Assembly: GCA_963739305.1 (NCBI GenBank)
Contig: CAVTZU010000011.1
Coordinates: forward strand, 1 to 64,000
DNA length: 64,000 bases
Direction of reading: 5' to 3'
From: Candidatus Bathyarchaeota archaeon
GTDB taxonomy: Archaea; Thermoproteota; Bathyarchaeia; Bathyarchaeales; Bathycorpusculaceae
Under the pieces are notes generated by a model. The model searched no databases and had not been told where the DNA came from. It worked only from the letters and a program-made list of their open reading frames with translations. Made by a program: the position numbers and the translations under genes. How positions within the stretch are numbered: the first letter of the stretch is position 1; every line of letters begins with the position of its first letter. Positions 1 to 64,000 of the stretch are shown here, piece by piece.

Positions 1-149
1 CGTTAATGCGTCGCAGCGCGCGCCGCCACATACGTTGGAAACACAAATGCGATCAATGGAGCAACTCATACAATCACCGTGACATACTATTACTAAGCGC
101 GCGCGCCAATCACAATTCGTAAATATTCGGTTCCACTATTCCTTCACTT

Positions 150-1685
150 GTGGGAACAATGAGATCTTCAACCATAGTTGTTGTTCTCTTGTTCTCTGTG
201 TGTTTGGTATTTTGGTGCTCAGGAACCTATGATGCTCATGCGGATGTCGGAACAGTGTATATCAGAGGCGACGGTTCGATTGACCCTCCAATCACTGAAC
301 TTTCGTCAAGCGATAACGTAACCTACTCATTGACTGGGAATCTCAGCAGTTGCATAGTGATTGAAAGAAACAATATTGTGCTCGACGGAGCAGGATACAC
401 GATTTTAGGAGGGGGAAGTGGAAATGGTATTGAGTTGTCAGGAAGAGACAATGTGACAATAATGAATGTTGAAATAAGAGGATTTTATCAGGGGATTCTG
501 ATCTTCAACCTTTCCAGCAATAACAATGTCTTCGGCGTTAGAGCCATAGACAATTCTTATTGTGGCATAAATGTAGATTCTTCAACGAACAATAATGTTA
601 CGGGAAACATGGTCGTGAACGGTAATGAAGTGCTTGCACAAGGCATTTTGCTCGCGAATGCTGAACACAATTCGGTAAGCAGAAACCACGTAGAAGGAAA
701 CGAACTCTATGGATTAAACTTGATATTCGCATCGAACAATTTGGTAGATAGTAACAACGTTTCAAACAGCGGTGCTGAAGGAATCCTACTATGGATGTCA
801 TCATATAACAATGTAATATGTGGAAACAAAGTGACTCAATGTAGGGTTGGAATCGAAGTGAGTTATTCTTCAAACAGCAACTTGATACTCCAGAATGACT
901 TCTCAATGAATAATTGGTCAGGCGTCAATATTGGCTTTCGGATACCTGAATCAGGACCAGAACAAGGTGGTGTTGCAAATAATTCCTTCATTGAAAATAG
1001 CGTGACGGACAATAACGTGGGCATCTATCTCATCTACTCAAGGAATAACACGATTCTACGAAACAACGTTCAGGGGAGCAATGCAAGCATCATCGTGTAT
1101 GGGTCATATGCAAACATTTGGGATGATGGGTATCCTTCTGGCGGTAACTACTGGAGCGACTACAATGGAACTGATGCAGACCATGATGGAATAGGCGATT
1201 CAGAATACTCAATTGACACAAACAATGTAGACCATTATCCTTTGATGGGCATGTTCAACAGCTACAATGTCACTTACTACACACTGCCTATCGTGCTTCA
1301 TCTCTGCAACGTAGATGTGGTTTCCAATTCCACGATTTCGGATTTTGTTGCTCCAATTTGGCTGGAACACCCAGAGGTCATATTCCTATGGTTCAATGTT
1401 AGCGGAGCAGAAGGTTCGAACGGCTTCTGCAGGGTCTCCTTCCCAACAGCCATGATGAATGGCACATATCACGTGCTCTTAAACGGCACTGAAATTCCAT
1501 ACACTTTGCTACCATGCTCAGACGCCAACACGAGCTACCTATACTTCAACTACACACATTCAGCGCAAGAAGTAATCATCATTCCAGAGTTTCCATCATT
1601 CCTTATTCTACCTACATTCTTAATGGCAACACTGCTTGCAGTCGCAACCTACAGAAGAAAGCATGGTGGACTATTCAAGAAATAG
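150..1685 (+). CDS. Secreted NosD/pectin-lyase-like right-handed beta-helix surface protein with C-terminal PEF-CTERM-type anchor
   Basis: Signal peptide; Asn-rich repeats (GIxLxxSxNNxIxxN); WDDGYPSGGNYWSDY..D.D.DGIGD motif; ends IPEFPS + TM helix + RRKH. Confidence 0.85.
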   Translation: MGTMRSSTIVVVLLFSVCLVFWCSGTYDAHADVGTVYIRGDGSIDPPITELSSSDNVTYSLTGNLSSCIVIERNNIVLDGAGYTILGGGSGNGIELSGRDNVTIMNVEIRGFYQGILIFNLSSNNNVFGVRAIDNSYCGINVDSSTNNNVTGNMVVNGNEVLAQGILLANAEHNSVSRNHVEGNELYGLNLIFASNNLVDSNNVSNSGAEGILLWMSSYNNVICGNKVTQCRVGIEVSYSSNSNLILQNDFSMNNWSGVNIGFRIPESGPEQGGVANNSFIENSVTDNNVGIYLIYSRNNTILRNNVQGSNASIIVYGSYANIWDDGYPSGGNYWSDYNGTDADHDGIGDSEYSIDTNNVDHYPLMGMFNSYNVTYYTLPIVLHLCNVDVVSNSTISDFVAPIWLEHPEVIFLWFNVSGAEGSNGFCRVSFPTAMMNGTYHVLLNGTEIPYTLLPCSDANTSYLYFNYTHSAQEVIIIPEFPSFLILPTFLMATLLAVATYRRKHGGLFKK

Positions 1686-1700
1686 AAAAAAAGGAATTGT

Positions 1701-1759
1701 GCGGGAGACAGTGGCGACGTCTCCAGGGGTTCGTGGGTTCAAGTCCTACCTCCCCCACC
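1701..1759 (+). pseudogene. Degenerate tRNA-Leu-like remnant (variable arm end, T-arm, 3' acceptor strand)
   Basis: AGGGGTTC-GTGGG-TTCAAGT-CCTAC-CTCCCCC-ACC resembles archaeal tRNA-Leu 3' halves; no D arm or anticodon arm. Confidence 0.55.
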
Positions 1760-1942
1760 TTTATAAGCAAAAATAAGGGGGGTTTAGCGCGCATAACACT
1801 TTGGAACAAAAGATGGATTTTGATATATTGCTCTTTTTTGCTGCTATTCTGAATTGGAACAAAAAGGGTCGTCAAAACCCTGGTAACTGTTTAGCGCACG
1901 CATGTTATCCGCGAGGTTTGCGCGCTAGCCTGAAAACGCGCG

Positions 1943-2221
1943 CTAGGACTCGACTTTTGGCGCTCTCACGTGTGTCGATTTGTAGTCATTCAGAACACCC
2001 ACGATGCCAACTACCAACGCACACAATCCGAAAACTACGAAAGGAAATACTAGTCTTGCGTATGGCGTTACCCAAAACTGAATCAGCGGCATTCCCATCT
2101 GATCGCGCCCTGCAGAAAGTTGTCGGTAATTCTGTGCGTATGCTCCTGCGGAAAGAAGAATGATTCCTAGGACTATTCCAATAATGCCTATTGGCAACCA
2201 ATTCATATGCGCACGTGTCAA
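1943..2221 (-). CDS. Small two-TM membrane protein
   Basis: Two hydrophobic helices; start may be the downstream Met (MNWLPIG). Confidence 0.6.
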   Translation of the reverse strand: MTRAHMNWLPIGIIGIVLGIILLSAGAYAQNYRQLSAGRDQMGMPLIQFWVTPYARLVFPFVVFGLCALVVGIVGVLNDYKSTHVRAPKVES

Positions 2222-2278
2222 AAGGTTATCCTCAAAAAACTACATGTAGTAGAATAGAAAAGCTTGTCGTCGCTCGCG

Positions 2279-2497
2279 CTATTCAAAAGTCTCAATCAAG
2301 TCGCGTACCGCCAGTGCCTTGGAAGAAGTTTCATTGAATTTGTAATATTGGGTTCGCTTGCCAAACTCGCCGTGGAACATGCTCTTCTGATTCATTTGAT
2401 TCAGCAATGATGCCGCGCGCTGACAGAACATTTGTTCACAAGGGTTAAGTAGAGGTGATACCGATAGCAGCATGAAGGGTGTGCTTCCAATTTTCAC
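2279..2497 (-). pseudogene. Possible truncated winged-helix protein remnant
   Basis: C-terminal FGKRTQYYKFNETSSKALAVRDLIETFE resembles a wHTH wing plus helix; N-terminus not convincing. Confidence 0.3.
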
Positions 2498-2608
2498 GCA
2501 GGGTTAATTCGTTAACCTCTCTTAACCTCTTTGATTCATCCCTTCGGAGCGCCAGGTCGGGGCGTGATGAAATTAAATGCCTAAGTTAAAAAGGAGAAAG
2601 GAGCAAAA

Positions 2609-3628
2609 ATGAAAAGCAAAACTGTGCTCGTTCTGGCTCTAGGAGCATTATTGTGCGTCATGACGTTCACAGCATTCCAGGTTCCACCGGCTAAAGCAAG
2701 AAATATACCAATCTTAGACTTGTCCCCTAACCAGCCAACTGTCATTTATGGGAACAGCTTGTACGAAGTTACACTGACCAACGCAGTGCAGGGGGACAAA
2801 ACCGCCGTCAGCTTCCGCGTTAGTGTTCCAACGGCGTTAGGGTCGCTAGACCTGTTTGCTTGGCAAGCGACTTTTACGTGGGATGTAGCAGACCTGAAAA
2901 TTGACAGCATTGTACGGGGCACGGAACCAGCTATCATGGTTACGCCAGGTAGTATAATTGACGGGGTACTGGGAACAGTAATGTACGGCGGAGCTTGCGT
3001 GGATAGGACTCAAAAAGTGCAGGTCCTAAGTGGGATGGACTTAGTACTGTTCACAGTCATTTTCGAAGTTACCTCTTCGAACCCCCCGTCCCCCCTCAGC
3101 ATATTCACAGCCCCTCCGCTCGTTGAGTTATTCGGGTTAAGTGATGATGGCAACGGTTGGCCTCCTGGAACTGACCCGTGGAACGGTATCCCAGAGTTCA
3201 CAACATACGCCATCTGGCCCGACGTCAACCACGATGGAGTCATTAACATTTATGACGGCATATTATTTGCAAATCATTGGGGTACCTATAACAGCGCTTA
3301 CGACTTCGATAATGACGGCTATGTGGACATATTCGATTTTGCCATACTCCAAGCCGACTGGGGCAAGACTAACACAGGTGCACACTGGGGAGACACAAAC
3401 ACCCTATACGGCATTACCGCGATACCTGTGGTGGGCCTGGGTTACCCCGGCGACGTAAACGGCGATGGCACTGTTGACATCTACGACGCAATAATACTTT
3501 CGGGCGCATACAACTCTAAGCCAGGATATGGCAACTGGAACCCTAGCGCGGACATCAACAAGGACGGTATTGTGGACATCTACGACGCAATAATCCTAGC
3601 AAGCTACTATGTCCAACCCAAAACATAA
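2609..3628 (+). CDS. Secreted cohesin-like domain plus two dockerin-like (paired EF-hand) domains
   Basis: Signal peptide; LFAWQATFTWD cohesin-like motif; four Ca-loop motifs DVNHDGVINIYD, DFDNDGYVDIFD, DVNGDGTVDIYD, DINKDGIVDIYD; GGAG RBS upstream. Confidence 0.8.
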   Translation: MKSKTVLVLALGALLCVMTFTAFQVPPAKARNIPILDLSPNQPTVIYGNSLYEVTLTNAVQGDKTAVSFRVSVPTALGSLDLFAWQATFTWDVADLKIDSIVRGTEPAIMVTPGSIIDGVLGTVMYGGACVDRTQKVQVLSGMDLVLFTVIFEVTSSNPPSPLSIFTAPPLVELFGLSDDGNGWPPGTDPWNGIPEFTTYAIWPDVNHDGVINIYDGILFANHWGTYNSAYDFDNDGYVDIFDFAILQADWGKTNTGAHWGDTNTLYGITAIPVVGLGYPGDVNGDGTVDIYDAIILSGAYNSKPGYGNWNPSADINKDGIVDIYDAIILASYYVQPKT

Positions 3629-3645
3629 TCCCTTTTTTTCTTTTC
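3629..3645 (+). terminator. Oligo-T archaeal terminator candidate
   Basis: TCCCTTTTTTTCTTTTC directly after the stop codon. Confidence 0.5.
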
Positions 3646-3759
3646 AAGAAACGCGCTGGGAATCATCGAAATAACGAAGAGTGACCTAGTTACCACGTTT
3701 TCTTTTTGACCCGGTAGAGTTCAACGTACCCACAATGTTAGCGCGTGCGTAAGTTGCGT

Positions 3760-5787
3760 TCAAATTGATTTGATCTGTGATACTCCGTTTTTCTTTTCGA
3801 TTCTCATGACTTGGTCGGCGAAGCTTTCGAGTTCCTTCTCATGTGAAACCATGACGACTTGGGGGCACTTGAGCTCGTCAAGTATCTCCCTGATCTTGTA
3901 TAGCTGTTCTTTGCTGAAGCCGTCAGTTGGTTCGTCCAAGATGAGGAGGTTCGATTTGATTCCGGCTGAGACTTTTTGTACGATGGTGTTCAATGAGAGT
4001 CGGTAAGCTAGAGCGAGGCTGGTCTTCTCACCGCCGCTGAGGAAGTTGTAGTCTTGTTCATATCCGTCTTGTTCGACCAACGGCGTAAAATCCTCGTCTA
4101 TTCTGGACTCCTTGCTAGGGTCTTCTACTAGCATGCTCCACCATTTCTGAAAATGCTGGTTAAACTCTTGATTTATGTTAATCATCACTTGTTTCTCAAT
4201 CATCTCCAGAGTCGGCATCAAGTACTCCTCAAGCCACATCTGATACTCTTTCAGCCTCTCTGACGCTTTCCTCTCGTTCTCTTTACGTTGAATTTCCCTT
4301 ACCAATTCTTCGACTTGATTCGGAGAGGACAAAGCGTTGCTTGAATTCCAGAAATCTTCTTTTCGACTCTCTCTCAACTCCAATGTTCTTCTGTCGAGTT
4401 CTTTTGAGAATTCTTCGGTCTCAGCTGATATCTTGGTGAATTCTTCTATTTCGTGTCGGGCCTTCAGAAGCTTTTCTTCCCGCTCCTTAACCTGTTCCTT
4501 CAGCTTCTGAACACTTTCGCTGTTCTTCTTTATTCTACGTTTGTTTTCTTCGATCTATCGTGCAGAGTCTGAAGCTTGTTTTGGCTTTCCTCGTATTTTC
4601 TGAGCGAACGTTGCAAGGTCTTCCAACTGTCTAATCCTTGTTTCGCAGGCAGCCATATTCTGTTGAGAACTTCTGGTTTTCCTCTCTTTTCAGTCGGATC
4701 TTTTCTTCGAACTCCTTTGGATCGGCAGGTCTATCGCAGGTCGGACAGACTTTGTTTCTTTCAACAGATTCATAATCGCTTATCTTTGAATCTATGGCCC
4801 CCTGAATCTTTCCAAGCTCGCGTTCTCTGCTCCGCAGCAGTCTTCAATTCTTCTTCTAGCTCAGCCTCAGTTTTTGTGGTCGGCTGCTGCACAGCACCAG
4901 CCTTTCTGCCTCGGGCTGCAACTTCTCTATTTCCGACGTCCACTTTCGCTGCGTCATTCTCGAGGGCCAGCTATTTCATCGTTTTTCTCTCTTATTTGTC
5001 CTTCAAGCAGAGGAACTTCACCGGCTGCTTTTCCAAGCGATTCCTTGCTTTTCCGCAACGTCTCGACTTTCTCTCGCAGCGCAACCACTTTTTCGTCAAG
5101 CTCAGCCTTCTCCTCGTTGAGACGTGCCAATTCACCCTCGCATTTTCCGATTTCTGCCTTCTTCGCCTTCCACTTCTCCCGACAGCTCTCAAGGTCTGAC
5201 GAACGCGCAGAAAGCCTATTCGACTTATCTTTGATCGAACGAGCCAATGTCGAGGAATTGTCGAGTGCAACCCTGTAATCTTCAATCCTGAACGCTCTTC
5301 TAAGAGTCTGAAGCCTCTGGTCTGCTCTCATCCATATGATTGCCTTCATCTCTTCCTGCGGTGTGAAAATGGCGTATCTGAAGATGACGCTTCCAGCCTT
5401 CGGGTCAGCAGGCTCGTTGAAAGCAAGTACGTCTAGAACCTTCTCTTTCATCTCGGAAGCTGAGAGTTGCATGATCGTGCCTTCAGTCTTGAAGGTACAA
5501 TCGACCTGTTGCACGCCTTTCGCCTTTCTCTGAAGGCTACGGCAAACTTCATACTCCTTCCCATCAACCTCAAAACCAAGTGTCACAAGCCCTTTCTTTG
5601 CGCCCGCCTTGAGCAAGGCGCCTCCCTTCTCAGAGCCTAAGCCGAAGAGCGCAAACTCGATCGCCATAAGAATCGTGGATTTCCCCGAGCCGATATCGCC
5701 CTCAAACAACGTTGTGCCCATTGGAAAATTGACCGTTTGCTCATTGTAGCTTCTGATGTTCTCCAGCCTGAGAAATCTGAGTATCAT
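3760..5787 (-). CDS. rad50: Rad50 SMC-like ATPase, split by several frameshifts
   Basis: Walker A GDIGSGKS (ORF 4954-5787); zinc hook CPTCDRP readable near 4720-4750; signature LSGGEK and Walker B LILDEPT (ORF 3760-4383). Confidence 0.9.
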
Positions 5788-7042
5788 CAGCCTTCACCAG
5801 TCAAGCCCAACGTGTCCCATGCGTGCTTCTGAACTCGTTCCTCGTAGTCCTTCTTTGCCTCGTTGACCTTCTGCCCCTGCCTCAGTATCTTAAGCAAGTC
5901 TTCGGCAAGCTTCGCTCCTTTGGCATCCTTCAGCTCTTCAACCGAAACCTTAACCGCACCTATATTTTCTCTCAGGAGCCTAGTCTCAATCGCCGAAGAA
6001 TCTTCACCAGCAGCTTTAATCGCAGCGTAATCCTTTGACGTTAGCCCATAACGGTTTATTATGACATCAAGGGCACCGTTGTCCTTCAATAAATCTCTGA
6101 TTTCGCTTGAACTGATCTCTGAAGTCTTCCCGCCTGCCAGTTCGCCTCTTATCTTTACGATAACAACCTTGTTCTCTGCCCTCGATCTTGCCCAGCTTTT
6201 CCAGCATGTCCTTCTTGGCCTGCAACACATTCTTGTCAGACACGTCATACTCAAAGTATTCAAACTCGCAAACAGGCACTTCCACGAACCTTACGTCTTC
6301 GACTTTGTCGTCGAAGCTAACCATGTAGAAGCCTCTCTTTTCTCCTCGCGCACTGTCCTCCAAGTCTCTAGAATACCCAGCGAATAAGGCTCCTGGAAAA
6401 ACTATTCGTTCATGCCCTGCGAACCCGGACTCTGTCCTCCGATGCACGTGACCGCTCGCGTAATAATCAAAACCCTTGGGAAGGAGGGACACGGGGATAG
6501 ATTCCATCTGGGCCAGAAACTCGGGCTTAAGCTCCGAGATTGCGCTGTGAAACGCGAATATCTTGAACCCCGGCTGCTTCTCCAAGTATTCTCTGTCAAG
6601 AATCTCATAATAGTTCTTCTCCAATCCCGCTTTTCTGCCCGATATTCCCACGAGCTTCGCTTTCGTCTTCGGATCCGTGAACACTTCCAAGCCTGAGCTT
6701 TCCGTCAACATCCTCGCCCTTCACTATCTTCTTGATCAGACCCGTGCTCTCTAGAATGTCGATTATCGACGTGTCGTTGGGACTGTAATCATGGCTTCCA
6801 TAGATGACATAGATGGGTATGCCAGCATCCTTGACCTGCCTCATCTTCTTCACAGCCTCATTCGCAACGTGCATGTCCGGAAGGTTTGCATGGAACAGAT
6901 CACCGGATATCAGAACGAAATCAACCTTTTCTTGCACGCAGATTTCCATGGCCTTACTGAACGCAGCCAGCTCCAGCGTCTCCAGAGCCGGAGCCCGGTT
7001 TGCGCCTATGTGACAATCCGCGATGTGAGCAAACTTGAACAT
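5787..7042 (-). CDS. mre11: Mre11 nuclease, in three frameshifted fragments
   Basis: Phosphoesterase motifs AHIADCH, GDLFH, GSHD, FH, GHVH spread over ORFs 6605-7042, 6067-6711 and 5787-6263. Confidence 0.9.
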
Positions 7043-7045
7043 AGC

Positions 7046-8587
7046 CTATCCCACAAACACGGTCTTGCTCTTCTCTTTTGCCGGCTGGCTCTCTTCAACG
7101 TACTTTTCAAACAAAGGTATCTGAATAGGCACGGCAAATCTTGTGAAGTTGCTGCTCACAATGGCTTCGCCCTTGTCAAGACTTGCAATCGTTCTGTCGT
7201 CGGACGACAGATCTTGAGCCGCGCTCTCCATAACCGCTTGTCTTTCAGCTGCCAGCTCGTTTCCAAGGATTATCTTCGTGTTCATGTTGGCAAGAATCGT
7301 GCGTGGAATCAGACTGACCAGCTGCGTTATCGCGATCAAGCCCACCTTGAACTTCCTTCCTTCCCTTGCAATCGTGCTGTAAATGTTGTCTCCACGAGCA
7401 GTGAGCACCTCTGAGCCTAGCACTCTGGGGGCTTCTTCAATCACGACGCTGACAACGGGCTTTTCCTCCAATGTTCCTTCTGACTTATACCTCTGATATC
7501 GATGGAAGATTCCGCCAGAGATTATGCTTCCGATCAGCAGCTCAGCCTCGTCAACCAGCCTTGACGTGTCAATAACTACCTTCTTACCGTCCTCAAGAGC
7601 CTTCGTAATCTCCTTAGTGGTGGCCAAACCTGCGGTGTCGCTGAAAACGCCGCTTCTACATTGGAAGTTACCGCTGTCGTCTATGTAAACACCCAGAACA
7701 TTATCGAATCTCCTCTTCAACACCTCAAGCGTCCTAGGGGCAACAAGATCACCAATATCCGTTCCCCGCACAATATTCTCAATCCACTGGTCTCCAAACC
7801 TGTTGTGGAACAGAGTAATGGCATCGTGCTGAGCATCAGTGAATGCGACTATTCCCTGGAAGTGCCCAGGCAAAATCGATCTGAGATTTATTACAAGAGT
7901 ATTTGTCCCCGGAACGGGCGTCGTGGAATAATACAGCAAACTATGTTTCGCAGCAGGGTGATCCTTCAGCCCTTTGCCGTGCCTGCCGTAGTACTCGTCG
8001 TGAGGATCCAGAACCAATATGCCCATAGAATCCTGGGCCAGAACGCTCCACAACATGACCTTGACCAAGTTGCTCTTTCCTCTTCCAGTCGTAGCCGGAA
8101 TCAGCACGTGATGTGTCAGCATGTCTTCGCCGTTAACGTACACACCTACGTCGATCACCTTCGACCCGCTCCGAACCTTTCCCAGATACACAGGGTTCTT
8201 TGGCTTAGTAAGAAACCACAGATCCTTCTCAGTAACGTGCCTGATCGTTGAAAAGAATGCGGGAAGAGTCTTGGGTATTTTCGGCTCGCTGTCCTTGCTC
8301 ACTCGCAAGACAGCTTTGATTTGTGCTATGACATAGTTCCTCAATTGCGGCTCAAGAAACTCCATGTTGGCACCTACACCTTCAAGTTTCATGCCAGCCA
8401 AGAGCTCTCGAACCAACTGCGGAACCTGGCTTCCATATAGAAGCTCGAAAGCCTGAAGAAGAACATATCCTCCGTCCTCCTCGGCTACGAGAAGGTCTCC
8501 GATCTCTATCTCTCCACCTGCCTTCTCCCTTGCCAAAATCTGTCCGGTTTTTCCAGCGATTATCTGACCCGAAACTTCCAACGCCAT
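7046..8587 (-). CDS. herA: HerA helicase/ATPase
   Basis: HAS-barrel-like N-terminus; ATTGRGKS; DPHDEY; IEEA; AREGRKF; adjacent to mre11 and nurA. Confidence 0.9.
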
Positions 8588-8594
8588 TCCATCA

Positions 8595-9743
8595 TCAACC
8601 CTTCAACACATCTAACACGCCGTGAGCGTCACCCGAGCAAACGTGCCTCGATATCTTCTTCCACATACCACGCTTGGACAATTCGGACATAAGCGGCACC
8701 CTGTAAGCATCTATCTCGTCACCGCTCACTCTGGCAAAACTGTCAGCGTCTATTAGACCGTATGGATATCCCGGAAAGCTTATGTCTTTCGAATTGCTGG
8801 CCAAGGCTGAAGTGACCTTGCAAAGGTCTTCTTCACTCATTTTCCTCGCCTGCTCGCCATAAATCTCGTACCTGAAAACGTACCTGGCACTCTCGTGAAG
8901 CTTGACCACGTAAATGAAGGCGTTATGCAAGACGTTAGCGACCTTGGCTATCGGAAGACACCAAGGCCCCTTCACCGCGTAATCCTCAGCCAACTTCTGC
9001 ACTGCACCCAACAGTGAAAGACCAGTAGTCGTGAACAGCGTACTCGTCTTTGAAATTCCAGCAAAAATGACTCCTTTCTCCATCGTTGCTTCGACTGCTC
9101 GCGCCAAGTACTTATACTCATTAGTGAGACTCGTCTGCAAACTGCCGTCATGAACTATCATATCTCCCTTTTCAAGCTCACTTTCAATAACATGCTTAGA
9201 AAATTCCCATTCAGCAAACCTTCTCGCAACAGAAGCAACATGCCTTATATCCGCCCTCTGATTTCCAAGCGTGACCGTTCTGTCAAGCGAACTGAACGAC
9301 AAGAGCTGATCAGGAACTAAGCCCTCGAACTCATGTTTCAAGGGAAAGACAGAGGTGTCATAGAATATCCCGTTATCTCTAAAGCTTGCCGTCGTAACAG
9401 AGTAGAACTCTACCTTTCTAGGCAAGATCTTAGGAAGAATTCTTTCTCGGCCTTTGAAAACGTTGAAGTACACCCTGTTTATTTGAGCTGAAAAGTTCGG
9501 TGCACCAATTATTTCCTGGTTCCCACCATCCAAGAAGGCCGTGCGGATGCTCGGTTCCACGTCCTTGATTGGAACAAAATTGGAGGAAGGAAACGGCAAC
9601 GTTTCATAGTCTGGATTGCCGAAATACGGCTGACCTAAATCGTCTTCCATAACGCTTGAGTCCAAAAACTCCGCGATTCTGCTAGAAATCTCCCTGGACA
9701 TCTGTCGATCACATGAATATTCAAACTTCCTTGTTAAAAGCAT
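8595..9743 (-). CDS. nurA: NurA 5'-3' nuclease (probable start 9701)
   Basis: FLDGG, HDGSL, GISKTS and [15 protein letters not shown] motifs. Confidence 0.88.
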
Positions 9744-9827
9744 ATTTCAACAATGCAGGCACGAGTCTGGCGCGATCAGCTCGTGCGCAACAGCTGGCAC
9801 CGACGAATCTGGAAGTGCATGTGCACT

Positions 9828-10343
9828 CTATCTAGTGGCCCTTACGACTATTGTGTTAGAGAGATAGTTGAACAGCCTTTGTCTCCGTGAAGGATAAAGA
9901 AACCAGCCTACGATAACGTCTATAGGAAGCAAAAAGGCTTTTCCGATGCTTTCGACCGCAGCTTGACCCAAGTTAGGAACGCGACCATCCAGTCGAGCTA
10001 TTTTGATCCTCATGATAATCTTGCCGAATGATTGACCATACATTCCTTCTGACAACATCCAATAAAGAAAGTAGACAACGTTGCTCGCCCCAAAGTCGGA
10101 GAACGGAAACCATCCTGGCAACCCAGTGGGCCAAGCATATCCAGGCCAGGCAGTCCAGACAAACGCTCTGAGTAACCACACGATAGCACCAGCAATTGCG
10201 ATGTCTATGATCCAAGCAACAAAACGTTCACCCCAATAAGCCAACTTAGGCTGCTCAACGGCTTGCTTCGCCGGTGTTCCACACTTCGGACAGAAACTAG
10301 CCCCCTCGGGCAGTTCACTCCCACAATTGCTACAGTTAGCCAC
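9828..10343 (-). CDS. Zinc-ribbon plus RDD family membrane protein
   Basis: CSNC..FCPKCG ribbon; ERFVAWIID; GQSFGK; RQRLF..L..TIVV. Confidence 0.85.
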   Translation of the reverse strand: MANCSNCGSELPEGASFCPKCGTPAKQAVEQPKLAYWGERFVAWIIDIAIAGAIVWLLRAFVWTAWPGYAWPTGLPGWFPFSDFGASNVVYFLYWMLSEGMYGQSFGKIIMRIKIARLDGRVPNLGQAAVESIGKAFLLPIDVIVGWFLYPSRRQRLFNYLSNTIVVRATR

Positions 10344-10555
10344 AGTTACAGCCTTCTTTCGAGAGAGCCATTATCCGAACAGATATTTATCTTTCTCCCA
10401 CTTCTCCGTTGAAAAGGAGCCAGATGATCGTCAAGCAAACGAAGAGCAGAGGTCAAATAAGCTCTCACGCGATCATGCCTTTGGAAAAACAGGCTTAAGA
10501 ACTCCGCCGAGACACTAGTAATATACAGGCATCAACGCCATTCGAGGAGATACGA

Positions 10556-11432
10556 ATGAACCGTCCTGTGAATCGCGAGATATTGCGGGCATTTTTCTTG
10601 TTAACGATCCTGTGTGTCAGTGCCCTTCCGCTAACCTTACGATCTGCGCACGCTGATTCTCCTTACTCAATTGCCGTCACGGAATTTCGTTGGACCAGTT
10701 TTCCGCTGAAGGTCTACGTTGAAATGAACCAGTATAGCATTTCTGACTACGCTCAATCCGTACGCGAGGCACTCGACAACTGGGCGAAAAGCATCTGGAA
10801 CTACTCGCAGACTTATCACGACACCTCGTTGCCTCTCCTAACCTACCTTCTATACCTGAGCAACGTCAACGCCACAAGCACGTACGACGTGCACTTAACC
10901 TTCGTACCGGACACGATTCCTCCGGGCACCAACGTCGTCGGCTTGACCAACTATGATTGGAACGCCTCCACCTCCGAACCGATACCGCCCATAAACATAA
11001 CCGTCACAACCTTTTCCCACAACGCCACCAACCTGTACGTAAAAAACGTGGTAATGCACGAATTTGGACACGCACTCGGACTGGGACACGCTTCCCAAGT
11101 CAACACCTCAGACGGGCCAGAACTGATGTACATATGGTTCCTCCAAGAAACAGCCCATCTATCCATCAACACTCGACATATACGCACTAACTCGACTTTA
11201 CGCAGGAGAATATGACCACATCATCCAGCTCCCACAAGACATTCCATACATAATGCTCAGCGAAGGAGAAATTCCCACTGGACAGATAAACCCCCAAGGA
11301 AATCAAAACCAATACCTACTCATCTTGATCGCAGTTTCGGCAGCAACAATAGCAGGAATAACACTGATTCTAGTCAGGAAGAAAAGAAAGCATGAAGAAA
11401 CAGCAACGCAACCTCAGGTTCTACCGCCATGA
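10556..11432 (+). CDS. Membrane-anchored matrixin-like (M10) zinc metalloprotease, frameshifted near 11132
   Basis: HEFGHALGLGH and Met-turn ELMY; the shifted frame continues PSTLDIYALTRLY...TM helix RKKRK to TGA at 11430-11432. Confidence 0.8.
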
Positions 11433-11537
11433 TGATCGCAAGCGCGCGCATAGAGGGGCGGGTCTGGATCGTGCAACCTGTAAACACTTATTAAGACTCA
11501 TCCTGAGTAACAAATCAATAGAGTTTGGGGGGAGAAC

Positions 11538-12005
11538 TTGTCACAAGCAAAGGCAATTCTAGAATTTGATGGTCCGCATTTCACGCTTAGGCTTTATGAA
11601 AACTGGCTTTGGATAGACCTTAGGGGCAACACTAAGAACGAGATTGTTGAAGCGCTCGAGAACAAGCCAGTCCTAAGACAATCAATAGGCAATATCCTCG
11701 ACATATTTGCTCCATTGCACATACATCTGAGCGATATAGACTCGGTGCATTTGGATAGCGCTGGGAAGGTCAAACTAGTCCTTCCCCGCCACAGAGACGT
11801 CACTATTCCGCTTGCAGTGAACGAAGCAAAAACGCTTGTGGACACGCTGAATCCGCTAATTGCCAAGGAAAAAGAAAAAGAAGCCCAACGCGTCAAAGAA
11901 GAACGAAAGGTCGCCGTTAGGCGCGATAGGTTATACGGTGCTATCCTAGGCCTAGGCATTGCTTTAGCGGGGCTTTTCGGTTACCTTATAGGTTCTGCGC
12001 GCTAG
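11538..12005 (+). CDS. Hypothetical protein, PH-like fold with C-terminal TM helix
   Basis: Beta-rich core (HIHLSDIDSVHLD), charged helix, C-terminal hydrophobic segment. Confidence 0.65.
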   Translation: MSQAKAILEFDGPHFTLRLYENWLWIDLRGNTKNEIVEALENKPVLRQSIGNILDIFAPLHIHLSDIDSVHLDSAGKVKLVLPRHRDVTIPLAVNEAKTLVDTLNPLIAKEKEKEAQRVKEERKVAVRRDRLYGAILGLGIALAGLFGYLIGSAR

Positions 12006-12107
12006 GCAGGGTTTAAAGCGCGCGCTATATTGTGATGAAATCCAAAATCATATATCCGTTCTCCGCACAGAATCTGCTTGTCACAATCAAGGTTTAGGGG
12101 TTTATTT

Positions 12108-12788
12108 ATGGGAAAGCTGACGATGGAAGACGTGTTTAAAGCCATGGCTAAACCATTACCCGAATTTGAGCTCAAGCCAGGCAAAACCGCTCTGCTTCTA
12201 ATTGACTTCCAGAAACTCGTGGGTTCCGAGGGACTTCTCACTGAAGCCTCGAAAGCTGGACTCCCTGAAACGGGAGTGAAAGAGGCTCTTCAAGAATACG
12301 AGCAGCGGGTCAGAAAAGTCGTGAAGAACGCGCAGAGAATACTGAAGGCCTGCAGGAAGAAGGGTTACGACATAGTGCACGTCAAGATGGGGGCGCAGAC
12401 CAGCAACCCGAGACACACGGCTAAGGTGAACAGAAAAGCCGATTTCATATTACCCATGAACGCTGAAAGAGGCAGATTCCTCGAAGAAGTGCGGCCGATC
12501 GAAGGAGAACTGGTCTTTCCTAAAACAAACGGTGGAGCCTTCACCGGCACCAACCTGGACTTCGTTCTCAGAAACATGGACATCGAAAGCCTGATCATTG
12601 CAGGCTTCTTGACCGATCAATGTGTTCTGGCAACAGCCATCGCCGGCGCGGACATAGGATACGATGTGTTATTGGTTGAGGACGCGTGCACAGCAACAAC
12701 CAAGGAGAATCAAGATGCCATAATAAGAATAACCAAAGATGTGTTTCTAAAGGCGAAATCAACCGACGAGCTCATGCGAATCCTATAA
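12108..12788 (+). CDS. Isochorismatase-family cysteine hydrolase
   Basis: Catalytic D-K-C motifs LLIDFQ, FPKTNGGAF, GFLTDQCV. Confidence 0.88.
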   Translation: MGKLTMEDVFKAMAKPLPEFELKPGKTALLLIDFQKLVGSEGLLTEASKAGLPETGVKEALQEYEQRVRKVVKNAQRILKACRKKGYDIVHVKMGAQTSNPRHTAKVNRKADFILPMNAERGRFLEEVRPIEGELVFPKTNGGAFTGTNLDFVLRNMDIESLIIAGFLTDQCVLATAIAGADIGYDVLLVEDACTATTKENQDAIIRITKDVFLKAKSTDELMRIL

Positions 12789-12898
12789 AATGCGTGATGC
12801 ATCTTCGAACCCGACTCAAAACACGCTTTTGGAATCGCGGGAAAAAAATCTTATATCAAACATTCCGGCTCTCTTTCACAGAACGAGGTAAGTGAACT

Positions 12899-13435
12899 TT
12901 GCCGAAAAACAAGAAAGCCGAGGATCTTCAAAACCTCCTGAACTCAACGATGGAAATGTGGGCAGCAATGGTCGGCAGCATCGTCGCCGAAGTCGTTGAA
13001 AAATATGGAGATGAAGGAAGGAAAATCGTCAAGAAAGCATCCTACAAAGTTGGCAAGTGGCAAGCTGAAGAAATCGCGAAAAACTTAACCTTAACCAAGA
13101 AAGGCGCGAAGGCACTTGCTAAGTATGGATATCCAACCGAAGGAGCAAATGTGGGCGATATTGCCGTTTTCCGACTTGAACACGCAAGGCTAGATGAAAA
13201 CCGATTTGACCTGAAAGTCAACTTCTGCCCTTACGTGGGCACATGGAAAAAGCTGGGTATACTCGACCGTGTGCCCGACCTCTGCGACCTACTCACTGAA
13301 GGCGACAACGGTGTCAGCGTCGTTTTTGCACCAAACCTGCGTATGACCTTGACCAAAGCCATGTCGAAGGGAGACGAGTACTGCATCTACTCATGGAGAG
13401 AACAGAAAAAAAGGAAAGCGGGAACACAAAAATAA
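12899..13435 (+). CDS. L-2-amino-thiazoline-4-carboxylate hydrolase-like (V4R-related) protein
   Basis: FCPYVGTWKKLG, CDLLTEGD and GDEYC cysteine pattern. Confidence 0.7.
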   Translation: MPKNKKAEDLQNLLNSTMEMWAAMVGSIVAEVVEKYGDEGRKIVKKASYKVGKWQAEEIAKNLTLTKKGAKALAKYGYPTEGANVGDIAVFRLEHARLDENRFDLKVNFCPYVGTWKKLGILDRVPDLCDLLTEGDNGVSVVFAPNLRMTLTKAMSKGDEYCIYSWREQKKRKAGTQK

Positions 13436-13518
13436 TCGTCGGCGTGCTGACTGCTCATATGTCTACATGCGCGCGAAAGCTATAAGAGCCCAGAATCAGA
13501 TTTCGTTATTGATGTCAC

Positions 13519-15048
13519 TTGAGGGGACACCTTTTCCTGCCAATCATTTTAATTTCAATCGGCATCAGCTTGCTGCCATTTGGTAGTGGAACCTGTAAAC
13601 TCTATACTGAACCTAAGACGGTAACCGTACCAGATGACTTCTCATCAATACAAGGCGCCATAGACGCTGCAAACCCCGGAGACACCGTGTACGTTCGGAA
13701 TGGAACATATTTTGAGCACTTAATCGTTAACAAGACGATCTCACTCATTGGCGAGAACAAAGACGAAACGTTCATCGACGGAAACGGTTCAACCGTGGTT
13801 CTTGGAGTTTTTGATGCGTCAAACGCAACAGTGCAAAACCTGACCGTGCAAGATGGAATGCTGGGATTGTACCTCGTCGATGCCAACTATACCAAGCTCC
13901 GAAACATCCGTTCAAGAAATAACCAATACAACTTTGATCTCATTGCATATGGCGGCATTCAAAACCTAATAGAAGACATAGACGAATCCAACACGGTTGA
14001 CGATAAGCCCATCTACTTCTGGATTAACAGAGAAAACGAGCAAGTACCAAGCGACGCGGGCTACGTGGCATTGGTCAACTGCATTAACATAACAGTCCGA
14101 GGACCTACTCTGACCAAAAACATAGATGGCATGATGCTGATAAACGTGAAGGATTGCCTAATAGAAAACGTCACTATTACGGAAACGCAAGTTCCATTAA
14201 GAACCGATGGCGTGAACAACAGCATTCTACGAAGCAATTTGGTAGCGAACAACACCGCAGGAGTCCTCTTGGTTAACTGCAACCACACGAGCTTCAACAA
14301 CAACACAGTAATGAACATTCAACAGGCGAGCGGCGTCAACTTGTTCGGCTCATTCAACACGATCAGCGGGAACACTATACTCAACAGCACCCATGATTAT
14401 TCGGGTCTCCAAATTGCAGGAGACAGCAACTTGATTACTGCGAACAAGGTAATGAACAACACTTACGGCATCAGGATTGGTTCTTCTTCGTACAATAACG
14501 TGTCTGACAACCAAATTGAAATGAATTTCTTTTCGCAACTTGAGTTCTTTAATTCTTCGTTCAACACAGTTTCTGGAAACCGAATAATCGGAAACATGTC
14601 AGGCAGCAGCTTTCAGTACGAGACGGGCATCGACCTCAACTATTACTCGGACAACAACACCATCATCGAGAACCTCATTGAAGGCAACTCTTATGGTATT
14701 CGCATAATCCAGTCAGAGTACAACCTGATCTTTCACAACAACATCGTAAACAATGTTGTCCAAGCCTACGTTATGCCCTACTCATCGATCGCCACCCACG
14801 TCTACTCCAACACTTGGGACAACGGCTATCCATCTGGCGGAAACCATTGGGGCGACTACTCAGGCGTAGACAGGAACCACGACGGCATAGGAGACACACA
14901 ATACGCCGTCTATGACGCCAACATTGACAACTATCCGTTGATAAATCCATACGTGGTGCCCGAGTTCTACTACATGATGTACCTCCCGTTGTTTGTATTC
15001 TCAACTCTTGCGGCAGCTGCAATCCAGAAAAGAAAGAAAAAAGCTTGA
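13519..15048 (+). CDS. Secreted NosD-like beta-helix protein with PEF-CTERM-type anchor
   Basis: VPDDFSSIQGAIDAANPGDTVYVRNGTY start; Asn repeats; WDNGYPSGGNHW; VPEF + TM + KRKKK. Confidence 0.88.
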   Translation: MRGHLFLPIILISIGISLLPFGSGTCKLYTEPKTVTVPDDFSSIQGAIDAANPGDTVYVRNGTYFEHLIVNKTISLIGENKDETFIDGNGSTVVLGVFDASNATVQNLTVQDGMLGLYLVDANYTKLRNIRSRNNQYNFDLIAYGGIQNLIEDIDESNTVDDKPIYFWINRENEQVPSDAGYVALVNCINITVRGPTLTKNIDGMMLINVKDCLIENVTITETQVPLRTDGVNNSILRSNLVANNTAGVLLVNCNHTSFNNNTVMNIQQASGVNLFGSFNTISGNTILNSTHDYSGLQIAGDSNLITANKVMNNTYGIRIGSSSYNNVSDNQIEMNFFSQLEFFNSSFNTVSGNRIIGNMSGSSFQYETGIDLNYYSDNNTIIENLIEGNSYGIRIIQSEYNLIFHNNIVNNVVQAYVMPYSSIATHVYSNTWDNGYPSGGNHWGDYSGVDRNHDGIGDTQYAVYDANIDNYPLINPYVVPEFYYMMYLPLFVFSTLAAAAIQKRKKKA

Positions 15049-15156
15049 ACCTCAGTTCTGCCTGATTAGTTCAATAATCTTCTGACGCCATCTCGAGTGG
15101 ACGTTGAAGTCGTCACGATGTTGGAAAAAGGAATAAGTTGTCAATATGCGCGCGCT

Positions 15157-15190
15157 ATTGTGACAGATTGTTACAGCAAAATTGTTACAA
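15157..15190 (+). repeat. Three 10-bp direct repeats ATTGT(G/T)ACA(G/A)
   Basis: ATTGTGACAG 15157, ATTGTTACAG 15167, ATTGTTACAA 15181. Confidence 0.75.
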
Positions 15191-15240
15191 AACAATGGGA
15201 ATTCACGTTAATCCTCCTACAGCGCGCGCTTTCGCGCGTT

Positions 15241-15618
15241 TCACAGGTCTCCTCGAGCTATGTGAGACAACTCATGCTCCAAAATCTCCCGCTGACTATG
15301 ATAAGGATTCTCCCGAACCAATATCACGTAATCAACGTCAACAGATTCAACCCCAGCAGACTCGCCATCACTAAATACGCATGCATCAGTGCCTCTGACC
15401 GAGAGAACCCTTCCCCATTCCTCCAGCTCCCTCCTTTCGTCCTCTCTGCACGTTCTCAACCGCATCACAACGTCAAAATCGTCATCCTCAAGCTGAAACG
15501 CCTTAACTTTCGGAAAAGGCCTATCCGTAATCGTCTTCCATATCGTAAGAAGCTGCTTCCTCGAAATCGTCTTCGTCCTGATCTTCATTCCTTCAAGCGT
15601 AATCAACGAACGTTCCAC
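15241..15618 (-). CDS. Small hypothetical protein with C-terminal HEXXH (minimal zincin-like)
   Basis: ILEHELSHIARGDL at the C-terminus, preceded by beta strand YVILVREN. Confidence 0.6.
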   Translation of the reverse strand: MERSLITLEGMKIRTKTISRKQLLTIWKTITDRPFPKVKAFQLEDDDFDVVMRLRTCREDERRELEEWGRVLSVRGTDACVFSDGESAGVESVDVDYVILVRENPYHSQREILEHELSHIARGDL

Positions 15619-15644
15619 CTTATTCCAACCAGACTACGGTACAC

Positions 15645-17285
15645 CTAGGTGGCGTTTCTAGAGCGGTTTACTACACCTGACGCATTTCGGGACAGAGCGC
15701 GATTCAAAGCGTCTACAACGTTCTGTTTCCCCATCGCCAAGATATACGGACCGAGTCTCGGACCCTGAGGGACACCTAGAAGAATCATGTAGACCGTCTT
15801 GAACAGTTTGCCCGGCTGCACATTATTCGCTTTCGCGACGTTGAATATAGCGTTCTGGATCCTATCAGGCTCTTCTTCAGCGGCCACCGCTTGAACCAGT
15901 TCCGCGATTGCCTTCCGTTCATCAACAGTCAAGTCCACCGCTGTTTCTTTTATCGCCTCAAAATCTCTAACCCAGTTTGACGCGTACTGAATACGCTTTC
16001 TTGCAGAATCATCCAGCGTTTCGTCCTGTTTCAGGTAACCGTAACTCCGAAGCTTCTCCACAATGTATGCATCTTCTCCACCCTTGGGAGCAACCTTCAC
16101 CAGGTAAGTCAAAAGGTTGTAAGGCACATGAAGACTTGGCTTTGATGGAACGTTCATGGCATAACAGTACTCGTACAGGCCACTAAGCTTCTCCTGCTCG
16201 CGCTTGTCCTTCGTCGGCTTCCTCTTGAAGTACACATCCTCTAAACTGTCCATCTCGTCCATGTAAACCGGAATATCCGTCACGGCCACCGCACGAGTAC
16301 CAACAAACCGCTTCAGCAACAACAGCATGAGAGACTGCGACGAACCATACTTAAACCACGTCTGCGGAGTCAACACTATCCCAGTCGACTTGGAAATCTT
16401 TCTGCCACCCTGAGCCAAGAAAAGCTCATACTGAGCATGAACAGGGGGCTCCCAATCAAGTATCTCCCGGCATATCCGATCGTTCACACGGACCGAGTCA
16501 GCCACATCCTTTCCGAAAGCCTCAAACCGTATGTCCAAGGCTTTCCATCGCACCGCAAACTCGCCCTTCCAGCTCAGTTTCCCCATGCCCTTCCTGTAAT
16601 CGACTTCACCCTTGTGCCCGCAACCCTCCAACCATTTTCTCCCGATTTCCATTCCCTCGCACGAGTAGAGGATCTTGTTTTCTTTCGGCAGGAAATCGTA
16701 GGCCTTCGTCGTATAGATTCGTCCACAGTTCTCGCAAACAGCAAAATAAGGCAAAGACTCAAGAAACTTCTCCTGCCCAATTTCTTCCTTAACTATTTCC
16801 CCTGCTTTCTTGGCGTTCACGAGTATCCTTTTGATTTCCTCGTTGAACAAACCGTTCTTGTAGACTTCCGTGGCGGACATAAAGGTGTAATCGATCCCAC
16901 ACTTATCAAGAGCTTCACGCAGGAGCAGGGAACTGTGTTCTCCATAGCTTCCATGGCACCCGAACAAATCTGGAATATCTGTGACAGGCCGCCCCAAATA
17001 CTCCTTCAACTGCTCAGGCATCCCAACAGGAACCTTCCTCAACCCATCCTTGTCATCGCTGAAAGCAATCAGCTCAGAACGAAAGCCTTGCTCCCGAAGC
17101 GCAAGAGTCACCGCGAAGGATCTAGCGGCGTCGCTGATGTTGCCAACGTGAGGAAGACCCGACGCGGCGATGCCCATCTCCGTCCTGATAACGCTAAGGT
17201 CTCTTCCAAGCTTCCGCTCTCGCGTGATGATCTTGGCGGCCATCTTGTCGTACCAAGTGCCGTGACCGATAGTCTTCTCACTCAT
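15645..17285 (-). CDS. lysS: Class I lysyl-tRNA synthetase
   Basis: ASGLPHVGN (HIGH-like), FEAFGKD, KISKS (KMSKS-like), GPRLGPYI. Confidence 0.95.
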   Translation of the reverse strand: MSEKTIGHGTWYDKMAAKIITRERKLGRDLSVIRTEMGIAASGLPHVGNISDAARSFAVTLALREQGFRSELIAFSDDKDGLRKVPVGMPEQLKEYLGRPVTDIPDLFGCHGSYGEHSSLLLREALDKCGIDYTFMSATEVYKNGLFNEEIKRILVNAKKAGEIVKEEIGQEKFLESLPYFAVCENCGRIYTTKAYDFLPKENKILYSCEGMEIGRKWLEGCGHKGEVDYRKGMGKLSWKGEFAVRWKALDIRFEAFGKDVADSVRVNDRICREILDWEPPVHAQYELFLAQGGRKISKSTGIVLTPQTWFKYGSSQSLMLLLLKRFVGTRAVAVTDIPVYMDEMDSLEDVYFKRKPTKDKREQEKLSGLYEYCYAMNVPSKPSLHVPYNLLTYLVKVAPKGGEDAYIVEKLRSYGYLKQDETLDDSARKRIQYASNWVRDFEAIKETAVDLTVDERKAIAELVQAVAAEEEPDRIQNAIFNVAKANNVQPGKLFKTVYMILLGVPQGPRLGPYILAMGKQNVVDALNRALSRNASGVVNRSRNAT

Positions 17286-17406
17286 ACATGACCTGGCTCT
17301 CTCATAGCATAAACGCGCAGGAAATAAAAATGTTACATCTAACAATCAATACTGACAGAAGCAAGAAACCGTATGTTAATCAAGAAAATGGAAAGGTGGA
17401 GGACTG

Positions 17407-18468
17407 CTACTTCAGTTTCGCTCCACAGTTGGGACAGAACTTTGTGCCGACGGCTGATTCTGTTCCGCACTTTGCACATTTCACTGTTCCTTGCATTGGA
17501 TTTCCGCAGTTGACGCAGAATTTCGCTGTGGTGGGATTAGGGGTTCCACACTTGGGACAGTTAACCATGGCTGCTGCCGGCTGCGCTTGTCCCTGCTGCT
17601 GCAAAGTCGTGCCGCAGTTGTTGCAGAACTTCGATGTCTGTGGGTTCTGGAAGCCGCATTTCGGGCATACGACCATGACTTGTTGGGTTCCTGCGGGTTG
17701 CCCCTGGAACAAGGGCGGAAGTATCACTGCCCCAGCCCCGATGGCCGCGCCTCCTCCTTGACTCTTTGAAAAGCTCTCAGCGGATTTCTGAACAGTCTCC
17801 ATTCTCAGAACCTCGCCTGCTCCTACTCCGGTCTTTATGTAGAACAGTCTATCTCTCCACTCGGGTGTTGTGTCGATTCCTTCAAACTTCACTTCGATCA
17901 GTTCAAGCCCAATCTTTGAGAAAGCGTCGAAGAGAACGTTCTTTGAAAGAAGACTCGTCTCGTCCAGTTTGCCGTAAACGTCTGCCAGCGAGTATTGGCT
18001 AAGGGTATCAATCAGCCTCTGGTTGAAGTAGCCTCTCAGGAAGTCTTGCAGTCCGTCTGTGGTGAAAGCTCCTTGTCCGCCGACCACTTCGTTGACGAAC
18101 AGGTTCGGTTCTTCAACTCGGAACCAGAAGCCTCCGAAGAACTTCAATGGTGCTAGCTCTTTGGTCTGACTTTGGGCTCCGAACTTGCCTTGGAATTGTT
18201 TCAGAGAAACAAAGAAGATCGTGCAGGTGAACGGAACTCTATCGAACCCAGCGATCTTTGAGAATATCTTCGTCACCAAAGGAAGATTGGCTGTTGTCAG
18301 CACGTGGCGGCCTGCCCTGAACACATCGTAAGCTTTTCCATCCCTGAAGAACACTGCAGCTTCATACTCATGGACAATGAGGTTGTCTCCCCAAGCAATT
18401 TCTTCATTTGGATAAGTCCAGACTATGTCTCCTTCTTTAGCTCCGACCCATTCAATGACTTTTGGCAA
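17407..18468 (-). CDS. SPFH/Band-7 (YdjI-like) protein with C-terminal double zinc ribbons
   Basis: LIVHEYEAAVFFRDGK..GRHVLTTANLP; six CxxC motifs at the C-terminus. Confidence 0.88.
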   Translation of the reverse strand: MPKVIEWVGAKEGDIVWTYPNEEIAWGDNLIVHEYEAAVFFRDGKAYDVFRAGRHVLTTANLPLVTKIFSKIAGFDRVPFTCTIFFVSLKQFQGKFGAQSQTKELAPLKFFGGFWFRVEEPNLFVNEVVGGQGAFTTDGLQDFLRGYFNQRLIDTLSQYSLADVYGKLDETSLLSKNVLFDAFSKIGLELIEVKFEGIDTTPEWRDRLFYIKTGVGAGEVLRMETVQKSAESFSKSQGGGAAIGAGAVILPPLFQGQPAGTQQVMVVCPKCGFQNPQTSKFCNNCGTTLQQQGQAQPAAAMVNCPKCGTPNPTTAKFCVNCGNPMQGTVKCAKCGTESAVGTKFCPNCGAKLK

Positions 18469-18508
18469 TCAATTCACCTCCCAGAAGATAGAACATTGAG
18501 AGACCAAA

Positions 18509-19045
18509 TCATGCTCCCAAACCTCGGAGAACCTCTGATCTCTCATCAATCAAACTATCGAACTCATCTATCTTGGAAATCAAAGCGTCGGCGGCTGCTC
18601 CCCACTCGTCGATTCCAGGCTGTATCTTCGACAAGCTAATGCTGTCAGTCCTGATTGCTTCGGCCTTGTCGATAAAGTTCACGTCGGTCTGAATCACCGT
18701 GTCAAGCTTGTCTTCTTTGACCTTCACAGCGTCAAACATGCCAGCATACCCTGCTACCGCCCGATCCACTCTCTGAGTTATCCTGTCAAGACGATAGGTC
18801 AACGTATCATACTTTGAAGCGTCTTCCTGAGAAAGCTTTTGAACAGCAGCGGGGTTCGTGAAGGACCGTCTTATTGATGTCTTTGCGGCCTTAAGCCTGT
18901 TGACTACCTCCATTCTCACGAGGCGATCGCTTTCGCGTCTCAGCTCCTTCTCTTTGTATCCATGGTACCCTGGAATGTAACCCATTATTCGTTCAAGTAA
19001 ACTTCTTTCGCCCTTTACTTTTCCCAAATAGTCTTTTCCGCTCAT
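18509..19045 (-). CDS. Conserved helical hypothetical protein in the SPFH operon
   Basis: Start MSGKDYLG overlaps the upstream stop; IPGYHGYKEKELRRESD motif; all-helical. Confidence 0.75.
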   Translation of the reverse strand: MSGKDYLGKVKGERSLLERIMGYIPGYHGYKEKELRRESDRLVRMEVVNRLKAAKTSIRRSFTNPAAVQKLSQEDASKYDTLTYRLDRITQRVDRAVAGYAGMFDAVKVKEDKLDTVIQTDVNFIDKAEAIRTDSISLSKIQPGIDEWGAAADALISKIDEFDSLIDERSEVLRGLGA

Positions 19046-19404
19046 TTTCTGCCCCTCATATGCGTAACTATGCCTATGACTGCGAGAACAATGACGAGCA
19101 CTCCCAGTATCGGCAAAACGTACGTCACGTTGTAGAACGCACTGATAAACGCTACTGTAATCATCACTATGCCCCAGATCAAATAGTAGCTTGACTGCGC
19201 ACCTGCTGCAAGCGAATAGACAGCTGTGTAGACGCCCCACGGTCCCAGAATCCAAGCAGGAAGAACGTACAGGTTGAAGGAGAGCAGCCCCAGTCCGTAG
19301 ATGATCGCGGCTAAACCGATAGATATCGCGACTACCGCCATGGCTCCCACGCCGTAGCTGAACATTCTACTATCAGTTTTCATTAAGATCCTCGCAGTTT
19401 TCAT
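19042..19404 (-). CDS. Four-TM membrane protein
   Basis: Four hydrophobic segments; coupled to the downstream gene. Confidence 0.75.
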   Translation of the reverse strand: MKTARILMKTDSRMFSYGVGAMAVVAISIGLAAIIYGLGLLSFNLYVLPAWILGPWGVYTAVYSLAAGAQSSYYLIWGIVMITVAFISAFYNVTYVLPILGVLVIVLAVIGIVTHMRGRK

Positions 19405-19439
19405 TTCTGCTATACAAAATCGTTGCTTTTAAAGTTTAA

Positions 19440-20192
19440 TTAAAGTATCCCAAAACCCTTCGAAGGTATATCGCCCTTAATCACCATGCCTGCCGAACCA
19501 TCCAAAATCAGCTGAAAAATCTTGCCCTTGTAATCGTACTTTATGAACCATATAGGCGCGTGCAAGTAAACGGTTTGCTCTACCTTTACCTCGGTTTTGA
19601 TATCGATGATCTTGTCGACGTCTTGTTGAGCCAGAAACCGATGATTATTTTCGATCTCAGCTTTTGCTTGTTCCTCAGCTTCGGTCTTGTCGATTTCGCT
19701 GTTGAAGACTTGGGCGAAACCTTCGATCCTGCGGAAGTCGTAGACTATCTTGCCTTCGAGCGGAACCTCATAATCCCGAGTTGGAAACTCCGATGCCTTC
19801 CTGGCCAGAACGAGCCATTCATAATCCTTTTCGATCGTCCCTTCCTTCGTAACAGCCGGAGTTATCCGTTCAAAAACTCCTTTGTAACTGCTTTTCGCTT
19901 CAACGGAAACAACCCAGAAAGGAAGATAAACTAGCTGCTTTTCGGTTATCTTTGCCTTCTTGGCCAAGTCGGGCGGCTTGAGGAAACCCTCCCGCATCCA
20001 ACTTCTGGCTGACTCCTCGACCTGAGTCTGGTCGTACCTGTTAAGCAACAGCGAATGTTGATACGTGAACGTTTGCCCAGTCTCGACAACAATGGTAAAC
20101 CCGCAGTACTTGCACGTTGCAAGAATCTCGCCAGGCTCAAACGCAATCGGCGCGCCACAATGGGGACATTTGATCTCTTCAACGACGCCCAT
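19440..20192 (-). CDS. Zinc-ribbon protein (SPFH-associated type)
   Basis: CPHCGA..CKYCG; YLPFW and HAPIWFIKYDY motifs. Confidence 0.8.
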   Translation of the reverse strand: MGVVEEIKCPHCGAPIAFEPGEILATCKYCGFTIVVETGQTFTYQHSLLLNRYDQTQVEESARSWMREGFLKPPDLAKKAKITEKQLVYLPFWVVSVEAKSSYKGVFERITPAVTKEGTIEKDYEWLVLARKASEFPTRDYEVPLEGKIVYDFRRIEGFAQVFNSEIDKTEAEEQAKAEIENNHRFLAQQDVDKIIDIKTEVKVEQTVYLHAPIWFIKYDYKGKIFQLILDGSAGMVIKGDIPSKGFGIL

Positions 20193-20197
20193 ACAGC

Positions 20198-21580
20198 CTA
20201 TTCCTTCTTCTGCTCCCGGTTAATTATCTCCCTAGACGCAATGACGCCTGAAGCCGAAGCCTGCATCAACCCCCTCGTCACTCCTGCCCCGTCTCCAATC
20301 GTGAAAAGGTTATGGACCTTCGTTTCTAAGCATGGACTCAACTGAAGCCTTGACGAGTAGAACTTAACTTCAATGCCGTAAAGCAAGGTGTCACGCGAGT
20401 GCAGTCCAGGAGTAAGCTTGTCCAAGGCCTGCAGCATCTCCCGTATGTCAGCAAGATAACGATATGGTAACACAAAACTCAAGTCGCCAGGTGTAGCGTT
20501 CTTCAGCGTCGGCGTCACTACACTCCGCGCGATTCTTTCGTGAGTTGACCTTCTTCCCGACTCCAAGTCACCCAGCCGCTGCACGATCACGCTTCCGCTC
20601 AACAGGTTCCCGAGTCTAGCGATGTATTTCCCATAGGCAATCGGCTCCTTGAAGGGTTCAGTGAATGAAGTACTTACGAGAATCGCGAAGTTCGTGTTAT
20701 CCGTCTTCCTCTCGGCGTAGCTTTGACCGTTAACAGTCAACACGCCATCATAGGACTCAGTTATTACCTCTCCATGCGGAGCAACACAGAAAGTCCGCAC
20801 TTGATCGTCGAAGGACTTCGAATAGTAAATGAGCTTCGGTTCATACAGAACACGGGTCAAATCCTCCATAACCGAGGCCAGAACCTCAACTCTGACACCG
20901 ATGTCAACGGGGTTGTTAAGCGTCTTCAACCCCAACGCCTGAGCCTCAGTCTGAAGCCACTCCGCCCCGCTCCTTCCCGGAGCAGCGATCACATACTTTG
21001 TAAAATATTTGTTCCCGTCGGTTGTTTCAACACCCTCGACGACGCCATCCTTCAAAATAAGCCCTTTCACATCCGTCCTAGGTTTGAACTCTACCTTGCC
21101 GTTCAATTCCTGACGCATCTTCCGAAGAGTCTCAGCGCACCTTTCCGTGCCCATGTGCCGAATCTTCTGACGGACAAGCTTCAAACCCGCAAGCGAGGCT
21201 TTCCTCTCGATCTCTTCAATCTTCTCTTCATCCCCGCCGTAAGTGTGCTCGGTTGCACCGAACTTTAAATAAATGCTATCCGCGTAATTCACGAGCTCTT
21301 GCAGTTCTCTCACCGAAACGTACTGGTTCAGCCACCCGCCAACCTCCGTAGATAACGTTAGTTTTCCATCACTGAAAGCTCCAGCCCCGCCCCAACCTGA
21401 GAGAACCGTGCAGGGATCACAATTCACACACTCATAACCCCGGCTTGCCGGACACTTGCGTTGGTTAATGTCCTGACCTCGGTCAAGCATGAGTATGCTC
21501 AACTTGGCCTTTTCCGTAAGCTCCAACGCAGAAAATATGCCCGCCGGCCCAGCGCCAACGATTATCACATCGTACTTCAA
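20198..21580 (-). CDS. FAD-dependent oxidoreductase (COG2509-like)
   Basis: GAGPAG; GWGGAGAFSDGKL; IGDGAGVTRGL. Confidence 0.9.
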   Translation of the reverse strand: MKYDVIIVGAGPAGIFSALELTEKAKLSILMLDRGQDINQRKCPASRGYECVNCDPCTVLSGWGGAGAFSDGKLTLSTEVGGWLNQYVSVRELQELVNYADSIYLKFGATEHTYGGDEEKIEEIERKASLAGLKLVRQKIRHMGTERCAETLRKMRQELNGKVEFKPRTDVKGLILKDGVVEGVETTDGNKYFTKYVIAAPGRSGAEWLQTEAQALGLKTLNNPVDIGVRVEVLASVMEDLTRVLYEPKLIYYSKSFDDQVRTFCVAPHGEVITESYDGVLTVNGQSYAERKTDNTNFAILVSTSFTEPFKEPIAYGKYIARLGNLLSGSVIVQRLGDLESGRRSTHERIARSVVTPTLKNATPGDLSFVLPYRYLADIREMLQALDKLTPGLHSRDTLLYGIEVKFYSSRLQLSPCLETKVHNLFTIGDGAGVTRGLMQASASGVIASREIINREQKKE

Positions 21581-21675
21581 CCGGCTTAACTCCTTGAAAC
21601 CCAGAAATAGATAACGTAACTAGGATATATTCCTAGCGAGGACTCCAAAAGGCAAAGTGAACTACGATCTGCCCC

Positions 21676-22020
21676 CTACTCCTCGTGATAAGGCACTAGA
21701 CAGAGAAACTTGACTAGCTTCTTACCCGTGTTCTTGAACTGGTGTCTCTCGTTCGGTGGAACAAAAATCACGTCGCCCGGCTTAAACTTCTTCTCGCCTT
21801 CTTTTCCAACAACGGTTCCTTCGCCCTCCAAGATGAACACCTCATGTTCCCAATCGTGCTTGTGCAGCGGGCTGTGCCCTCCAAGCTGCATCTCAAACAA
21901 CCTCATAGCAAAGTTCGGGGCACCAACATCCTTAGTTATTAGCCATCTCACCTTGAGTTTCGAAGCACCCTCATTCGCTTCCTTTGCTTCAACATCAGTG
22001 TACGGAAAAACACGAACCAT
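21676..22020 (-). CDS. Cupin domain protein
   Basis: HKHDWEHEVFILEG and PPNERHQFKN motifs. Confidence 0.9.
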   Translation of the reverse strand: MVRVFPYTDVEAKEANEGASKLKVRWLITKDVGAPNFAMRLFEMQLGGHSPLHKHDWEHEVFILEGEGTVVGKEGEKKFKPGDVIFVPPNERHQFKNTGKKLVKFLCLVPYHEE

Positions 22021-22051
22021 ACTATTCCCCTCTAACAGCTTCGTTTGCCGA

Positions 22052-22351
22052 CTAGTCCTTTATCGCTTCAAGCAAGCTCATCACGTTCCAGAGCTTAACC
22101 CGCGTGTAAGGCGGCATGTTTGGATCCTGCAAGATCTCATCCATAAGGGAAATCGCGTTTGCAGCTCTCACCGCAGGCGTGTACTCTGCTGATTGCATCG
22201 CGTTCATCGCGTCCTTAGCGGCACGCCTAATGTTTCTAGGCGTAGTGTTGTCCTCAGAAACAGCGCCCAAAACAGCCAACGCCTGTTTGATACGTTCCTC
22301 ATACTCCTCTGCTTTCTTCTTCCGCACCATAATTGCCACCTCGCACAACAT
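22052..22351 (-). CDS. UPF0147 family protein
   Basis: DNTTPRNIRRAA and DPNMPPYTR motifs. Confidence 0.9.
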   Translation of the reverse strand: MLCEVAIMVRKKKAEEYEERIKQALAVLGAVSEDNTTPRNIRRAAKDAMNAMQSAEYTPAVRAANAISLMDEILQDPNMPPYTRVKLWNVMSLLEAIKD

Positions 22352-22406
22352 CGCGATAACCTAGTTATATAGGCTCTGATACCTATCTACTTTGAGGTTT
22401 TAAAGG

Positions 22407-22769
22407 TTGTCCCGAAAAACATCCGACGATTCGCACATCAAACGCATGGCAGATCTGCTGAGACAAGGTGCAACACTCACGCAGCTAGCTTGCCCCGCGT
22501 GCGCTTCACCATTGTTCAGGCTGAAAAACGGAGACCTCTGGTGCGAAAAAGACCAAAAGAAAGTCATAGTAGTGAAGGAAGGAGAGGAACCAAAAGTTGC
22601 TAGATCCGCCGCCCTCGACAGCCTCGAAGCAACCCTAATGGCAAAAATCGAAGAGATCCAAAACAAAATCCAGTGCACAAAAGACCCAAAAGAACTTGAC
22701 AGACTCGGCAAAACCCTCTCTGGACTGCTAGAAAACCTCGAAAGAACCAGAAAAATCAGAAAATCATAG
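22407..22769 (+). CDS. Sjogren/scleroderma autoantigen 1 (UPF0148) zinc-finger protein
   Basis: MADLLRQGATL..ACPACASPLF; divergent from UPF0147. Confidence 0.88.
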   Translation: MSRKTSDDSHIKRMADLLRQGATLTQLACPACASPLFRLKNGDLWCEKDQKKVIVVKEGEEPKVARSAALDSLEATLMAKIEEIQNKIQCTKDPKELDRLGKTLSGLLENLERTRKIRKS

Positions 22770-22784
22770 CTGGAACCGAACGCG

Positions 22785-23294
22785 ATGCTAGGGGTTTACG
22801 ACAATTTTCCAAATTTCGTCCACACAATGGCAGATTTCTCAACAACAATACCTAACAAGAGACTCCAAGACGCGCTCGTCGACGCTCTGTACAAATTGAA
22901 CAACGAAACCCTAACACTAGAAGAAGCCGCGACGCCGTCAATCCCCGAATGCAGAGTGAATTTCGAGTTCGGCATAGCTGAAGGCTGCGAATTCACATAT
23001 ATTGACGATGAAGAGAAGCAGAGAATACAGAAGATAGTAGAAAGAAAACCGTTCTTTACGCTAGATTTTCTCTGCATCATACGCTATCACAAATTAAAGA
23101 ACACGAAGAAAACAACTTTGAAATCAGACCGTTACATCGTCCGCTTCATGTTCTACCAGACAATGCTCCAGATACAAATCTTCCATGAAAAAGGCCTCAT
23201 GTACGTGTCCCCAAAGGACCTGCCTGAATTCTTTGCAAGAAGAATAAGCGCCGAGTCCTCCAAAAAAGCGTTGAAGCTTCAAGAGGAACCTTGA
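22785..23294 (+). CDS. Conserved hypothetical protein
   Basis: Long ORF with host-like codon bias; FEFGIAE and QIFHEKG motifs. Confidence 0.7.
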   Translation: MLGVYDNFPNFVHTMADFSTTIPNKRLQDALVDALYKLNNETLTLEEAATPSIPECRVNFEFGIAEGCEFTYIDDEEKQRIQKIVERKPFFTLDFLCIIRYHKLKNTKKTTLKSDRYIVRFMFYQTMLQIQIFHEKGLMYVSPKDLPEFFARRISAESSKKALKLQEEP

Positions 23295-23897
23295 CCAATT
23301 TTCCCCAAGTGAACCTTCACTAGATTAGCTAGGTCCCTCGCAACTTCTCTTTTCGGCCTATTTCCGTCTATTCTAACAAGCTTGCCCATCTCAACATACT
23401 TCAAGTAAACCTCACGAACCTTCAGTTGGGTCTCAAGGTTCTCCATAACCGACCTCTTCCGCTTCAACCTTCGAATCACGGTTTCAGGTTCCACGTCGAT
23501 GAAAACCGCTAAGTCAGGACGAACGGCGTGTTCGTTGACCTTCTCGATCCAGCCCAAGTCAAGCCCAGCTGCCCCCTGATAAGCCAATGATGAGTAAACA
23601 TATCGATCTGAAACAACGATTTTCCCCTCACCCAGCTGCTGGAAGCACTTCATTCTTCACATGTTCAACGCGGTCTGCAGCGAAAAGCAAAGCTTCAACC
23701 TCGACTGAGCCGCGCTTATCAGCATGGAGATAATTCTTCTTGATGAATCTCCCGATGTCTCCTCTACTGGGCTCACAAGTGTACACCGCACTGCAGGTCC
23801 TCTTCAATCGTCTAACAAGCAATTTCGCCTGCGTGGTCTTTCCACACCCGTCAAGCCCCTCGACACAGATGAAGACTCCACGACCCATACTCTTCAA
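23279..23897 (-). CDS. tmk: Thymidylate kinase, single frameshift near 23636
   Basis: EGLDGCGKTTQ and LLFAADR, then SDRYVYSSLAYQG in the next frame. Confidence 0.9.
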
Positions 23898-24085
23898 CGT
23901 CCCTTGACCTGAAGTTGAGCATTATGAAACTAGAGCTATAACTGTCTTTCACCCAACCCTGCGTTGACCCTTTCTTCATAAACTTTGAAAAAACAAAGCA
24001 GGCTGAAGGCAAGTTCGCATTACATTAGACGTTATAAGACGAAACTGCAATACAGAATATCAAAACCGAAAGGAGAAGCCCATTT

Positions 24086-25366
24086 ATGCCAAAAGAATAC
24101 TGGGGCGAAATCAAAGACCCAGTCCACGGGTACGTGTACATAACACAGGAAGAGAAAGCAATAGTCGATTCCTACGCCGTACAAAGACTCCACAGGCTTA
24201 GACAACTCGCAGGCGCAGAATACGTTTATCCAGGAGCCAACCACACACGGTTCGAACATTCAATAGGCGTCATGTACCTAGCAGGCAAAGTTGTCAGCAA
24301 CCCCAACCTATCAAAGTACATCAGCGAAGACGAGGCAGAAACAGAGAGAATCGCCGCACTACTTCATGATGTTGGACACGGACCCTTTTCACACGTGTTC
24401 GAATATTTGTTAACCAAAGATCTCGACAAGACACACGAAGACCTAACCACATGGGTGATCCAGAAAAGCGAGCTGAGCGACATCATAAAGAAGATAGGCT
24501 GTGATCCACGCGAGATCGGGAAGCTCGCGGTTGGAAAGCTGCAAAAACCGAAAAAAGCTTTTCTCGACCAGATAATAAGCAGCACAATCGACGTGGACAA
24601 ACAAGACTTCATCGTCCGAGACACATACCACACGGGCGCAGAATACGGATACATCGACATCTTCCGGCTGATACACACGTTGGATATCCTCGGCGAAAAC
24701 CTGGCAGTCGAAGTTGGAGCACTTTCAGCTTTAGAATCCCTCCTGATAGCCCGCATAGAATCGTTCAAAAGCATCTACTTCCACCGAGTCGGCAGAGCTG
24801 CACAAATCATGCTTGCAACAGCCATGGACAAAGCCAACGAAGAACTGGGCTTGACACGCTTTAAAACTCCAGAACAATACCTCGCCTTGGACGACTACAC
24901 CGTCTATACCATGCTGAAGAACTCCAAGAAATCCAGAAAAATCATAGAAGACCTGGAAAACCGAAGAATGCTCAAATGCGCATATGAAAAAACGTTCTAT
25001 GAAAAGGACACCATGGTTTCCAACATCTTCAGCCGCGAAACCTATAGGAGACAACTTCAATCAGAGATTGCAGAAGAAGCGAACGTTGAGACAGAAATGG
25101 TCACGATCGACGTACCGACAGTCCCATCTGTCCCCTACGAACACTCGGTTCTAACTGAAAACATGGAAATCACGGCGTTCTACAGGACGCCTGAAGGAAA
25201 GAAAATCCCCCAACGACTAAGCGAGATCTCGAAAATCTTCGATACACTCAGAGGCTTCATGAACATACTCCGCGTCTACACACCGCAAGAACAACGCGAA
25301 AGCGTCAGCAAAGCAGCAGAAAAAATCCTAGGAAGAATCCCCTCATCAGCCAAAATATCCTACTGA
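24086..25366 (+). CDS. HD-domain dNTP triphosphohydrolase (SAMHD1/dGTPase-like)
   Basis: DPVHG, RLRQL, HTRFEHSIG, LLHDVGHGPFSH, DVDKQDFIVRD. Confidence 0.92.
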   Translation: MPKEYWGEIKDPVHGYVYITQEEKAIVDSYAVQRLHRLRQLAGAEYVYPGANHTRFEHSIGVMYLAGKVVSNPNLSKYISEDEAETERIAALLHDVGHGPFSHVFEYLLTKDLDKTHEDLTTWVIQKSELSDIIKKIGCDPREIGKLAVGKLQKPKKAFLDQIISSTIDVDKQDFIVRDTYHTGAEYGYIDIFRLIHTLDILGENLAVEVGALSALESLLIARIESFKSIYFHRVGRAAQIMLATAMDKANEELGLTRFKTPEQYLALDDYTVYTMLKNSKKSRKIIEDLENRRMLKCAYEKTFYEKDTMVSNIFSRETYRRQLQSEIAEEANVETEMVTIDVPTVPSVPYEHSVLTENMEITAFYRTPEGKKIPQRLSEISKIFDTLRGFMNILRVYTPQEQRESVSKAAEKILGRIPSSAKISY

Positions 25367-25377
25367 AGGACGAACAA

Positions 25378-25791
25378 ATGCAGCAAAAAACGCTGAAAGG
25401 ACGAGTCATCGTCGAAGGCCACTGCCAAGCAGAAGCATTAGTCAGCTCCAAACCGATCAGTTTCCTCGGCGGCGTCGACCCGGCAGACGGAAAGATAATC
25501 GAAAAAAACCACGATCTGTGTGGTCTATGCATCAAGGACAAGGTCCTGTGTTTTCCACACGGACACGGATCAACCGTAGGAAGCTACGTCCTCTACTCTT
25601 TGGCAAAGAAAGGACTCGCCCCGAAAGCAATAATCAACCAAACAGCCGACCCCGTCGTTGTCGTGGGCGCAATAATCGCAAATGTCCCCATGATTGATCA
25701 AATAGACATCAGAGAAATCAGAACCGGAGACATCGTAGACGTCGATGCCTGCAAAGGTTCAGCAACGATATTGAAACGAAAGGAGAACTAA
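25378..25791 (+). CDS. Aconitase X swivel subunit (phosphomevalonate dehydratase small subunit-like)
   Basis: ISFLGGVDP and GSTVGSYVLY motifs. Confidence 0.88.
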   Translation: MQQKTLKGRVIVEGHCQAEALVSSKPISFLGGVDPADGKIIEKNHDLCGLCIKDKVLCFPHGHGSTVGSYVLYSLAKKGLAPKAIINQTADPVVVVGAIIANVPMIDQIDIREIRTGDIVDVDACKGSATILKRKEN

Positions 25792-25798
25792 CCTACCC

Positions 25799-26965
25799 AT
25801 GCACCTAACGAAAGAAGAAGAACGCATACTCAACGGCGCACACGGATGGGCAGAGCAAACATGCATGAAAATACTCGTTCGCCTAGGCGAACTGTTCAAC
25901 GCTGAAAAACTGATACCGATAACCTCAGCACACGTCTCAGGAATCTCCTACAAAACACTCGGTGACGCACCAATACAATACCTGAAAGCACTAGCAGACG
26001 CAGAAGCAAAAGTAAAAGTGAAAACCACACTCAACCCACAAAGCCTCGACCCAAAATACCTCATTAACAAGCTCCCAAACGAACTGCAGAAGAAACAGCT
26101 CTCAATACTAAAACAGTTCAACAGAATGGGCCTGACCGAATCCTTGACCTGCACCCCCTACTACTTGAGCAAATTAAAACGTGGCTCTCACATGGCATGG
26201 GCCGAATCCTCAGCTGTCGTATACGCCAACTCCGTTCTCAAAGCATGGACAAACCGCGAAGGCGGACCGAGCGCGCTCGCAGCAGCTATAATCGGAAAGA
26301 CGCCGGACTATGGCATGCACCGACCTGAGAACCGTCGCCCAAGCACTCTAGTGAACGTTAAAACAAAGCTGAAAAATGAAACTGAATACGGAGCGCTCGG
26401 CATTCACTTGGGCAAACTTTTACGCAACGAGATTCCACTCATTCAAGGACTAGAAAATGACAAGGACAAACTGAAACAGTTGTGCGCTGCGATCGCGACA
26501 ACAGGCATGACGAACATGTTCCAAATCGGTTCAAACTCATCAAAAGCAACCGAAAGGATAAACGTTGAAGCAAAAGACCTGAAGCATACAATCGAAGAAC
26601 TCTCCACAGGTCAAGATAAGAAGCCCGATCTCGTATTCATCGGATGCCCTCACTGCTCAATCAATGAAATGAGAACCGTCGCCCAGACCGTCAAGGGAAA
26701 GAAAGTCAGACCAGGGATCGAGTTTTGGGTCTGCACATCATGTCACGTTAGCGAAGCAGCCAAAGACTCCGTAAGGCAAATAGAGAAAAGCGGAGGTCAC
26801 GTGCTCACGGGTGTCTGCACCGTCGTGTCATTCACAGAAAACCTGGGAATAAAGAACATAATGACCAACTCCGCAAAGACGGCTTACTACGCGCCGACAC
26901 TCAGCAAAGCCGAGGCAACGCTTGCACCCGTCAACCAATGCTTGAAGACAGCGTTAAAGGGATAA
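25799..26965 (+). CDS. Aconitase X catalytic subunit (phosphomevalonate dehydratase large subunit-like)
   Basis: TCTPY, AWAESSAVVYANS, TNREGGP, GCPH, TNSAK motifs. Confidence 0.9.
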   Translation: MHLTKEEERILNGAHGWAEQTCMKILVRLGELFNAEKLIPITSAHVSGISYKTLGDAPIQYLKALADAEAKVKVKTTLNPQSLDPKYLINKLPNELQKKQLSILKQFNRMGLTESLTCTPYYLSKLKRGSHMAWAESSAVVYANSVLKAWTNREGGPSALAAAIIGKTPDYGMHRPENRRPSTLVNVKTKLKNETEYGALGIHLGKLLRNEIPLIQGLENDKDKLKQLCAAIATTGMTNMFQIGSNSSKATERINVEAKDLKHTIEELSTGQDKKPDLVFIGCPHCSINEMRTVAQTVKGKKVRPGIEFWVCTSCHVSEAAKDSVRQIEKSGGHVLTGVCTVVSFTENLGIKNIMTNSAKTAYYAPTLSKAEATLAPVNQCLKTALKG

Positions 26966-27014
26966 CCTTTATTCAGTTGAAGAAATATTCTGCATGTCGC
27001 ATCGGGCTATTAGG

Positions 27015-27092
27015 GCTCCGGTAGTATAGCCCGGTTAAGTATTCCGGCCTTTCGAGCCGGAGACCCGGGTCCGAATCCCGGCCGGAGCACCA
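27015..27092 (+). tRNA. tRNA-Glu(UUC), CCA encoded
   Basis: Acceptor GCTCCGG/CCGGAGC; anticodon arm CCGGC-CTTTCGA-GCCGG; T arm CCGGG-TCCGAAT-CCCGG. Confidence 0.95.
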
Positions 27093-27167
27093 CAAGAATC
27101 TTGCGTTCATTCCACGCTCACTGTAATGCTGAGCGCACACTAGATATTCACAACCAGGAGCGAACTC

Positions 27168-27566
27168 GTGAAGAAAGTGTATGTTTGCGGAAGCTTCAGG
27201 TTCACCAATGAGATTGAAAACGTGGAAAGATTACTAGACAAAAACGGCATTGAACACCACGTTTCAAAAACGATGAACAACAGCGGAATTCTAGGTTGCT
27301 TAAAGAAAATCGATGAAGCAGACGTGATCTACGTTGTCGACCCAGAAGGCTACGTTGGCAAAAGCGTCTCCGTCGACATAGGATACGCTTATGCAAAAGA
27401 AAAGTCAGTATATGCCATGTGCCCAATAGCTGACCCGCCCCTGAAGGGTCTGATAAGCCGCATCTTGTCTCCGAAAGAGCTGATTGACCTACTTGAAAGA
27501 GATACTCACGTTCGAACACAACGAGTTCCGACCGACAAATCACCGCATACAATTCGTGAAGACTGA
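27168..27566 (+). CDS. Nucleoside 2-deoxyribosyltransferase-like protein
   Basis: VYVCGSFRF, KIDEADVIYVV, GYVGKSVSVDIGYAYAKEK pattern. Confidence 0.7.
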   Translation: MKKVYVCGSFRFTNEIENVERLLDKNGIEHHVSKTMNNSGILGCLKKIDEADVIYVVDPEGYVGKSVSVDIGYAYAKEKSVYAMCPIADPPLKGLISRILSPKELIDLLERDTHVRTQRVPTDKSPHTIRED

Positions 27567-27722
27567 GTGACAAGAGACGCACACAGCGAGTGGCAAGTGG
27601 CAACGGCTGTTCCTTCCAAGTCTAACCCTATTTGCTCGACCATGAACAGTTGTCTTCTCGGTTTATTTGGCCGAATCCGAAATTGTTAAAAGCCTGCGTT
27701 ACAAATCAACCGAAGGATTCTC

Positions 27723-28919
27723 ATGATGACCAATCGAAAATACCTTTTCACCTCTGAATCGGTCGCAGAGGGTCACCCCGACAAGGTTGCAGATCAAATT
27801 TCAGACGCCGTGCTGGACACGGTTTTGGAGAAGGACCCCAAGGCAAGAGTCGACTGCGAAACACTGGTAATGCAGGGAAACGTCATCGTCACAGGCCAAA
27901 TAACAACAAACTGCTACGTCGACATACCACACATCGTCAGAAACACGTTGAAAGAAATCGGGTTAGACAACGCTAGAGACGGAATGGACTGGGAAACCTG
28001 CGGCGTCCTCGTATCCATAACGGAACAATCCCCGGACATTGCAGTGGGAGTAAATGAAACCGAAGGCCACGAACAGGGAGCCGGAGACCAAGGAATGGTA
28101 TTTGGCTACGCAACAAACGAGACTAAAGAACTGATGCCCCTACCAATAATGCTCGCACACAACCTAGTCAGAAGACTATCTCAATGCAGGAAAAGCAAAA
28201 TCCTGCCCTACCTGAGACCCGACGGCAAATCCCAAGTTACAGTCGAGTATGTCGATGGAAAACCAAAAAGAGTCGACGCAATAGTAATAGCAGCACAACA
28301 CATCGACAAAATCAACAGGAAAAAAATGAAAGAAGACATCATAAATCACGTCATCAAAAAAGTCATCCCGGCAAACATGCTGGACGAAAAAACAAGATAC
28401 TACGTTAATGAAACAGGAAGATTCGTCATCGGCGGAACCCTCGCAGACTCAGGCCTAACCGGAAGAAAAATCATCGTCGACACCTACGGCGGCGTTGGAA
28501 GCCACGGAGGAGGCTGCTTCTCCGGAAAAGACCCGTCAAAAGTCGACAGGTCTGGTTGCTACATGGCCCGGTACATCGCAAAAAACGTCGTCGCCGCCGG
28601 CCTAGCAGACCAATGCGAAGTCCAAATATCTTACGCCATCGGCGTTGCACAACCGGTTTCCGTGATGCTGAACACCTTTGGCACCGGAAAGATCACGGAT
28701 GAAAAGATCTTGGAGCTGGTGAAAAAACAGTTTGACATGAGACCAAAAGCAATCATAGATCAACTAAAACTGCTCAGACCAATTTACAAAAAGACAGCTG
28801 TTTTCGGCCATTTTGGAAGAAATGACCCTGACTTCACGTGGGAAAACACCGACAAAGCCGAGATCCTCAGAAAGTCCGCGCAACTGGAAAACGATCGAGA
28901 AGATAAGGTCAAACACTGA
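27723..28919 (+). CDS. metK: S-adenosylmethionine synthetase, bacterial/eukaryotic type
   Basis: [46 protein letters not shown]. Confidence 0.95.
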
Positions 28920-28968
28920 TATAGCTGCTCCAACTATCCGATAGACTTCTAGATGCAGGCGACCATCC

Positions 28969-30505
28969 ATGACAGATAGTTTACCAGCAAGTTACAGAAA
29001 ACTGATGGAAAAGAACAAGGAATTAGCAATCCTACAGTCTACAGAATCAATAATGGGCTGGGACATGGAAACCATGATGCCGCCCAAAGCCATCAAACTT
29101 CGAAGCCAACAGCTCTCCCAGCTAAGCGTCTTAGACCACAAGATGAGCACAAACCCCGAAACAGGAAAACTGCTAGAAAAGATCACACAGCACCCAGACT
29201 ATGACAAACTCACTGCCGTGCAGAAGAGAAACATCTACTTGATAAAGAAACGCTACGACGAACAAACAAAACTCCCTGAAAAACTCGTTGCCGAAACCGC
29301 GAAACAAGAAGCATTAACCGTGGATATATGGAAGAAAGCGAAGGCAGCCAGAAACTTTTCAATGTTCAGATCCGACCTTGAAAAACTCGTCGAACTGAAA
29401 AAGAAAGCCGCTGAGATACTGATGAAAGTGAAAGAAACCAAAACTCCCTACGACGCACTCGTCGACATTTACGAACCCAAAATGACCTCCACAAACATCA
29501 CCAAAGTTTTCGATGAACTCAGAGCTGGCCTAGTTTCACTGCTCAAAAAATGCGAATCGACCCGCAAGCAGCCAGACTCGACAATATTGAAACGCAAGGT
29601 TTCAGTAGAAACGCAGCGCCGAATCGCAAAATCCCTAACAGAATTCGTGGGCTATGATGTCACGAGCAAGACTGCTGGGGGAAGAATAGACGAAACAGAA
29701 CACCCCTTCACGACGGGCTACTATGACGATGTGCGAATAACCACGCATTACTTCGAAAACGAATTCACATCATCAATCTTCTCAGTACTACACGAAGCAG
29801 GCCACGCACTCTACGAACAAAACCTACCGGAAAAATGGATGTACCAACCAGTAGGCAACAGCGTCTCGATGGGCTTCCACGAATCCCAGTCACGCACCGT
29901 GGAAAACATCATTGGAAGATCCAAGGAGTTCTGGACATACTTCCTGCCAAAAATGAAGCATATCCTGGGCACTGAATTTTCAGACCTAAAACTGGACCCG
30001 TTCGTCCACGCGATCAACCGAGTTAAGCCGTCAAAAATTAGAGTCGAATCAGACGAAGTAACTTACTGCATGCACATAATAATCAGGTTCAATCTAGAAC
30101 GCGACCTCTTCGCAAACAAGATATCCGTAAAAGAACTGCCAGAACTGTGGAACCAAAGTTACAAAGAATACCTCGGCGTCAAAATCGAAAATGATTCTGA
30201 AGGAGTTAATGCAGGACACACACTGGGCAAGCGGCTCATTCGGCTACTTCCCAAGTTACGCGCTAGGCAACATCTACAGCGGACAACTACTCGAGGCAAT
30301 GCAAAAAACCGTGCCGACCTGGCGCCTCCAACTCGCGGAGGGCAGCTTTAAAAAAGTGCGAACCTGGCTCGTCAACAACGTTCACTCAAAAGGAGACCTC
30401 TATGACGCGCCAGACCTGCTTAAGAAAATCACTGGAAAAGAACTAAGCGTCCAACCTTACCTAAACTATCTCAACGAAAAGTACTCAAGCCTTTACGGGT
30501 TCTAA
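28969..30505 (+). CDS. Carboxypeptidase Taq (M32), single frameshift near 30209
   Basis: HPFT, HEAGH, HESQS, then MQDTHWASGSFGYFPSYALG in the next frame. Confidence 0.92.
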
Positions 30506-30685
30506 CGTCTCTTTCTTCTTAGAACCAGCTCTAAGAATTTGCAGACCGACATACAAAACAATGCCTAAAACAAACAGGCCAATACCTCCATACCCCGAAA
30601 CAGCATCATAAACGTTGGCACCATACAGAAACAGCGCAACCCCCAAAATCACCAAGACAAGACACAAGATATCTGTCCACGACAT
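30485..30685 (-). CDS. Small two-TM membrane protein
   Basis: Two hydrophobic helices and a basic tail. Confidence 0.65.
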   Translation of the reverse strand: MSWTDILCLVLVILGVALFLYGANVYDAVSGYGGIGLFVLGIVLYVGLQILRAGSKKKETLEPVKA

Positions 30686-31370
30686 TCAGACCAACCCCGA
30701 TATCAAGTTTTAAACCTTCTACACCGCAATAAGGTATATAGGCTTACCGCTAAACGAAACAGACCTACATCTTCAGAATCACAATCAGCCCAAGCCAACA
30801 GTGGTCGACACTTCGCCGCCGATTCCAACGATACTTCCCAGTCTCGTCCGACATTTCGCACCGAATGTTGCTCACATCGTCAGAGATCAAGAAGATTCAT
30901 ACGACCTTCCAGAACCGACTCCGTCGTACAACAATTAGGTCCAACTAATAACGCAAGCTGTTCCGACAATTTTATATACGAGATGCGCAGTTAACACCAA
31001 TCGTGGCTAAGACAATGTCGGATCAGAACTTGAAAAAGCCTGAAACAAGAGAAGACCTCGTCAAAATACTGACGGAGGCCGCCAAGAAAGCCGCTGAAGG
31101 CCGCGCTGCACCGAAGGCCAGACCGACAAAACCGACAGTTCTCGGAACAGCAGAAGCACTAAACATTCACAGAGACACCCTTTACACGTGGCTAAAAGAG
31201 TTCAATGTCGATTTCAAAGAGATTACAGACAGTTTGCCGACAGAATTGATGTCGGAAACGCGAGAAGATGGGTCTGGACACACATATCTAATCGGTGAAG
31301 CCCTAATTGGAGAAGGAAACGAAGTTGCCCACATAGACTTGTTGATGGGAGACAAAGGCGGACCTGTCGG
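30546..31370. promoter_or_regulatory. Cluster of nine CCGACA/TGTCGG hexamers around the fae-hps promoter and 5' coding region
   Basis: Exact copies at 30546, 30848, 30963, 31016, 31123, 31132, 31237, 31250, 31365; TATA-like TTTATATA at 30971. Confidence 0.65.
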
Positions 31371-32472
31371 AGACGCTTTCGCATCAGGAATGTGCCATTT
31401 GTCCGCCGGTCACACCCCCCTGCTAGCGGTCATAAGACCAAACCTTCCGCCCAAACCGCACACGCTACTCGTACCCAAAGTCACTGTAAAGAACATGGGA
31501 GACGCAAGCAAGATTTTCGGACCAGCCCAAGCCGCAGTGGCCAAAGCGGTTGCAGACGCTGTCGAAGAAGGAATAATCCCCAAGGAAAAAATCGATGAAT
31601 GGGTAATCGTCGCAAGCGTTTTCATCCACCCTCAAGCAACAGACTTCCGCAAAATCTACCACTACAATTACGGAGCAACAAAGCTGGCTCTAAGAAGAGC
31701 CCTCGCGAAATATCCCACACTGGAAAAGATGCTTTACGACAAAGACAGAGCCAAGCACCCAATAATGGGATTCAAAGTGCCGCGTCTATGGAGACCACCA
31801 TACCTACAGATCTCACTGGACAATCCAGAGATAGAAAGTGCAAAAAGAGTCATATCGCACCTGCCTGGAAGCGACAGAATAATACTCGAAGTCGGCACAC
31901 CGCTCATCAAACGATACGGAACAAAAATAATCAGTCAACTCCGAGAAGTTGCCAAAGACATCTTCTTCGTTGCAGACTTAAAGACCCTTGACGTCGGCAA
32001 AGTGGAAGTTGACCTAGCTTATGACGAAACCGCAGACGCCGTAGTAGCTGCCGGACTCGCAGCTGCAGAAACGCTTGACTCATTCATTCACGAAGCCAGA
32101 AGACTCGGTATCTACTCAATAGTAGACATGCTAAACGTTGAAGACCCACTCAAGAAACTCAAATCAATCAAAGAGTTCCCGGACATCGTCGGATTGCACA
32201 GAGGAATAGATCAAGAAACCGGAAGAGAACATGGACTGGAGATCATCCCAGAAATAAGGCAAATCTTCAAAGACAAGAAATTCCTGATAGCCGTAGCCGG
32301 CGGAATAGTGCCTGAAACCGCAAAACAAGCTCTTCAAAAAGGCGCAGACATAATTATCGTCGGAAGATACATAACCCAATCAAGAGACGTCGAACACGCG
32401 GTCAGAGACTTCCTTGAAGCAACACCAGAAATGAGAGAAGACGTAGACCTCTTCAGGGTACATGTCGAATAA
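31003..32472 (+). CDS. fae-hps: HTH-fused bifunctional formaldehyde-activating enzyme / 3-hexulose-6-phosphate synthase (probable start ATG 31015)
   Basis: HTH TAEALNIHRDTLYTWLK; Fae GEALIGEGNEVAHIDL, FGPAQAAVAKAVAD; HPS LEVGTPLIKRYG, ADLKTLDVG, VAGG. Confidence 0.92.
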   Translation: MAKTMSDQNLKKPETREDLVKILTEAAKKAAEGRAAPKARPTKPTVLGTAEALNIHRDTLYTWLKEFNVDFKEITDSLPTELMSETREDGSGHTYLIGEALIGEGNEVAHIDLLMGDKGGPVGDAFASGMCHLSAGHTPLLAVIRPNLPPKPHTLLVPKVTVKNMGDASKIFGPAQAAVAKAVADAVEEGIIPKEKIDEWVIVASVFIHPQATDFRKIYHYNYGATKLALRRALAKYPTLEKMLYDKDRAKHPIMGFKVPRLWRPPYLQISLDNPEIESAKRVISHLPGSDRIILEVGTPLIKRYGTKIISQLREVAKDIFFVADLKTLDVGKVEVDLAYDETADAVVAAGLAAAETLDSFIHEARRLGIYSIVDMLNVEDPLKKLKSIKEFPDIVGLHRGIDQETGREHGLEIIPEIRQIFKDKKFLIAVAGGIVPETAKQALQKGADIIIVGRYITQSRDVEHAVRDFLEATPEMREDVDLFRVHVE

Positions 32473-32497
32473 ACCCCTCTCTCCTTTCTTTTTTCAA

Positions 32498-33754
32498 CTA
32501 GAAGAGCTTGAAAGAAACGTAAGCGACAAGAAAGATTACCCCTGCAGTGACAAAGACACAGAAGAAACCGAGCGTACCACCGAACGTTTGAGCGAGGAAA
32601 GGACCAATGAAGGAGCCGAAAGCACCGCCGACACCGATCAACACGTTGAATAAACCGGATTTTCCAGCAGGAATAAGCTCCATGGACAATGATAGCGTGT
32701 AGACCATAAACATCGCGAAAAGGAAACCCAACAAGATCAGAAGCGCAGTGGCGAATCCCACAGAAGAAATTCCTGAAAGATACAGGGCGAAAACAAAGGC
32801 AAATGCAAACAGACCTCTGGACAAAACAATTCTCCTCAGGTTTGTCTTCTCCCGCGACTCTTCCAAGCTGCGACCCGCTAATGCGTAACCTAAAATGGCT
32901 CCGCCAGAGTTCAGGACGTACATCGCAAAAACCATTCCTTCGGGAAGAGAAGCGCTCGAAACAATGTTCTTAATGAATATTGGTAGAGGCGTAAAAAGTA
33001 TGCTCGTAGCCAGAGAAAACAGGACCAAACCAACGCAGAAGGCAGTCACATTTTCCTTCTTCAGCTTCTCAGTGACAGACGCCCCGTCCAGAAGCCTCGA
33101 AGCCACGTAGATCCCGCGCGAAGCAAAATCCACGGCCTTCTCCATACCTACCAGTTTCCTTTCAAAAACCAATAAGGGGTCCCTAACAAGTACCACTGAA
33201 AGAACGAAGCCTACAAAATTCAAGCCGCTACATACAAAAAACGTCATCACTGAACCGATCCCAAGGATCGAAGTCACAAACCCTAACAACAGCCCGATAA
33301 GCCAACCAAATTCAGTCAAACCTTCGTAAAATGCGTAACTTCGATGCCAATCCTCATGCGAGTAAAGTTCAGCAATCAACACGTTTTTTGGAGGTTCATG
33401 CGCCATATGAAGTATCGACATCAAACCATAAAGAACTATCAACAGAAAAATGCTCTGCGTGTAAGTAAAAAAGTACAGGATGATTGCCGAGGTCAAGAAC
33501 GACAAAAGGATGTAACGCTTGTAACGTCGCGTCTTGTCGCACAAATATCCCCACAAGAAAGAGGCTGGAATCGCCACGAACAACGCGACGGCTGAAAAAA
33601 CGCCTATGTAAAACATGCCGTTGCTGGGGTCAATGCCAATAATATAGAGGGGGAGAAAAATAGACAGTAGTCCGAAGCCCATTTCGTGGAAGAAGAACCC
33701 CAGTCGCCACATAGCCAGAAAACGTCTCGCTAGTGAATTAAAACCTTTACGCAC
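32498..33754 (-). CDS. MFS transporter
   Basis: About 12 TM helices; WGYLCDKTRRYK motif A. Confidence 0.88.
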   Translation of the reverse strand: MRKGFNSLARRFLAMWRLGFFFHEMGFGLLSIFLPLYIIGIDPSNGMFYIGVFSAVALFVAIPASFLWGYLCDKTRRYKRYILLSFLTSAIILYFFTYTQSIFLLIVLYGLMSILHMAHEPPKNVLIAELYSHEDWHRSYAFYEGLTEFGWLIGLLLGFVTSILGIGSVMTFFVCSGLNFVGFVLSVVLVRDPLLVFERKLVGMEKAVDFASRGIYVASRLLDGASVTEKLKKENVTAFCVGLVLFSLATSILFTPLPIFIKNIVSSASLPEGMVFAMYVLNSGGAILGYALAGRSLEESREKTNLRRIVLSRGLFAFAFVFALYLSGISSVGFATALLILLGFLFAMFMVYTLSLSMELIPAGKSGLFNVLIGVGGAFGSFIGPFLAQTFGGTLGFFCVFVTAGVIFLVAYVSFKLF

Positions 33755-33855
33755 AAAAACCCGGCTTTTCTGTGGATAGCAAACAAACCTTTAACAAATC
33801 CTTAATAACGAGATGTTCAACTTTCATAACACTGCCTCAAAGAAGGCTATCTGCA

Positions 33856-34320
33856 ATGGCAAAGTTCAAAGTCATCGTTTCAGACCCTGAAACCGGCACC
33901 TCAAAAGTCGTCGAGCTTCAAGAAGCACGTGCTGCTCCGCTTGTCAGCAAGAAAATAGGCGAAGTCATCGACGGAGCAATAGTTGACATGCCAGGACATA
34001 AAGTGCAACTGATGGGTGGCTCCGACAAAGACGGGTTCCCTATGAGACCGAGCGTTCACGGCGGTGTCCGAAGGAGAATCGTACTCAGCGGAGGCGTCGG
34101 ATTTAACCCCACGGACCATGGAATGCGAAGACGCAAAACAGTCAGGGGAAACATTGTGACCGAAGAGATCGTTCAGGTGAATCTGAAAGTTGTTGAGAAG
34201 CCAAAAGGCGCCAAAGAAGCAAAGAAAACAAAAGAAAAGAAAGAAGAAAAAAGCTCAACCCCGAAAGAATCTCAAGCATCAGCTCAGCCTCCGGCTCAAC
34301 CGCAAAGCAAAGCTCAATGA
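33856..34320 (+). CDS. rps6e: 30S ribosomal protein S6e
   Basis: GGSDKDGFPM and RRRKTVRGN motifs. Confidence 0.95.
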   Translation: MAKFKVIVSDPETGTSKVVELQEARAAPLVSKKIGEVIDGAIVDMPGHKVQLMGGSDKDGFPMRPSVHGGVRRRIVLSGGVGFNPTDHGMRRRKTVRGNIVTEEIVQVNLKVVEKPKGAKEAKKTKEKKEEKSSTPKESQASAQPPAQPQSKAQ

Positions 34321-34392
34321 GCCCTTAACGTTTATTAGCAGCATCAAATCTAGTTCTTCAAGAATTTGTAAACATTCATGGGAAAATAGAGA

Positions 34393-35637
34393 ATGAGCAG
34401 CGAAAAACGTGCACCTTTGCCCCGTCAACCCGAAGTCAACGTCGGCACGATAGGACATGTCGATCATGGCAAGACAACCCTCGTCCAAGCGATGACCGGC
34501 GTCTGGGCCTCAAGACACAGCGAAGAGCTGAAGAGAGGCATTACTATCAAACTAGGGTATGCCGACATGCCAGTTTACCAATGCTCACAATGCGAATCGC
34601 CCTACAACCTTTCAACTTCACCAGACTGCCCCAAATGCAGTTCAAAAGGTGTTTTCGTCCGGGCAATCAGCTTTGTCGATGCCCCAGGGCACGAAGCATT
34701 GATGGCAACTATGCTCTCGGGAGCCGCCATTATGGATGGTGCTTTGCTAGTTATAGCTGCAGACGAGCCCTGCCCACAACCACAAACAAGAGAGCACCTG
34801 GCAGCTGCCGACGCCATCGGCATAAAAGACATAATAATCGTTCAGAACAAAATCGACATCGTTGACGAAAAAAGAGCACGCCAAAGCTATGCAGAGATAA
34901 AAGCTTTTGTGAAGGGAACCGCGGCGGAGAACGCGCCGATAATCCCAATCTCAGCACAACGCGGAGTAAACATCGACATTCTACTTGCAGCAATACAGCA
35001 AATCATTCCGACACCAAACAGAGACGAAACAAAACCGCCCTTCATGTACATAGTTCGCTCCTTTGACACCAACAAACCTGGCACAACTGTCGACAAACTG
35101 GAAGGCGGAGTGCTAGGTGGAACAATCGTCGAAGGAAAACTCCACGTGGGCGATGAACTAGAGATAAGGCCCGGAACAGTGGTAGAAGGAAAAGACACTT
35201 ATCAACCGTTGTTCAGCGAAATCGTAAGCCTGCAGGCAGGCCAAAGGAACGTGACAGAAGCCCGCTGCGGCGGACTAGTAGGCGTTGGGACACTCCTTGA
35301 CCCTTCATACTCAAAAGCCGACAGCCTCATCGGCAACATCGCCGGAAAACGCGACATGCTTCCCCCAACGACCTCGGAACTACTCCTAGAGACCAAAATT
35401 CTCGAGAGAGCCGTAGGCACGAAGGAGCTATCTAAAATCGAAGCAGTCGCAATGAACGAATCGCTCCTTCTCCACGTGGGCGCCGCCATCACCGTCGGCA
35501 AAGTATCGTCAGTGAGAAAGAACAGCGTCCAAATAAAACTCACCCGACCAGTGTGCGTCCAGAAAGGGTCAAGAGTCGCCTTAAGTAGAAAAATCGCGGG
35601 AAGATGGCGGCTAATCGGTTTCGGAATGATACTTTAG
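34393..35637 (+). CDS. eif2g: Translation initiation factor 2 gamma subunit
   Basis: GHVDHGKT, RGITIKLGY, DAPGHE, NKID, RWRLIG. Confidence 0.97.
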   Translation: MSSEKRAPLPRQPEVNVGTIGHVDHGKTTLVQAMTGVWASRHSEELKRGITIKLGYADMPVYQCSQCESPYNLSTSPDCPKCSSKGVFVRAISFVDAPGHEALMATMLSGAAIMDGALLVIAADEPCPQPQTREHLAAADAIGIKDIIIVQNKIDIVDEKRARQSYAEIKAFVKGTAAENAPIIPISAQRGVNIDILLAAIQQIIPTPNRDETKPPFMYIVRSFDTNKPGTTVDKLEGGVLGGTIVEGKLHVGDELEIRPGTVVEGKDTYQPLFSEIVSLQAGQRNVTEARCGGLVGVGTLLDPSYSKADSLIGNIAGKRDMLPPTTSELLLETKILERAVGTKELSKIEAVAMNESLLLHVGAAITVGKVSSVRKNSVQIKLTRPVCVQKGSRVALSRKIAGRWRLIGFGMIL

Positions 35638-35638
35638 G

Positions 35639-36064
35639 ATGATCGCAAAGCCTAAACCCACGAGAAAGATTCCTGCGATCATCTTGGATGCAAACGCTTT
35701 CTTTGTTCCCGTAACATTCAATATAGACATCTTCGAAGAATTGAAAAAGATTCTGAACAGAAACTTTGAACCCGTCCTGCTTTCTCCCACGCTGGAAGAA
35801 CTCCAAAGAATCTCAACCCGTGGTTCGCCGAAAATGCGAAAGCAAGCAGAAAACGCTTTGAGGCTAGCTCAAAAATGCAGGGTTTTGAAGATCGCTCATA
35901 GGAACGAGATCCCCGTTGACGACCTAATTGTCCAAGTGGCCAGCAATCAGAAATATGCGGTTTTCACCAATGACAGACAGTTAAGGAACAGGCTAAGAGA
36001 TATAAATGTGCCAGTGATCTATGTGAGACAAAAGTCACGTCTAGAAATCGACGGGAGGCTATGA
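35639..36064 (+). CDS. PIN-domain nuclease (Fcf1/Utp24-like)
   Basis: ILDAN, VDD, TND motifs; conserved position after eif2g. Confidence 0.88.
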   Translation: MIAKPKPTRKIPAIILDANAFFVPVTFNIDIFEELKKILNRNFEPVLLSPTLEELQRISTRGSPKMRKQAENALRLAQKCRVLKIAHRNEIPVDDLIVQVASNQKYAVFTNDRQLRNRLRDINVPVIYVRQKSRLEIDGRL

Positions 36065-36067
36065 CCC

Positions 36068-36667
36068 CTGTTCAAACTTATAACAAGAGAAGATACCATT
36101 CGCATTCCGCCTGAAACCTTCGGCAACCCACTGGAAGCTGTGGGACACCAACAGGTCAAGGCGAAGTATGAAGGCGTTGTTGACGAGGAACTGGGCTATG
36201 TCATCGCCGTCACACAAGTGAAAGTGAGCCAAATCGGCAAAATCATCCCTGGAGACGGTGCCACATACCATAAAGTAAGCTTTTCGTTGCTAACCTTCTA
36301 CCCTAAGATCCAAGAAGTTGTTGAAGGCGAAGTTGTTGAAATCGCCGACTTTGGTGCGTTCGTTCGCATAGGACCGATCGACGCGCTGCTTCACGTTTCG
36401 CAACTGATGGACGACTTCATTTCGTACGATGAGAAACAAGGGGTTCTTCTGGGGAAGGAGAGCAAGAGAAGGCTCATGAGCGGCGACCAAGTTCGCGTGC
36501 GCATAACGGCAGTTTCACTTGGGAGAGCTGGAAGTTCAGGCAAGATTGGCGTGACTGCAAGACAACCATTCCTGGGCAAGCTCGAATGGATAGACGCGGA
36601 TTTGCAGAAGATCAGAGAAGCTGCGGAAAAGAAACCAACAGAGAAGAAGGGGAAGGCAAGTGAGTGA
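36068..36667 (+). CDS. rpo7: RNA polymerase subunit Rpo7 (E')
   Basis: Frame extends upstream to CTG-FKLITREDTIRIPP; S1 domain FGAFVRIGPIDALLHVSQ; QPFLGKLEWI. Confidence 0.93.
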   Translation: MFKLITREDTIRIPPETFGNPLEAVGHQQVKAKYEGVVDEELGYVIAVTQVKVSQIGKIIPGDGATYHKVSFSLLTFYPKIQEVVEGEVVEIADFGAFVRIGPIDALLHVSQLMDDFISYDEKQGVLLGKESKRRLMSGDQVRVRITAVSLGRAGSSGKIGVTARQPFLGKLEWIDADLQKIREAAEKKPTEKKGKASE

Positions 36668-36845
36668 GAAAGCCTGCACCAACTGCCACTTTCTCACACG
36701 AGAGAACGTCTGCCCCAAGTGCAAAGGGACAAGCCTTAGCGACGATTTCAGTGGGCTGATTATTGTTTTTGACCCTGAAAACTCTGAGGTTGCAAAGGCC
36801 ATGAACATAAAAGAAAAGGGCCGCTTTGCGCTAAGGGTCAGATGA
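36660..36845 (+). CDS. spt4: Transcription elongation factor Spt4 (RpoE'')
   Basis: ACTNC..CPKC; DPENSEVAK; GRFALRVR. Confidence 0.93.
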   Translation: MSEKACTNCHFLTRENVCPKCKGTSLSDDFSGLIIVFDPENSEVAKAMNIKEKGRFALRVR

Positions 36846-36846
36846 A

Positions 36847-37380
36847 ATGCCGATCGAATACTATCTAACGCCAGAACTGCGTACAAGACTCAAACAGCCG
36901 TTGGGCATTCTGATCCGAGGTTCATTTGTTGAAACAATGAAGATGCTCAGAAAAGTGATTCAGGACGAGAAGCCTTCAGCCGTAATTTCTGTAGGAGACA
37001 CTGTCTCTAGAAACCTCGCAAAGAACGGTTTTACCCCTCAACTCTCAATTGTTGACAATAAGTGCATGCGAAAAAGCATAGAGCCAGCCAGGTTGGCGGC
37101 TGACCAAACCGTCTACGTGAAAAACCCGCAGGGAACGATTACGGATGAAGCTGAGGAAGCGATTGGAAATGCCCTCAGAGGAAACCAAAGCGTCAAAATG
37201 GTCGTAGAGGGAGAAGAAGACCTTCTAACGCTCCCCGCAATACTCCACGCATCTAACAATGCTCTTGTCGTTTACGGCCAACCCTACGAGGGAATCGTAG
37301 TCGTCATCGTGACCGATGAAAAAAGAGCAGAGGTCAAAGCAATCCTGAAGTCAATGGGAAAAACTCAAAAAGCTAAATAA
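36847..37380 (+). CDS. GTP-dependent dephospho-CoA kinase (DUF359)
   Basis: VGD, NPQGTIT, GEEDLL, YGQP motifs; conserved synteny. Confidence 0.9.
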   Translation: MPIEYYLTPELRTRLKQPLGILIRGSFVETMKMLRKVIQDEKPSAVISVGDTVSRNLAKNGFTPQLSIVDNKCMRKSIEPARLAADQTVYVKNPQGTITDEAEEAIGNALRGNQSVKMVVEGEEDLLTLPAILHASNNALVVYGQPYEGIVVVIVTDEKRAEVKAILKSMGKTQKAK

Positions 37381-37422
37381 GAGCGTGTAGCATCAAAGTC
37401 AACACCTCAACGAGGAAACATC

Positions 37423-37728
37423 ATGGAAGTCAAGATCATATCTGAGAAAGACAATCAGCTTCTGAAGCGCAAGGAAGTGCGTTTTCAAATCAAACATGCC
37501 GCAGCCTCCACACCGCCCAGGCTGGAAATCAGAAGGGCAGTTGCGGACGCGTTGAAGGCGAACGTTGACTTGGTCTTTGTGAAACGGTTCGTAACGAAGT
37601 CAGGAATGCACATCGCGATTGGTGTAGCAAACCTTTATGATACTGTTGACAATGCGAAGCTCGTGGAGCCTGAGTACATTGTCAAGAGGAACATTCCTCC
37701 TCCTAAAACTGAGGAAAAGAAGGAGTAA
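37423..37728 (+). CDS. rps24e: 30S ribosomal protein S24e
   Basis: NQLLKRKEV, TPPR, EPEYIVKRN. Confidence 0.92.
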   Translation: MEVKIISEKDNQLLKRKEVRFQIKHAAASTPPRLEIRRAVADALKANVDLVFVKRFVTKSGMHIAIGVANLYDTVDNAKLVEPEYIVKRNIPPPKTEEKKE

Positions 37729-37736
37729 GATAATAG

Positions 37737-38060
37737 ATGTCGAAGAAAGGCGATAAGAAGGAAGCATCAAAGAAAGCAGAGGAGCCTAAGAAAGAAGCAA
37801 AAAAGCCAGAAGCGCCGCCAGTGGAAGTGCCGAAGGAAGAAGCAAAACCAGCGCCGAAAGCAGAGAAAGCCCCAAAGCCGGAGAAGAAAAAGAAAGAAGA
37901 GAAGGGCATCTTCAAACTCTACAAGGTTGAACAAGACAAGGTCGTCAGACTTCGACCAACGTGCGAGCGGTGTGGACCAGGTTACTTTATGGCTGACCAC
38001 GGCAACAGGTACACGTGCGGACACTGTGGATTCACGCGGTATAAGCCAGTCAAGGAATAA
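37737..38060 (+). CDS. rps27ae: 30S ribosomal protein S27ae with a low-complexity N-terminal extension
   Basis: CERCGPGYFMADHGNRYTCGHCG. Confidence 0.93.
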   Translation: MSKKGDKKEASKKAEEPKKEAKKPEAPPVEVPKEEAKPAPKAEKAPKPEKKKKEEKGIFKLYKVEQDKVVRLRPTCERCGPGYFMADHGNRYTCGHCGFTRYKPVKE

Positions 38061-38091
38061 ACATCTTTAAATCGACCGATGATCAAGCTTC

Positions 38092-38532
38092 TTGATGGTC
38101 CCTAAAATGCTAAGGGTTAACGTTATTGTATCCAATATTTCTGCTGAACGCTTCCTAGATTTTCGAAAACCCTTCCCTCAAATTCACATCAGCACGAACC
38201 TCAACCTGACGAGTATGGAGAAGAAACCGGACGATTCTTTGGAAGTCCCGTTCATCCTAACAATCAGCTATAACCCCTCTGTAGCTCAGATTAACTTAAA
38301 GGGAACAGCATACGTTGTCGGAGAAAAGCACGAAATAGAACAGGCGTACAATGATTATGAGGCAAAGAAGCCCCCGCCGCCAGTGGTCATTCAATCCGTC
38401 TCAAACGTCGCTTTCATCGAGTCGGTTCTTATATCAAGAACTCTGAACGTTCCTCCACCAATTCCGTTGCCTCAGATTCCCGAAAACAAACCAATCGAAA
38501 AGAGGCCCTCCGACGGAGACTATACGCGTTAG
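38092..38532 (+). CDS. Conserved archaeal hypothetical protein (SecB-like fold suspected)
   Basis: Beta-rich core with ISRTLNVPPPIPLP tail. Confidence 0.7.
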   Translation: MMVPKMLRVNVIVSNISAERFLDFRKPFPQIHISTNLNLTSMEKKPDDSLEVPFILTISYNPSVAQINLKGTAYVVGEKHEIEQAYNDYEAKKPPPPVVIQSVSNVAFIESVLISRTLNVPPPIPLPQIPENKPIEKRPSDGDYTR

Positions 38533-38546
38533 AAAAGACTAGACGA

Positions 38547-38951
38547 TCATTTTAGAGGAACGTACATCGAAGAGCGAGAGGCACCTATGCCCGGAGTTCC
38601 GTGCCTAACGGGCTTGTTTGTGACCGCGAATTCACCCAAGTAATGCCCAATCATTTCAGGCTTTATTTCCACCTGAACAAAGTCTTTCCCATTATGAACA
38701 CCGATCACGAGCCCCACCATCTCTGGAAGTATTATCATGTTCCGAACGTGAGTTTTCACTGAAGAGCTTCCTCCCTTCCGCATTTCTTCCCGCGTCTGCC
38801 TAATCTTTTCAAGCAGTATTCTTTGTTCGGGTTGCAATCCACGGTGAAGACTTCGCCTCTGTCTAGACGGTAGAAGGTCGATGAACTCGTCCATCGACAT
38901 GCTTTGCAGTTGGCTGAGACTTAGTCCACGGTACATGTATTCCTTCGGCAT
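38547..38951 (-). CDS. rps19p: 30S ribosomal protein S19
   Basis: [15 protein letters not shown] and MIGHYLGEF. Confidence 0.97.
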
Positions 38952-38992
38952 TTCTACCTCACCCTAATCATTGCACCTGCAACTGTGAGCGT

Positions 38993-39736
38993 TTACTCCT
39001 TTGCTATTTTCTTCTTTTTCCTTCCAGTGCCGCGAGCCGCAATTAGACCGACCTTCTGTCCAGGAGGAGCTCCATGCGAGGTCGTCGTGCCTTTCCTTGC
39101 GCTTCTCTTGCTACTGCCATACGGGTGCACTGCGGCAACCATCTTTCGACCACTGGTCCTAGGATACTTTCGTCCTCTTGCTCTCATCAGATGGAATTTG
39201 GTACCCGCTTTTAAGAATGGTTTGTCTGTACGACCTGACCCTGAAACAATACCTATCGTTGCCCGACAGTAGTCTGCAACGTACTTCGACTTGCCCGACG
39301 GAAGCTTGACAATCGTACCATTGGGCGTGTGAGTTACAACGGTCGCATACGACCCCGAAGATTTCGAAAGTTTGCCACCGTCTCCTGGGCGAAGTTCTAT
39401 GTTGCAAATCATCGTGCCCTCAGGGATCTTGCCGACGGGAAGTATGTTTCCAACGTCAACAACTGCTTTTCCGCCGAACTGAATCGGTTTGCCCTCATAA
39501 ACGCCTTCGGGAACGACCGTGTAGAACGTCTCTCCGCTTTCGAACCTTATCAACCCCAACGGTGTCCCTCTTCCAGGGTCATGAACCAATTGTTTAACCA
39601 CGCCGCTCAGTGTAGTTTCAAAGCTTTCTTTCACTTTGGTTGAAGGATACCTTGCGGGCGCAACTCTCTTGTGTGTTGAAGCTTGGAACGTTGATCCCCC
39701 ACGCCCACGCCTCTGAACACGAATCCTCTTTCCCAT
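38993..39736 (-). CDS. rpl2p: 50S ribosomal protein L2
   Basis: MGKRIRVQRRGRG, HDPGRG, PPGQKVGLIAAR. Confidence 0.97.
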   Translation of the reverse strand: MGKRIRVQRRGRGGSTFQASTHKRVAPARYPSTKVKESFETTLSGVVKQLVHDPGRGTPLGLIRFESGETFYTVVPEGVYEGKPIQFGGKAVVDVGNILPVGKIPEGTMICNIELRPGDGGKLSKSSGSYATVVTHTPNGTIVKLPSGKSKYVADYCRATIGIVSGSGRTDKPFLKAGTKFHLMRARGRKYPRTSGRKMVAAVHPYGSSKRSARKGTTTSHGAPPGQKVGLIAARGTGRKKKKIAKE

Positions 39737-39755
39737 CAGTCAATCCACACCAAGC

Positions 39756-40016
39756 TTATAGTATTCCAAGTCTAATAGCGATGTCAGCTGCCTTGTAGTC
39801 AGGATGCAGTTTCACGAAAGCTTTCTTCTCGCCACGAGGGGTTATCTGCATGTTGACGTGCTGGACCTTCACTTCATAGAGCTGCTCCACCGCCTTCTTA
39901 ACGTCGCTTTTTCCAGCTTTCAAATCAACCATAAACACAATTTTGTTCTCTTTCTCCACCAATAAACTAGCAGACTCAGTCATCAGCGGATAAAGAATGA
40001 TGCTGTACGGGTCCAT
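39756..40016 (-). CDS. rpl23p: 50S ribosomal protein L23
   Basis: YPLMTE and KKAFVKL. Confidence 0.96.
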   Translation of the reverse strand: MDPYSIILYPLMTESASLLVEKENKIVFMVDLKAGKSDVKKAVEQLYEVKVQHVNMQITPRGEKKAFVKLHPDYKAADIAIRLGIL

Positions 40017-40807
40017 TAGTCGCGTCCTCCTTGACCATACAAGTTACCGAGCTTCTCGATTGCACCACTCGTCCAGATGATTAGCCTTCCCGGGTGTGTG
40101 CCGGGAGCAAGCATTTCTGCGTTGAGATCTGTCACTGAGACGGCGTCGACGCCGGGAATGTTGTTCGCAGCTTCAATGATCCCCTTGTTCTCGGCTACCA
40201 CGATCAGCGGTCCGACGCTTTGCTTCATCTTGCGTCCTCTGCTCTTGCCTTTTCCTGCCCGTACCTTTCTGCTTTCCCTAACGCGGAAAATCTCAGACAA
40301 CGCTCCAAGTCGAATTAGAGCTTCCTCAACTTCCTTTGTCTTTTGTAAGCTTTCAATCTCAGGCGTGACAACAAGCGGGATCTGCGGAACGTCCTCGATA
40401 TTGTGACCCCTTTTGGCTACTGTTTCTTTGGAAGCCGTCGCCGCTATCGCGGAAAGTAGGGCCAATCGCTTCTCTTTCTTCGGAATCTTCTTGACGATCT
40501 TCTTCTCGGAAAGAGGCGGATGTGCCGCCCTACCGCCAACTGTTCCAGGAGCGAAGGCAGCCCTCGCGGTTCCTCCCTTGCGTCTAGGTATTCTTGCCTG
40601 ACCTGAACCTGTTCCTTGGGATTCAGCGGTCGTTCTCTTGCCAGCCATAGGATCTCTCCCTTGTGGCTGAATCCTTTTCGATTGTATCGCTAAGACAGCT
40701 CGCTTAATGACGTCTGGTCGAAGCGGAGTTGCAAAAAGCGGCGGAAGCTCAATTTTCCCCACTGCTCTTCCTTCGAGATTGAAAACCTTAACCGCCTTCT
40801 TGACCAT
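40016..40807 (-). CDS. rpl4p: 50S ribosomal protein L4
   Basis: RPDVIKRAV, GGRAAHPP, LAPGTHPGRL. Confidence 0.96.
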   Translation of the reverse strand: MVKKAVKVFNLEGRAVGKIELPPLFATPLRPDVIKRAVLAIQSKRIQPQGRDPMAGKRTTAESQGTGSGQARIPRRKGGTARAAFAPGTVGGRAAHPPLSEKKIVKKIPKKEKRLALLSAIAATASKETVAKRGHNIEDVPQIPLVVTPEIESLQKTKEVEEALIRLGALSEIFRVRESRKVRAGKGKSRGRKMKQSVGPLIVVAENKGIIEAANNIPGVDAVSVTDLNAEMLAPGTHPGRLIIWTSGAIEKLGNLYGQGGRD

Positions 40808-40821
40808 CAGGGCTCACCCAG

Positions 40822-41835
40822 TCATCTTCCCTGCGGCGATTCAAGCGACACGTAAGTTATCTGCGGTGGTTCTTCCGCAACACTCCTCGGCGGTCGAGCA
40901 GGATAACGAAGCCGTATCGGCCGTTTCTCGGTGCCCGCCACGCTTCCCGCAAGAAGCAGGTATGGACCCTTGATGATGCCGTACCTCAGAAAACCACCCT
41001 TCGGGGTGATTTCCTTTCCATCCTTGCCGATCCTCAGAATGCGCTTGTTGTACTCCGTTCTCTGGTGGTAGCCCATCTGTCCAGCTCTGGCGATGCTGTA
41101 CATTACGTGGTGCGGGTTCCATGGTCCCAGGGTGGCAACGCCTCTTTTCGTCTTTCTTCCTTTAGCCTGAAGAATCGTTACTCCCCAACGTTTGACAGGC
41201 CCCTGCCAGCCTTTGCCCGTTGAAACGGAAGCGATGTCGACAAACTGACCTTCTTTGAAGATCTCTGCGACGGTTATAGTTTTTCCCAGAAGAGTTTTTG
41301 CATACTCGAACTGCTCCTGGACTGTACCCCCGCCGATTTCTATCTCGGTCACGTCTGGCTTCTTCTTTGAAAGACTTGCTTCTTTCGGTTGAGTTAGCGT
41401 GATGACACGGACTTTAGCGACTTTGGGCAGGTTTTCTTCGACTCTTTTCAAAGCTTCTTCTGTACCAAAGTCTTTTGGAAGGGTCAAGACCCGTCCCAAA
41501 CTGGCCGGAGGCTCCTTCAACCAAGCTTCAGCCAAACTGTGCAGACCGTCCATGTCCTTCGCATAAACCTTTATGGCACCGACCAGTATAGGTGGTGTTT
41601 CCAAGACCGTTGCTGGAACAATGACTTCTTTCCCGAAGTCCGGCGATCGTTTACGGTCCTCGATCGTGAAAACGTGAGTCATGCCCGCCTTGAAACCGGT
41701 GAAACCCAGAAGGCGAGGCGCTTCTGATGTTATCCTAGGCCAAAAGCGTACCTTGGCAAGTAAGCGTTCAGAACGTTTCCTAGGCAAGTATGCGAGAGAA
41801 CCATGTCTAGGAGCGTGTGTTTTACGGTGTCCCAT
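40822..41835 (-). CDS. rpl3p: 50S ribosomal protein L3
   Basis: PRHGSL, KAGMTH, GQMGYHQRTEYNKR. Confidence 0.97.
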   Translation of the reverse strand: MGHRKTHAPRHGSLAYLPRKRSERLLAKVRFWPRITSEAPRLLGFTGFKAGMTHVFTIEDRKRSPDFGKEVIVPATVLETPPILVGAIKVYAKDMDGLHSLAEAWLKEPPASLGRVLTLPKDFGTEEALKRVEENLPKVAKVRVITLTQPKEASLSKKKPDVTEIEIGGGTVQEQFEYAKTLLGKTITVAEIFKEGQFVDIASVSTGKGWQGPVKRWGVTILQAKGRKTKRGVATLGPWNPHHVMYSIARAGQMGYHQRTEYNKRILRIGKDGKEITPKGGFLRYGIIKGPYLLLAGSVAGTEKRPIRLRYPARPPRSVAEEPPQITYVSLESPQGR

Positions 41836-41995
41836 CGTTTTTCCGACTCGCGTCTTCTAGGAATAATAACGATGAGTTATAAACATTGCTCTACGATAGC
41901 GGCTGCTTTGGAATGTTCACTGTTTTTGTTTTCTGAGCTGGAAAACACTGACAAGCGTTAAATCTGCAAGAATTTAGTCTTCTTGAGGATGGCAC

Positions 41996-42610
41996 GTGAC
42001 CGACAGAACATCACGAGTTGCAGAGGCGCTATATCGTTCGGGCTGCCTGAAATTCGGTAGTTACTCCATTAAGTCTGAAGCCCAAAGCCCCTACTACATC
42101 GATCTCGCATGTCTGCTCTCAAGTCCAAAAGACCTTTGTGTCATAGCAGACGTCGCCGCTGAAGAAGTTCAGAAAATAGCAGTTGACGACAGAATAGACC
42201 TGTTGGCGTCGATCGAGCTTAAAGGAGCACTAATCCTTCCCAGCATTGCCTGCCGCACAAATCTTCCCTGCGTGGTGGTCAGGAAGGAGGAGAAAACTTA
42301 TGGTGCAATCGGACGAACAGCGGGAGCAATTGTCAAGAGAGGTAATGCGGCACTGTTCTTCGACGACGTGATCAGTGAAGATACGTCCAAGCTGGAAGCG
42401 ATAAGACCTCTTGAACAGTTAGGGGCTCGAATCGAGAATATTCTCGTTGTAGTCGACAGACAGCAGCGAGGAAAAGAGAACCTCGCCAGGCTAGGCTACA
42501 AAGTTCATGCTCTGGCAGAGGTCACTCAATTAGCTGACAGACTACTTCAAGAATCGAAAATCTCGAAAGAGCAGGCGGATGCCGTCATCAATTATGTGAA
42601 AAGCAAATGA
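41996..42610 (+). CDS. pyrE: Orotate phosphoribosyltransferase-like protein
   Basis: KFG..SPYYIDL, VRKEEKTYG, FDDVIS, VVDRQQ; atypical PRPP loop. Confidence 0.75.
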   Translation: MTDRTSRVAEALYRSGCLKFGSYSIKSEAQSPYYIDLACLLSSPKDLCVIADVAAEEVQKIAVDDRIDLLASIELKGALILPSIACRTNLPCVVVRKEEKTYGAIGRTAGAIVKRGNAALFFDDVISEDTSKLEAIRPLEQLGARIENILVVVDRQQRGKENLARLGYKVHALAEVTQLADRLLQESKISKEQADAVINYVKSK

Positions 42611-42637
42611 ATACACTCGACTTTCCATATGTGTGGA

Positions 42638-43195
42638 TCAGGGCAACAGCTTTTTAACGATCTGTCGGGCACCTTCCATTGGCGAAGACGTTATTGTGTT
42701 TATAGTCACTTCTGGTCTCAACGGTGGTTCATAGGGCTGCCCCACGCCCGGAACATTGGGAGCTTTTCCTTCAAACGCCTTGGAATAGATCCGCCTGGGG
42801 GCGTTGTGAGTGTTAGCGCGTTTGACCTCACGCTCCATACAAACCTCTAGTGGGCATTCAAGATAGACCTCGATGAACTTTGGAATCTGACGCCTTGCCT
42901 CGTCCCGGTAGCTTCGGAGGTTCCCCGTGGCGTCGATGATGACGTTGGTGCCGTTGGCCGTAAGAAGATGAGCGATATAGACGAGAGTCCGATACACTAT
43001 GTCACGCTCTTCCAGTGAGTAATCTGGCTTAGGAGTCAAGACTTTGCGCAATTCATCAGAAGACAAGAGCTGGACGCGGACGTCCTTTTTGCTCATAAGC
43101 TTCATAAGAGCCTGAGACACAACAGATTTCCCGCTGCCGGGCATACCTGTAATCCAGACACACCAGCCGAGCTTATGCGACACTTCTCTGCTCAA
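42638..43195 (-). CDS. Adenylyl-sulfate kinase-like P-loop kinase
   Basis: WITGMPGSGKS, EVYLECPLEVC, PYEPP. Confidence 0.85.
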   Translation of the reverse strand: MSREVSHKLGWCVWITGMPGSGKSVVSQALMKLMSKKDVRVQLLSSDELRKVLTPKPDYSLEERDIVYRTLVYIAHLLTANGTNVIIDATGNLRSYRDEARRQIPKFIEVYLECPLEVCMEREVKRANTHNAPRRIYSKAFEGKAPNVPGVGQPYEPPLRPEVTINTITSSPMEGARQIVKKLLP

Positions 43196-43593
43196 GAGGA
43201 CCCCAGAACTGTTTCACTCATCTTTTCTTTTAAGAATTCATATTCTTGAATCTTGAAAAGGTGGCTTCTGCAATTGCAGTCTGAACTTCCGAAGCCGATT
43301 ATTGGGCTGCCGTTCTTGCTCAGTTCAGTCGAGAGTCTGCACTCCTCAGACCTTGTTGCTTTCTTGTGGAAGATCTTCACGATTTTTGCATGTCTGTTGG
43401 CGAGCAGGTAGTCAATATGCCAGAACTTTTTCTTTTCCAGCCTTTGGTGGCGTTCCAAGCGCTTGTTCAGGTTATTCTGAGCAGAACCAACGTAGGCATA
43501 GAGCCCGTGCTTGAACTCGATGATGCCCAGGGCTCCTACCTTTACGTGCGTGTTACTGGCAACAGTGATAATCAGAACGTAGATACCTTTCAT
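43192..43593 (-). CDS. GIY-YIG nuclease (DUF123)
   Basis: KGIY, YAYVGSA, WHIDYLL, GFGSSDCNCRSHL. Confidence 0.92.
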   Translation of the reverse strand: MKGIYVLIITVASNTHVKVGALGIIEFKHGLYAYVGSAQNNLNKRLERHQRLEKKKFWHIDYLLANRHAKIVKIFHKKATRSEECRLSTELSKNGSPIIGFGSSDCNCRSHLFKIQEYEFLKEKMSETVLGSS

Positions 43594-43709
43594 GCTTTTC
43601 TGCTGGAGGTGCTGTCTTTATACCATTTCAGGATTTCATTCGAGGCGTTCGGTGAGTAGCCCATTCCCTTGAGGAGTTTTGCAAGGTCATCAATAGACTT
43701 AACCGTCAA
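43590..43709 (-). CDS. Unlisted 39-aa small protein MTVKSIDDLAKLLKGMGYSPNASNEILKWYKDSTSSRKA
   Basis: TTG start with GGTG upstream; stop overlaps the GIY-YIG start (ATGA). Confidence 0.6.
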   Translation of the reverse strand: MTVKSIDDLAKLLKGMGYSPNASNEILKWYKDSTSSRKA

Positions 43710-43816
43710 ACCACACCTGCCCCATGGAGGTTTACCTTGAAACCATATTTATACTTTAGTCTAAAAATCGATACGTGCACTTCACTTGATGGCAACCGAT
43801 TATTCGCTACTGAGTT

Positions 43817-44974
43817 CTAACTCAGATACGACTCCACTCTTTCATACTCGAAGTCTTTCGTCTCAAGCATCGTGCGCGCAAAGCGAAATAGTTTTTTGCG
43901 CACATTTGGAGACAGTTTTGGGTACCACAAAGGCGAAGCTAGGACAATGCTGCGCCAAGCATAGAAAGGTTGAATCACTTTCAGAATCTCATCGTCTCCA
44001 GATTCGTCAAGATAGTTTTTCCAGAAGAGTATGAACAATCTGCCAAACGGACCATTCATTTCTCCAAACGTCTGCAGGGAATAGAAAATGTAGTTTATCG
44101 TGATCGCAGCAACATCATCGGCAGGCTCGCCCCACTCTTCCCGGCTTCGATCCAGAACCGCGAAGTCCACGCCTTCCTTGAAAATAATGTTCCACGGGTG
44201 AAAGTCACCATGAACTTGAGACAACCTGTGCCCTAGGTGCTTGAGTCGCCACCGCCAATCGATGCAGTTTTTCTCAAACTGGACAAAGAACTTCTCATCT
44301 ACATAATCCAATTTGGGAGGATAGCTGTCGGTCAACCCGAAGATGCACTCGCCGTGGCCGATTAAGTCGCGGATAGCTCTCGCATATAGTGATGGATCGT
44401 CTTTCTTCAAAGAGTGTATCCCGACAAGATAGTTGGACATAGCGACGCAGCGTTCTTCGTCCCTGTCGGTTACATGACCTGTTTGTTTGATGCGGTCAAG
44501 GTCCATGTGATAGAGTTCTCCGTCCACGAACTCTGTCAGCAGGAAGAACTCGGCGCAGTCGCCTAAGGCCCTAAGGCTTTGACCGTCGCTTAGAAACGAG
44601 CCCACGTCAACAGATCGCACGTGCCTGTCAAGCTTGTTGAAAACAGAATGCTGCCAAAGCAGAATCCCAGCTCTGTCAGAAAAATAATCGTGCCCAAAAC
44701 CTTCAGGCTTCATGGTTTCCAACACTAGCCGCTTGGCCTGCCCTTCCACCTCGCACTGAATCAGACAGGGAACACCGTAACCGAAACCCTTCAAGTCCGC
44801 AGGTTCCCCACCGCGAAGCGGAGATATCTCCAAAACCTTCACCGGCGATTTATAGACGCCTAAAAGATACTCCTCCACCTTCTCAGCATGCAGTTCGAGC
44901 AAAGATAACCCACTCAAAACCAACATTAACTGTTCATAAGTTAAAAGTCTAGCGATGCGACTGCTGCTCAACAT
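43817..44974 (-). CDS. Aminoglycoside-phosphotransferase-like kinase
   Basis: HGDFHPWNI and LDRS..WGEPADD motifs; true start probably downstream. Confidence 0.85.
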   Translation of the reverse strand: MLSSSRIARLLTYEQLMLVLSGLSLLELHAEKVEEYLLGVYKSPVKVLEISPLRGGEPADLKGFGYGVPCLIQCEVEGQAKRLVLETMKPEGFGHDYFSDRAGILLWQHSVFNKLDRHVRSVDVGSFLSDGQSLRALGDCAEFFLLTEFVDGELYHMDLDRIKQTGHVTDRDEERCVAMSNYLVGIHSLKKDDPSLYARAIRDLIGHGECIFGLTDSYPPKLDYVDEKFFVQFEKNCIDWRWRLKHLGHRLSQVHGDFHPWNIIFKEGVDFAVLDRSREEWGEPADDVAAITINYIFYSLQTFGEMNGPFGRLFILFWKNYLDESGDDEILKVIQPFYAWRSIVLASPLWYPKLSPNVRKKLFRFARTMLETKDFEYERVESYLS

Positions 44975-45094
44975 TATTTGGAGTGAAAAACAGTCAATTC
45001 ACGATCAAACAGTTCAAGACAGATGTGAACAGACGCTACGTCGTGCTCAATCTTAAATACGAAACCGTAAGACAACTATGGCAAGGAGACATGC

Positions 45095-46351
45095 ATGCAG
45101 AAATCTAAAATTAGAGACCCGAGCCTCGCATCGAGTGGTAATTTGCAGATGGAATGGGCATCGAAACACATGCCAGTTCTCAACCAGATCAGAGAAAGAC
45201 TCGACAGAGAAAAACCACTCAAAAATATCACACTCGGAGCCTGCCTGCACGTAACGAAAGAAACCGGAATCCTAGTCGAAACTTTCCTCGCAGCAGGTGC
45301 AGATATCGCCCTATGCGGATCTAACCCACTCTCAACTCAAGACGACATCGCAGCGGCACTCGTCAAAAGGGGCGCCAACGTCTTTGCCTGGCGCGGACAA
45401 TCAACAGAAGAATACTACTGGTGTGTCGACCGCGTGCTGGACTTTGACCCTCTCATAACCCTCGACGACGGCGCCGACCTTGTCGGCACGCTACACCGGA
45501 AGAGAAAACGAGCCCTGCCGAAAATCAAAGGAGGAACCGAAGAAACCACAACTGGTGTCCTACGCCTAAGAGCCATGGAAAAGAAAGGAGCCCTCAAGTA
45601 CCCGATCATAGCAGTCAATGACGCATACACCAAATACTTGTTCGATAACCGCTACGGCACAGGTCAAAGCACACTAGACGGAATACTTAGAGCAACCAAC
45701 ATACTGCTCGCAGGCAAGAACTTCATAGTGTGCGGCTATGGCTGGTGCGGAAAAGGCATAGCCATGAGAGCTCAAGGCATGGGCGCCAATGTCATAGTAA
45801 CTGAAGTAAACCCCACACGAGCCCTAGAAGCTGCAATGAACGGATTCAGAATCATGCCAATCGCCGAAGCCGCAAGCGTCGGCGACATCTTCGTCACAGC
45901 CACAGGTGATACCAGCGTCATAAGAAAAGAACACATGCAAAAAATGAAGGACGGCGCAATCCTCGCCAACAGTGGACACTTCAACGTCGAGGTAAACCCC
46001 AAGACTCTCGAAGAACTATCAACCAAGCAGCGAAGCATACGCCCCAACCTGCAAGAATACACTCTCAAAGACGGAAGAAAGCTTTACCTCCTAGCCGAAG
46101 GGAGACTCGTAAACCTCTCAGCCGCCGAAGGTCACCCCTCAGAGGTGATGGACATGTCCTTCGCAAACCAAGCCCTCTGCGTCGAGCATATAGCCAAGAA
46201 TGACAAACTCAAGCCAAAAGTGTACCCGGTGCCGAAAGAAATCGATGAACACATTGCAAAACTGAAGCTCGAAGCCATGAAAATCAAGATTGACAAACTG
46301 ACGAAGGAACAGAAAAAATACCTATCAGCGTGGGAACTGGGCACAACGTAA
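45095..46351 (+). CDS. ahcY: S-adenosylhomocysteine hydrolase
   Basis: [42 protein letters not shown]. Confidence 0.97.
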
Positions 46352-46425
46352 CAGCCCAATTCTACACATGGTAAACTTTAAAAGGCATTAAGAAGATAAA
46401 CTTGGCTATCTAAGGGTGATATCAA

Positions 46426-46791
46426 ATGGCAAGTAAAGATCAAGCGATAGGCGCAGTCATATTCATTGTGTGTGCAATAGTTGGCATCTTCTACGTCATC
46501 ACACTCTTCTGGCCAGACTGGATAAACACAGCCTTCTCAACAAACTTCAGCACTAGCGGCATCCAATTCTGGATAATTGCAGTGCCAGTTCTAGTAGCAT
46601 TCATCGCCATAATGGGCATCGGCGCATGGATAGGTTGGACGATGGCTACGACACCACCACCGAAACCCATTGAAGAGATAACAAGCGAAATGGAAACAGA
46701 AGAGAAGAAGGCAACCGAGGAGAAACCAGTAGCAGAAGAAGCGCCCAAGGAAGAAGCAAAGAAAACTGAAAAGAAGAGAACTGAAAAGTAA
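46426..46791 (+). CDS. Conserved archaeal two-TM protein with charged tail
   Basis: SKDQAIG..WIGWTMATTPPPKPIEE. Confidence 0.8.
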   Translation: MASKDQAIGAVIFIVCAIVGIFYVITLFWPDWINTAFSTNFSTSGIQFWIIAVPVLVAFIAIMGIGAWIGWTMATTPPPKPIEEITSEMETEEKKATEEKPVAEEAPKEEAKKTEKKRTEK

Positions 46792-46841
46792 CTCAACTAT
46801 CTAATTCTTTTTGGACACCTTCTTTCCATTAGTGAGAACCT

Positions 46842-47334
46842 TGAAGCCATAATCAGAGCATTCTTTAGCGTTAACCAGCCTAACCATTTACACGTTTGAG
46901 CATACACTTCACTATACTTTCACACATCACGCATTCGTCAGGTATTGTCTTTTCACTCTTAGGCCGCTCACTCAGATACCCAAAACGGTGAGTACACTTT
47001 GCACTTGTTGGAGGCTCCGTTCTCTTGTCTTCAACATCACGCACAGCCTTCTCTTCACGGACATCCACCGTTGAACTTGCCCGTGCCTCGATCACTGGTG
47101 CACTGCCCGTTTCATCAATGGCTGTGAAGCACCTAGGGCACGCATCATACACTTCGGAATCCTCGCACAAGTTCTTCACTCTGATCGGCTTAGAGAAAAC
47201 AAGTCCACATGAGGAATTTGAACACGTAAACTTGGATTTTACAGTCTCTCGCGTGCGCTCTTTCCTTTTAGCCATAGTCATCCTCGACTAGAAAAAGGAG
47301 CCTGTCCCTTATAGTGTTGATGAAGCCATAATCA
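46842..47334 (+). repeat. 14-bp direct repeat TGAAGCCATAATCA flanking the zinc-finger gene
   Basis: Copies at 46842-46855 and 47321-47334. Confidence 0.8.
46880..47281 (-). CDS. Cys-rich double zinc-finger hypothetical protein
   Basis: CSNSSC..CPRC and CTHRFGYL..ECVMC..KC. Confidence 0.75.
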   Translation of the reverse strand: MTMAKRKERTRETVKSKFTCSNSSCGLVFSKPIRVKNLCEDSEVYDACPRCFTAIDETGSAPVIEARASSTVDVREEKAVRDVEDKRTEPPTSAKCTHRFGYLSERPKSEKTIPDECVMCESIVKCMLKRVNG

Positions 47335-47465
47335 ATATCAATCGTAACGAAAACCAGACACCTCTGCCCCGCTCACAGACTCCGAGAATAGGTACTGATC
47401 AAGCATCATTACTTCAGATTCATAATTGTTTTAATCACATCGGCCGACTCTCAACGTGCCGAACG

Positions 47466-47663
47466 GTGAAAGCTATGTATTGCATAATCGTTAAGATCGA
47501 CCAAGACTTACCTTGGATAGAATTAAGAGGAGAATACGCAACGAGAAGAGAAGCCCAACAAGCGGCGAGAATAGCTGTAGGAAAAATCGGAGTCAAGATT
47601 GCCAACGTGCCCCAAGATAGAGAACCTGTGAAGGCACTGGTTACAGCAACAAGGCAACATTAG
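47466..47663 (+). CDS. Small hypothetical protein
   Basis: 65-aa ORF with host-like composition (LPWIELRGEYATRREA). Confidence 0.5.
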   Translation: MKAMYCIIVKIDQDLPWIELRGEYATRREAQQAARIAVGKIGVKIANVPQDREPVKALVTATRQH

Positions 47664-47766
47664 CGAAGCCAACAAAACCTTCTATAATAGCCAATCTCCA
47701 GAAATCGAAACAGTTCCCACAACATCCGATTTCTCTTCAACTTAAACAGAACCTTAACTGACAAAA

Positions 47767-47891
47767 TGGCGCCGGGGAAGGGATTCGAACCCCCGCGAGC
47801 CAAAGGCCCACTGGCTAGCTTGTCAACTCTGTTCTGAGCCCTTTGTGTTGTGATCTCGAGGCCAGCGCGATAACCACTCCGCCACCCCGGC
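47767..47891 (-). tRNA. tRNA-Ser(CGA) with a 38-nt intron at position 37/38 (47817-47854), CCA encoded
   Basis: Acceptor GCCGGGG/CCCCGGC; CTGGC-CTCGAG|intron|A-GCCAG; long variable arm; GGTTCGAATCC; relaxed BHB. Confidence 0.92.
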
Positions 47892-48030
47892 ACTAGCTAG
47901 AAGTTCTTGGCCGTGGCTTTTAGCTTTATCCGCACCAGCTATTTGCAGTTGTCTAGGGATAGACAGGTTTCACCGCAACCAAAATTAACTGTTCAATGTT
48001 CAATAGTATTCAGATCGGAGAAGCCGCAAC

Positions 48031-48321
48031 TTGTCTGATGAGCAGAGAAGAACAAAATACGACATATACGCCGACATCATAGAGATCATCGCCAGAAAAG
48101 GACTGTGTTCTCTAACAAGAGTTTCCTATGGAGCCAACATGCCAGTGGACCGAACAAAGAAAGAGCTGACCTTCTTGGTTGCGCATGGCTTCATAACCGA
48201 AGTGACTCTGGAAGACTCAAAGAAGTATCGAGCGACCAAATGGGGACTCGAATACCTCGAAACCTTCAAACATATGAGGAAATTCTTCGCTGCCCTAGAG
48301 GATCGACCTCACAACTTGTGA
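48031..48321 (+). CDS. Winged-helix transcriptional regulator
   Basis: RRTKYDIYADII..LTRVSYGANM..YRATKWGLEYL. Confidence 0.85.
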   Translation: MSDEQRRTKYDIYADIIEIIARKGLCSLTRVSYGANMPVDRTKKELTFLVAHGFITEVTLEDSKKYRATKWGLEYLETFKHMRKFFAALEDRPHNL

Positions 48322-48398
48322 CTACAAACCGTGTTCCGCTTACGTGCGTCGCCTTTTAAGAGTTCTAAAGGGTACTCCTATTCATCGGAAAATTTGAG

Positions 48399-48632
48399 GT
48401 GGTTCAAATGGCAGGTAGTATAAGTAGGCGGTTAGGTTGGAAGAGAACCAGGGGCAAAACTGCGCCCAAACTCGGCATCACAAAAGATCAAGCTTCAACG
48501 AAGATATATGGAGCAGCCTCTATGTTGACTGCGTATGATCTGTCGTTAACTACAAATGAGCATGTTAGCAAGAACTATACTGAGGCAGCCATTGATGTCT
48601 TACTACTCAAAAGAACGCAACTACTGCAGTGA
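48399..48632 (+). CDS. Small hypothetical protein
   Basis: 77-aa ORF with GAGGTG RBS-like sequence at its start. Confidence 0.45.
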   Translation: MVQMAGSISRRLGWKRTRGKTAPKLGITKDQASTKIYGAASMLTAYDLSLTTNEHVSKNYTEAAIDVLLLKRTQLLQ

Positions 48633-48689
48633 CGCCCAGTAACGAGATGTGAGTACCCCTTTTAAAGGTGAAAATGGAAACAAATCAAG

Positions 48690-49919
48690 GTGAAAACGAT
48701 GAGCAGCGCAGCTTCAATCCCATCAAGAACCACAGTGACCTTGGACGTCGTAAACGGAGACCTCGAGATAGGCAAGCACACGATCGTAAGAGGAACTGGT
48801 AACCCTCCAGCGGTCAAGGTTAACGGGGCAGTCTACTGCGAAGGCCACAACGTCTTCGAATGCAGCCTATCAGCACGAGAGCTCAACGCCGAAAACTCAG
48901 TAACAGTTCATGGCGACCTAGAGGTCAAAGATGACGTTGAAATCGAAGATGGTCGCCTTGAGGTCTATGGAAAAATGACAGCTGACGACGTGGACGTAGA
49001 TGACGCGGTGTTCGTTAGCAAAGACCTTCACGCAACCGACGTTGAGGTAGGTGGAAGCTTGAGAGTTGAGGGAAAAACCATGGTTGAAGACATAGACGTA
49101 GGCGGAACCTTCGAAGCAAAAGGCGAAGTCGAGGCGGACAGTGTAGACGTTGGCGGAAGACTTTCCATCGACTCAAAAGTTGACATCAAGAGCATAGACG
49201 TCGGTGGAACCGCAAGCGTAGCAGGAGGAATCATCCGCCAGATTGATGTTGGAGGAACCTTCGAGTCAAAAGGTCCGTTACAATTCGAAAAGATAGACGT
49301 AGGAGGAACGGTTGACCTCGCAGGAACAAGCAAAGGAGGAGAAATCGAGGTCGGTGGCTTTCTTAGAGCCAATGGCGATCTAACGTTTGCGGAACTGGAA
49401 GCCGGCGGCAAGGTACAGATCAAAGGCCAAACTCTAGGCGAAAGCATGGATGTCGGAGGAACCGTTGACATCGACGGATCTTTGGGACTTTCTGGTACAA
49501 TGGAAGTCGGAGGCAGAGCGGACATCAGCGGAGAGATCACAACACGAAACATAGAAATCGGCGGAACTTTGCGCGCGAGAAAAGTCACGGCGCAAGAACA
49601 CGTAGAAGTTGGAGGATCAATCAACACCGGGGAAGGTGTTCTAGCACGTTCCGTTGAAATAGGAAACAGGGGAACAGTGCATGGCTCCATACGCGCAGAG
49701 GAAATAGACGTCGGAAAAGGCGCCGAAGTTGAAGACCTATACGGCAAGCATATCGTGTTGAGAAATGAAGCAAGCGCCGGCAACGTTTATGGCGAAAACT
49801 TGACGATAGAATCTCACTGCAGGATAAATGGCGAAGTACAATACACCAACGAACTGAAGCAAGGCGAACATATTTCGTATGCACAACCACCGAAGCGGGT
49901 TACAATACTCCCCCATTGA
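48690..49919 (+). CDS. Bactofilin-like (polymer-forming) beta-solenoid repeat protein
   Basis: About 15 tandem ~17-aa repeats with an (I/V)(D/E)VGG core; no signal peptide. Confidence 0.8.
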   Translation: MKTMSSAASIPSRTTVTLDVVNGDLEIGKHTIVRGTGNPPAVKVNGAVYCEGHNVFECSLSARELNAENSVTVHGDLEVKDDVEIEDGRLEVYGKMTADDVDVDDAVFVSKDLHATDVEVGGSLRVEGKTMVEDIDVGGTFEAKGEVEADSVDVGGRLSIDSKVDIKSIDVGGTASVAGGIIRQIDVGGTFESKGPLQFEKIDVGGTVDLAGTSKGGEIEVGGFLRANGDLTFAELEAGGKVQIKGQTLGESMDVGGTVDIDGSLGLSGTMEVGGRADISGEITTRNIEIGGTLRARKVTAQEHVEVGGSINTGEGVLARSVEIGNRGTVHGSIRAEEIDVGKGAEVEDLYGKHIVLRNEASAGNVYGENLTIESHCRINGEVQYTNELKQGEHISYAQPPKRVTILPH

Positions 49920-49931
49920 ACTGTAAAGGAA

Positions 49932-50915
49932 TCAATCCTTCTTTGGAACCGCCAAGTCTGATATGTCCACGCTGTGTTCATATATCTGCCTGAGGAAAGA
50001 AGCCACAGCGAGAATTTGGGGAACGAAGTCAAGCGACTGAGACCGCGCTAATTCCTCAATGTCTGCAAATTCCTTTTCAACCTTCGACCGCATACTGCGA
50101 ACGCCCTCCGCCATCCCGATATCGCCTGAAAGAAAGGCGCCTAGCGCTTTGTCATGGGCCTCAAACCCGACCGTTTGGAGGTTCAAGAACAATTTACCTA
50201 GCTTTTTGTTGAGCTTCGCGCCACGTAACTCCATGATTTTCCGTGCAGTCCGAACACAGTCATCTCCAATGGCTTCCACAAGGCTCGCTGCCAAACGATA
50301 GTCCAGGCAATCGATCGGGCTGACTCCTAGTTTTTCACTTAGACTCGGGTTTTGAATTATCGTGCGCAGGATTCGCACTAGCAGAAAGTACAACCTGTTG
50401 CTTTCATCGTCACGTGCTATGACACTCTTCGCAAGCTGCAAGTCGCCTTCAACAAAGGCGTTGATAACATCTCGATACATCCCAGCAGTTATCGAGTAAC
50501 CTCTCCGAAGAATCTTTTCCGGGCGAAATCCCGAAGGTTCCAGCAAGCATTGAAGGACAATCCCCGAATGATCTTCTTCAACAATCTCTAGCCCAACCAG
50601 ATTACGAACTGTCGTCTTCACGGCATCACGAACATCAAACCCGATTTTATCCTTTCCCTCGACGCGTATGATGTCAAAACCAAGAAGATATTTTGCGATA
50701 ATCTGACGCCCAAGATACGGCCCAGGCTCCAATACAGCGGATCTAAGAGTTGGTTCAGCCCCAAACCTTGTGTCGACTGTGAGCGTGCCATCAACAGTCT
50801 CGCTCACATCGACCACTCCACCCTTCTGTAAGCCATGGCGCTCGGCCCAAGACTTCGGCAAGCAAACAAAGAAAGTGCCCCCAGCGGTACGCTGAACCTT
50901 ACGCAATTCATGCAT
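49932..50915 (-). CDS. phoU: PhoU-family regulator with N-terminal AbrB domain
   Basis: RKVQRTAGGTFFVCLPKSW; two PhoU repeats (RDDESNRLYFL, EAIGD). Confidence 0.88.
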   Translation of the reverse strand: MHELRKVQRTAGGTFFVCLPKSWAERHGLQKGGVVDVSETVDGTLTVDTRFGAEPTLRSAVLEPGPYLGRQIIAKYLLGFDIIRVEGKDKIGFDVRDAVKTTVRNLVGLEIVEEDHSGIVLQCLLEPSGFRPEKILRRGYSITAGMYRDVINAFVEGDLQLAKSVIARDDESNRLYFLLVRILRTIIQNPSLSEKLGVSPIDCLDYRLAASLVEAIGDDCVRTARKIMELRGAKLNKKLGKLFLNLQTVGFEAHDKALGAFLSGDIGMAEGVRSMRSKVEKEFADIEELARSQSLDFVPQILAVASFLRQIYEHSVDISDLAVPKKD

Positions 50916-51144
50916 TTTTGTAATCCCCAACGATAGGGTATTTGACACTGAAGTATTAAAACATCTGAAGACGGCGGAAACATTAAGGCCTCAGGATCAT
51001 ATTTGAACGAAGCAAACTGTATAGCGTGCGTACAAAAAGAGGACCGAACACGTTAAGAGCCGCAGAAGAGATACGAAAGAAAGGGAGAAAGTCAAACCAC
51101 CGGCTTAGTTGTGCCAAAGAAGATAGAGGGGAGTACCCGCCAGC

Positions 51145-52710
51145 ATGAGCGAGCATGAGAAACTTCAGAAAGCTGTCGAGCTTACTATAGCAGCAGGTTA
51201 CCAACTCAACAAAGACGCTTTTGAGTTCTTGAGCATGCTGCCAACGACGGAAGACCCCGCTTTGTTTATTACCAAAGCAATTCATCAGATCGAAAAACTT
51301 CAAGACAAGCCATTCTTTATCGATAAACAGTTTCTACAAGAACTTGTTTCACCATCAGGTCTCTCGAAGGAAGTGACAAACCAAGAATTAGAAGCTCACG
51401 GAACAGAAGAACGAGAGAGAACTTTAGGTCAGGCAATCACGGGGAAAACGACCTTCCATCCCTACGCAAAGGATATCGAGGCGAACATGAAGGTTCTTGA
51501 AGACCCAGGTTCACAGATAAGTTCAGGCGGTACGATCGAAGATTACGTAAGCTACTTCCAAGACCGATTTAGACAACTTGAGAGACTGTTGAGGCAAAGA
51601 ATGGATGTTAAGAGCGCAGCATCAGTCATGGACGCCATAAAGGCTCAAGCCAGCTCAAGACTCAAGGTCATAGGAATGCTCACTGAAAAAAGAGAATCGA
51701 AGCAGAAGACCTTTCTGACCATCGAAGATCTGAAGGCAAGCACCGTAGTATTGGTGCCGCAAAATGCGTCTCTGGACTTGCAGACAAAGACAAGAAACCT
51801 CTTGCTGGATCAAGTCATATGCATCAGCGTGCTCAAGTCGAGAAGTGGCCTGCTGGTTGCTGAAGATATAACACTGCCAGACATCGCGCAGAAATATCAG
51901 CACAAAGCGTCCGAGCCCATCTACGCAGTTCTCACCTCCGATATGCACGTCGGAAGCAAACTCTTCCTGAGAGATGCATTCCACCGGTTCGTTCTATGGC
52001 TTAATGGCAGATACGGCGACGACAGAACGCGTGACATAGCAAGCCACGTCAAATATGTCCTAATCGCAGGAGATATCGTCGACGGAATTGGCGTCTACCC
52101 AAACCAAGCCAAGGAGCTCGCAATAAAGGACGTCAACAAACAATACAGGCTCGCTGCCAGATACCTAGAGCACATCCCAGACTACATCGAAGTCATAATC
52201 ACACCTGGAAACCACGACGCACCCAGAAAGGCGCTACCCCAACCACCGATAGAAGACGCATACTTGGAGTCACTTGCAGAGACGAGGAAAGTCCACTCGC
52301 TAGGAGACCCCTGTCTGGTAAGCCTGCACGGAGTCGAGATCTTGATGTACCATGGGCGCAGCCTAGACGACGTGATCTCAACCGTGCCGGGAATGAGCCA
52401 CAGCCACCCCGAAAAAGCGATGCGACTGTTGCTTCAGGCACGGCATCTGGCCCCGCTCTACGGCGGAAAAACTCCGTTGTCACCAGAGAAGAGGGACTCT
52501 CTTGTCGTCGACCGGGTGCCGGACATCTTCCATGTAGGACATGTCCACGCCTTGGAATATGCAGCTTACAGGGGGGTTCTCAACGTCAACTCGGGATGTT
52601 GGCAGGAGCGGACAGGATATATGGTCAGGAACGGTTTCACACCCATGCCCGCAAAGGTCCCAGTAGTAAATCTTCAAACTCTAGAAACCACCGTGGTCCC
52701 GTTTGCTTGA
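51145..52710 (+). CDS. polB: DNA polymerase D small (exonuclease) subunit DP1
   Basis: SDMHVGS, AGDIVDGIGVYP, PGNHD, YHG, HLAP, GHVH. Confidence 0.95.
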   Translation: MSEHEKLQKAVELTIAAGYQLNKDAFEFLSMLPTTEDPALFITKAIHQIEKLQDKPFFIDKQFLQELVSPSGLSKEVTNQELEAHGTEERERTLGQAITGKTTFHPYAKDIEANMKVLEDPGSQISSGGTIEDYVSYFQDRFRQLERLLRQRMDVKSAASVMDAIKAQASSRLKVIGMLTEKRESKQKTFLTIEDLKASTVVLVPQNASLDLQTKTRNLLLDQVICISVLKSRSGLLVAEDITLPDIAQKYQHKASEPIYAVLTSDMHVGSKLFLRDAFHRFVLWLNGRYGDDRTRDIASHVKYVLIAGDIVDGIGVYPNQAKELAIKDVNKQYRLAARYLEHIPDYIEVIITPGNHDAPRKALPQPPIEDAYLESLAETRKVHSLGDPCLVSLHGVEILMYHGRSLDDVISTVPGMSHSHPEKAMRLLLQARHLAPLYGGKTPLSPEKRDSLVVDRVPDIFHVGHVHALEYAAYRGVLNVNSGCWQERTGYMVRNGFTPMPAKVPVVNLQTLETTVVPFA

Positions 52711-52756
52711 GGGCAACCTTTTTGAGACATTCCAAAAGTCAGAGCCATCGGATGCT

Positions 52757-54007
52757 TCAATGTCTTCTGTCAGGTCTTTTTGAAAGACAACGGGGCTCGT
52801 AAGCCACAAGCCGTCCAAGCCTATTGTCCGCAGTGAAGACATCCCGAATGAGGCTACGTGCTATTTCTAGGCGTATCTTCTTGGTTCGCCCGTACCTCCC
52901 CATACTCACAACCTTCGCGTTCAAAAGGCCCATTGCGTCCAACTCGTTTATCAACGTACTCAAACGCCGTTGAGTCAATGGTGTAATACCTAACTCTCCG
53001 CTCAGTTCGTCATATACATCAAAAATCTCACCTGTAATCGCCCCTCGGGAACTATTTCTGTCAAGATGATAAATGCTCAGCGTCACAAGCTTAGAGTGCA
53101 AAGTGAGGTTGTTCAAGGCTTCCACAACACGATTGTGCTCAATGTGTTTCTCGGCTTCGCGAACATGCTCCTCTGTAACAACGTTCCCTCCCTTCCGCTC
53201 AGCCACTTCGCCAGCGACGCGCAGAAGATCTAAGGCTCGTCGTGCATCTCCGTGTTCTGCTGCCGCAAGAGCCGCACAAAGACCGAGTGCAGCATCAGAT
53301 AATGCATTCTCGAGGAAAGCAGCGCCCGCGCGTTCAGCAAGAATGTTCCGCAACTCGTCCGCGTCATAAGGCCTAAAAACCATCTCTTCCTCACTTAACG
53401 AACTGAGAACCCTTGGATCCAAGAACTCCTTTAGCCGTAAATCATTAGATATGCCTATGAGAGTCACCTTGCTTTTCTTAAGAACTTCGTTCATTCTAGT
53501 CAGCTCATATAGCAGACCGTCTCCACACGTCCTGATCAAAGCGTCAGCTTCATCTAAAACCACCATGAAAACTACACCAGAGACTTCTAGGCCAACCTTG
53601 AACCTGTCAAACACTTCTCCAACGGAGAGCCCAGTGAAAGGGACGTTTACGCCTAAAGCTTGGCACATGCTAGCAAAGGTGCGATATTCAGAGCCAGCTA
53701 AGCGGCAGTTCACGTAGCATAATTTGATGGGTGCACCGAACTCCTTGGCCTTGAATTCCAGGCGACCCAGCACGTACTTGACCACTGCTGTCTTTCCAGT
53801 ACCTGTTTTTCCGTAGATGAGAACATTGGAGCTTCTTGCCCCCTTGAGCAGTGGAGCTACTTTCTCACCAAGCTGCCTAATCTGATCTTCCCTATGAGGT
53901 AACCTACTTGGAAGATAGTCGTGACGCAACACCTCGCGATCCTTGAAAATCCTCACGTTGCTAACGAACTTGTCAAATACATCATCAAGTAAAGCAGGAT
54001 CGGTCAT
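52757..54007 (-). CDS. cdc6: Orc1/Cdc6 replication initiator
   Basis: YGKTGTGKT, LDEAD, HGDARRALDLLR, GRYGRT wHTH. Confidence 0.97.
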   Translation of the reverse strand: MTDPALLDDVFDKFVSNVRIFKDREVLRHDYLPSRLPHREDQIRQLGEKVAPLLKGARSSNVLIYGKTGTGKTAVVKYVLGRLEFKAKEFGAPIKLCYVNCRLAGSEYRTFASMCQALGVNVPFTGLSVGEVFDRFKVGLEVSGVVFMVVLDEADALIRTCGDGLLYELTRMNEVLKKSKVTLIGISNDLRLKEFLDPRVLSSLSEEEMVFRPYDADELRNILAERAGAAFLENALSDAALGLCAALAAAEHGDARRALDLLRVAGEVAERKGGNVVTEEHVREAEKHIEHNRVVEALNNLTLHSKLVTLSIYHLDRNSSRGAITGEIFDVYDELSGELGITPLTQRRLSTLINELDAMGLLNAKVVSMGRYGRTKKIRLEIARSLIRDVFTADNRLGRLVAYEPRCLSKRPDRRH

Positions 54008-54044
54008 AGCTACACATCTCAGAGTTCAGGAGTAACAGCACTTC

Positions 54045-54741
54045 TTCCTGTGGAGGACATAACACCTGTCGTACAGAAATCTAAATTTCGAACACGATAT
54101 TCCTAAAGGTAAGTGACTTCTCAATTGGAACCTGCAAAACAGAATGGACACACACCACCGCTTCGAGTGGAAATCTGTATCTATCTGAAGAATAATGTTG
54201 ATTCCTTCTGTTTAGAAGAAATATACTCCGTTTGGTAATAGTATCGAACGTATTATAATCATTATCCTTAAACATTTTAGAGGTATTCAAGAAAACTTCA
54301 ACACTTAAGCAAGAATTAACACAGTTCAACACACCTGTTCCACCGGAAACATAGGGGTGCCGCGCTCCGAACAATAACATACGAATATCCTTCTCTGGCC
54401 AGCTCTACAATATGCCTGAGTCTTCATTCTAGGCGTGAGTTCCTCCCATCAATGACACACCTCCGGTGACGTTTGCGCAGCTTTTCTTTTCACTAATCGC
54501 GAACGTCGTGTGAAATTGACTTCTTAATGTCTCTAGACGGGCTCCTTTTCTGATTCTATGCCGCCCTTTATGCCTCTCCACTGTGAATAGCTCACCCCTA
54601 CGCTTCTACTGGAGATTCCAATTAGAATGCAGCCTGCTCTTGTTTTTCCCTTTCAGAGGAGCTGTTACATATGTAATGGGGAAAGAACTGGAAAGAGGGT
54701 TCGCTGGGTCATTTGAAGCTCAGTTTGATGCTTCCCTGGAG
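54045..54741. promoter_or_regulatory. Replication origin (oriC) with ORB elements and an AT-rich unwinding region
   Basis: ORBs TTCCACCGGAAACATAGGGGT (+, 54338-54358), TTCCACTCGAAGCGGTGGTGT (-, 54152-54172), CTCCAGTAGAAGCGTAGGGGT (-, 54594-54614); mini-ORBs near 54045, 54651, 54685, 54732; AT-rich 54173-54337; upstream of cdc6. Confidence 0.85.
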
Positions 54742-54814
54742 GCACTATTCACCAAAACAGCTATAACCTTTGAACTGTGAAATTGTAAACAACAGATCTA
54801 GGTGCTGCCAACCG

Positions 54815-55246
54815 ATGCCTACAAGGAAAATGCGCGTCGAACTGTTTGACGGCGAAGGCAACCGCTATTCGATAAGCTTTCAGGGACAGATTACCAGAGA
54901 TAAGGCCCTACGTCTGCTTGACCTGGTTGAACTCTTGGGCGGAGTCCCAACCGGGGGGAGCAACCCAAGCACCGCGTCTCCTTCTCCAGCCTTCGAATTA
55001 ACAAAGTTCGAACGAATGAGGACTATGGTTGTTAGGCACTTCCCTTTGGTATGGTTTTCGTCGAGAGAGGTCCAATCGGTTTTTGAGCAGGAATATAAAG
55101 AACCGATTGCCCTAAGCACCGTTGCCACTTATCTGGCAAGAATGGCGGCCAAGGGGCTCGTCTTGAAGACAGGTCCCAGTAACAGCCTGAAGTACAAGGT
55201 TGCAACGAATGTTACCCGTGCGGCCCTAGAACAACATGTACCATAA
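54815..55246 (+). CDS. Two-domain protein with a C-terminal winged helix
   Basis: WFSSREVQSVFEQEY..IALSTVATYLARMAAKGLVLKTG..YKV. Confidence 0.8.
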   Translation: MPTRKMRVELFDGEGNRYSISFQGQITRDKALRLLDLVELLGGVPTGGSNPSTASPSPAFELTKFERMRTMVVRHFPLVWFSSREVQSVFEQEYKEPIALSTVATYLARMAAKGLVLKTGPSNSLKYKVATNVTRAALEQHVP

Positions 55247-55271
55247 ACTTTGCAATCAAAGCTTTAGAATG

Positions 55272-55994
55272 TCAGGTTGTTTGACTTTCCGTTTTCCTTA
55301 GGAACTTTTCCATTTCTTTCTTGACGCTGTACTTGAATGGGATCTTGCTGGTGTCTCTTTCCAAGTAGCCCTCTTCGTATAATTTCTTCATCAGACGCGC
55401 TGTGTGTTCTCTGCTTAGCTTCACGTGTTCTTTGATCTCAGGTGCCGTTTTTGGCCCCTCAGAGGCAAGCAACTCTAAGGCAGACAGCTCGGTTTCTGTA
55501 AGTTGCGCTATTGCCTTGTCCTTTCTCATGGGGATGACAGCTTCGAAACTTGCTTCGGGGACAGCGGGCAACTGGGTCGCTTTCTGCTCGAGTTCGGACA
55601 GTTTGACCTTGAGGGCGTCCTGTGACGTGGCGAGGTCACGCAAATTCTTCTCCGTAATATCCAAGCGAGAAACAGCGGATGTTCTGCCGTCATTTTCTGC
55701 CTGAACTTTAGCCTCTAGGTCGCCCATGCGTTTCTCGACACCTTTTGCAATGTCAAGAGTGCTTCCTGCCTTTGAGGCGATAGTCTCCACCTTGTACGCT
55801 ACGATTTCAAGCTTGTCGCCTTCGCGTTTGAATTGCCTGTTGAAGCTCAAGACGATGTCCTCGACGGCCATTTTGGCCTTCTCAAACTCCTTCTGAGCAC
55901 GGCGGAGATATCTGTAATACTCGATGGCTGCGAAAACCGTTACTGCTGCTAAGCAAGTCACGAGGGCCAGGATCAATTCATCCAAGTGTATCAC
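55272..55994 (-). CDS. Membrane-anchored coiled-coil winged-helix DNA-binding protein
   Basis: N-terminal TM (LILALVTCLAAVTVFAAI); ~110-aa heptad region; C-terminal wHTH LTETELSALELL..TAPEIKEHVKLSREHTARLMKKLYEEGYLER. Confidence 0.85.
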   Translation of the reverse strand: MIHLDELILALVTCLAAVTVFAAIEYYRYLRRAQKEFEKAKMAVEDIVLSFNRQFKREGDKLEIVAYKVETIASKAGSTLDIAKGVEKRMGDLEAKVQAENDGRTSAVSRLDITEKNLRDLATSQDALKVKLSELEQKATQLPAVPEASFEAVIPMRKDKAIAQLTETELSALELLASEGPKTAPEIKEHVKLSREHTARLMKKLYEEGYLERDTSKIPFKYSVKKEMEKFLRKTESQTT

Positions 55995-56283
55995 CTGTGA
56001 TACATACGTGATTAGTTGTGACCTTTGTCACGTTGCATCACAGATCACATCTTGACGGTTGGGAATATAAAATTTACGGTAGAGTCCATGAAATCTGAGA
56101 ACCATGACGTCACGCGTCACAGTCTGACGGCAAATTCGATTGTCTGACCTCGCTTATGGGTATTCAGAGATAAGGCTATTTGCTGCCATTGTTTTCAATT
56201 ATAGGCATATTTGCTGGCTTCTTGCGCGTGGTTTGTGAGGTACCTGAGAAAATATGATTTTGTGGTGTGATTTGTGATGTCAC
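55990..56283. repeat. GTGAY/RTCAC half-site array 1 (12 copies)
   Basis: Includes the dyad GTGAT-N5-GTGAC-N4-GTCAC-N5-ATCAC (56008-56041), ATGACGTCAC (56104) and GTGATGTCAC (56274). Confidence 0.85.
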
Positions 56284-56768
56284 AATTGGCTTTCAGATGG
56301 ACTGGATAGCTGTTTTAGACTTGTTTCAAGCTCCTCTCTGAGCAATTCAATGACCTTGACGCGCTCGCTTTGTTCTGTGGGTGCGTTGGGTATGTTCCTA
56401 TAGGCCTCTAAGTATGTCTTCAGTTTGTTGGCGATTTCCAGGTAGGGGTCGAGAGTTGTGCTCTCGAAGACTCCTAAGTACCCCAGAAGTATGACGGTAT
56501 AAATGGATTTTATGACATTGTCCTTTGCCTGTTTTAATGTCCTGTTAAAGGATCCGCGGCTTATTTTGGCCTTTGTTAGCCTTAAGCTGGCTTTCTCGTC
56601 GTATTTCAACGATTTGCCAGCCAATTGCTCGGATAATATGTCAATGAGGAGCGTCTCGAGCTGTGTTTTCGTTAAATGGCTGCTTGAGGCGATGATTTTG
56701 GCAACGGGGTCGTTAATGGAGCTTGTCAGCCAAGATTGAACACTTTCTTTAAGCCTCAAGTCGCTCAC
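56280..56768 (-). CDS. Putative HTH DNA-binding protein (sigma4/Bat-HTH-like)
   Basis: LTKTQLETLL....ISRGSFNRTLKQAKDNV pattern. Confidence 0.7.
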   Translation of the reverse strand: MSDLRLKESVQSWLTSSINDPVAKIIASSSHLTKTQLETLLIDILSEQLAGKSLKYDEKASLRLTKAKISRGSFNRTLKQAKDNVIKSIYTVILLGYLGVFESTTLDPYLEIANKLKTYLEAYRNIPNAPTEQSERVKVIELLREELETSLKQLSSPSESQL

Positions 56769-56968
56769 CTGTGGGGACTATGCAAATGGATACGGTTCTG
56801 TATACGGGCTCGGCTTTTAAGGCCTTCGGATTCTTAATGCCAGGGATTGGTGCCGGCTGGAGAGGGGGGTATTGGGCTCTTTGTGCGGTGAATGGCTGTC
56901 AGGACCGACGATCGGGCGTAAGAGGCGCGGAGAGTGGTGGAAATTGGCGAATAGGGAAGGAATGGGTC

Positions 56969-57371
56969 GTGATGACGCTTGACCTAGAATTCAGAGTCAC
57001 ATCACTTCAGTTGTTAATGAAAGAGAGTGAGTCAATTTTTGGGTAAAGATGAAGTGTGGAGAAGACTGGGCAGGACGTGGTGCAAACCATGTTATGAAAC
57101 GAGGTGATTAGCGTGTCTTTGGCGTGCGCATCGGAAAGGATCATGTGTTGACGACGTTACAGGTCGCATCATGAATCAATGTTGATGCGTGAAGTGGGAG
57201 AATCTGTGTGGTGAACGGATTTCGTGATACGACTGAAGCGTCGTTTGATTCTTTGCGTTGCATCGTGACGTCACTTGTCACAAGTAAGATCACGTGTGAC
57301 GCTTTCGCGTTGACGAATTCTTCATGTTGGTGTGATGTGATTGTGATTCGACGCCCGATCACAAACGTCAA
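56969..57371. repeat. GTGAY/RTCAC half-site array 2 (14 copies)
   Basis: GTCACATCAC 56996; perfect palindrome GTGACGTCAC 57265; GTGATGTGATTGTGAT 57332. Confidence 0.85.
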
Positions 57372-57432
57372 CTTTGATTGAAGTTGTTACTATCGCTGCA
57401 GAAAGACTGTTCAAAGGCTGAGATTCCGGGTT

Positions 57433-58266
57433 CTACAGTTCTTCGGCCAACCTTCTAAGTTTGTCAAACAACTCCGGTCTCAAGTCCTTAAGTGTTGGGA
57501 CGAAGGCTTCGACGGATCTTATGTCCGTGTAATCAACCTCGTGAACTACGAAGTCCTCTTCATCATACCTAGCCTGGACGAGTGGTCTTCCGTTGGGACC
57601 CAGTAGTCTGCTTCCGCCCCAAAACTGCAAGCCATCCTGAACGCCGACGAGGTTGACAAAAGCCAAAAACGCGGTGTTCTCCATGGCTCTTGCAGCTGTA
57701 AGTACTTCAAAGAAACCCCGACGGATTGTAGGCGAAGCTGAGATACAGATAATGAACTGAGCGCCTTCCAGCCTCTCGCATCTTGTCACCTCGGGAAAAT
57801 AGATGTCGTAGCATATCATGAGGCCTATCCTTCCAAGGTCGGTGGAGAATACTGCAGGCTGGTACCCAGGGCGGAAGTATCTCTTCTCTTCGAAAACGCT
57901 GTGTGTTGGTAGATACATCTTACGGTACTTTCCAACAAGGCCCTTTGGGCTTACCAGGACTGATGTATTGTGGAGCGTTGCTTGAGTGTTCTTACTAAGT
58001 TCAGGCATGCCAAAAACCACGTGAAGTCCTGTTTTCCTCGCGATTTTCTCCACGCGTTCCGTTGATTTTCCAGGGATTTCTTCCGCGAGTTCGAAGATTT
58101 GATCTCTGACCACGTAGCCAGTCAGAGAGAGTTCGGGAAGAATCAGCAGTTTAGCTCCTTGTTTCTGGGCCCTGGCCGCGGCCTTCTCGAACTTTCTCAA
58201 ATTTGCCTCTTTGTCACAAGGTTTGCTTTCAATCTGGGCTAGAGCGACGCCGAACTTGTCTTTCAA
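57433..58266 (-). CDS. Carbon-nitrogen hydrolase (nitrilase superfamily)
   Basis: E-K-C triad motifs LPELSLTGY, YRKMYLP, ICYD. Confidence 0.92.
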   Translation of the reverse strand: MKDKFGVALAQIESKPCDKEANLRKFEKAAARAQKQGAKLLILPELSLTGYVVRDQIFELAEEIPGKSTERVEKIARKTGLHVVFGMPELSKNTQATLHNTSVLVSPKGLVGKYRKMYLPTHSVFEEKRYFRPGYQPAVFSTDLGRIGLMICYDIYFPEVTRCERLEGAQFIICISASPTIRRGFFEVLTAARAMENTAFLAFVNLVGVQDGLQFWGGSRLLGPNGRPLVQARYDEEDFVVHEVDYTDIRSVEAFVPTLKDLRPELFDKLRRLAEEL

Positions 58267-58275
58267 ACATATCCC

Positions 58276-59127
58276 TCAGGTTGTATGGTTTGGGTCTCTT
58301 CGAAGTCTGAAGTCAGTACCGATTGTTCGATATTCAAGCTTTGCTGTCAATAACACTCTTCTCTTGTGCTCCGCAGAGAGCCAGGTTTGCTTTACCTTTT
58401 TGACGATTCGTGGCTCAATTCTGAGTTGGGCTCCTATCTCCTCTTCCTTCATGAAATGTTCGAGTCCATAGAGAATTAGATCAAGCTGCTCATAAGGCAT
58501 GCCGAGCTCGTCCTCTGCGAGCTGGTTCGGCCACAGAGCCGGGGACGACGGTTTCTTGATGATCGCCCTGGGAATTTGCATGTGGCCTGCGAGGTTTCTG
58601 ACTTGGGTCTTGTACAGATCCATTATTGGCGAGATGTCCGCGGCAACGTCTCCCCATTTTGTGAAGTATCCCATCATCGATTCTGACTTGTCTGAGCTTC
58701 CACACACGATTCGTCTAAGCCTGTTTGCATAGTAGTAGTTGTAAATCATTCTAGCTCTTGCTTTTATGTTGCCTTTGCTCAGTTTGTCCGCAGGATCGAA
58801 TATGCGAATAGTCTTGTAGAGTCCTTCTAGGGAAGCTGTGATGTCTATGCTTTCTGTCTTCAGTTTGAATTTTCTGGCCGCGAGCGTTGCGTGGTGAACG
58901 TCTATTGTGCTGCGGGTTTCGTTTTCGAACAACATGAGCCCAAGGACTCGTCCTCCTCCTATTGCTTTGGCTGACAGAGCAGCGACAGTGCAACTGTCGA
59001 TTCCGCCTGATAGCCCCAGGACAATTCCAGCAGCTCCTGTCTTCTGAACGTAGTCCTTTATGAACCGAAGTATCCTTGTTTCCACTTCGGGCATGTTCAT
59101 GCGTAGAACATCAGGCGTTAGCTTCAT
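58276..59127 (-). CDS. nadE: NAD+ synthetase (single domain)
   Basis: LGLSGGIDS, GNIKARARM, GYFTKWGD, EHKR. Confidence 0.94.
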   Translation of the reverse strand: MKLTPDVLRMNMPEVETRILRFIKDYVQKTGAAGIVLGLSGGIDSCTVAALSAKAIGGGRVLGLMLFENETRSTIDVHHATLAARKFKLKTESIDITASLEGLYKTIRIFDPADKLSKGNIKARARMIYNYYYANRLRRIVCGSSDKSESMMGYFTKWGDVAADISPIMDLYKTQVRNLAGHMQIPRAIIKKPSSPALWPNQLAEDELGMPYEQLDLILYGLEHFMKEEEIGAQLRIEPRIVKKVKQTWLSAEHKRRVLLTAKLEYRTIGTDFRLRRDPNHTT

Positions 59128-59224
59128 GGGTTCCGACTTCCAGATGTTTTATGGTCGTCGGCAACTATTTAAGGTCAAATGCAAATATGAATTCGAGAAT
59201 TTCAACCCTTGGAAGGACCTAGAC

Positions 59225-59500
59225 ATGGGGAGACGAAGGAAAAAGGTTGTACGCATCCCTAAGAAGCATTTGCCAAAGTTCTATCCATGCCCTAGGTGCG
59301 GGAAGGAAACGGTGAGAGTGGAGATCGTTCGAGACGAAGGTAACGCCATGGTGGGATGCGGGAGCTGTGGGTTGAAGGAGCAGTTTCCTGTGAAGCCGGC
59401 GCAGGGTGAAGTCGATGTTTATTGTATGTTCACTGACAAGATATACGGGCGGCCCAGGGCACCATCTGCGCCCGCGGTTAAAGGCGGACGGCTAGGTTGA
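59225..59500 (+). CDS. elf1: Transcription elongation factor Elf1
   Basis: MGRRRKK..LPK..CPRC..CGSCG..VDVY. Confidence 0.88.
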   Translation: MGRRRKKVVRIPKKHLPKFYPCPRCGKETVRVEIVRDEGNAMVGCGSCGLKEQFPVKPAQGEVDVYCMFTDKIYGRPRAPSAPAVKGGRLG

Positions 59501-60258
59501 TGTTGATGGAAGGCAACGTTGAGAAATACCTTCTCGGCAAGATTGAGTCCGAAGGCTCTATTCATATAACGCTTATAGATCCCGAGGAGGTCACTCCTCC
59601 ACAGGCATCAAAGATTGCTCGTAGAGCAAGAGCAAGTGAAACCTCCGCCATTATGATCGGAGGTTCGACGTTTGTGTCTTCGGCTCATTTAGACGACGTT
59701 GTTAAGACTGTTAAGCGGACCGTGAAGATTCCGATTATCCTTTTCCCTAACAATGTTACGGGAATCAGTCGGTACGCGGACGCCATCTGGTTTATGTCGC
59801 TCTTGAACTCGGTCGATCCATACTTTATTATGGGGGCTCAGATTCTAGGTGCGCCGCTTGTAAGGAAGTACGGTTTGGAGCCTCTTCCAATGGGGTACAT
59901 CATCGTGGGCGAAGGCGGCACAGCTGGTGTGGTTGGCAAGGCTATTCCGATTCCACACAATAAACCCGAGTTGGCGGCCGCACATGCCTTGGCAGGACAG
60001 TACTTGGGCATGCGGTTCATCTATTTGGAAGCTGGATCCGGTGCGAAGAATCCTGTTTCTCCAGACATGATCAGAACTGTAAAACGTTGTATTGATGTTC
60101 CTTTGATCGTTGGCGGCGGCATAAGGTCCAGGGAGCAAGCCTTGGCTGCAGCATCGGCAGGCGCGGACGTAATCGTTACTGGAAACGTGGTTGAAGAAAC
60201 AGGGATCAGACGAAAGGTCTCAGAGATCATTGAAGGCATAAGGCGCGGAAGAACGTAG
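59497..60258 (+). CDS. Geranylgeranylglyceryl phosphate synthase
   Basis: LIDPE, MIGGST, YLEAGSGA, VGGGIR, VTGN. Confidence 0.93.
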   Translation: MMLMEGNVEKYLLGKIESEGSIHITLIDPEEVTPPQASKIARRARASETSAIMIGGSTFVSSAHLDDVVKTVKRTVKIPIILFPNNVTGISRYADAIWFMSLLNSVDPYFIMGAQILGAPLVRKYGLEPLPMGYIIVGEGGTAGVVGKAIPIPHNKPELAAAHALAGQYLGMRFIYLEAGSGAKNPVSPDMIRTVKRCIDVPLIVGGGIRSREQALAAASAGADVIVTGNVVEETGIRRKVSEIIEGIRRGRT

Positions 60259-60371
60259 AAGACTGCCGCCCTGTTTTGTGTACAAATCAAATGTGCCAGA
60301 AGATCTCCTAGACTTTTCTTTTGATTTGTTTCTGTTAGAATACAGAAATAAGCTGGATCAACGAAAAGGAG

Positions 60372-63300
60372 GTGTCGCGAGTGGGAGAATTGAACCATCG
60401 GATGAGCGAAGGCTATAGGCAGTACGTTGAAAGCCTCGAAGCCCGTTTTGCTGAACTGTACAGTCTCAGCGAGAAGGCACGGAGGAAAGGGTTAGATCCT
60501 TCGCTCACGCCGGAGAGCAAAATCGCAAAGGACCTTGCAGACCTGGTGGAGGGGCTCGTGGGTCCCAAAGGCGTCGCAGAGAGCATCAGAGAATTGAGTA
60601 CGAAGCTTCCGCGAGAAGAATTGGCTTTCAAAGTAACAGAAGAGATTGTGTACGGCAAGTTCGGGCACATGGAGGAGGAGGTGGCCGCGGAGCAGGCAAT
60701 TCGAACTGCATTGGCGATTTTCACTGAGGGGTTGACGGCCGCCCCTATACAGGGCGTCGCTAAAGTTAAGATAAAAGTGAATAGTGACCGGTCGCGTTAC
60801 CTTGCTATCTACTTCGCGGGACCGATTAGGTCGGCGGGGGGCACCGATCAAGCCTTGACGTTGGTAGTAGGCGATTTTGTACGCCGGCTTCTGGGGCTCG
60901 ACCGTTATAAACCAACGGAGCAGGAGATTTTACGGTTTGTTGAAGAGTTACGAATCTACGAACGCTCTTCTGGGATGCATTTTCAGTATCACATATCAGA
61001 TGAAGAACTGAAGAAGACTCTTCAATGCTTGCCAGTGGAAGTGACAGGCACGGAGTCGGATCCCATCGAGGTTTCTACGTTCAGAAACCTGCCACGAATA
61101 GAAACCAACCGCGTAAGGGGTGGGGCGCTCAGAGTTGTTAACGACGGGATCATTGGGAGAGCTCCCAAAGTCCGGACAATAATCGAGAAGCTTGGGTTTC
61201 AAGAGTGGGAGTGGCTTAAGGACGTTCGGGGCAAGTCCGGGAAGAAATCGGACGGGTTCATGGATGACGTTATAGCTGGTCGCCCAGTTTTCTCGTTCTC
61301 ATCCAGGCGAGGAGGGTTCCGGTTGAGGTATGGAAGGGCAAGGAACACGGGGTTGTCTGCCGTAGGCATTCACCCAGCAACGATGCTCGTGTTGAAGGGA
61401 TTTCTAGCTGGCGGAACCCAGATGCGCATGGAGCTTCCAGGAAAGGGCGGAATCTCGGTTCCTGTTGACGCCATAGACGGTCCAGTAGTCCGATTGAAGG
61501 ACGGTTCGGTTGTCCGAGTTTCGACCGAGAATTATAACGAGATCAAAGACAAGGTCGAGAAGATTCTGTTCTTAGGAGACATGCTGATAAGCTTTGGAGA
61601 TTTTCTCTACAACAGCAAGATCTTGCCGCCGTCGGGGTACGTTGAAGAGTGGTGGGTTCAAGAGGTGCGAAAAGCGATCGCAGAAAGGTGCGACGGAAAA
61701 CTTGAAACTGCCGCGGCAAGCATTGGTCTTTCTGCTGAAAGATTAAGAAGCTTCTTCAACAACCCCTATGACAACAGGCCCAACTTCAAAGAAGCCGTTG
61801 GGCTATCATTAGGACTGCACGTCCCAATGCATCCAGCTTACACGTTCTGCTGGTCAAATCTGCTCTCACTTGAGCAGTTAGAGAAAACGAGAACGTGGTT
61901 GTTGACGTCTGAGGTTCAAGCGGAAGACCGATTTGCCACGAAAGTAGTTGGGGAACTAAATGGAGACGTCAAACGAAGTCTAGAGTTGATAGGGCTTCCT
62001 CACAAGGTGATCGAGGGCAAGGTCATAATTCAAGGCGACGATGCAGCTGCCTTTGCACTGTGTTTAGGCTACGGAACCGCCCCAGAGTTAAGTCCGTCAA
62101 CAGCAAAGACAGTTCTGGAAGCAGTAAACTCTCTTTCGGGCCTGCAGATCAGGGACAAGGCTCCGACGTCGGTTGGCGCCCGCATGGGCAGACCTGAAAA
62201 GGCCAAGAGACGCGAGATGAAACCGTTGGTCCATGCACTTTTCCCGGTCGGTTTGGCTGGGGGCTCTCAGAGGGACATTGTTGAAGCCGCAAAACACGGA
62301 CCTACTTTCGTTGAGATCACGAAGCGGAAGTGCCCAGACTGCAAAACTTACACCTCACGCGTCAAGTGCCCCTCCTGCGGTTCTGAAACCATTCCTGAGA
62401 AGACGTGCCGAAAATGCGGAAAGAGCCTGAAAGACGATGAGTGCCCAACCTGTGGGATTCCAGCCATCAAGTTCCAGAAGCAAGTGATCAACTTCAAAGA
62501 ATCCCTTGAAAACGCCTGCAATGGCCTCGCCGTCTCAATGCCAAAAATCTTGAAAGGGGTCAAGGGGCTTACAAACGAGACCAAAACACCCGAAATCTTC
62601 GAAAAAGGGGTCCTTCGGGCTAAGCATGATTTGTCAGTTTACAAGGATGGAACAATAAGGTTCGACGCAACCAACGCGCCGCTAACGCATTTCAAACCAG
62701 CTGAGATTGGAGTTCCGGTCAGTAAGCTGAGAGAACTGGGGTACACGAGTGACGTTCATGGCGTGACCCTTACGGATGCAAATCAGATCTGTGAACTCAA
62801 GCTTCAAGACGTGGTGATCCCGGCGAAGGCAGCAGAATACTTCATCAAAGTGGCGGATTTTGTGGACGAACTGATGTCAAAGGTGTATGAGCTTCCTCCG
62901 TACTACCACATCAAGCTACCTGGAGACTTGGTGGGGCATCTAGTGTTCGGGTTGGCTCCGCACACTTGCGTTGGAATCCTTGGGCGTGTAATCGGCTTCA
63001 CCAACCTTAACCTCTGTTATGCCCATCCAGTGTGGCAGTCCGCTAAGAGAAGAGACTGCGACGGTGATGAAGACGCGCTGATTCTCGGGTTGGATGCGCT
63101 CTTGAACTTCTCCCGTGTATACCTGCCTGCACAAATCGGCGGGATAATGGATGCTCCACTTCTGCTCACTCCCGTCGTAAATACGAAAGAAGTTCAAAGA
63201 CAAGCTCACGACTTCGACGTTGCAGAATCTTATCCTCTTGAGTTTTATGAGAAGACTTGGCAAAAAACAGATGCACGGCAGGCGAGCCTATTGATTGATC

Positions 63301-63809
63301 TTATTGAATGTCGTCTAGGAACGGAAGCCCAGTTCGAAGGCTTCAACTTCACAACTGCTGTTTCCGATATCAACAAGTGCAACGCTGAAAGCGCGTATAA
63401 AAAGTTCAAAACTATGACCGACAAGTTGGACGGTCAGATGGATCTGGCTGAAAAGATCGATGCGGTAGATGCTAGCAAGGTGGCTCTCAAGGTTTTGAAG
63501 ACGCATTTTATGCCGGATATCGCGGGAAACCTGCGGGCTTTCTCGACCCAAGGCTTCAGGTGCAAAACGTGCAACCGCAAGTTCCGACGTTTGCCGCTCC
63601 GCGGGAAGTGTCCTTCATGTGGTGGTGAACTGTCCCTGACTGTTTACCGTGGTGGCATAGAGAAATATCTGGAGGCAGCAGGAAAGCTCGTTGAAAAATA
63701 CGGCTTGCCTAATTACTATTCCCAACGGATTGCTCTCGTTAGGGAGGAGATAGACGCCTTATTCGACGGAAAGAAGCCGAAACAAATTAGCTTGACCGAC
63801 TTTGCTTAA
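60372..63809 (+). CDS. polC: DNA polymerase D large subunit DP2, no intein
   Basis: AGPIRSAGGT, GGFRLRYGR, GARMGRPEKAK, KRRDCDGDED; zinc fingers; C-terminal PIP-like QISLTDF. Confidence 0.97.
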   Translation: MSRVGELNHRMSEGYRQYVESLEARFAELYSLSEKARRKGLDPSLTPESKIAKDLADLVEGLVGPKGVAESIRELSTKLPREELAFKVTEEIVYGKFGHMEEEVAAEQAIRTALAIFTEGLTAAPIQGVAKVKIKVNSDRSRYLAIYFAGPIRSAGGTDQALTLVVGDFVRRLLGLDRYKPTEQEILRFVEELRIYERSSGMHFQYHISDEELKKTLQCLPVEVTGTESDPIEVSTFRNLPRIETNRVRGGALRVVNDGIIGRAPKVRTIIEKLGFQEWEWLKDVRGKSGKKSDGFMDDVIAGRPVFSFSSRRGGFRLRYGRARNTGLSAVGIHPATMLVLKGFLAGGTQMRMELPGKGGISVPVDAIDGPVVRLKDGSVVRVSTENYNEIKDKVEKILFLGDMLISFGDFLYNSKILPPSGYVEEWWVQEVRKAIAERCDGKLETAAASIGLSAERLRSFFNNPYDNRPNFKEAVGLSLGLHVPMHPAYTFCWSNLLSLEQLEKTRTWLLTSEVQAEDRFATKVVGELNGDVKRSLELIGLPHKVIEGKVIIQGDDAAAFALCLGYGTAPELSPSTAKTVLEAVNSLSGLQIRDKAPTSVGARMGRPEKAKRREMKPLVHALFPVGLAGGSQRDIVEAAKHGPTFVEITKRKCPDCKTYTSRVKCPSCGSETIPEKTCRKCGKSLKDDECPTCGIPAIKFQKQVINFKESLENACNGLAVSMPKILKGVKGLTNETKTPEIFEKGVLRAKHDLSVYKDGTIRFDATNAPLTHFKPAEIGVPVSKLRELGYTSDVHGVTLTDANQICELKLQDVVIPAKAAEYFIKVADFVDELMSKVYELPPYYHIKLPGDLVGHLVFGLAPHTCVGILGRVIGFTNLNLCYAHPVWQSAKRRDCDGDEDALILGLDALLNFSRVYLPAQIGGIMDAPLLLTPVVNTKEVQRQAHDFDVAESYPLEFYEKTWQKTDARQASLLIDLIECRLGTEAQFEGFNFTTAVSDINKCNAESAYKKFKTMTDKLDGQMDLAEKIDAVDASKVALKVLKTHFMPDIAGNLRAFSTQGFRCKTCNRKFRRLPLRGKCPSCGGELSLTVYRGGIEKYLEAAGKLVEKYGLPNYYSQRIALVREEIDALFDGKKPKQISLTDFA

Positions 63810-63852
63810 CAAGACTTTTCTATATAAACAGCTAAACACGATATGAACTGGC

Positions 63853-64000
63853 ATGGTCAAGGAGATCTATCATCCAAACGCCTACCTGTCACGCGTCAAG
63901 AACGTTAGCCGCGGCCTGAAGGCAAGAACCGAGATACTGAATTCTCTGGAGAAGACAATCGGCGACGCCAAAGCAGTGGCGACGCAATCAGGGTTGACGT
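63853..64000 (+). CDS. Partial ORF, probable ArsR-like wHTH protein, runs off the window
   Basis: MVKEIYHPNAYLSRVKNVSRGLKARTEILNSL...; TATA-like TATATAAA upstream. Confidence 0.6.
   Translation, partial: MVKEIYHPNAYLSRVKNVSRGLKARTEILNSLEKTIGDAKAVATQSGLT

Follow-up and report, generated by a model that had tools for sequence, protein, structure and literature searches.

Few uncultured archaea are as abundant as Bathyarchaeia, and the literature that we found does not address how their chromosomes are organized, replicated, or segregated. The locus described here lies in a 64,000-nucleotide stretch of one such genome (the window) and combines a predicted replication origin, three genes for putative DNA-binding proteins, and a dense array of short GTGAY/RTCAC half-sites, an arrangement that the first-pass annotation proposed to be an ATPase-free system tying the origin to the membrane or coupling initiation to membrane growth. 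The question it raises is whether the array anchors the origin region or serves the genes in whose midst it lies.

Three Putative DNA-Binding Protein Genes Beside a Predicted Origin

The genes and intergenic elements that frame the locus are as follows.

52757..54007, minus strand: Orc1/Cdc6 initiator gene, 416 aa (Pfam Cdc6_C 6.1e-25, Cdc6_lid 2.7e-24)
54008..54814, unstranded: predicted oriC, intergenic, with degenerate ORB-like elements and an AT-rich stretch (GC skew, ORB-like elements)
54815..55246, plus strand: wHTH143, 143 aa, with a small domain at the N-terminus and a winged-helix-like one at the C-terminus (sub-threshold Penicillinase_R match)
55272..55994, minus strand: TMCC, with an N-terminal TM helix, a coiled coil of ~130 aa, and a C-terminal MarR/TrmB-type wHTH (profile and coiled-coil matches)
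56280..56768, minus strand: P162, a sigma4/Tfx-like HTH (residues ~29-100) followed by a C-terminal helical hairpin (predicted structure models)
56822..57432, plus strand: what remains of a decayed class I/II aminotransferase gene, its coding similarity no longer detectable (comparison with relatives)

The origin call is supported because the Cdc6 gene, degenerate ORB elements, and the minimum of the cumulative GC skew coincide at this position, the skew of the 156-kb contig being V-shaped with its minimum at 54-56 kb. With repeated ORB elements and a switch in strand composition, sequence criteria support 54008..54814 as a predicted Cdc6-linked oriC. The ORB cluster first described here does adjoin Cdc6 at the skew minimum, but its elements are degenerate: looser forms occur at 54044, 54161, 54339, and 54603, and the strict TCCANTGGA core is absent from the ORB elements of the window. 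Most relatives carry one to three strict TCCANTGGA cores in the orthologous gap, and 9-mers of the TTCCAGTGGAA type are shared by up to 13 of 20 such gaps. A second Cdc6 paralogue, 30% identical, is encoded on contig C17.

Open reading frames, profile searches, and structure models identify the three neighboring genes as a weak winged-helix protein (wHTH143), TMCC, and a sigma4/Tfx-like HTH protein (P162), each lying exactly where the first-pass annotation had placed it. The absence of a ParA/SegA ATPase was likewise confirmed, as none of this type is encoded at 44-64 kb and all genes at 48-64 kb were identified; matches to the CbiA family fall on other contigs, with one sub-threshold match at C11:82218, beyond the window. 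The description of the locus as ATPase-free applies to the source genome only. In 7 of 20 order-level relatives an insert of 2.6-2.9 kb separates wHTH143 from TMCC and, in the two inserts inspected, encodes a NurA-like protein and a HerA-like ATPase.

TMCC, a Predicted Membrane-Anchored Winged-Helix Protein

TMCC is a 240-residue protein encoded by a single-copy gene, and the membrane anchor originally assigned to one of the three HTH proteins corresponds to its hydrophobic N-terminal segment. Its middle part matches coiled coils, and residues 165-224 match both PF01047 MarR (E 1.4e-7; 31.7 bits against a cut-off of 24.6) and PF01978 TrmB (E 3.8e-7; 30.3 bits against 25.6), which places the C-terminus among MarR/TrmB winged helices, domains that its homologues share in precomputed annotation. 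TMCC is best read as a predicted single-pass membrane protein whose cytoplasmic coiled coil bears a MarR/TrmB-type winged helix, with just a few residues predicted outside the membrane and no recognized sensor domain. Its 4447 homologues carry automatic names only, such as 'winged helix DNA-binding protein'. MarR proteins in the strict sense are soluble, ligand-responsive, and of ~150 aa, with N- and C-terminal helices that form the dimer interface and the ligand pocket; TMCC falls outside that family, given its 240 aa, its TM helix and ~130-aa coiled coil, and a match limited to the 59-position wHTH core. No MerR match was found in TMCC at E<=0.1, the best families being MarR and TrmB, and profile searches returned no ParB or RHH family match for TMCC, wHTH143, or P162.

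The winged-helix assignment of wHTH143 derives from a Penicillinase_R match below the family cut-off (E 0.0025; 18.6 bits against 22.6), and the protein is conserved in an alignment of 28 sequences.

P162, a Putative Sigma4/Tfx-Like Protein with Its Own Palindrome

P162 (162 aa) matches no Pfam or NCBIfam family, Sigma70_r4 and Tfx included, and was characterized from predicted structure models (pLDDT 82 for the full length and 90 for the N-terminal 100 residues). In structure comparisons, the N-terminal model resembles HTH domains of the LuxR/sigma-70 region 4 type as well as EnfR, an archaeal protein of the Tfx family, with modest Z scores: the top 30 rows include 19 sigma region 4 or sigma-anti-sigma entries, two LuxR-type proteins (EsrB and DesR), and EnfR once, with a best Z of only 6.3. 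The domain superposes on the sigma-70 region-4-like HTH and long helix of EnfR (8hno_A; a modest Z of 6.0, rmsd 1.7 Å, 61 residues, 25% identity), and Foldseek returns 8hno with a probability of 0.94, but an E of 1.0 and no sequence-profile support. P162 differs by extra N-terminal helices and by residues 103-162, modeled as a helical hairpin in place of the alpha+beta 'note-head' of EnfR, and does not adopt the latter's 'eighth-note' fold. Spo0J and ParB appear among the generic HTH matches at Z 4.4-4.5 only. P162 is present in 181 of 401 genomes of the phylum and has more than 4142 homologues; the names given among the 120 matches listed are all 'hypothetical protein'.

EnfR (TON_1525, PDB 8hno) is described as a dimeric repressor acting on a promoter pseudo-palindrome (PMC10570040). 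The predicted P162 promoter contains a palindrome whose 18-mer pattern has no second occurrence in the genome; the core is located close to P162 starts in 49 of 59 loci, compared with 1.6% of the 2950 windows used as controls, and loci that lack TMCC have it as well.

A Half-Site Array Unique to the Locus

Half-sites occur in the window at 3.2 per kb (205 in 64 kb). Ten lie in the 285-bp gap 55995-56279 and 14 in the 664-bp gap 56769-57432, and with two that straddle gene ends (55990 and 56279) they agree with the original estimate of about 26. All 300-bp intervals with at least five half-sites start in 55751-57251 and hold up to 11, whereas those elsewhere in the window hold four or fewer. 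The 2.317-Mb genome contains two clusters of at least eight half-sites per 100 bp, both in this locus; five-site clusters occur three times elsewhere, about the chance expectation, and two of the three genomic occurrences of GTGAYRTCAC are found here. The array extends over ~1.4 kb, with ~25 half-sites in five or six clusters, of which the following sites and their associated promoter elements can be distinguished.

55990..56048, unstranded: site C, seven half-sites between the TMCC TATA-like box and start codon (half-site scan)
56062..56078, minus strand: TATA-like box of the putative TMCC promoter, TTTTATAT in the window and ACCATAANNTTTAAAT in relatives (conserved block of the first gap)
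56104..56120, unstranded: site B, a GTGAY-N2-GTGAY-GTCAT composite ~40 bp upstream of the TMCC TATA-like box (half-site scan)
56267..56283, minus strand: site A, the 17-bp composite GTGACATCACAAATCAC, overlapping the P162 stop codon (exact pattern match; same place in relatives)
56788..56821, minus strand: predicted P162 promoter, with the palindrome GTATACAGAACCGTATCC, core TACA-N4-YGTA, after TATA-like CTTAAAAG (pattern search)
57265..57300, plus strand: site D, GTGACGTCAC-TT-GTCAC...ATCAC-GT-GTGAC, inverted partner of site A, 998 bp apart (half-site scan, pattern search)
57332..57362, unstranded: site E, four half-sites just past the CN-hydrolase stop codon (half-site scan), part of which may descend from aminotransferase codons

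Among the 19 order-level loci with a TATA-like match upstream of TMCC, the downstream half-site cluster starts 22-26 bp after the box in 15, and the nearest upstream half-site mostly lies 40-43 bp before it. Sites A and D, both composites, are inverted relative to each other and lie ~1.0-1.1 kb apart with P162 between them; neither is at a promoter, a placement that counts against the regulatory reading. Over 209 sites, start-to-start spacings of neighboring half-sites are quantized at 5 bp inverted (26), 7 bp direct (58), and 10-11 bp direct (29). The palindromes that MarR-type dimers bind usually have half-sites spaced more widely than 5 or 7 bp, and the spacing observed here counts against a MarR-type reading of the array by TMCC.

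The two long gaps around P162 that had been described as non-coding are indeed rich in half-sites, but the second is the remnant of a decayed aminotransferase gene. In order-level relatives this gene is intact in nine cases, split between frames in three, and present as a weak remnant in three (one at E 8e-7), and tblastn with a limit of E<=10 finds no match in the window or five other loci, though L033 and L044 show single matches at E~0.5. In relatives, site D lies within the aminotransferase coding sequence, and it is kept in the window and in four other loci (L025, L029, L030, and L036) although the gene is decayed or absent and the flanks cannot be aligned. The persistence of site D where its host gene has decayed shows selection on a site outside any promoter. 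Some half-sites counted in other lineages fall in conserved HypF or aminotransferase codons and are possibly coding coincidences.

The Array Travels with TMCC Rather than with Cdc6

Across Bathyarchaeia the array is conserved, and it accompanies TMCC. It occupies the orthologous gap of all 20 order-level loci fetched. The composite GTGAYRTCACNNRTCAC is found in 24 of 31 relatives, with all 36 matches at this locus and none for the reversed control. Across the class, 49 of 151 genomes carry the 17-bp composite; its 74 matches (none for the control pattern) all fall within ~3 kb of a TMCC gene by coordinate comparison. All 49 of these genomes have TMCC, and the composite occurs in none of the 48 class genomes without a TMCC match. 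The exact 17-mer is missing from 54 of 103 TMCC-positive class genomes, and the family-f73 loci that were inspected have sites with different spacing. Similarly, class-level loci centered on P162 contain 9-13 sites per 300 bp where TMCC is present (L075, L076, and L078) and at most 3-4 where P162, mostly with wHTH143, occurs without it (L077, L079, L080, and L081). The assignment of GTGAY sites to TMCC is drawn from co-occurrence among related genomes, which are non-independent samples.

Gene order is conserved too: the sequence DP1-Cdc6-gap-wHTH143-TMCC-gap-P162...DP2 is common to all 20 order-level loci, PolD subunit genes adjoin TMCC in 20 of 20 further class-level loci, and the array lies between the genes for the two PolD subunits in all Bathyarchaeia loci that were inspected. 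In 19 of 20 order-level loci, all except one truncated by a contig end, and in 12 of the 20 class-level ones, 1-3 kb separate the module from the ORB/Cdc6 gap. The other eight class-level loci, from four families, have no Cdc6 within 10 kb. All eight retain TMCC and seven retain P162, GTGAY arrays were seen by eye in the four inspected, and strict ORB cores are absent from the Cdc6-wHTH143 position in all eight, two having cores elsewhere in the locus. In five of these genomes that were searched, the sole Cdc6 is a paralogue, 30-34% identical, and in one with a single contig it lies ~290 kb from the module. In L079, wHTH143 still adjoins Cdc6 although P162 does not. The module seems independent of the Cdc6-linked origin, and its position near replication genes is best read as ancestral gene order.

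A Putative Membrane-Tethered Regulatory Module

We propose, with a probability of about 0.5, that the locus is a self-contained Bathyarchaeia regulatory module comprising a membrane-anchored DNA binder and relying on predicted binding, repression, and looping, in which the array most likely controls the TMCC/P162 gene pair and may also hold DNA at the membrane. TMCC would bind the half-site array as its sole strong target in the genome, and clusters B and C, flanking the TATA box of its own promoter, would mediate autorepression; we favor a repressor-type reading because the best-placed sites occupy archaeal repressor operator positions, 22-26 bp after the TATA-like box. The inverted sites A and D bracketing P162 would serve as auxiliary operators, looped or bridged via the coiled coil, or alternatively as roadblocks, and would also control P162. 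P162, as a dimer with a sigma4/Tfx-like HTH, would autoregulate through a palindrome of its own, TACA-N4-TGTA, placed directly behind the TATA box of its gene. Since the proposed binder is membrane-anchored, occupancy of the array would necessarily put this DNA at the membrane. Against this, a target confined to its own locus, ~25 half-sites, and the lack of a sensor domain exceed the needs of simple autoregulation, and a structural role fits too.

Such a role could amount to an origin or chromosome anchor, in which TMCC and the array form a single centromere-like point that ties the origin-proximal/PolD region to the membrane without a dedicated ATPase, as a functional analogue of RacA/ram, RocS, or RicO/ricS, the promoter overlap providing feedback only, as in plasmid centromeres. 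We consider this conceivable yet rather doubtful and extend the same reserve to its fuller form, in which P162 is a soluble regulator enclosed by the complex that couples locus expression to the anchoring state. A TM anchor joined by a coiled coil to a wHTH, free of an extracellular sensor domain, would suit an anchor, as would the size and genomic uniqueness of the array, the selection on non-promoter sites A and D, and the short distance to the ORB/Cdc6 gap in most loci. Moreover, the parS of plasmid pSM19035 shares the core pentamer and the 7-bp phasing of the array (PMC9499535), and TM domains are reported to be able to substitute for the membrane-binding helix of RocS (bioRxiv 10.64898/2026.03.06.710092). 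The origin-tether idea nonetheless loses weight, since in 8 of 20 class-level loci the module persists with neither Cdc6 within 10 kb nor a strict ORB core in its position, and in the single-contig genome the only Cdc6 is far removed; the sites form one 1.4-kb patch rather than being dispersed over hundreds of kilobases like ram and ricS, and their geometry at the TMCC promoter is of the repressor type.

That the array is read by another protein, whether P162, wHTH143, or an unlinked factor, with TMCC merely a regulated gene, we judge unlikely. Both candidate DNA-binding proteins are encoded beside the array and P162 is bracketed by it, P162 also being the most conserved of the three proteins (73-79% within-genus identity against 58-63% for TMCC). 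The array is, however, missing from loci that have P162 and wHTH143 without TMCC, as is the 17-mer from TMCC-negative genomes, and it is a separate, different palindrome that follows P162 across the phylum. Very improbable, in our estimate, is a role as a replication element, be it as an accessory platform to which initiators bind, as a second origin, or as a barrier that shields the origin region from forks or transcription. The array does adjoin Cdc6/ORB at the GC-skew minimum and sits between the PolD subunit genes, but the predicted oriC gap has just two GTGAY sites, the array has no AT-rich unwinding element of its own, and it outlasts Cdc6 and the strict ORB cores in that position, tracking TMCC instead.

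Comparison with Known Systems

Whichever reading holds, the locus is small, sharply defined, and highly conserved, pairing two uncharacterized protein families of thousands of members each with two private cis-elements; under either the regulatory or the anchoring reading, site D, as a putative operator kept during the decay of its host gene, provides a clean natural experiment. The archaeal segregation systems SegAB of Sulfolobus and AspA-ParBA of pNOB8 employ a site-specific binder with sites near its own operon and a Walker-type ATPase alongside. No Walker-type partition ATPase is encoded at this locus, and the locus does not match ParABS or SegAB, since neither ParA/SegA nor, in profile searches, a ParB/SegB-type or RHH binder was found.

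The parS of pSM19035 is built of WATCACW repeats, each 7 bp long and variously oriented, which overlap promoters and also act as operators, and a single protein, omega (ParB), is both repressor and centromere binder (PMC9499535). The array resembles it in its 7-bp phasing, ATCAC core, direct and inverted repeats, and promoter overlap. It differs in that omega is a ribbon-helix-helix protein working with the ParA ATPase delta, in place of a presumed membrane-anchored wHTH with no ParA at the locus, and in that the plasmid heptads are contiguous, 7-10 per site, whereas here blocks of 2-3 units are separated by 10-250 bp.

RacA, RocS, and RicO each combine a DNA-binding domain of the winged-helix type with a coiled coil that interacts with itself and with membrane targeting, and act on origin-proximal sites (bioRxiv 10.64898/2026.03.06.710092). 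This three-module logic of RacA/ram (Bacillus subtilis), RocS (Streptococcus pneumoniae), and RicO/ricS (Staphylococcus aureus) is common with TMCC at the level of architecture only, and no homology between them was detected. The three are bacterial, with an N-terminal MerR-type DNA-binding domain and membrane binding via an amphipathic helix or DivIVA, whereas TMCC has the reversed domain order, a predicted true TM helix, and a MarR/TrmB-type wHTH. The nine ricS sites span ~700 kb, compared with ~25 half-sites in one 1.4-kb locus here, and the dispersal of origin-proximal sites that marks these systems is not seen, clusters and composites being confined to this locus in the source genome and its relatives.

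The lac and gal operons, with O2 in lacZ and OI in galE, combine a promoter operator with auxiliary operators hundreds of base pairs away, some of them intragenic. The locus shares with them distant, conserved sites, here putative auxiliary operators, some inside neighboring genes; their repressors are soluble and ligand-controlled, whereas TMCC is predicted to be membrane-anchored and has no recognizable ligand or sensor domain. Should a DNA anchor prove true, no earlier archaeal counterpart of the bacterial anchors between origin and membrane is known from the literature found, and the locus would be the first; should it serve autoregulation only, it would represent a tidy case of an archaeal transcription factor that is tethered to the membrane and acts through looping operators.

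Gene neighbourhood and origin linkage

The locus lies in a neighbourhood of replication genes, whose central part in the window comprises the following features.

51145-52710 (+), PolD small subunit (DP1)
52757-54007 (-), Orc1/Cdc6, followed by an 807-bp gap (the ORB gap)
54815-55246 (+), wHTH143, 143 aa, with only a sub-threshold winged-helix match
55272-55994 (-), TMCC, 240 aa, separated from P162 by the 285-bp gap 1
56280-56768 (-), P162, 162 aa, with the 664-bp gap 2 beyond it

Past gap 2 follow genes for a CN-hydrolase, NAD synthetase, Elf1, a putative GGGP synthase (from translation) and the PolD large subunit (DP2), and this complete gene order is common to all 20 order-level loci fetched. 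Just upstream of DP1, and syntenic in many relatives, are an HTH_45 winged-helix gene (48031-48321, +), a 409-aa bactofilin-repeat protein (48690-49919, +) and a PhoU protein whose N-terminus is AbrB/MazE-like (49932-50948, -); a cytoskeletal gene thereby adjoins the origin cluster.

The replication origin called here by the first-pass annotation agrees with the cumulative GC skew of the complete 156-kb contig, which is V-shaped with a minimum at 54-56 kb, with the presence of Cdc6, and with one to three strict TCCANTGGA cores in the Cdc6-wHTH143 gap of relatives, but the window's own ORB copies are degenerate. Synteny with Cdc6 and the PolD genes holds in part: beyond the order-level loci, 20 further TMCC-centred Bathyarchaeia loci from 14 families have PolD genes adjoining in 20/20 and P162 in 19/20, but Cdc6 lies within 10 kb in only 12. 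The eight loci without a near Cdc6 (four families) also lack wHTH143, and a strict ORB core in the Cdc6-wHTH143 position was found in none of them (0/8), with L100 and L114 carrying strict cores elsewhere in the locus. The window genome encodes a second, 30% identical Orc1/Cdc6 paralogue (contig C17:40178-41278), and in five genomes searched from these families (f73, f80 and f18) a distant paralogue of this C17 type is the only Cdc6, the window-type Cdc6, wHTH143 and the ORB gap all having been lost; in the single-contig genome among them, Cdc6 lies ~290 kb from TMCC. Around P162 itself, 10 of 20 distant loci have Cdc6 within 10 kb, and the remaining 10 hold P162 with TMCC, P162 with wHTH143, P162 alone or wHTH143 alone. 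The module of TMCC, array and P162 is therefore ancestrally origin-proximal, yet is kept without that origin.

Domain architecture of TMCC and P162

The description of all three genes as HTH-encoding is borne out by a domain match for TMCC, a sub-threshold match for wHTH143 and a structural model of the P162 N-terminus. In TMCC, a hydrophobic helix at the N-terminus precedes basic residues, and a long coiled coil then leads to a winged helix of the MarR/TrmB type. P162 has no family match in Pfam and NCBIfam profile scans, a PDB sequence profile search with it found nothing, and full-length fold searches gave only generic helical-hairpin matches. Its N-terminal 100 residues are modelled confidently (pLDDT 90) and resemble the HTH domains of LuxR and of sigma-70 region 4, as well as EnfR, an archaeal repressor of the Tfx family, with modest scores (Z ~6); the protein atlas adds only Bathyarchaeota hypothetical clusters and a weak hint of Sigma70_r4 (score 0.79, 14% of members). 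The atlas clusters and the names given to homologues assign the organism to Bathyarchaeia. P162 is present in 181/401 phylum genomes. At L025:9093-9561, in a relative with a single-contig genome (G001), it matches as two overlapping pieces in different frames, the result of either a frameshift or a sequencing error in a gene that is strongly conserved elsewhere. In three loci of family f44 from another class (L090, L091, L093), wHTH143 and P162 are adjacent and divergent with both TMCC and Cdc6 absent, which suggests P162 as the centre of the association of the three genes.

A conserved half-site array upstream of TMCC

The window contains 205 GTGAY/RTCAC half-sites (3.2 per kb), and the proposed arrays in both gaps are confirmed, with 10 half-sites in gap 1 and 14 in gap 2 as against only 2 in the ORB gap. 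Clusters with at least 8 sites per 100 bp number two genome-wide, both at this locus. The gap 1 array is kept in 20/20 order-level loci with 4-12 sites (7-12 in 19/20) over backgrounds of 2.0-4.7 per kb, and its anatomy is fixed, the elements following one another along the direction of transcription.

Site A, GTGAYRTCAC-NN-RTCAC, overlapping the stop codon of P162
Site B, GTGAY-NN-GTGAY-GTCAT, before a TATA-like box
Site C, GTGAT-NN-GTGAT-GCAAC, then 2-3 RTCAC units spaced by one helical turn and running up to the TMCC start

Site C begins 22-26 bp downstream of the TATA-like box in 15 of the 19 loci with such a match, and spacings between neighbouring half-sites are quantised at 5, 7 and 10-11 bp. 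The half-site densities, the genome-wide clusters and control patterns scoring 0 rule out that the array arose by chance or from base composition, and a search of the gaps for non-coding RNA found neither a tRNA nor an Rfam match at E<=1. In gap 1, contigs from two metagenome runs skip 204 bp (56052-56257); depth is low and one side of the joint has only 24 letters, and the skip may reflect either a deletion variant between repeats or an artefact.

Gap 2 derives from a decayed aminotransferase gene

Both gaps had been described as non-coding; half-sites are present in each, but gap 2 is a dead gene in the window and coding in relatives, where a class I/II aminotransferase gene diverges from P162. 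We compared this region (window 56822-57432) across L025-L044: in order-level loci the gene is intact in nine, split between frames in three and a weak remnant in three, and similarity is undetectable in the window and five other loci, L033 and L044 showing single matches at E~0.5. The three frame-split copies may reflect faulty assembly and not pseudogenes. Within the coding sequence of relatives lies one further composite.

57265-57300, site D, RTCAC-AC-GTGAY-N6-GTGAY-N2-GTGAYRTCAC

Site D is kept in the window, L025, L029, L030 and L036, where the gene is absent or the flanks have become too divergent to align. Site A is the reverse complement of site D, and the two lie 946-1126 bp apart around P162 in the seven genomes with both exact pattern matches flanking the gene (G000, G012, G013, G016, G018, G023, G026). 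An invertible P162 segment between them was considered and set aside, as contigs of four DNA runs contained no strand-changing joint, a comparison that would miss rare forms.

Inserted genes in relatives

In 7/20 order-level loci wHTH143 and TMCC are 2.6-2.9 kb apart, and the two inserts inspected (L026:5554-8137 and L038:6127-8659) encode a NurA-like protein, which passes Pfam NurA in one of the two, and a HerA-like ATPase, both on the wHTH143 strand. The window genome has only a distant HerA/NurA pair (7094-9119, -; HerA-like match at 25-28% identity), presumably the canonical repair pair, and searches with both insert proteins found neither in the 20 distant P162-centred loci. The pair may once have belonged to the module and been lost elsewhere, or it may be a defence or repair pair acquired by insertion. 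The idea that other families encode a concealed ATPase partner between P162 and TMCC was rejected: the 2.3-kb insert found there in several Bathyarchaeia families (L099:7233-9557; L107:6672-8999) reads as HypF-like, by translation only, and on the opposite strand. Its GTGAY-rich stretches coincide with conserved HypF codons; these clusters, and those within the L089 gene for TMCC, seem to reflect coding coincidence and were excluded from array counts.

Two cis-elements, each tracking one protein

A 17-mer of the array, GTGAYRTCACNNRTCAC, is found in 24/31 relatives, with all 36 matches at this locus and none for the control, and in 49/151 class genomes (74 matches, control 0). TMCC is encoded in 103 of these 151, including 49/49 of the 17-mer-positive genomes, and the 17-mer is absent from all 48 TMCC-negative ones (0/48); coordinate comparison puts every match at most about 3 kb from TMCC. 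Among the 54 TMCC-positive genomes that lack the exact 17-mer are members of family f73, where the sites have other spacers. The array is also absent from P162 loci without TMCC, mostly with wHTH143 (L077, L079, L080, L081). P162 is accompanied by a separate element, the palindrome TACA-N4-YGTA (GTATACAAAACTGTATCC in relatives), placed directly after a TATA-like box; this palindrome lies near the P162 start in 49/59 loci compared with 1.6% of 2950 control windows, occurs also in loci without TMCC or wHTH143, and in strict form has two occurrences in the genome. The array tracks TMCC and the palindrome tracks P162, and we therefore distinguish two private cis-elements, one for each protein.

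Regulatory or structural role of the module

Promoter geometry, quantised spacing, genomic uniqueness and co-occurrence point, at the level of sequence, to TMCC as a putative array binder that represses its own gene. Occupation of the array by TMCC would autorepress the TMCC promoter, sites A and D could act as auxiliary sites flanking P162, which would control its own expression independently. A structural role, which TMCC and the array may have in the manner of bacterial anchors, would also fit the heavy site load, the conservation of sites outside the promoter and the lack of a sensor domain in TMCC; families that retain the module far from any Cdc6 argue against origin tethering as its conserved purpose. 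The literature searched contains no description of such a module by title or abstract, an absence that is no proof that none exists.

Among bacterial anchors, RacA, RocS and RicO are given a structural role in a recent preprint (bioRxiv 10.64898/2026.03.06.710092). Autorepression by TMCC and a structural function could coincide in one element, as in the parS of pSM19035, a promoter-overlapping centromere with a dual role (PMC9499535), with which the GTGAY array has in common both an ATCAC core and 7-bp phasing.

Follow-up and report, generated by a model that had tools for sequence, protein, structure and literature searches.

What a membrane helix and a DNA-binding domain accomplish together in one small protein encoded beside a replication origin is the question raised by this locus, which lies in a 64,000-nucleotide stretch of archaeal DNA (the window). 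Chromosome positioning and segregation in archaea beyond the Sulfolobales have been described as elusive, and the excerpted text of two reviews mentions no link between origin and membrane in Thaumarchaeota or Bathyarchaeia (PMC5120986, PMC7617429). The gene, referred to here as TM-stalk-wHTH, and its surroundings comprise:

52757..54007, minus strand: Orc1/Cdc6 initiator gene (context)
54339..54357, plus strand: ORB-like element 1 of oriC (TCCACCGGAAACATAGGGG; context, outside the protein's predicted target)
54595..54613, minus strand: ORB-like element 2 of oriC (TCCAGTAGAAGCGTAGGGG), oriented opposite to element 1 (context, outside the protein's predicted target)
54770..55246, plus strand: orf158 (probable start 54815), a conserved small protein between oriC and the TM-stalk-wHTH gene
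55272..55985, minus strand: gene for the TM-stalk-wHTH protein, 237 aa, probable start TTG 55985
56280..56768, minus strand: orf162, a conserved uncharacterised all-alpha protein of 159-162 aa, with GTGAY arrays on both sides

The longest open frame of the TM-stalk-wHTH gene extends over 55272-55994 of the minus strand and encodes 240 aa from GTG 55994; the TTG at 55985, three codons further on, is the start used by relatives and by this genome's own protein record. Residue numbers follow the 240-aa numbering. The protein is divided as follows:

55923..55979, minus strand: N-terminal transmembrane helix, aa 6-24 (ELILALVTCLAAVTVFAAI), from hydropathy and flanking charges, within a continuous AF2 helix
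55575..55922, minus strand: heptad-rich helical stalk, aa 25-140, from heptad score, PDB profile search and AF2
55521..55571, minus strand: Pro-rich flexible hinge, aa 142-158, from AF2 (pLDDT about 40) and the alignment
55278..55517, minus strand: winged helix-turn-helix (wHTH) domain, aa 160-239, from Pfam, AF2 and Foldseek
55395..55412, minus strand: first residues of the recognition helix (REHTAR, aa 195-200), identical in all 36 aligned members

The first-pass annotation had read from the sequence an N-terminal transmembrane segment, a long helical stalk and a terminal wHTH, and hydropathy, heptad scores, Pfam and AF2 agree on this architecture. The most hydrophobic 19-mer covers aa 6-24 (Kyte-Doolittle mean 2.43), and the most hydrophobic window is N-terminal, with a mean of at least 1.97, in 36/36 aligned family members. 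The same scan of the family alignment found no second hydrophobic segment, the maximum elsewhere being 1.31. An acidic tail of only 2-5 residues precedes the helix and no further domain is present, which bears out the claim that there is essentially no extracellular sensor domain. Across the 36 members, 0-5 residues (16 in one row) come before the hydrophobic window and their net charge is never positive, while 3-6 Lys or Arg occur among the 15 residues after it, where the basic YRYLRR stretch pointed out earlier occupies aa 27-32. The positive-inside rule is the basis for deriving topology from such flanking charges, and the pattern suggests an N-out/C-in anchor with no ectodomain. The negative n-region and the C-terminal DNA-binding domain speak against cleavage as a Sec signal peptide. 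The hydrophobic segment is kept in 105 of 120 full-length-sized representative matches.

The stalk opens with a conserved juxtamembrane motif, EYYR.LR.AQ.EYEKAK, and the rest differs in sequence and length between lineages. Its heptad score (a crude in-house measure) is 0.657 over aa 25-160 versus 0.426 +/- 0.051 for shuffled sequences, with none of 200 shuffles reaching 0.657, and the heptad z-score lies between 2.4 and 7.0 in all 36 members. A family profile for aa 25-145 matches only coiled-coil chains in the PDB, and the AF2 model, a monomer with pTM 0.36, shows a single helix at aa 4-140 with pLDDT of 81-97 per ten-residue block. The stalk may pair or oligomerize; its ~116 residues would then reach ~17 nm if straight. 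The hinge is weakly conserved save for one Pro and an AVIP.KR motif. Orthologues from Nitrososphaeria contain a short coiled coil and a low-complexity linker, so distance from the membrane is not a conserved feature. The earlier proposal that the heptads hold the wHTH off the membrane consequently suits Bathyarchaeia, the only group with the long coiled coil, and does not extend to Nitrososphaeria. In Thermoprotei-like genomes (L081-L083) the homologues are soluble coiled-coil-wHTH proteins that lack the transmembrane segment.

The head scores above threshold with both Pfam MarR (PF01047, 31.7 bits, cut-off 24.6) and TrmB (PF01978, 30.3 bits, cut-off 25.6), in each case over aa 165-224. The AF2 model places helices at 167-179, 184-191, 195-208 and 226-239 and wing strands at 211-214 and 221-224, and Foldseek matches the head to MarR-family structures with E of 1.8e-4 to 9e-4 and weaker. 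REHTAR is found in 87 and REHTSR in 18 of the 120 representative matches. Members of the MarR family proper are soluble proteins of about 140-150 aa, whose dimer interface is built from N- and C-terminal helices around the wHTH. Only the HTH core of that profile matches here (positions 1-52 of 59), and N-terminal of the head, unlike in MarR proteins proper, come the transmembrane helix, the stalk of 116 residues and the disordered hinge. TrmB proper begins with a wHTH, continues with a coiled coil and in most cases ends in a sugar-binding domain; here the stalk comes first, the wHTH last, and there is no C-terminal domain. The Lrs14 family (NCBIfam NF040939) gave 25.4 bits against a cut-off of 90, and the NCBIfam search as a whole returned only sub-threshold wHTH families. 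By hhalign the head shows no homology to orf158 or orf162 (probability 2% and 1%), and tblastn searches of plasmid and phage collections gave no match to the protein. Homologues stored in the protein Atlas fall only into Bathyarchaeota and Nitrososphaerota clusters, which have no model.

The TM-stalk-wHTH gene is a single-copy core gene: it occurs once in its own 2.3 Mb genome and was detected in 218/301 Bathyarchaeia genomes, or 121/151 of the high-quality ones, and in Nitrososphaeria. A profile search of the phylum found it in 214/401 genomes, including 56/56 of family f35. Orthologues are present in ammonia-oxidising Nitrososphaeria, with Nitrosopumilus adriaticus and Ca. Nitrosocaldus among the source names. 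It was not found in many families of the phylum (for example f36, 0/16; f44, 0/23; f50, 0/15) and has been lost at least twice in Bathyarchaeia; its function is therefore dispensable in those lineages.

The gene order is conserved as PolD-small, Cdc6, oriC with two canonical ORBs, orf158, the TM-stalk-wHTH gene and orf162, and is kept in the Nitrososphaeria loci. Within 10 kb of the gene at 20 loci from 20 genomes, PolD-small was found in 20/20, orf162 in 19/20, Cdc6 in 16/20 and orf158 in 15/20. The two ORBs listed above are the only canonical matches in the window (0.07 expected), and the Cdc6-orf158 spacer holds all 22 strict matches obtained from 35 loci. Of the window's two ORBs, the nearer is separated by 659 bp from the 3' end of the gene, so the distance of 0.5 kb given earlier was roughly right. 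orf158 is convergent with the gene across a gap of 25 bp. Both orf158 and orf162 also resemble DNA binders; the N-terminal domain of orf162 bears a weak likeness to DnaA domain IV (Z 6.1-6.9), and a Sigma70_r4 lead (0.78) was obtained for this protein. PDB profile searches with either protein gave nothing significant, and Foldseek with orf162 gave no match at E up to 0.001. No NTPase family was matched among the neighbours scanned, namely PolD-small, Cdc6, orf158, orf162 and the nitrilase-like and NadE-like proteins, the last two named by eye.

The probable target of the head is a set of GTGAY half-sites packed into arrays on the upstream side of the gene and beyond orf162:

55990..56048, no single strand: array A proximal, with seven GTGAY/RTCAC half-sites in the interval from predicted transcription start to start codon
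56064..56071, minus strand: TATA-like box (TTTATATT on the minus strand), predicted promoter of the TM-stalk-wHTH gene
56104..56120, minus strand: distal composite of array A (GTGACGCGTGACGTCAT), on the upstream side of the TATA-like box
56267..56283, plus strand: composite GTGATTTGTGATGTCAC, overlapping the orf162 stop codon
57224..57362, no single strand: array B, core composite 57265-57281, beside the stop of the nitrilase gene

The family-1 consensus of the proximal part of array A is CTGTGATGTGTGATGCAAC ... ATCAC ... ATCACRG. The TATA-like box has GTGAY sites on both sides, and relatives carry equivalent CTTAAAT/CCTTAAA boxes. Array B is situated about 460-600 bp upstream of the orf162 start, and 460-700 bp upstream of that gene's proximal TATA and operator-like element. 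The arrays are not ORBs, which is a correction to the annotation: they lie 1.4 and 2.6-2.7 kb from the oriC ORBs and are a separate element. The half-sites occur in direct and inverted orientation with varied spacing. They are not enriched over the whole window (205 found versus 241 expected), and it is only their clustering that is unusual. No GTGAY clusters in the 2.3 Mb genome are denser than array B (8 sites per 80 bp) and array A (7); only two others reach 5 sites per 80 bp, each with exactly 5, which is about the number expected by chance from our own Poisson estimate.

The positions of the arrays are conserved across Bathyarchaeia and in Nitrososphaeria, and they follow the gene. The 17-nt composite GTGAYNNGTGAYGTCAY occurs in 87/301 genomes, versus 2 matches for a reversed control, and 141/143 of its matches are at most 3 kb from the TM-stalk-wHTH gene or orf162. 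The gene is carried by 86 of the 87 composite-positive genomes, and the composite by 0/44 genomes of nine families without a gene match. In this comparison 20/20 loci with the gene have 5-10 GTGAY sites per 100 bp, while in gene-less loci orf158 and orf162 are adjacent and 12 of 13 have 0-2. The exceptions run in both directions. G081 has a 5-site cluster near orf162 and no gene by profile, in a genome 86% complete with a masked stretch in the locus, and G251, also 86% complete, has the composite and no gene match. The strict composite is rare in some gene-bearing families (f19, 1/71; f26, 0/10), three of four f19 loci inspected (L048-L050) showing clusters of 7-8 sites per 100 bp with another syntax, and L084 and L085 carry the gene with only 3-4 sites per 100 bp. 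A variant motif paired with a T-to-I change in the recognition helix of L084 was considered, and a k-mer cluster scan was unconvincing.

Some arrays fall inside coding sequences, which makes a purely promoter role for them improbable. Array B lies within an aminotransferase coding sequence in 5/5 relatives that have this gene there, with 4-5 sites per 84 nt, and the same stretch in unlinked paralogues has 0 sites in 4/4. In Nitrosopumilaceae a GTGAY cluster is located inside the orthologue's own coding sequence. The non-coding region 56770-57432 was considered as a remnant of the aminotransferase gene and gave no tblastn match in the window's contig.

Taken together, the protein is best read as a sensor-less, membrane-anchored, site-specific DNA binder that would regulate its own gene and physically couple origin-proximal DNA to the membrane, a reading based on sequence to which we assign a probability of about one half. 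The N-terminal helix would anchor it N-out and C-in, leaving the helical stalk, the flexible hinge and the MarR/TrmB-type winged helix with its invariant REHTAR in the cytoplasm, and the head would bind the short half-sites of arrays A and B. Varied spacing and orientation of these sites fit heads carried on flexible hinges. Binding at array A, in the promoter and leader, would lead to autoregulation, and the protein is likely to be at least also a local regulator because one array overlaps its own promoter. Since anchor, stalk and DNA-binding head sit beside the origin and the near-locus-exclusive arrays, the array-bound protein may hold origin-proximal DNA at the cytoplasmic membrane; array B lies on the far side of orf162. 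Such an arrangement would resemble an anchor of the parS/ParB or RicO type in which the membrane anchor is built in, and might serve origin positioning, segregation or replication control. The preference of the first-pass annotation for a DNA-membrane tether over a ToxR-like sensor gains from the missing ectodomain, the single-copy conservation and oriC/Cdc6 synteny in two archaeal classes, the locus-confined motif and the sites inside coding sequences or more than 450 bp from any promoter, and is weakened by the array on the gene's own promoter.

The same features could belong to an ordinary transmembrane transcription regulator of its own gene and perhaps of orf162, whose input signal would arrive via its membrane helix or from a partner protein in the membrane, with DNA-membrane contact a by-product and no role at the origin; this is possible rather than probable. 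Archaeal repressors classically sit around the TATA box and the leader, and array A, which brackets the TATA-like box and fills the leader, is exactly where such a repressor would be, so plain autoregulation explains array A. Confinement of the predicted targets to the local locus and the dispensability of the gene in several lineages agree with this role, as does the frequency of proteins with a DNA-binding domain and a transmembrane region in archaea, about 4 per genome in the excerpted text of a census (PMC10269533). However, the protein has no ectodomain or ligand-binding domain, and array B and the intragenic arrays are conserved although they are far from promoters (>450 bp) or within coding sequences. 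Strict single-copy conservation and origin synteny in two classes are odd for an environmental regulator, and orf162 has its own proximal TATA with a different, genome-unique operator-like element (GTATAC-N6-GTATCC, 56788-56805).

A latent transcription factor held at the membrane and freed by regulated proteolytic cleavage within the hinge or close to the membrane, its soluble head then acting on the arrays, appears very unlikely. Membrane-tethered factors of this kind occur in other systems, and the disordered hinge at aa 142-158 (AF2) would be accessible to a protease; the conserved juxtamembrane motif and the soluble Thermoprotei-like homologues would also suit it. However, nothing points to a signal, the hinge is poorly conserved apart from its one Pro and AVIP.KR, and no conserved neighbouring protease gene was seen in 20 loci, a weak objection as the comparison covered only seven window genes. 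It is also unlikely, if less so, that the arrays are bound by another factor (orf162, orf158, Orc1/Cdc6 or an unknown one) or act as RNA structure, with the head's targets elsewhere and co-occurrence due to shared descent. This possibility draws on the fact that the array-gene association represents just 2-3 independent changes on the Cdc6 tree, on the DNA-binder likeness of orf162, on the sites in G081 and G251 where no gene was detected, and on the good fold of the window's leader RNA (-26.7 kcal/mol, z -4.8). However, orf162, orf158 and Cdc6 persist without arrays in 12/13 gene-less loci, the arrays can be on either strand and in coding or non-coding DNA, and across one and the same set of taxa neither the recognition helix nor the GTGAY motif varies. 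A leader hairpin was rejected in particular: the consensus fold of 21 leaders is weak (-6.95 kcal/mol, covariation term -0.73), its paired columns are nearly invariant and do not covary, and Rfam gave no match at E up to 1 over 53900-57500.

Within the preferred reading of a membrane-anchored DNA binder, a bolder version would make the protein the first archaeal origin-membrane anchor, a one-polypeptide centromere-binding protein shared from Bathyarchaeia to ammonia-oxidising Nitrososphaeria that positions or segregates the origin through the GTGAY arrays, possibly with orf158 and orf162; this we put forward tentatively. If true, the membrane-attached origin of the replicon model would be realised in archaea without a described segregation machinery. 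The locus provides a concrete candidate, with one small protein, a 5-bp half-site grammar and two arrays by a recognisable oriC, and orthologues in cultivable ammonia oxidisers make it testable. Were the protein only an autoregulator, it would still represent a widespread class of sensor-less regulators anchored in the membrane and fixed at an archaeal origin. The locus also flags orf158 and orf162 as two more conserved origin neighbours of uncharacterised function, and it shows putative protein-binding-site arrays maintained inside unrelated coding sequences.

Of the systems already described, transmembrane transcription regulators (TTRs) are the closest general class. In the excerpted text of the census by Demey et al. 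2023, TTRs are one-component sensors of extracellular information, defined by the prediction of both a DNA-binding domain and one or more transmembrane regions in one protein; single-pass forms are commonest, and TTRs are present in archaea and enriched in Thermoproteota (PMC10269533). The TM-stalk-wHTH protein combines the two regions, but it has no extracellular sensor, ectodomain or ligand domain, and its gene, a core gene in single copy, has a fixed place beside oriC and a motif confined to its own locus. ToxR, CadC and TcpP consist of an N-terminal cytoplasmic OmpR-type wHTH, a transmembrane segment and a C-terminal periplasmic sensor, and control dispersed virulence and stress genes. The TM-stalk-wHTH protein has the opposite order, a MarR/TrmB-type head and no periplasmic domain. 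What it shares with them is a winged-helix head that is tethered by one transmembrane helix and would act from the membrane. ToxR-type regulators are introduced in PMC10269533. The generic class is known and the origin-linked family is, as far as found, undescribed, though the lists of PMC10269533 may include members.

RicO of Staphylococcus aureus bridges a specific origin-proximal motif and the membrane and was proposed as a peripheral origin anchor; origin-proximal clustering of the motif is shared by the GTGAY arrays, whose binding by the TM-stalk-wHTH protein is predicted (bioRxiv 10.64898/2026.03.06.710092). As described there in part, RicO carries its DNA-binding domain at the N-terminus and an amphipathic helix at the C-terminus instead of an integral N-terminal transmembrane helix and a stalk, and it is a bacterial protein whose function is experimental, whereas the TM-stalk-wHTH protein is known from sequence and is likened to it by mechanism only. 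Noc of Bacillus subtilis has a ParB-like fold and binds the membrane peripherally. Its sites are scattered around the chromosome and serve nucleoid occlusion, in contrast to two GTGAY arrays at one locus, as far as the excerpt of PMC4331003 goes. The protein p16.7 belongs to phage phi29, and the phage collection contained no tblastn match of the TM-stalk-wHTH protein. Its domain order, N-terminal transmembrane segment, coiled coil and C-terminal DNA-binding domain, would match that of the TM-stalk-wHTH protein; p16.7 differs in the fold of its DNA-binding domain and binds both DNA and the terminal protein, no specific array being involved. In the excerpted accounts, p16.7 resides in the membrane as an integral protein, fastens replicating DNA to it and organises membrane-associated replication (PMC4974454, PMC11476376).

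A link to the coiled-coil-wH proteins of the ESCRT/Cdv system was considered and rejected, as the excerpt of PMC11188069 describes other families, and the excerpted text of a comparative paper on SegAB contains no mention of Bathyarchaeia or Nitrososphaeria lineages (PMC12139799). The predicted head is like the archaeal winged-helix centromere binder AspA from Sulfolobus plasmid pNOB8. AspA itself is a small soluble protein that acts together with partition proteins as partners. By Foldseek the head superposes on AspA (PDB codes 5k5q and 4rs8) with E 8.9e-4 and TMt 0.65, and with E 2.3e-3 and TMt 0.70, a match equalled or surpassed by many MarR-family regulators in that list.

The gene, a minus-strand open reading frame for a protein with a membrane segment, a stalk and a winged helix, lies in a neighbourhood that is a replication origin. 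Two conserved neighbours, orf158 and orf162, flank it, and two clusters of GTGAY half-sites, array A and array B, flank orf162. ORB-like elements, the origin elements of oriC, were located by a canonical-pattern search of the window.

Features of the locus, in gene order
51145-52710, plus strand: PolD small subunit gene
52757-54007, minus strand: Orc1/Cdc6 gene
Between Cdc6 and orf158: non-coding spacer holding the ORBs
54339-54357 and 54595-54613, inverted: ORB-like elements
54770-55246, plus strand: orf158, probable start 54815, between oriC and the gene
55272-55994, minus strand: the gene
55990-56048: proximal array A, seven sites directly upstream of the gene's start codon
56064-56071, minus strand: TATA-like box of the gene, between distal and proximal array A
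56104-56120: distal composite of array A
56267-56283: further composite of array A, over the orf162 stop codon
56280-56768, minus strand: orf162
56788-56805, minus strand: GTATACAGAACCGTATCC (GTATAC-N6-GTATCC element), following a CCTTAAAAG box, ~20-40 nt ahead of the orf162 start
Beyond orf162: second non-coding stretch
57224-57362: array B
End of the order: nitrilase-like gene, then NAD-synthase-like gene (both named by eye)

The search pattern follows the general ORB consensus; it has two matches in the whole window (0.07 expected), both in the spacer, and the minimum of the cumulative GC skew falls at 54-56 kb. The Cdc6-orf158 spacer also contains every one of the 22 strict ORB matches seen in 35 related loci that have Cdc6. 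A comparison of 20 loci (20 kb each), drawn from as many genomes of several families, places PolD-small (20/20), orf162 (19/20), Cdc6 (16/20) and orf158 (15/20) within 10 kb of the gene, and the gene order is identical in Nitrososphaeria loci.

The reading frame is open and encodes 240 residues counted from GTG, but since nearly all relatives, like the recorded protein of this genome, have 237, the true start is likely the TTG at 55985. The most hydrophobic 19-residue window, residues 6-24 (Kyte-Doolittle mean 2.43), is N-terminal in all 36 aligned family members, and a hydropathy scan of this alignment revealed no second hydrophobic segment. The window is preceded by 0-5 residues (16 in one row), net positive in no member, and the 15 residues following the helix contain 3-6 Lys/Arg. 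Membrane orientation can be read from such flanking charges by the positive-inside rule, under which the predicted anchor is N-out and C-in; a cleaved Sec signal peptide, to which the same charges run counter, is unlikely. The first-pass annotation had proposed a single N-terminal transmembrane segment with the remainder cytoplasmic, which these data bear out.

Residues 1-160 have no Pfam match. The stretch between anchor and head scores 0.657 for heptad periodicity by a crude measure of our own, versus 0.426 +/- 0.051 in 200 shuffles (z = 2.4-7.0 in 36/36 members), and the PDB matches of the family profile over it are coiled-coil chains only, in keeping with the long coiled-coil stalk claimed earlier. 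The winged helix, likewise anticipated, occupies residues 165-224, with MarR at 31.7 bits (cut-off 24.6) and TrmB at 30.3 bits (cut-off 25.6). The AF2 monomer model built from the alignment (mean pLDDT 86.6, pTM 0.36) shows a single unbroken helix (residues 4-140), a hinge that is disordered (142-158) and a canonical winged-helix head with helices 167-179 and 184-191, the recognition helix 195-208, a two-strand wing and helix 226-239. A helix rises ~0.15 nm per residue, so the 116-residue stalk would reach ~17 nm.

GTGAY is not enriched window-wide (205 found versus 241 expected) but sharply clustered. Just four places in the 2.3 Mb genome hold at least five sites per 80 bp; the two densest are array B (eight) and array A (seven), and the other two, with five each, are at about chance level by our Poisson estimate. 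All four window matches of GTGAYNNGTGAY lie between 56037 and 57281 (0.39 expected). The half-site consensus is T-GTGAY-n-T, and sites are preferentially arranged either as the palindrome GTGAYRTCAC or as direct repeats at a spacing of 7 or 11 bp. Array positions are conserved across the class Bathyarchaeia, and arrays also precede Nitrososphaeria orthologues. Archaeal promoter geometry places the expected transcription start; because the TATA-like box separates the distal from the proximal part, proximal array A appears to fill the space from that start to the start codon, the position where an archaeal repressor would act.

Three lines of sequence comparison point to the arrays belonging to this protein. 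In loci without the gene, orf158 and orf162 are directly adjacent. Within 1.2 kb of orf162, the peak density per 100 bp is 0-2 sites in 12 of 13 such loci, as opposed to 5-10 in 20/20 loci with the gene. The exception, G081, has five sites and no gene found genome-wide with the profile; this genome is 86% complete and its locus contains a masked stretch. The 17-nt composite GTGAYNNGTGAYGTCAY occurs in 87/301 class genomes (the reversed control pattern has only two matches); 86 of these 87 carry the gene. It is absent from all 44 genomes of nine families in which the gene was not found (f7, f8, f9, f15, f17, f18, f20, f21, f22). All but two of its 143 matches (141) fall no further than 3 kb from the gene or orf162; one outlier is elsewhere in G198 and the other in G251, an 86% complete genome where the gene was not found. 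Finally, recognition helix and motif are both invariant over an identical taxonomic range. Few independent events lie behind the co-occurrence, since only 2-3 changes on a Cdc6 tree explain where the gene is absent. Some gene-bearing families rarely have the strict composite (f19, 1/71; f26, 0/10), f19 showing clusters with another syntax in three of four inspected loci (L048-L050), and L084 and L085 have the gene yet only 3-4 sites per 100 bp.

As judged from their placement, the arrays appear to be more than promoter elements. A proximal TATA-like box and the GTATACAGAACCGTATCC element serve orf162 separately. The element is conserved in nine loci (the window and eight relatives), is the single match to GTATAC-N5-7-GTATYC in the genome, and probably acts as operator for another factor; from there it is a further 460-700 bp upstream to array B. 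Five relatives (L034, L035, L036, L040, L044) have an aminotransferase gene in the space from orf162 to the nitrilase gene, and its coding sequence contains array B: 4-5 GTGAY sites occupy the 84 nt preceding the NPTG motif in 5/5, encoding ...V[TM]S[LP]IT.KSRV[IM]...; the same stretch has no site in the four unlinked paralogues of the window's genome. It resembles an array of binding sites that is maintained under a double constraint. The Nitrosopumilaceae-like orthologues L074, L075 and L076 carry an ATCAC-N15-ATCACGTGAT-N6-ATCAC cluster inside their own coding sequence, encoding LITNKAMTSRDIQIT and sharing the I-T and S-R-[DV]-I codon trick with the aminotransferase.

The picture with most support is a membrane-integral protein, probably paired through its stalk, whose flexibly hinged heads would bind GTGAY half-sites in the two arrays, at distances of 1.4 and 2.6-2.7 kb from the ORBs. 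By binding array A the protein would regulate its own gene, and occupation of the arrays would hold origin-proximal DNA at the membrane, a consequence that necessarily follows if membrane insertion and array binding both hold. We give this physical reading a probability of about 0.5. Cells might use such an attachment to position or segregate the origin or to control replication, but a dedicated origin-anchoring role is a tentative proposal. The main rival, a plain local regulator, would place the protein in the transmembrane-regulator class, which is common in archaea according to PMC10269533; array sites beyond promoters bear on the other side, and we consider it rather unlikely.

By architecture, the nearest known system to the membrane-anchored protein is phage phi29 p16.7, the likeness lying in domain order. 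The literature gives p16.7 a role in membrane-associated phi29 replication. By proposed mechanism, bacterial RicO and Noc are nearest. The head fold resembles MarR-family regulators, the match to AspA, an archaeal plasmid centromere-binding protein, being no better. The protein lacks what defines MarR proper, TrmB proper and ToxR-like regulators, in line with the earlier preference for a tether over a ToxR-like sensor-regulator; with transmembrane transcription regulators (TTRs) it shares the bare definition alone. Searches of the open literature found no description of the origin-linked family.

The gene is single-copy in its own genome. A search with this one protein finds it in 218/301 sampled class genomes (121/151 high-quality ones), and a profile search (E 1e-8) found it in 214/401 phylum genomes, including 56/56 of family f35, and not in f36 (0/16), f44 (0/23), f45 (0/12) or f50 (0/15). 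Atlas clusters of homologues are confined to Bathyarchaeota and Nitrososphaerota; by exact-sequence look-up, orthologues in Nitrosopumilus adriaticus and Ca. Nitrosocaldus bear the generic name 'winged helix DNA-binding protein'. NCBIfam gave no named family at or above the family's cut-off, and plasmid and phage collections gave no match. Among 120 representative matches (195-320 aa), 105 keep the N-terminal hydrophobic segment, and the other 15 look N-terminally truncated. The recognition helix starts with REHTAR in 36/36 aligned members, and among the representatives with REHTAR in 87 and REHTSR in 18. The stalk is the variable region: f19 proteins are ~40 residues shorter, other families have insertions, and in Nitrososphaeria orthologues the coiled coil is short and leads into a low-complexity linker.

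The membrane anchor is missing from some Thermoprotei-like homologues. The homologues at L081, L082 and L083, one named by its source as from a Thermoprotei MAG, have a coiled coil and a head of the same type (REH.AR) without a membrane segment and are not adjacent to Cdc6; L081 has five ATCAC sites directly beyond the homologue's 3' end. G253 has three copies each of the gene and orf162 (contigs C51, C4, C29), with the composite near each; the bin may be mixed or the genome may have several replicons. Otherwise full-length matches to the gene are reported with a single in-frame TAG/TAA in G020:C6, G181:C58 and G238:C5.

The window's leader RNA folds at -26.7 kcal/mol (z -4.8). An RNA-structure reading was rejected: folding 21 leaders together gives only a weak consensus structure (-6.95 kcal/mol, covariation term -0.73), paired columns stay constant instead of covarying, and Rfam has no match at the locus. 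The ~450 bp of non-coding DNA from orf162 to array B (56770-57224) has positive GC skew (0.148, 56-58 kb bin), no Rfam match and no convincing open reading frame; no aminotransferase remnant was found there, though that gene fills the space in relatives.

orf162 is more widely kept than the gene (243/301 class genomes), belongs to no Pfam family, and all its homologues are annotated 'hypothetical'. AF2 models it as a small all-alpha protein of eight helices (pLDDT 83.8, pTM 0.72). Over the N-terminal 98 residues, the only structural matches are to chains of DnaA domain IV (1j1v, Z 6.9; 3pvp, Z 6.4; 8btg, Z 6.1), middling scores that a common helical arrangement alone may explain; Atlas gave a weak Sigma70_r4 lead (0.78). 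It is possibly a helix-turn-helix protein fixed beside archaeal origins. Several f1/f5 genomes have orf162 matches reported with a single in-frame TAG/TAA, where the TAA may be a plain stop read through at the match end.

orf158, a conserved small protein whose N-terminal domain has no family assignment, stays beside Cdc6 even in lineages without the gene. Its C-terminal part, with below-threshold matches to Penicillinase_R (18.3 bits versus 22.6) and PDB 2k4b (0.058), looks like a winged helix.
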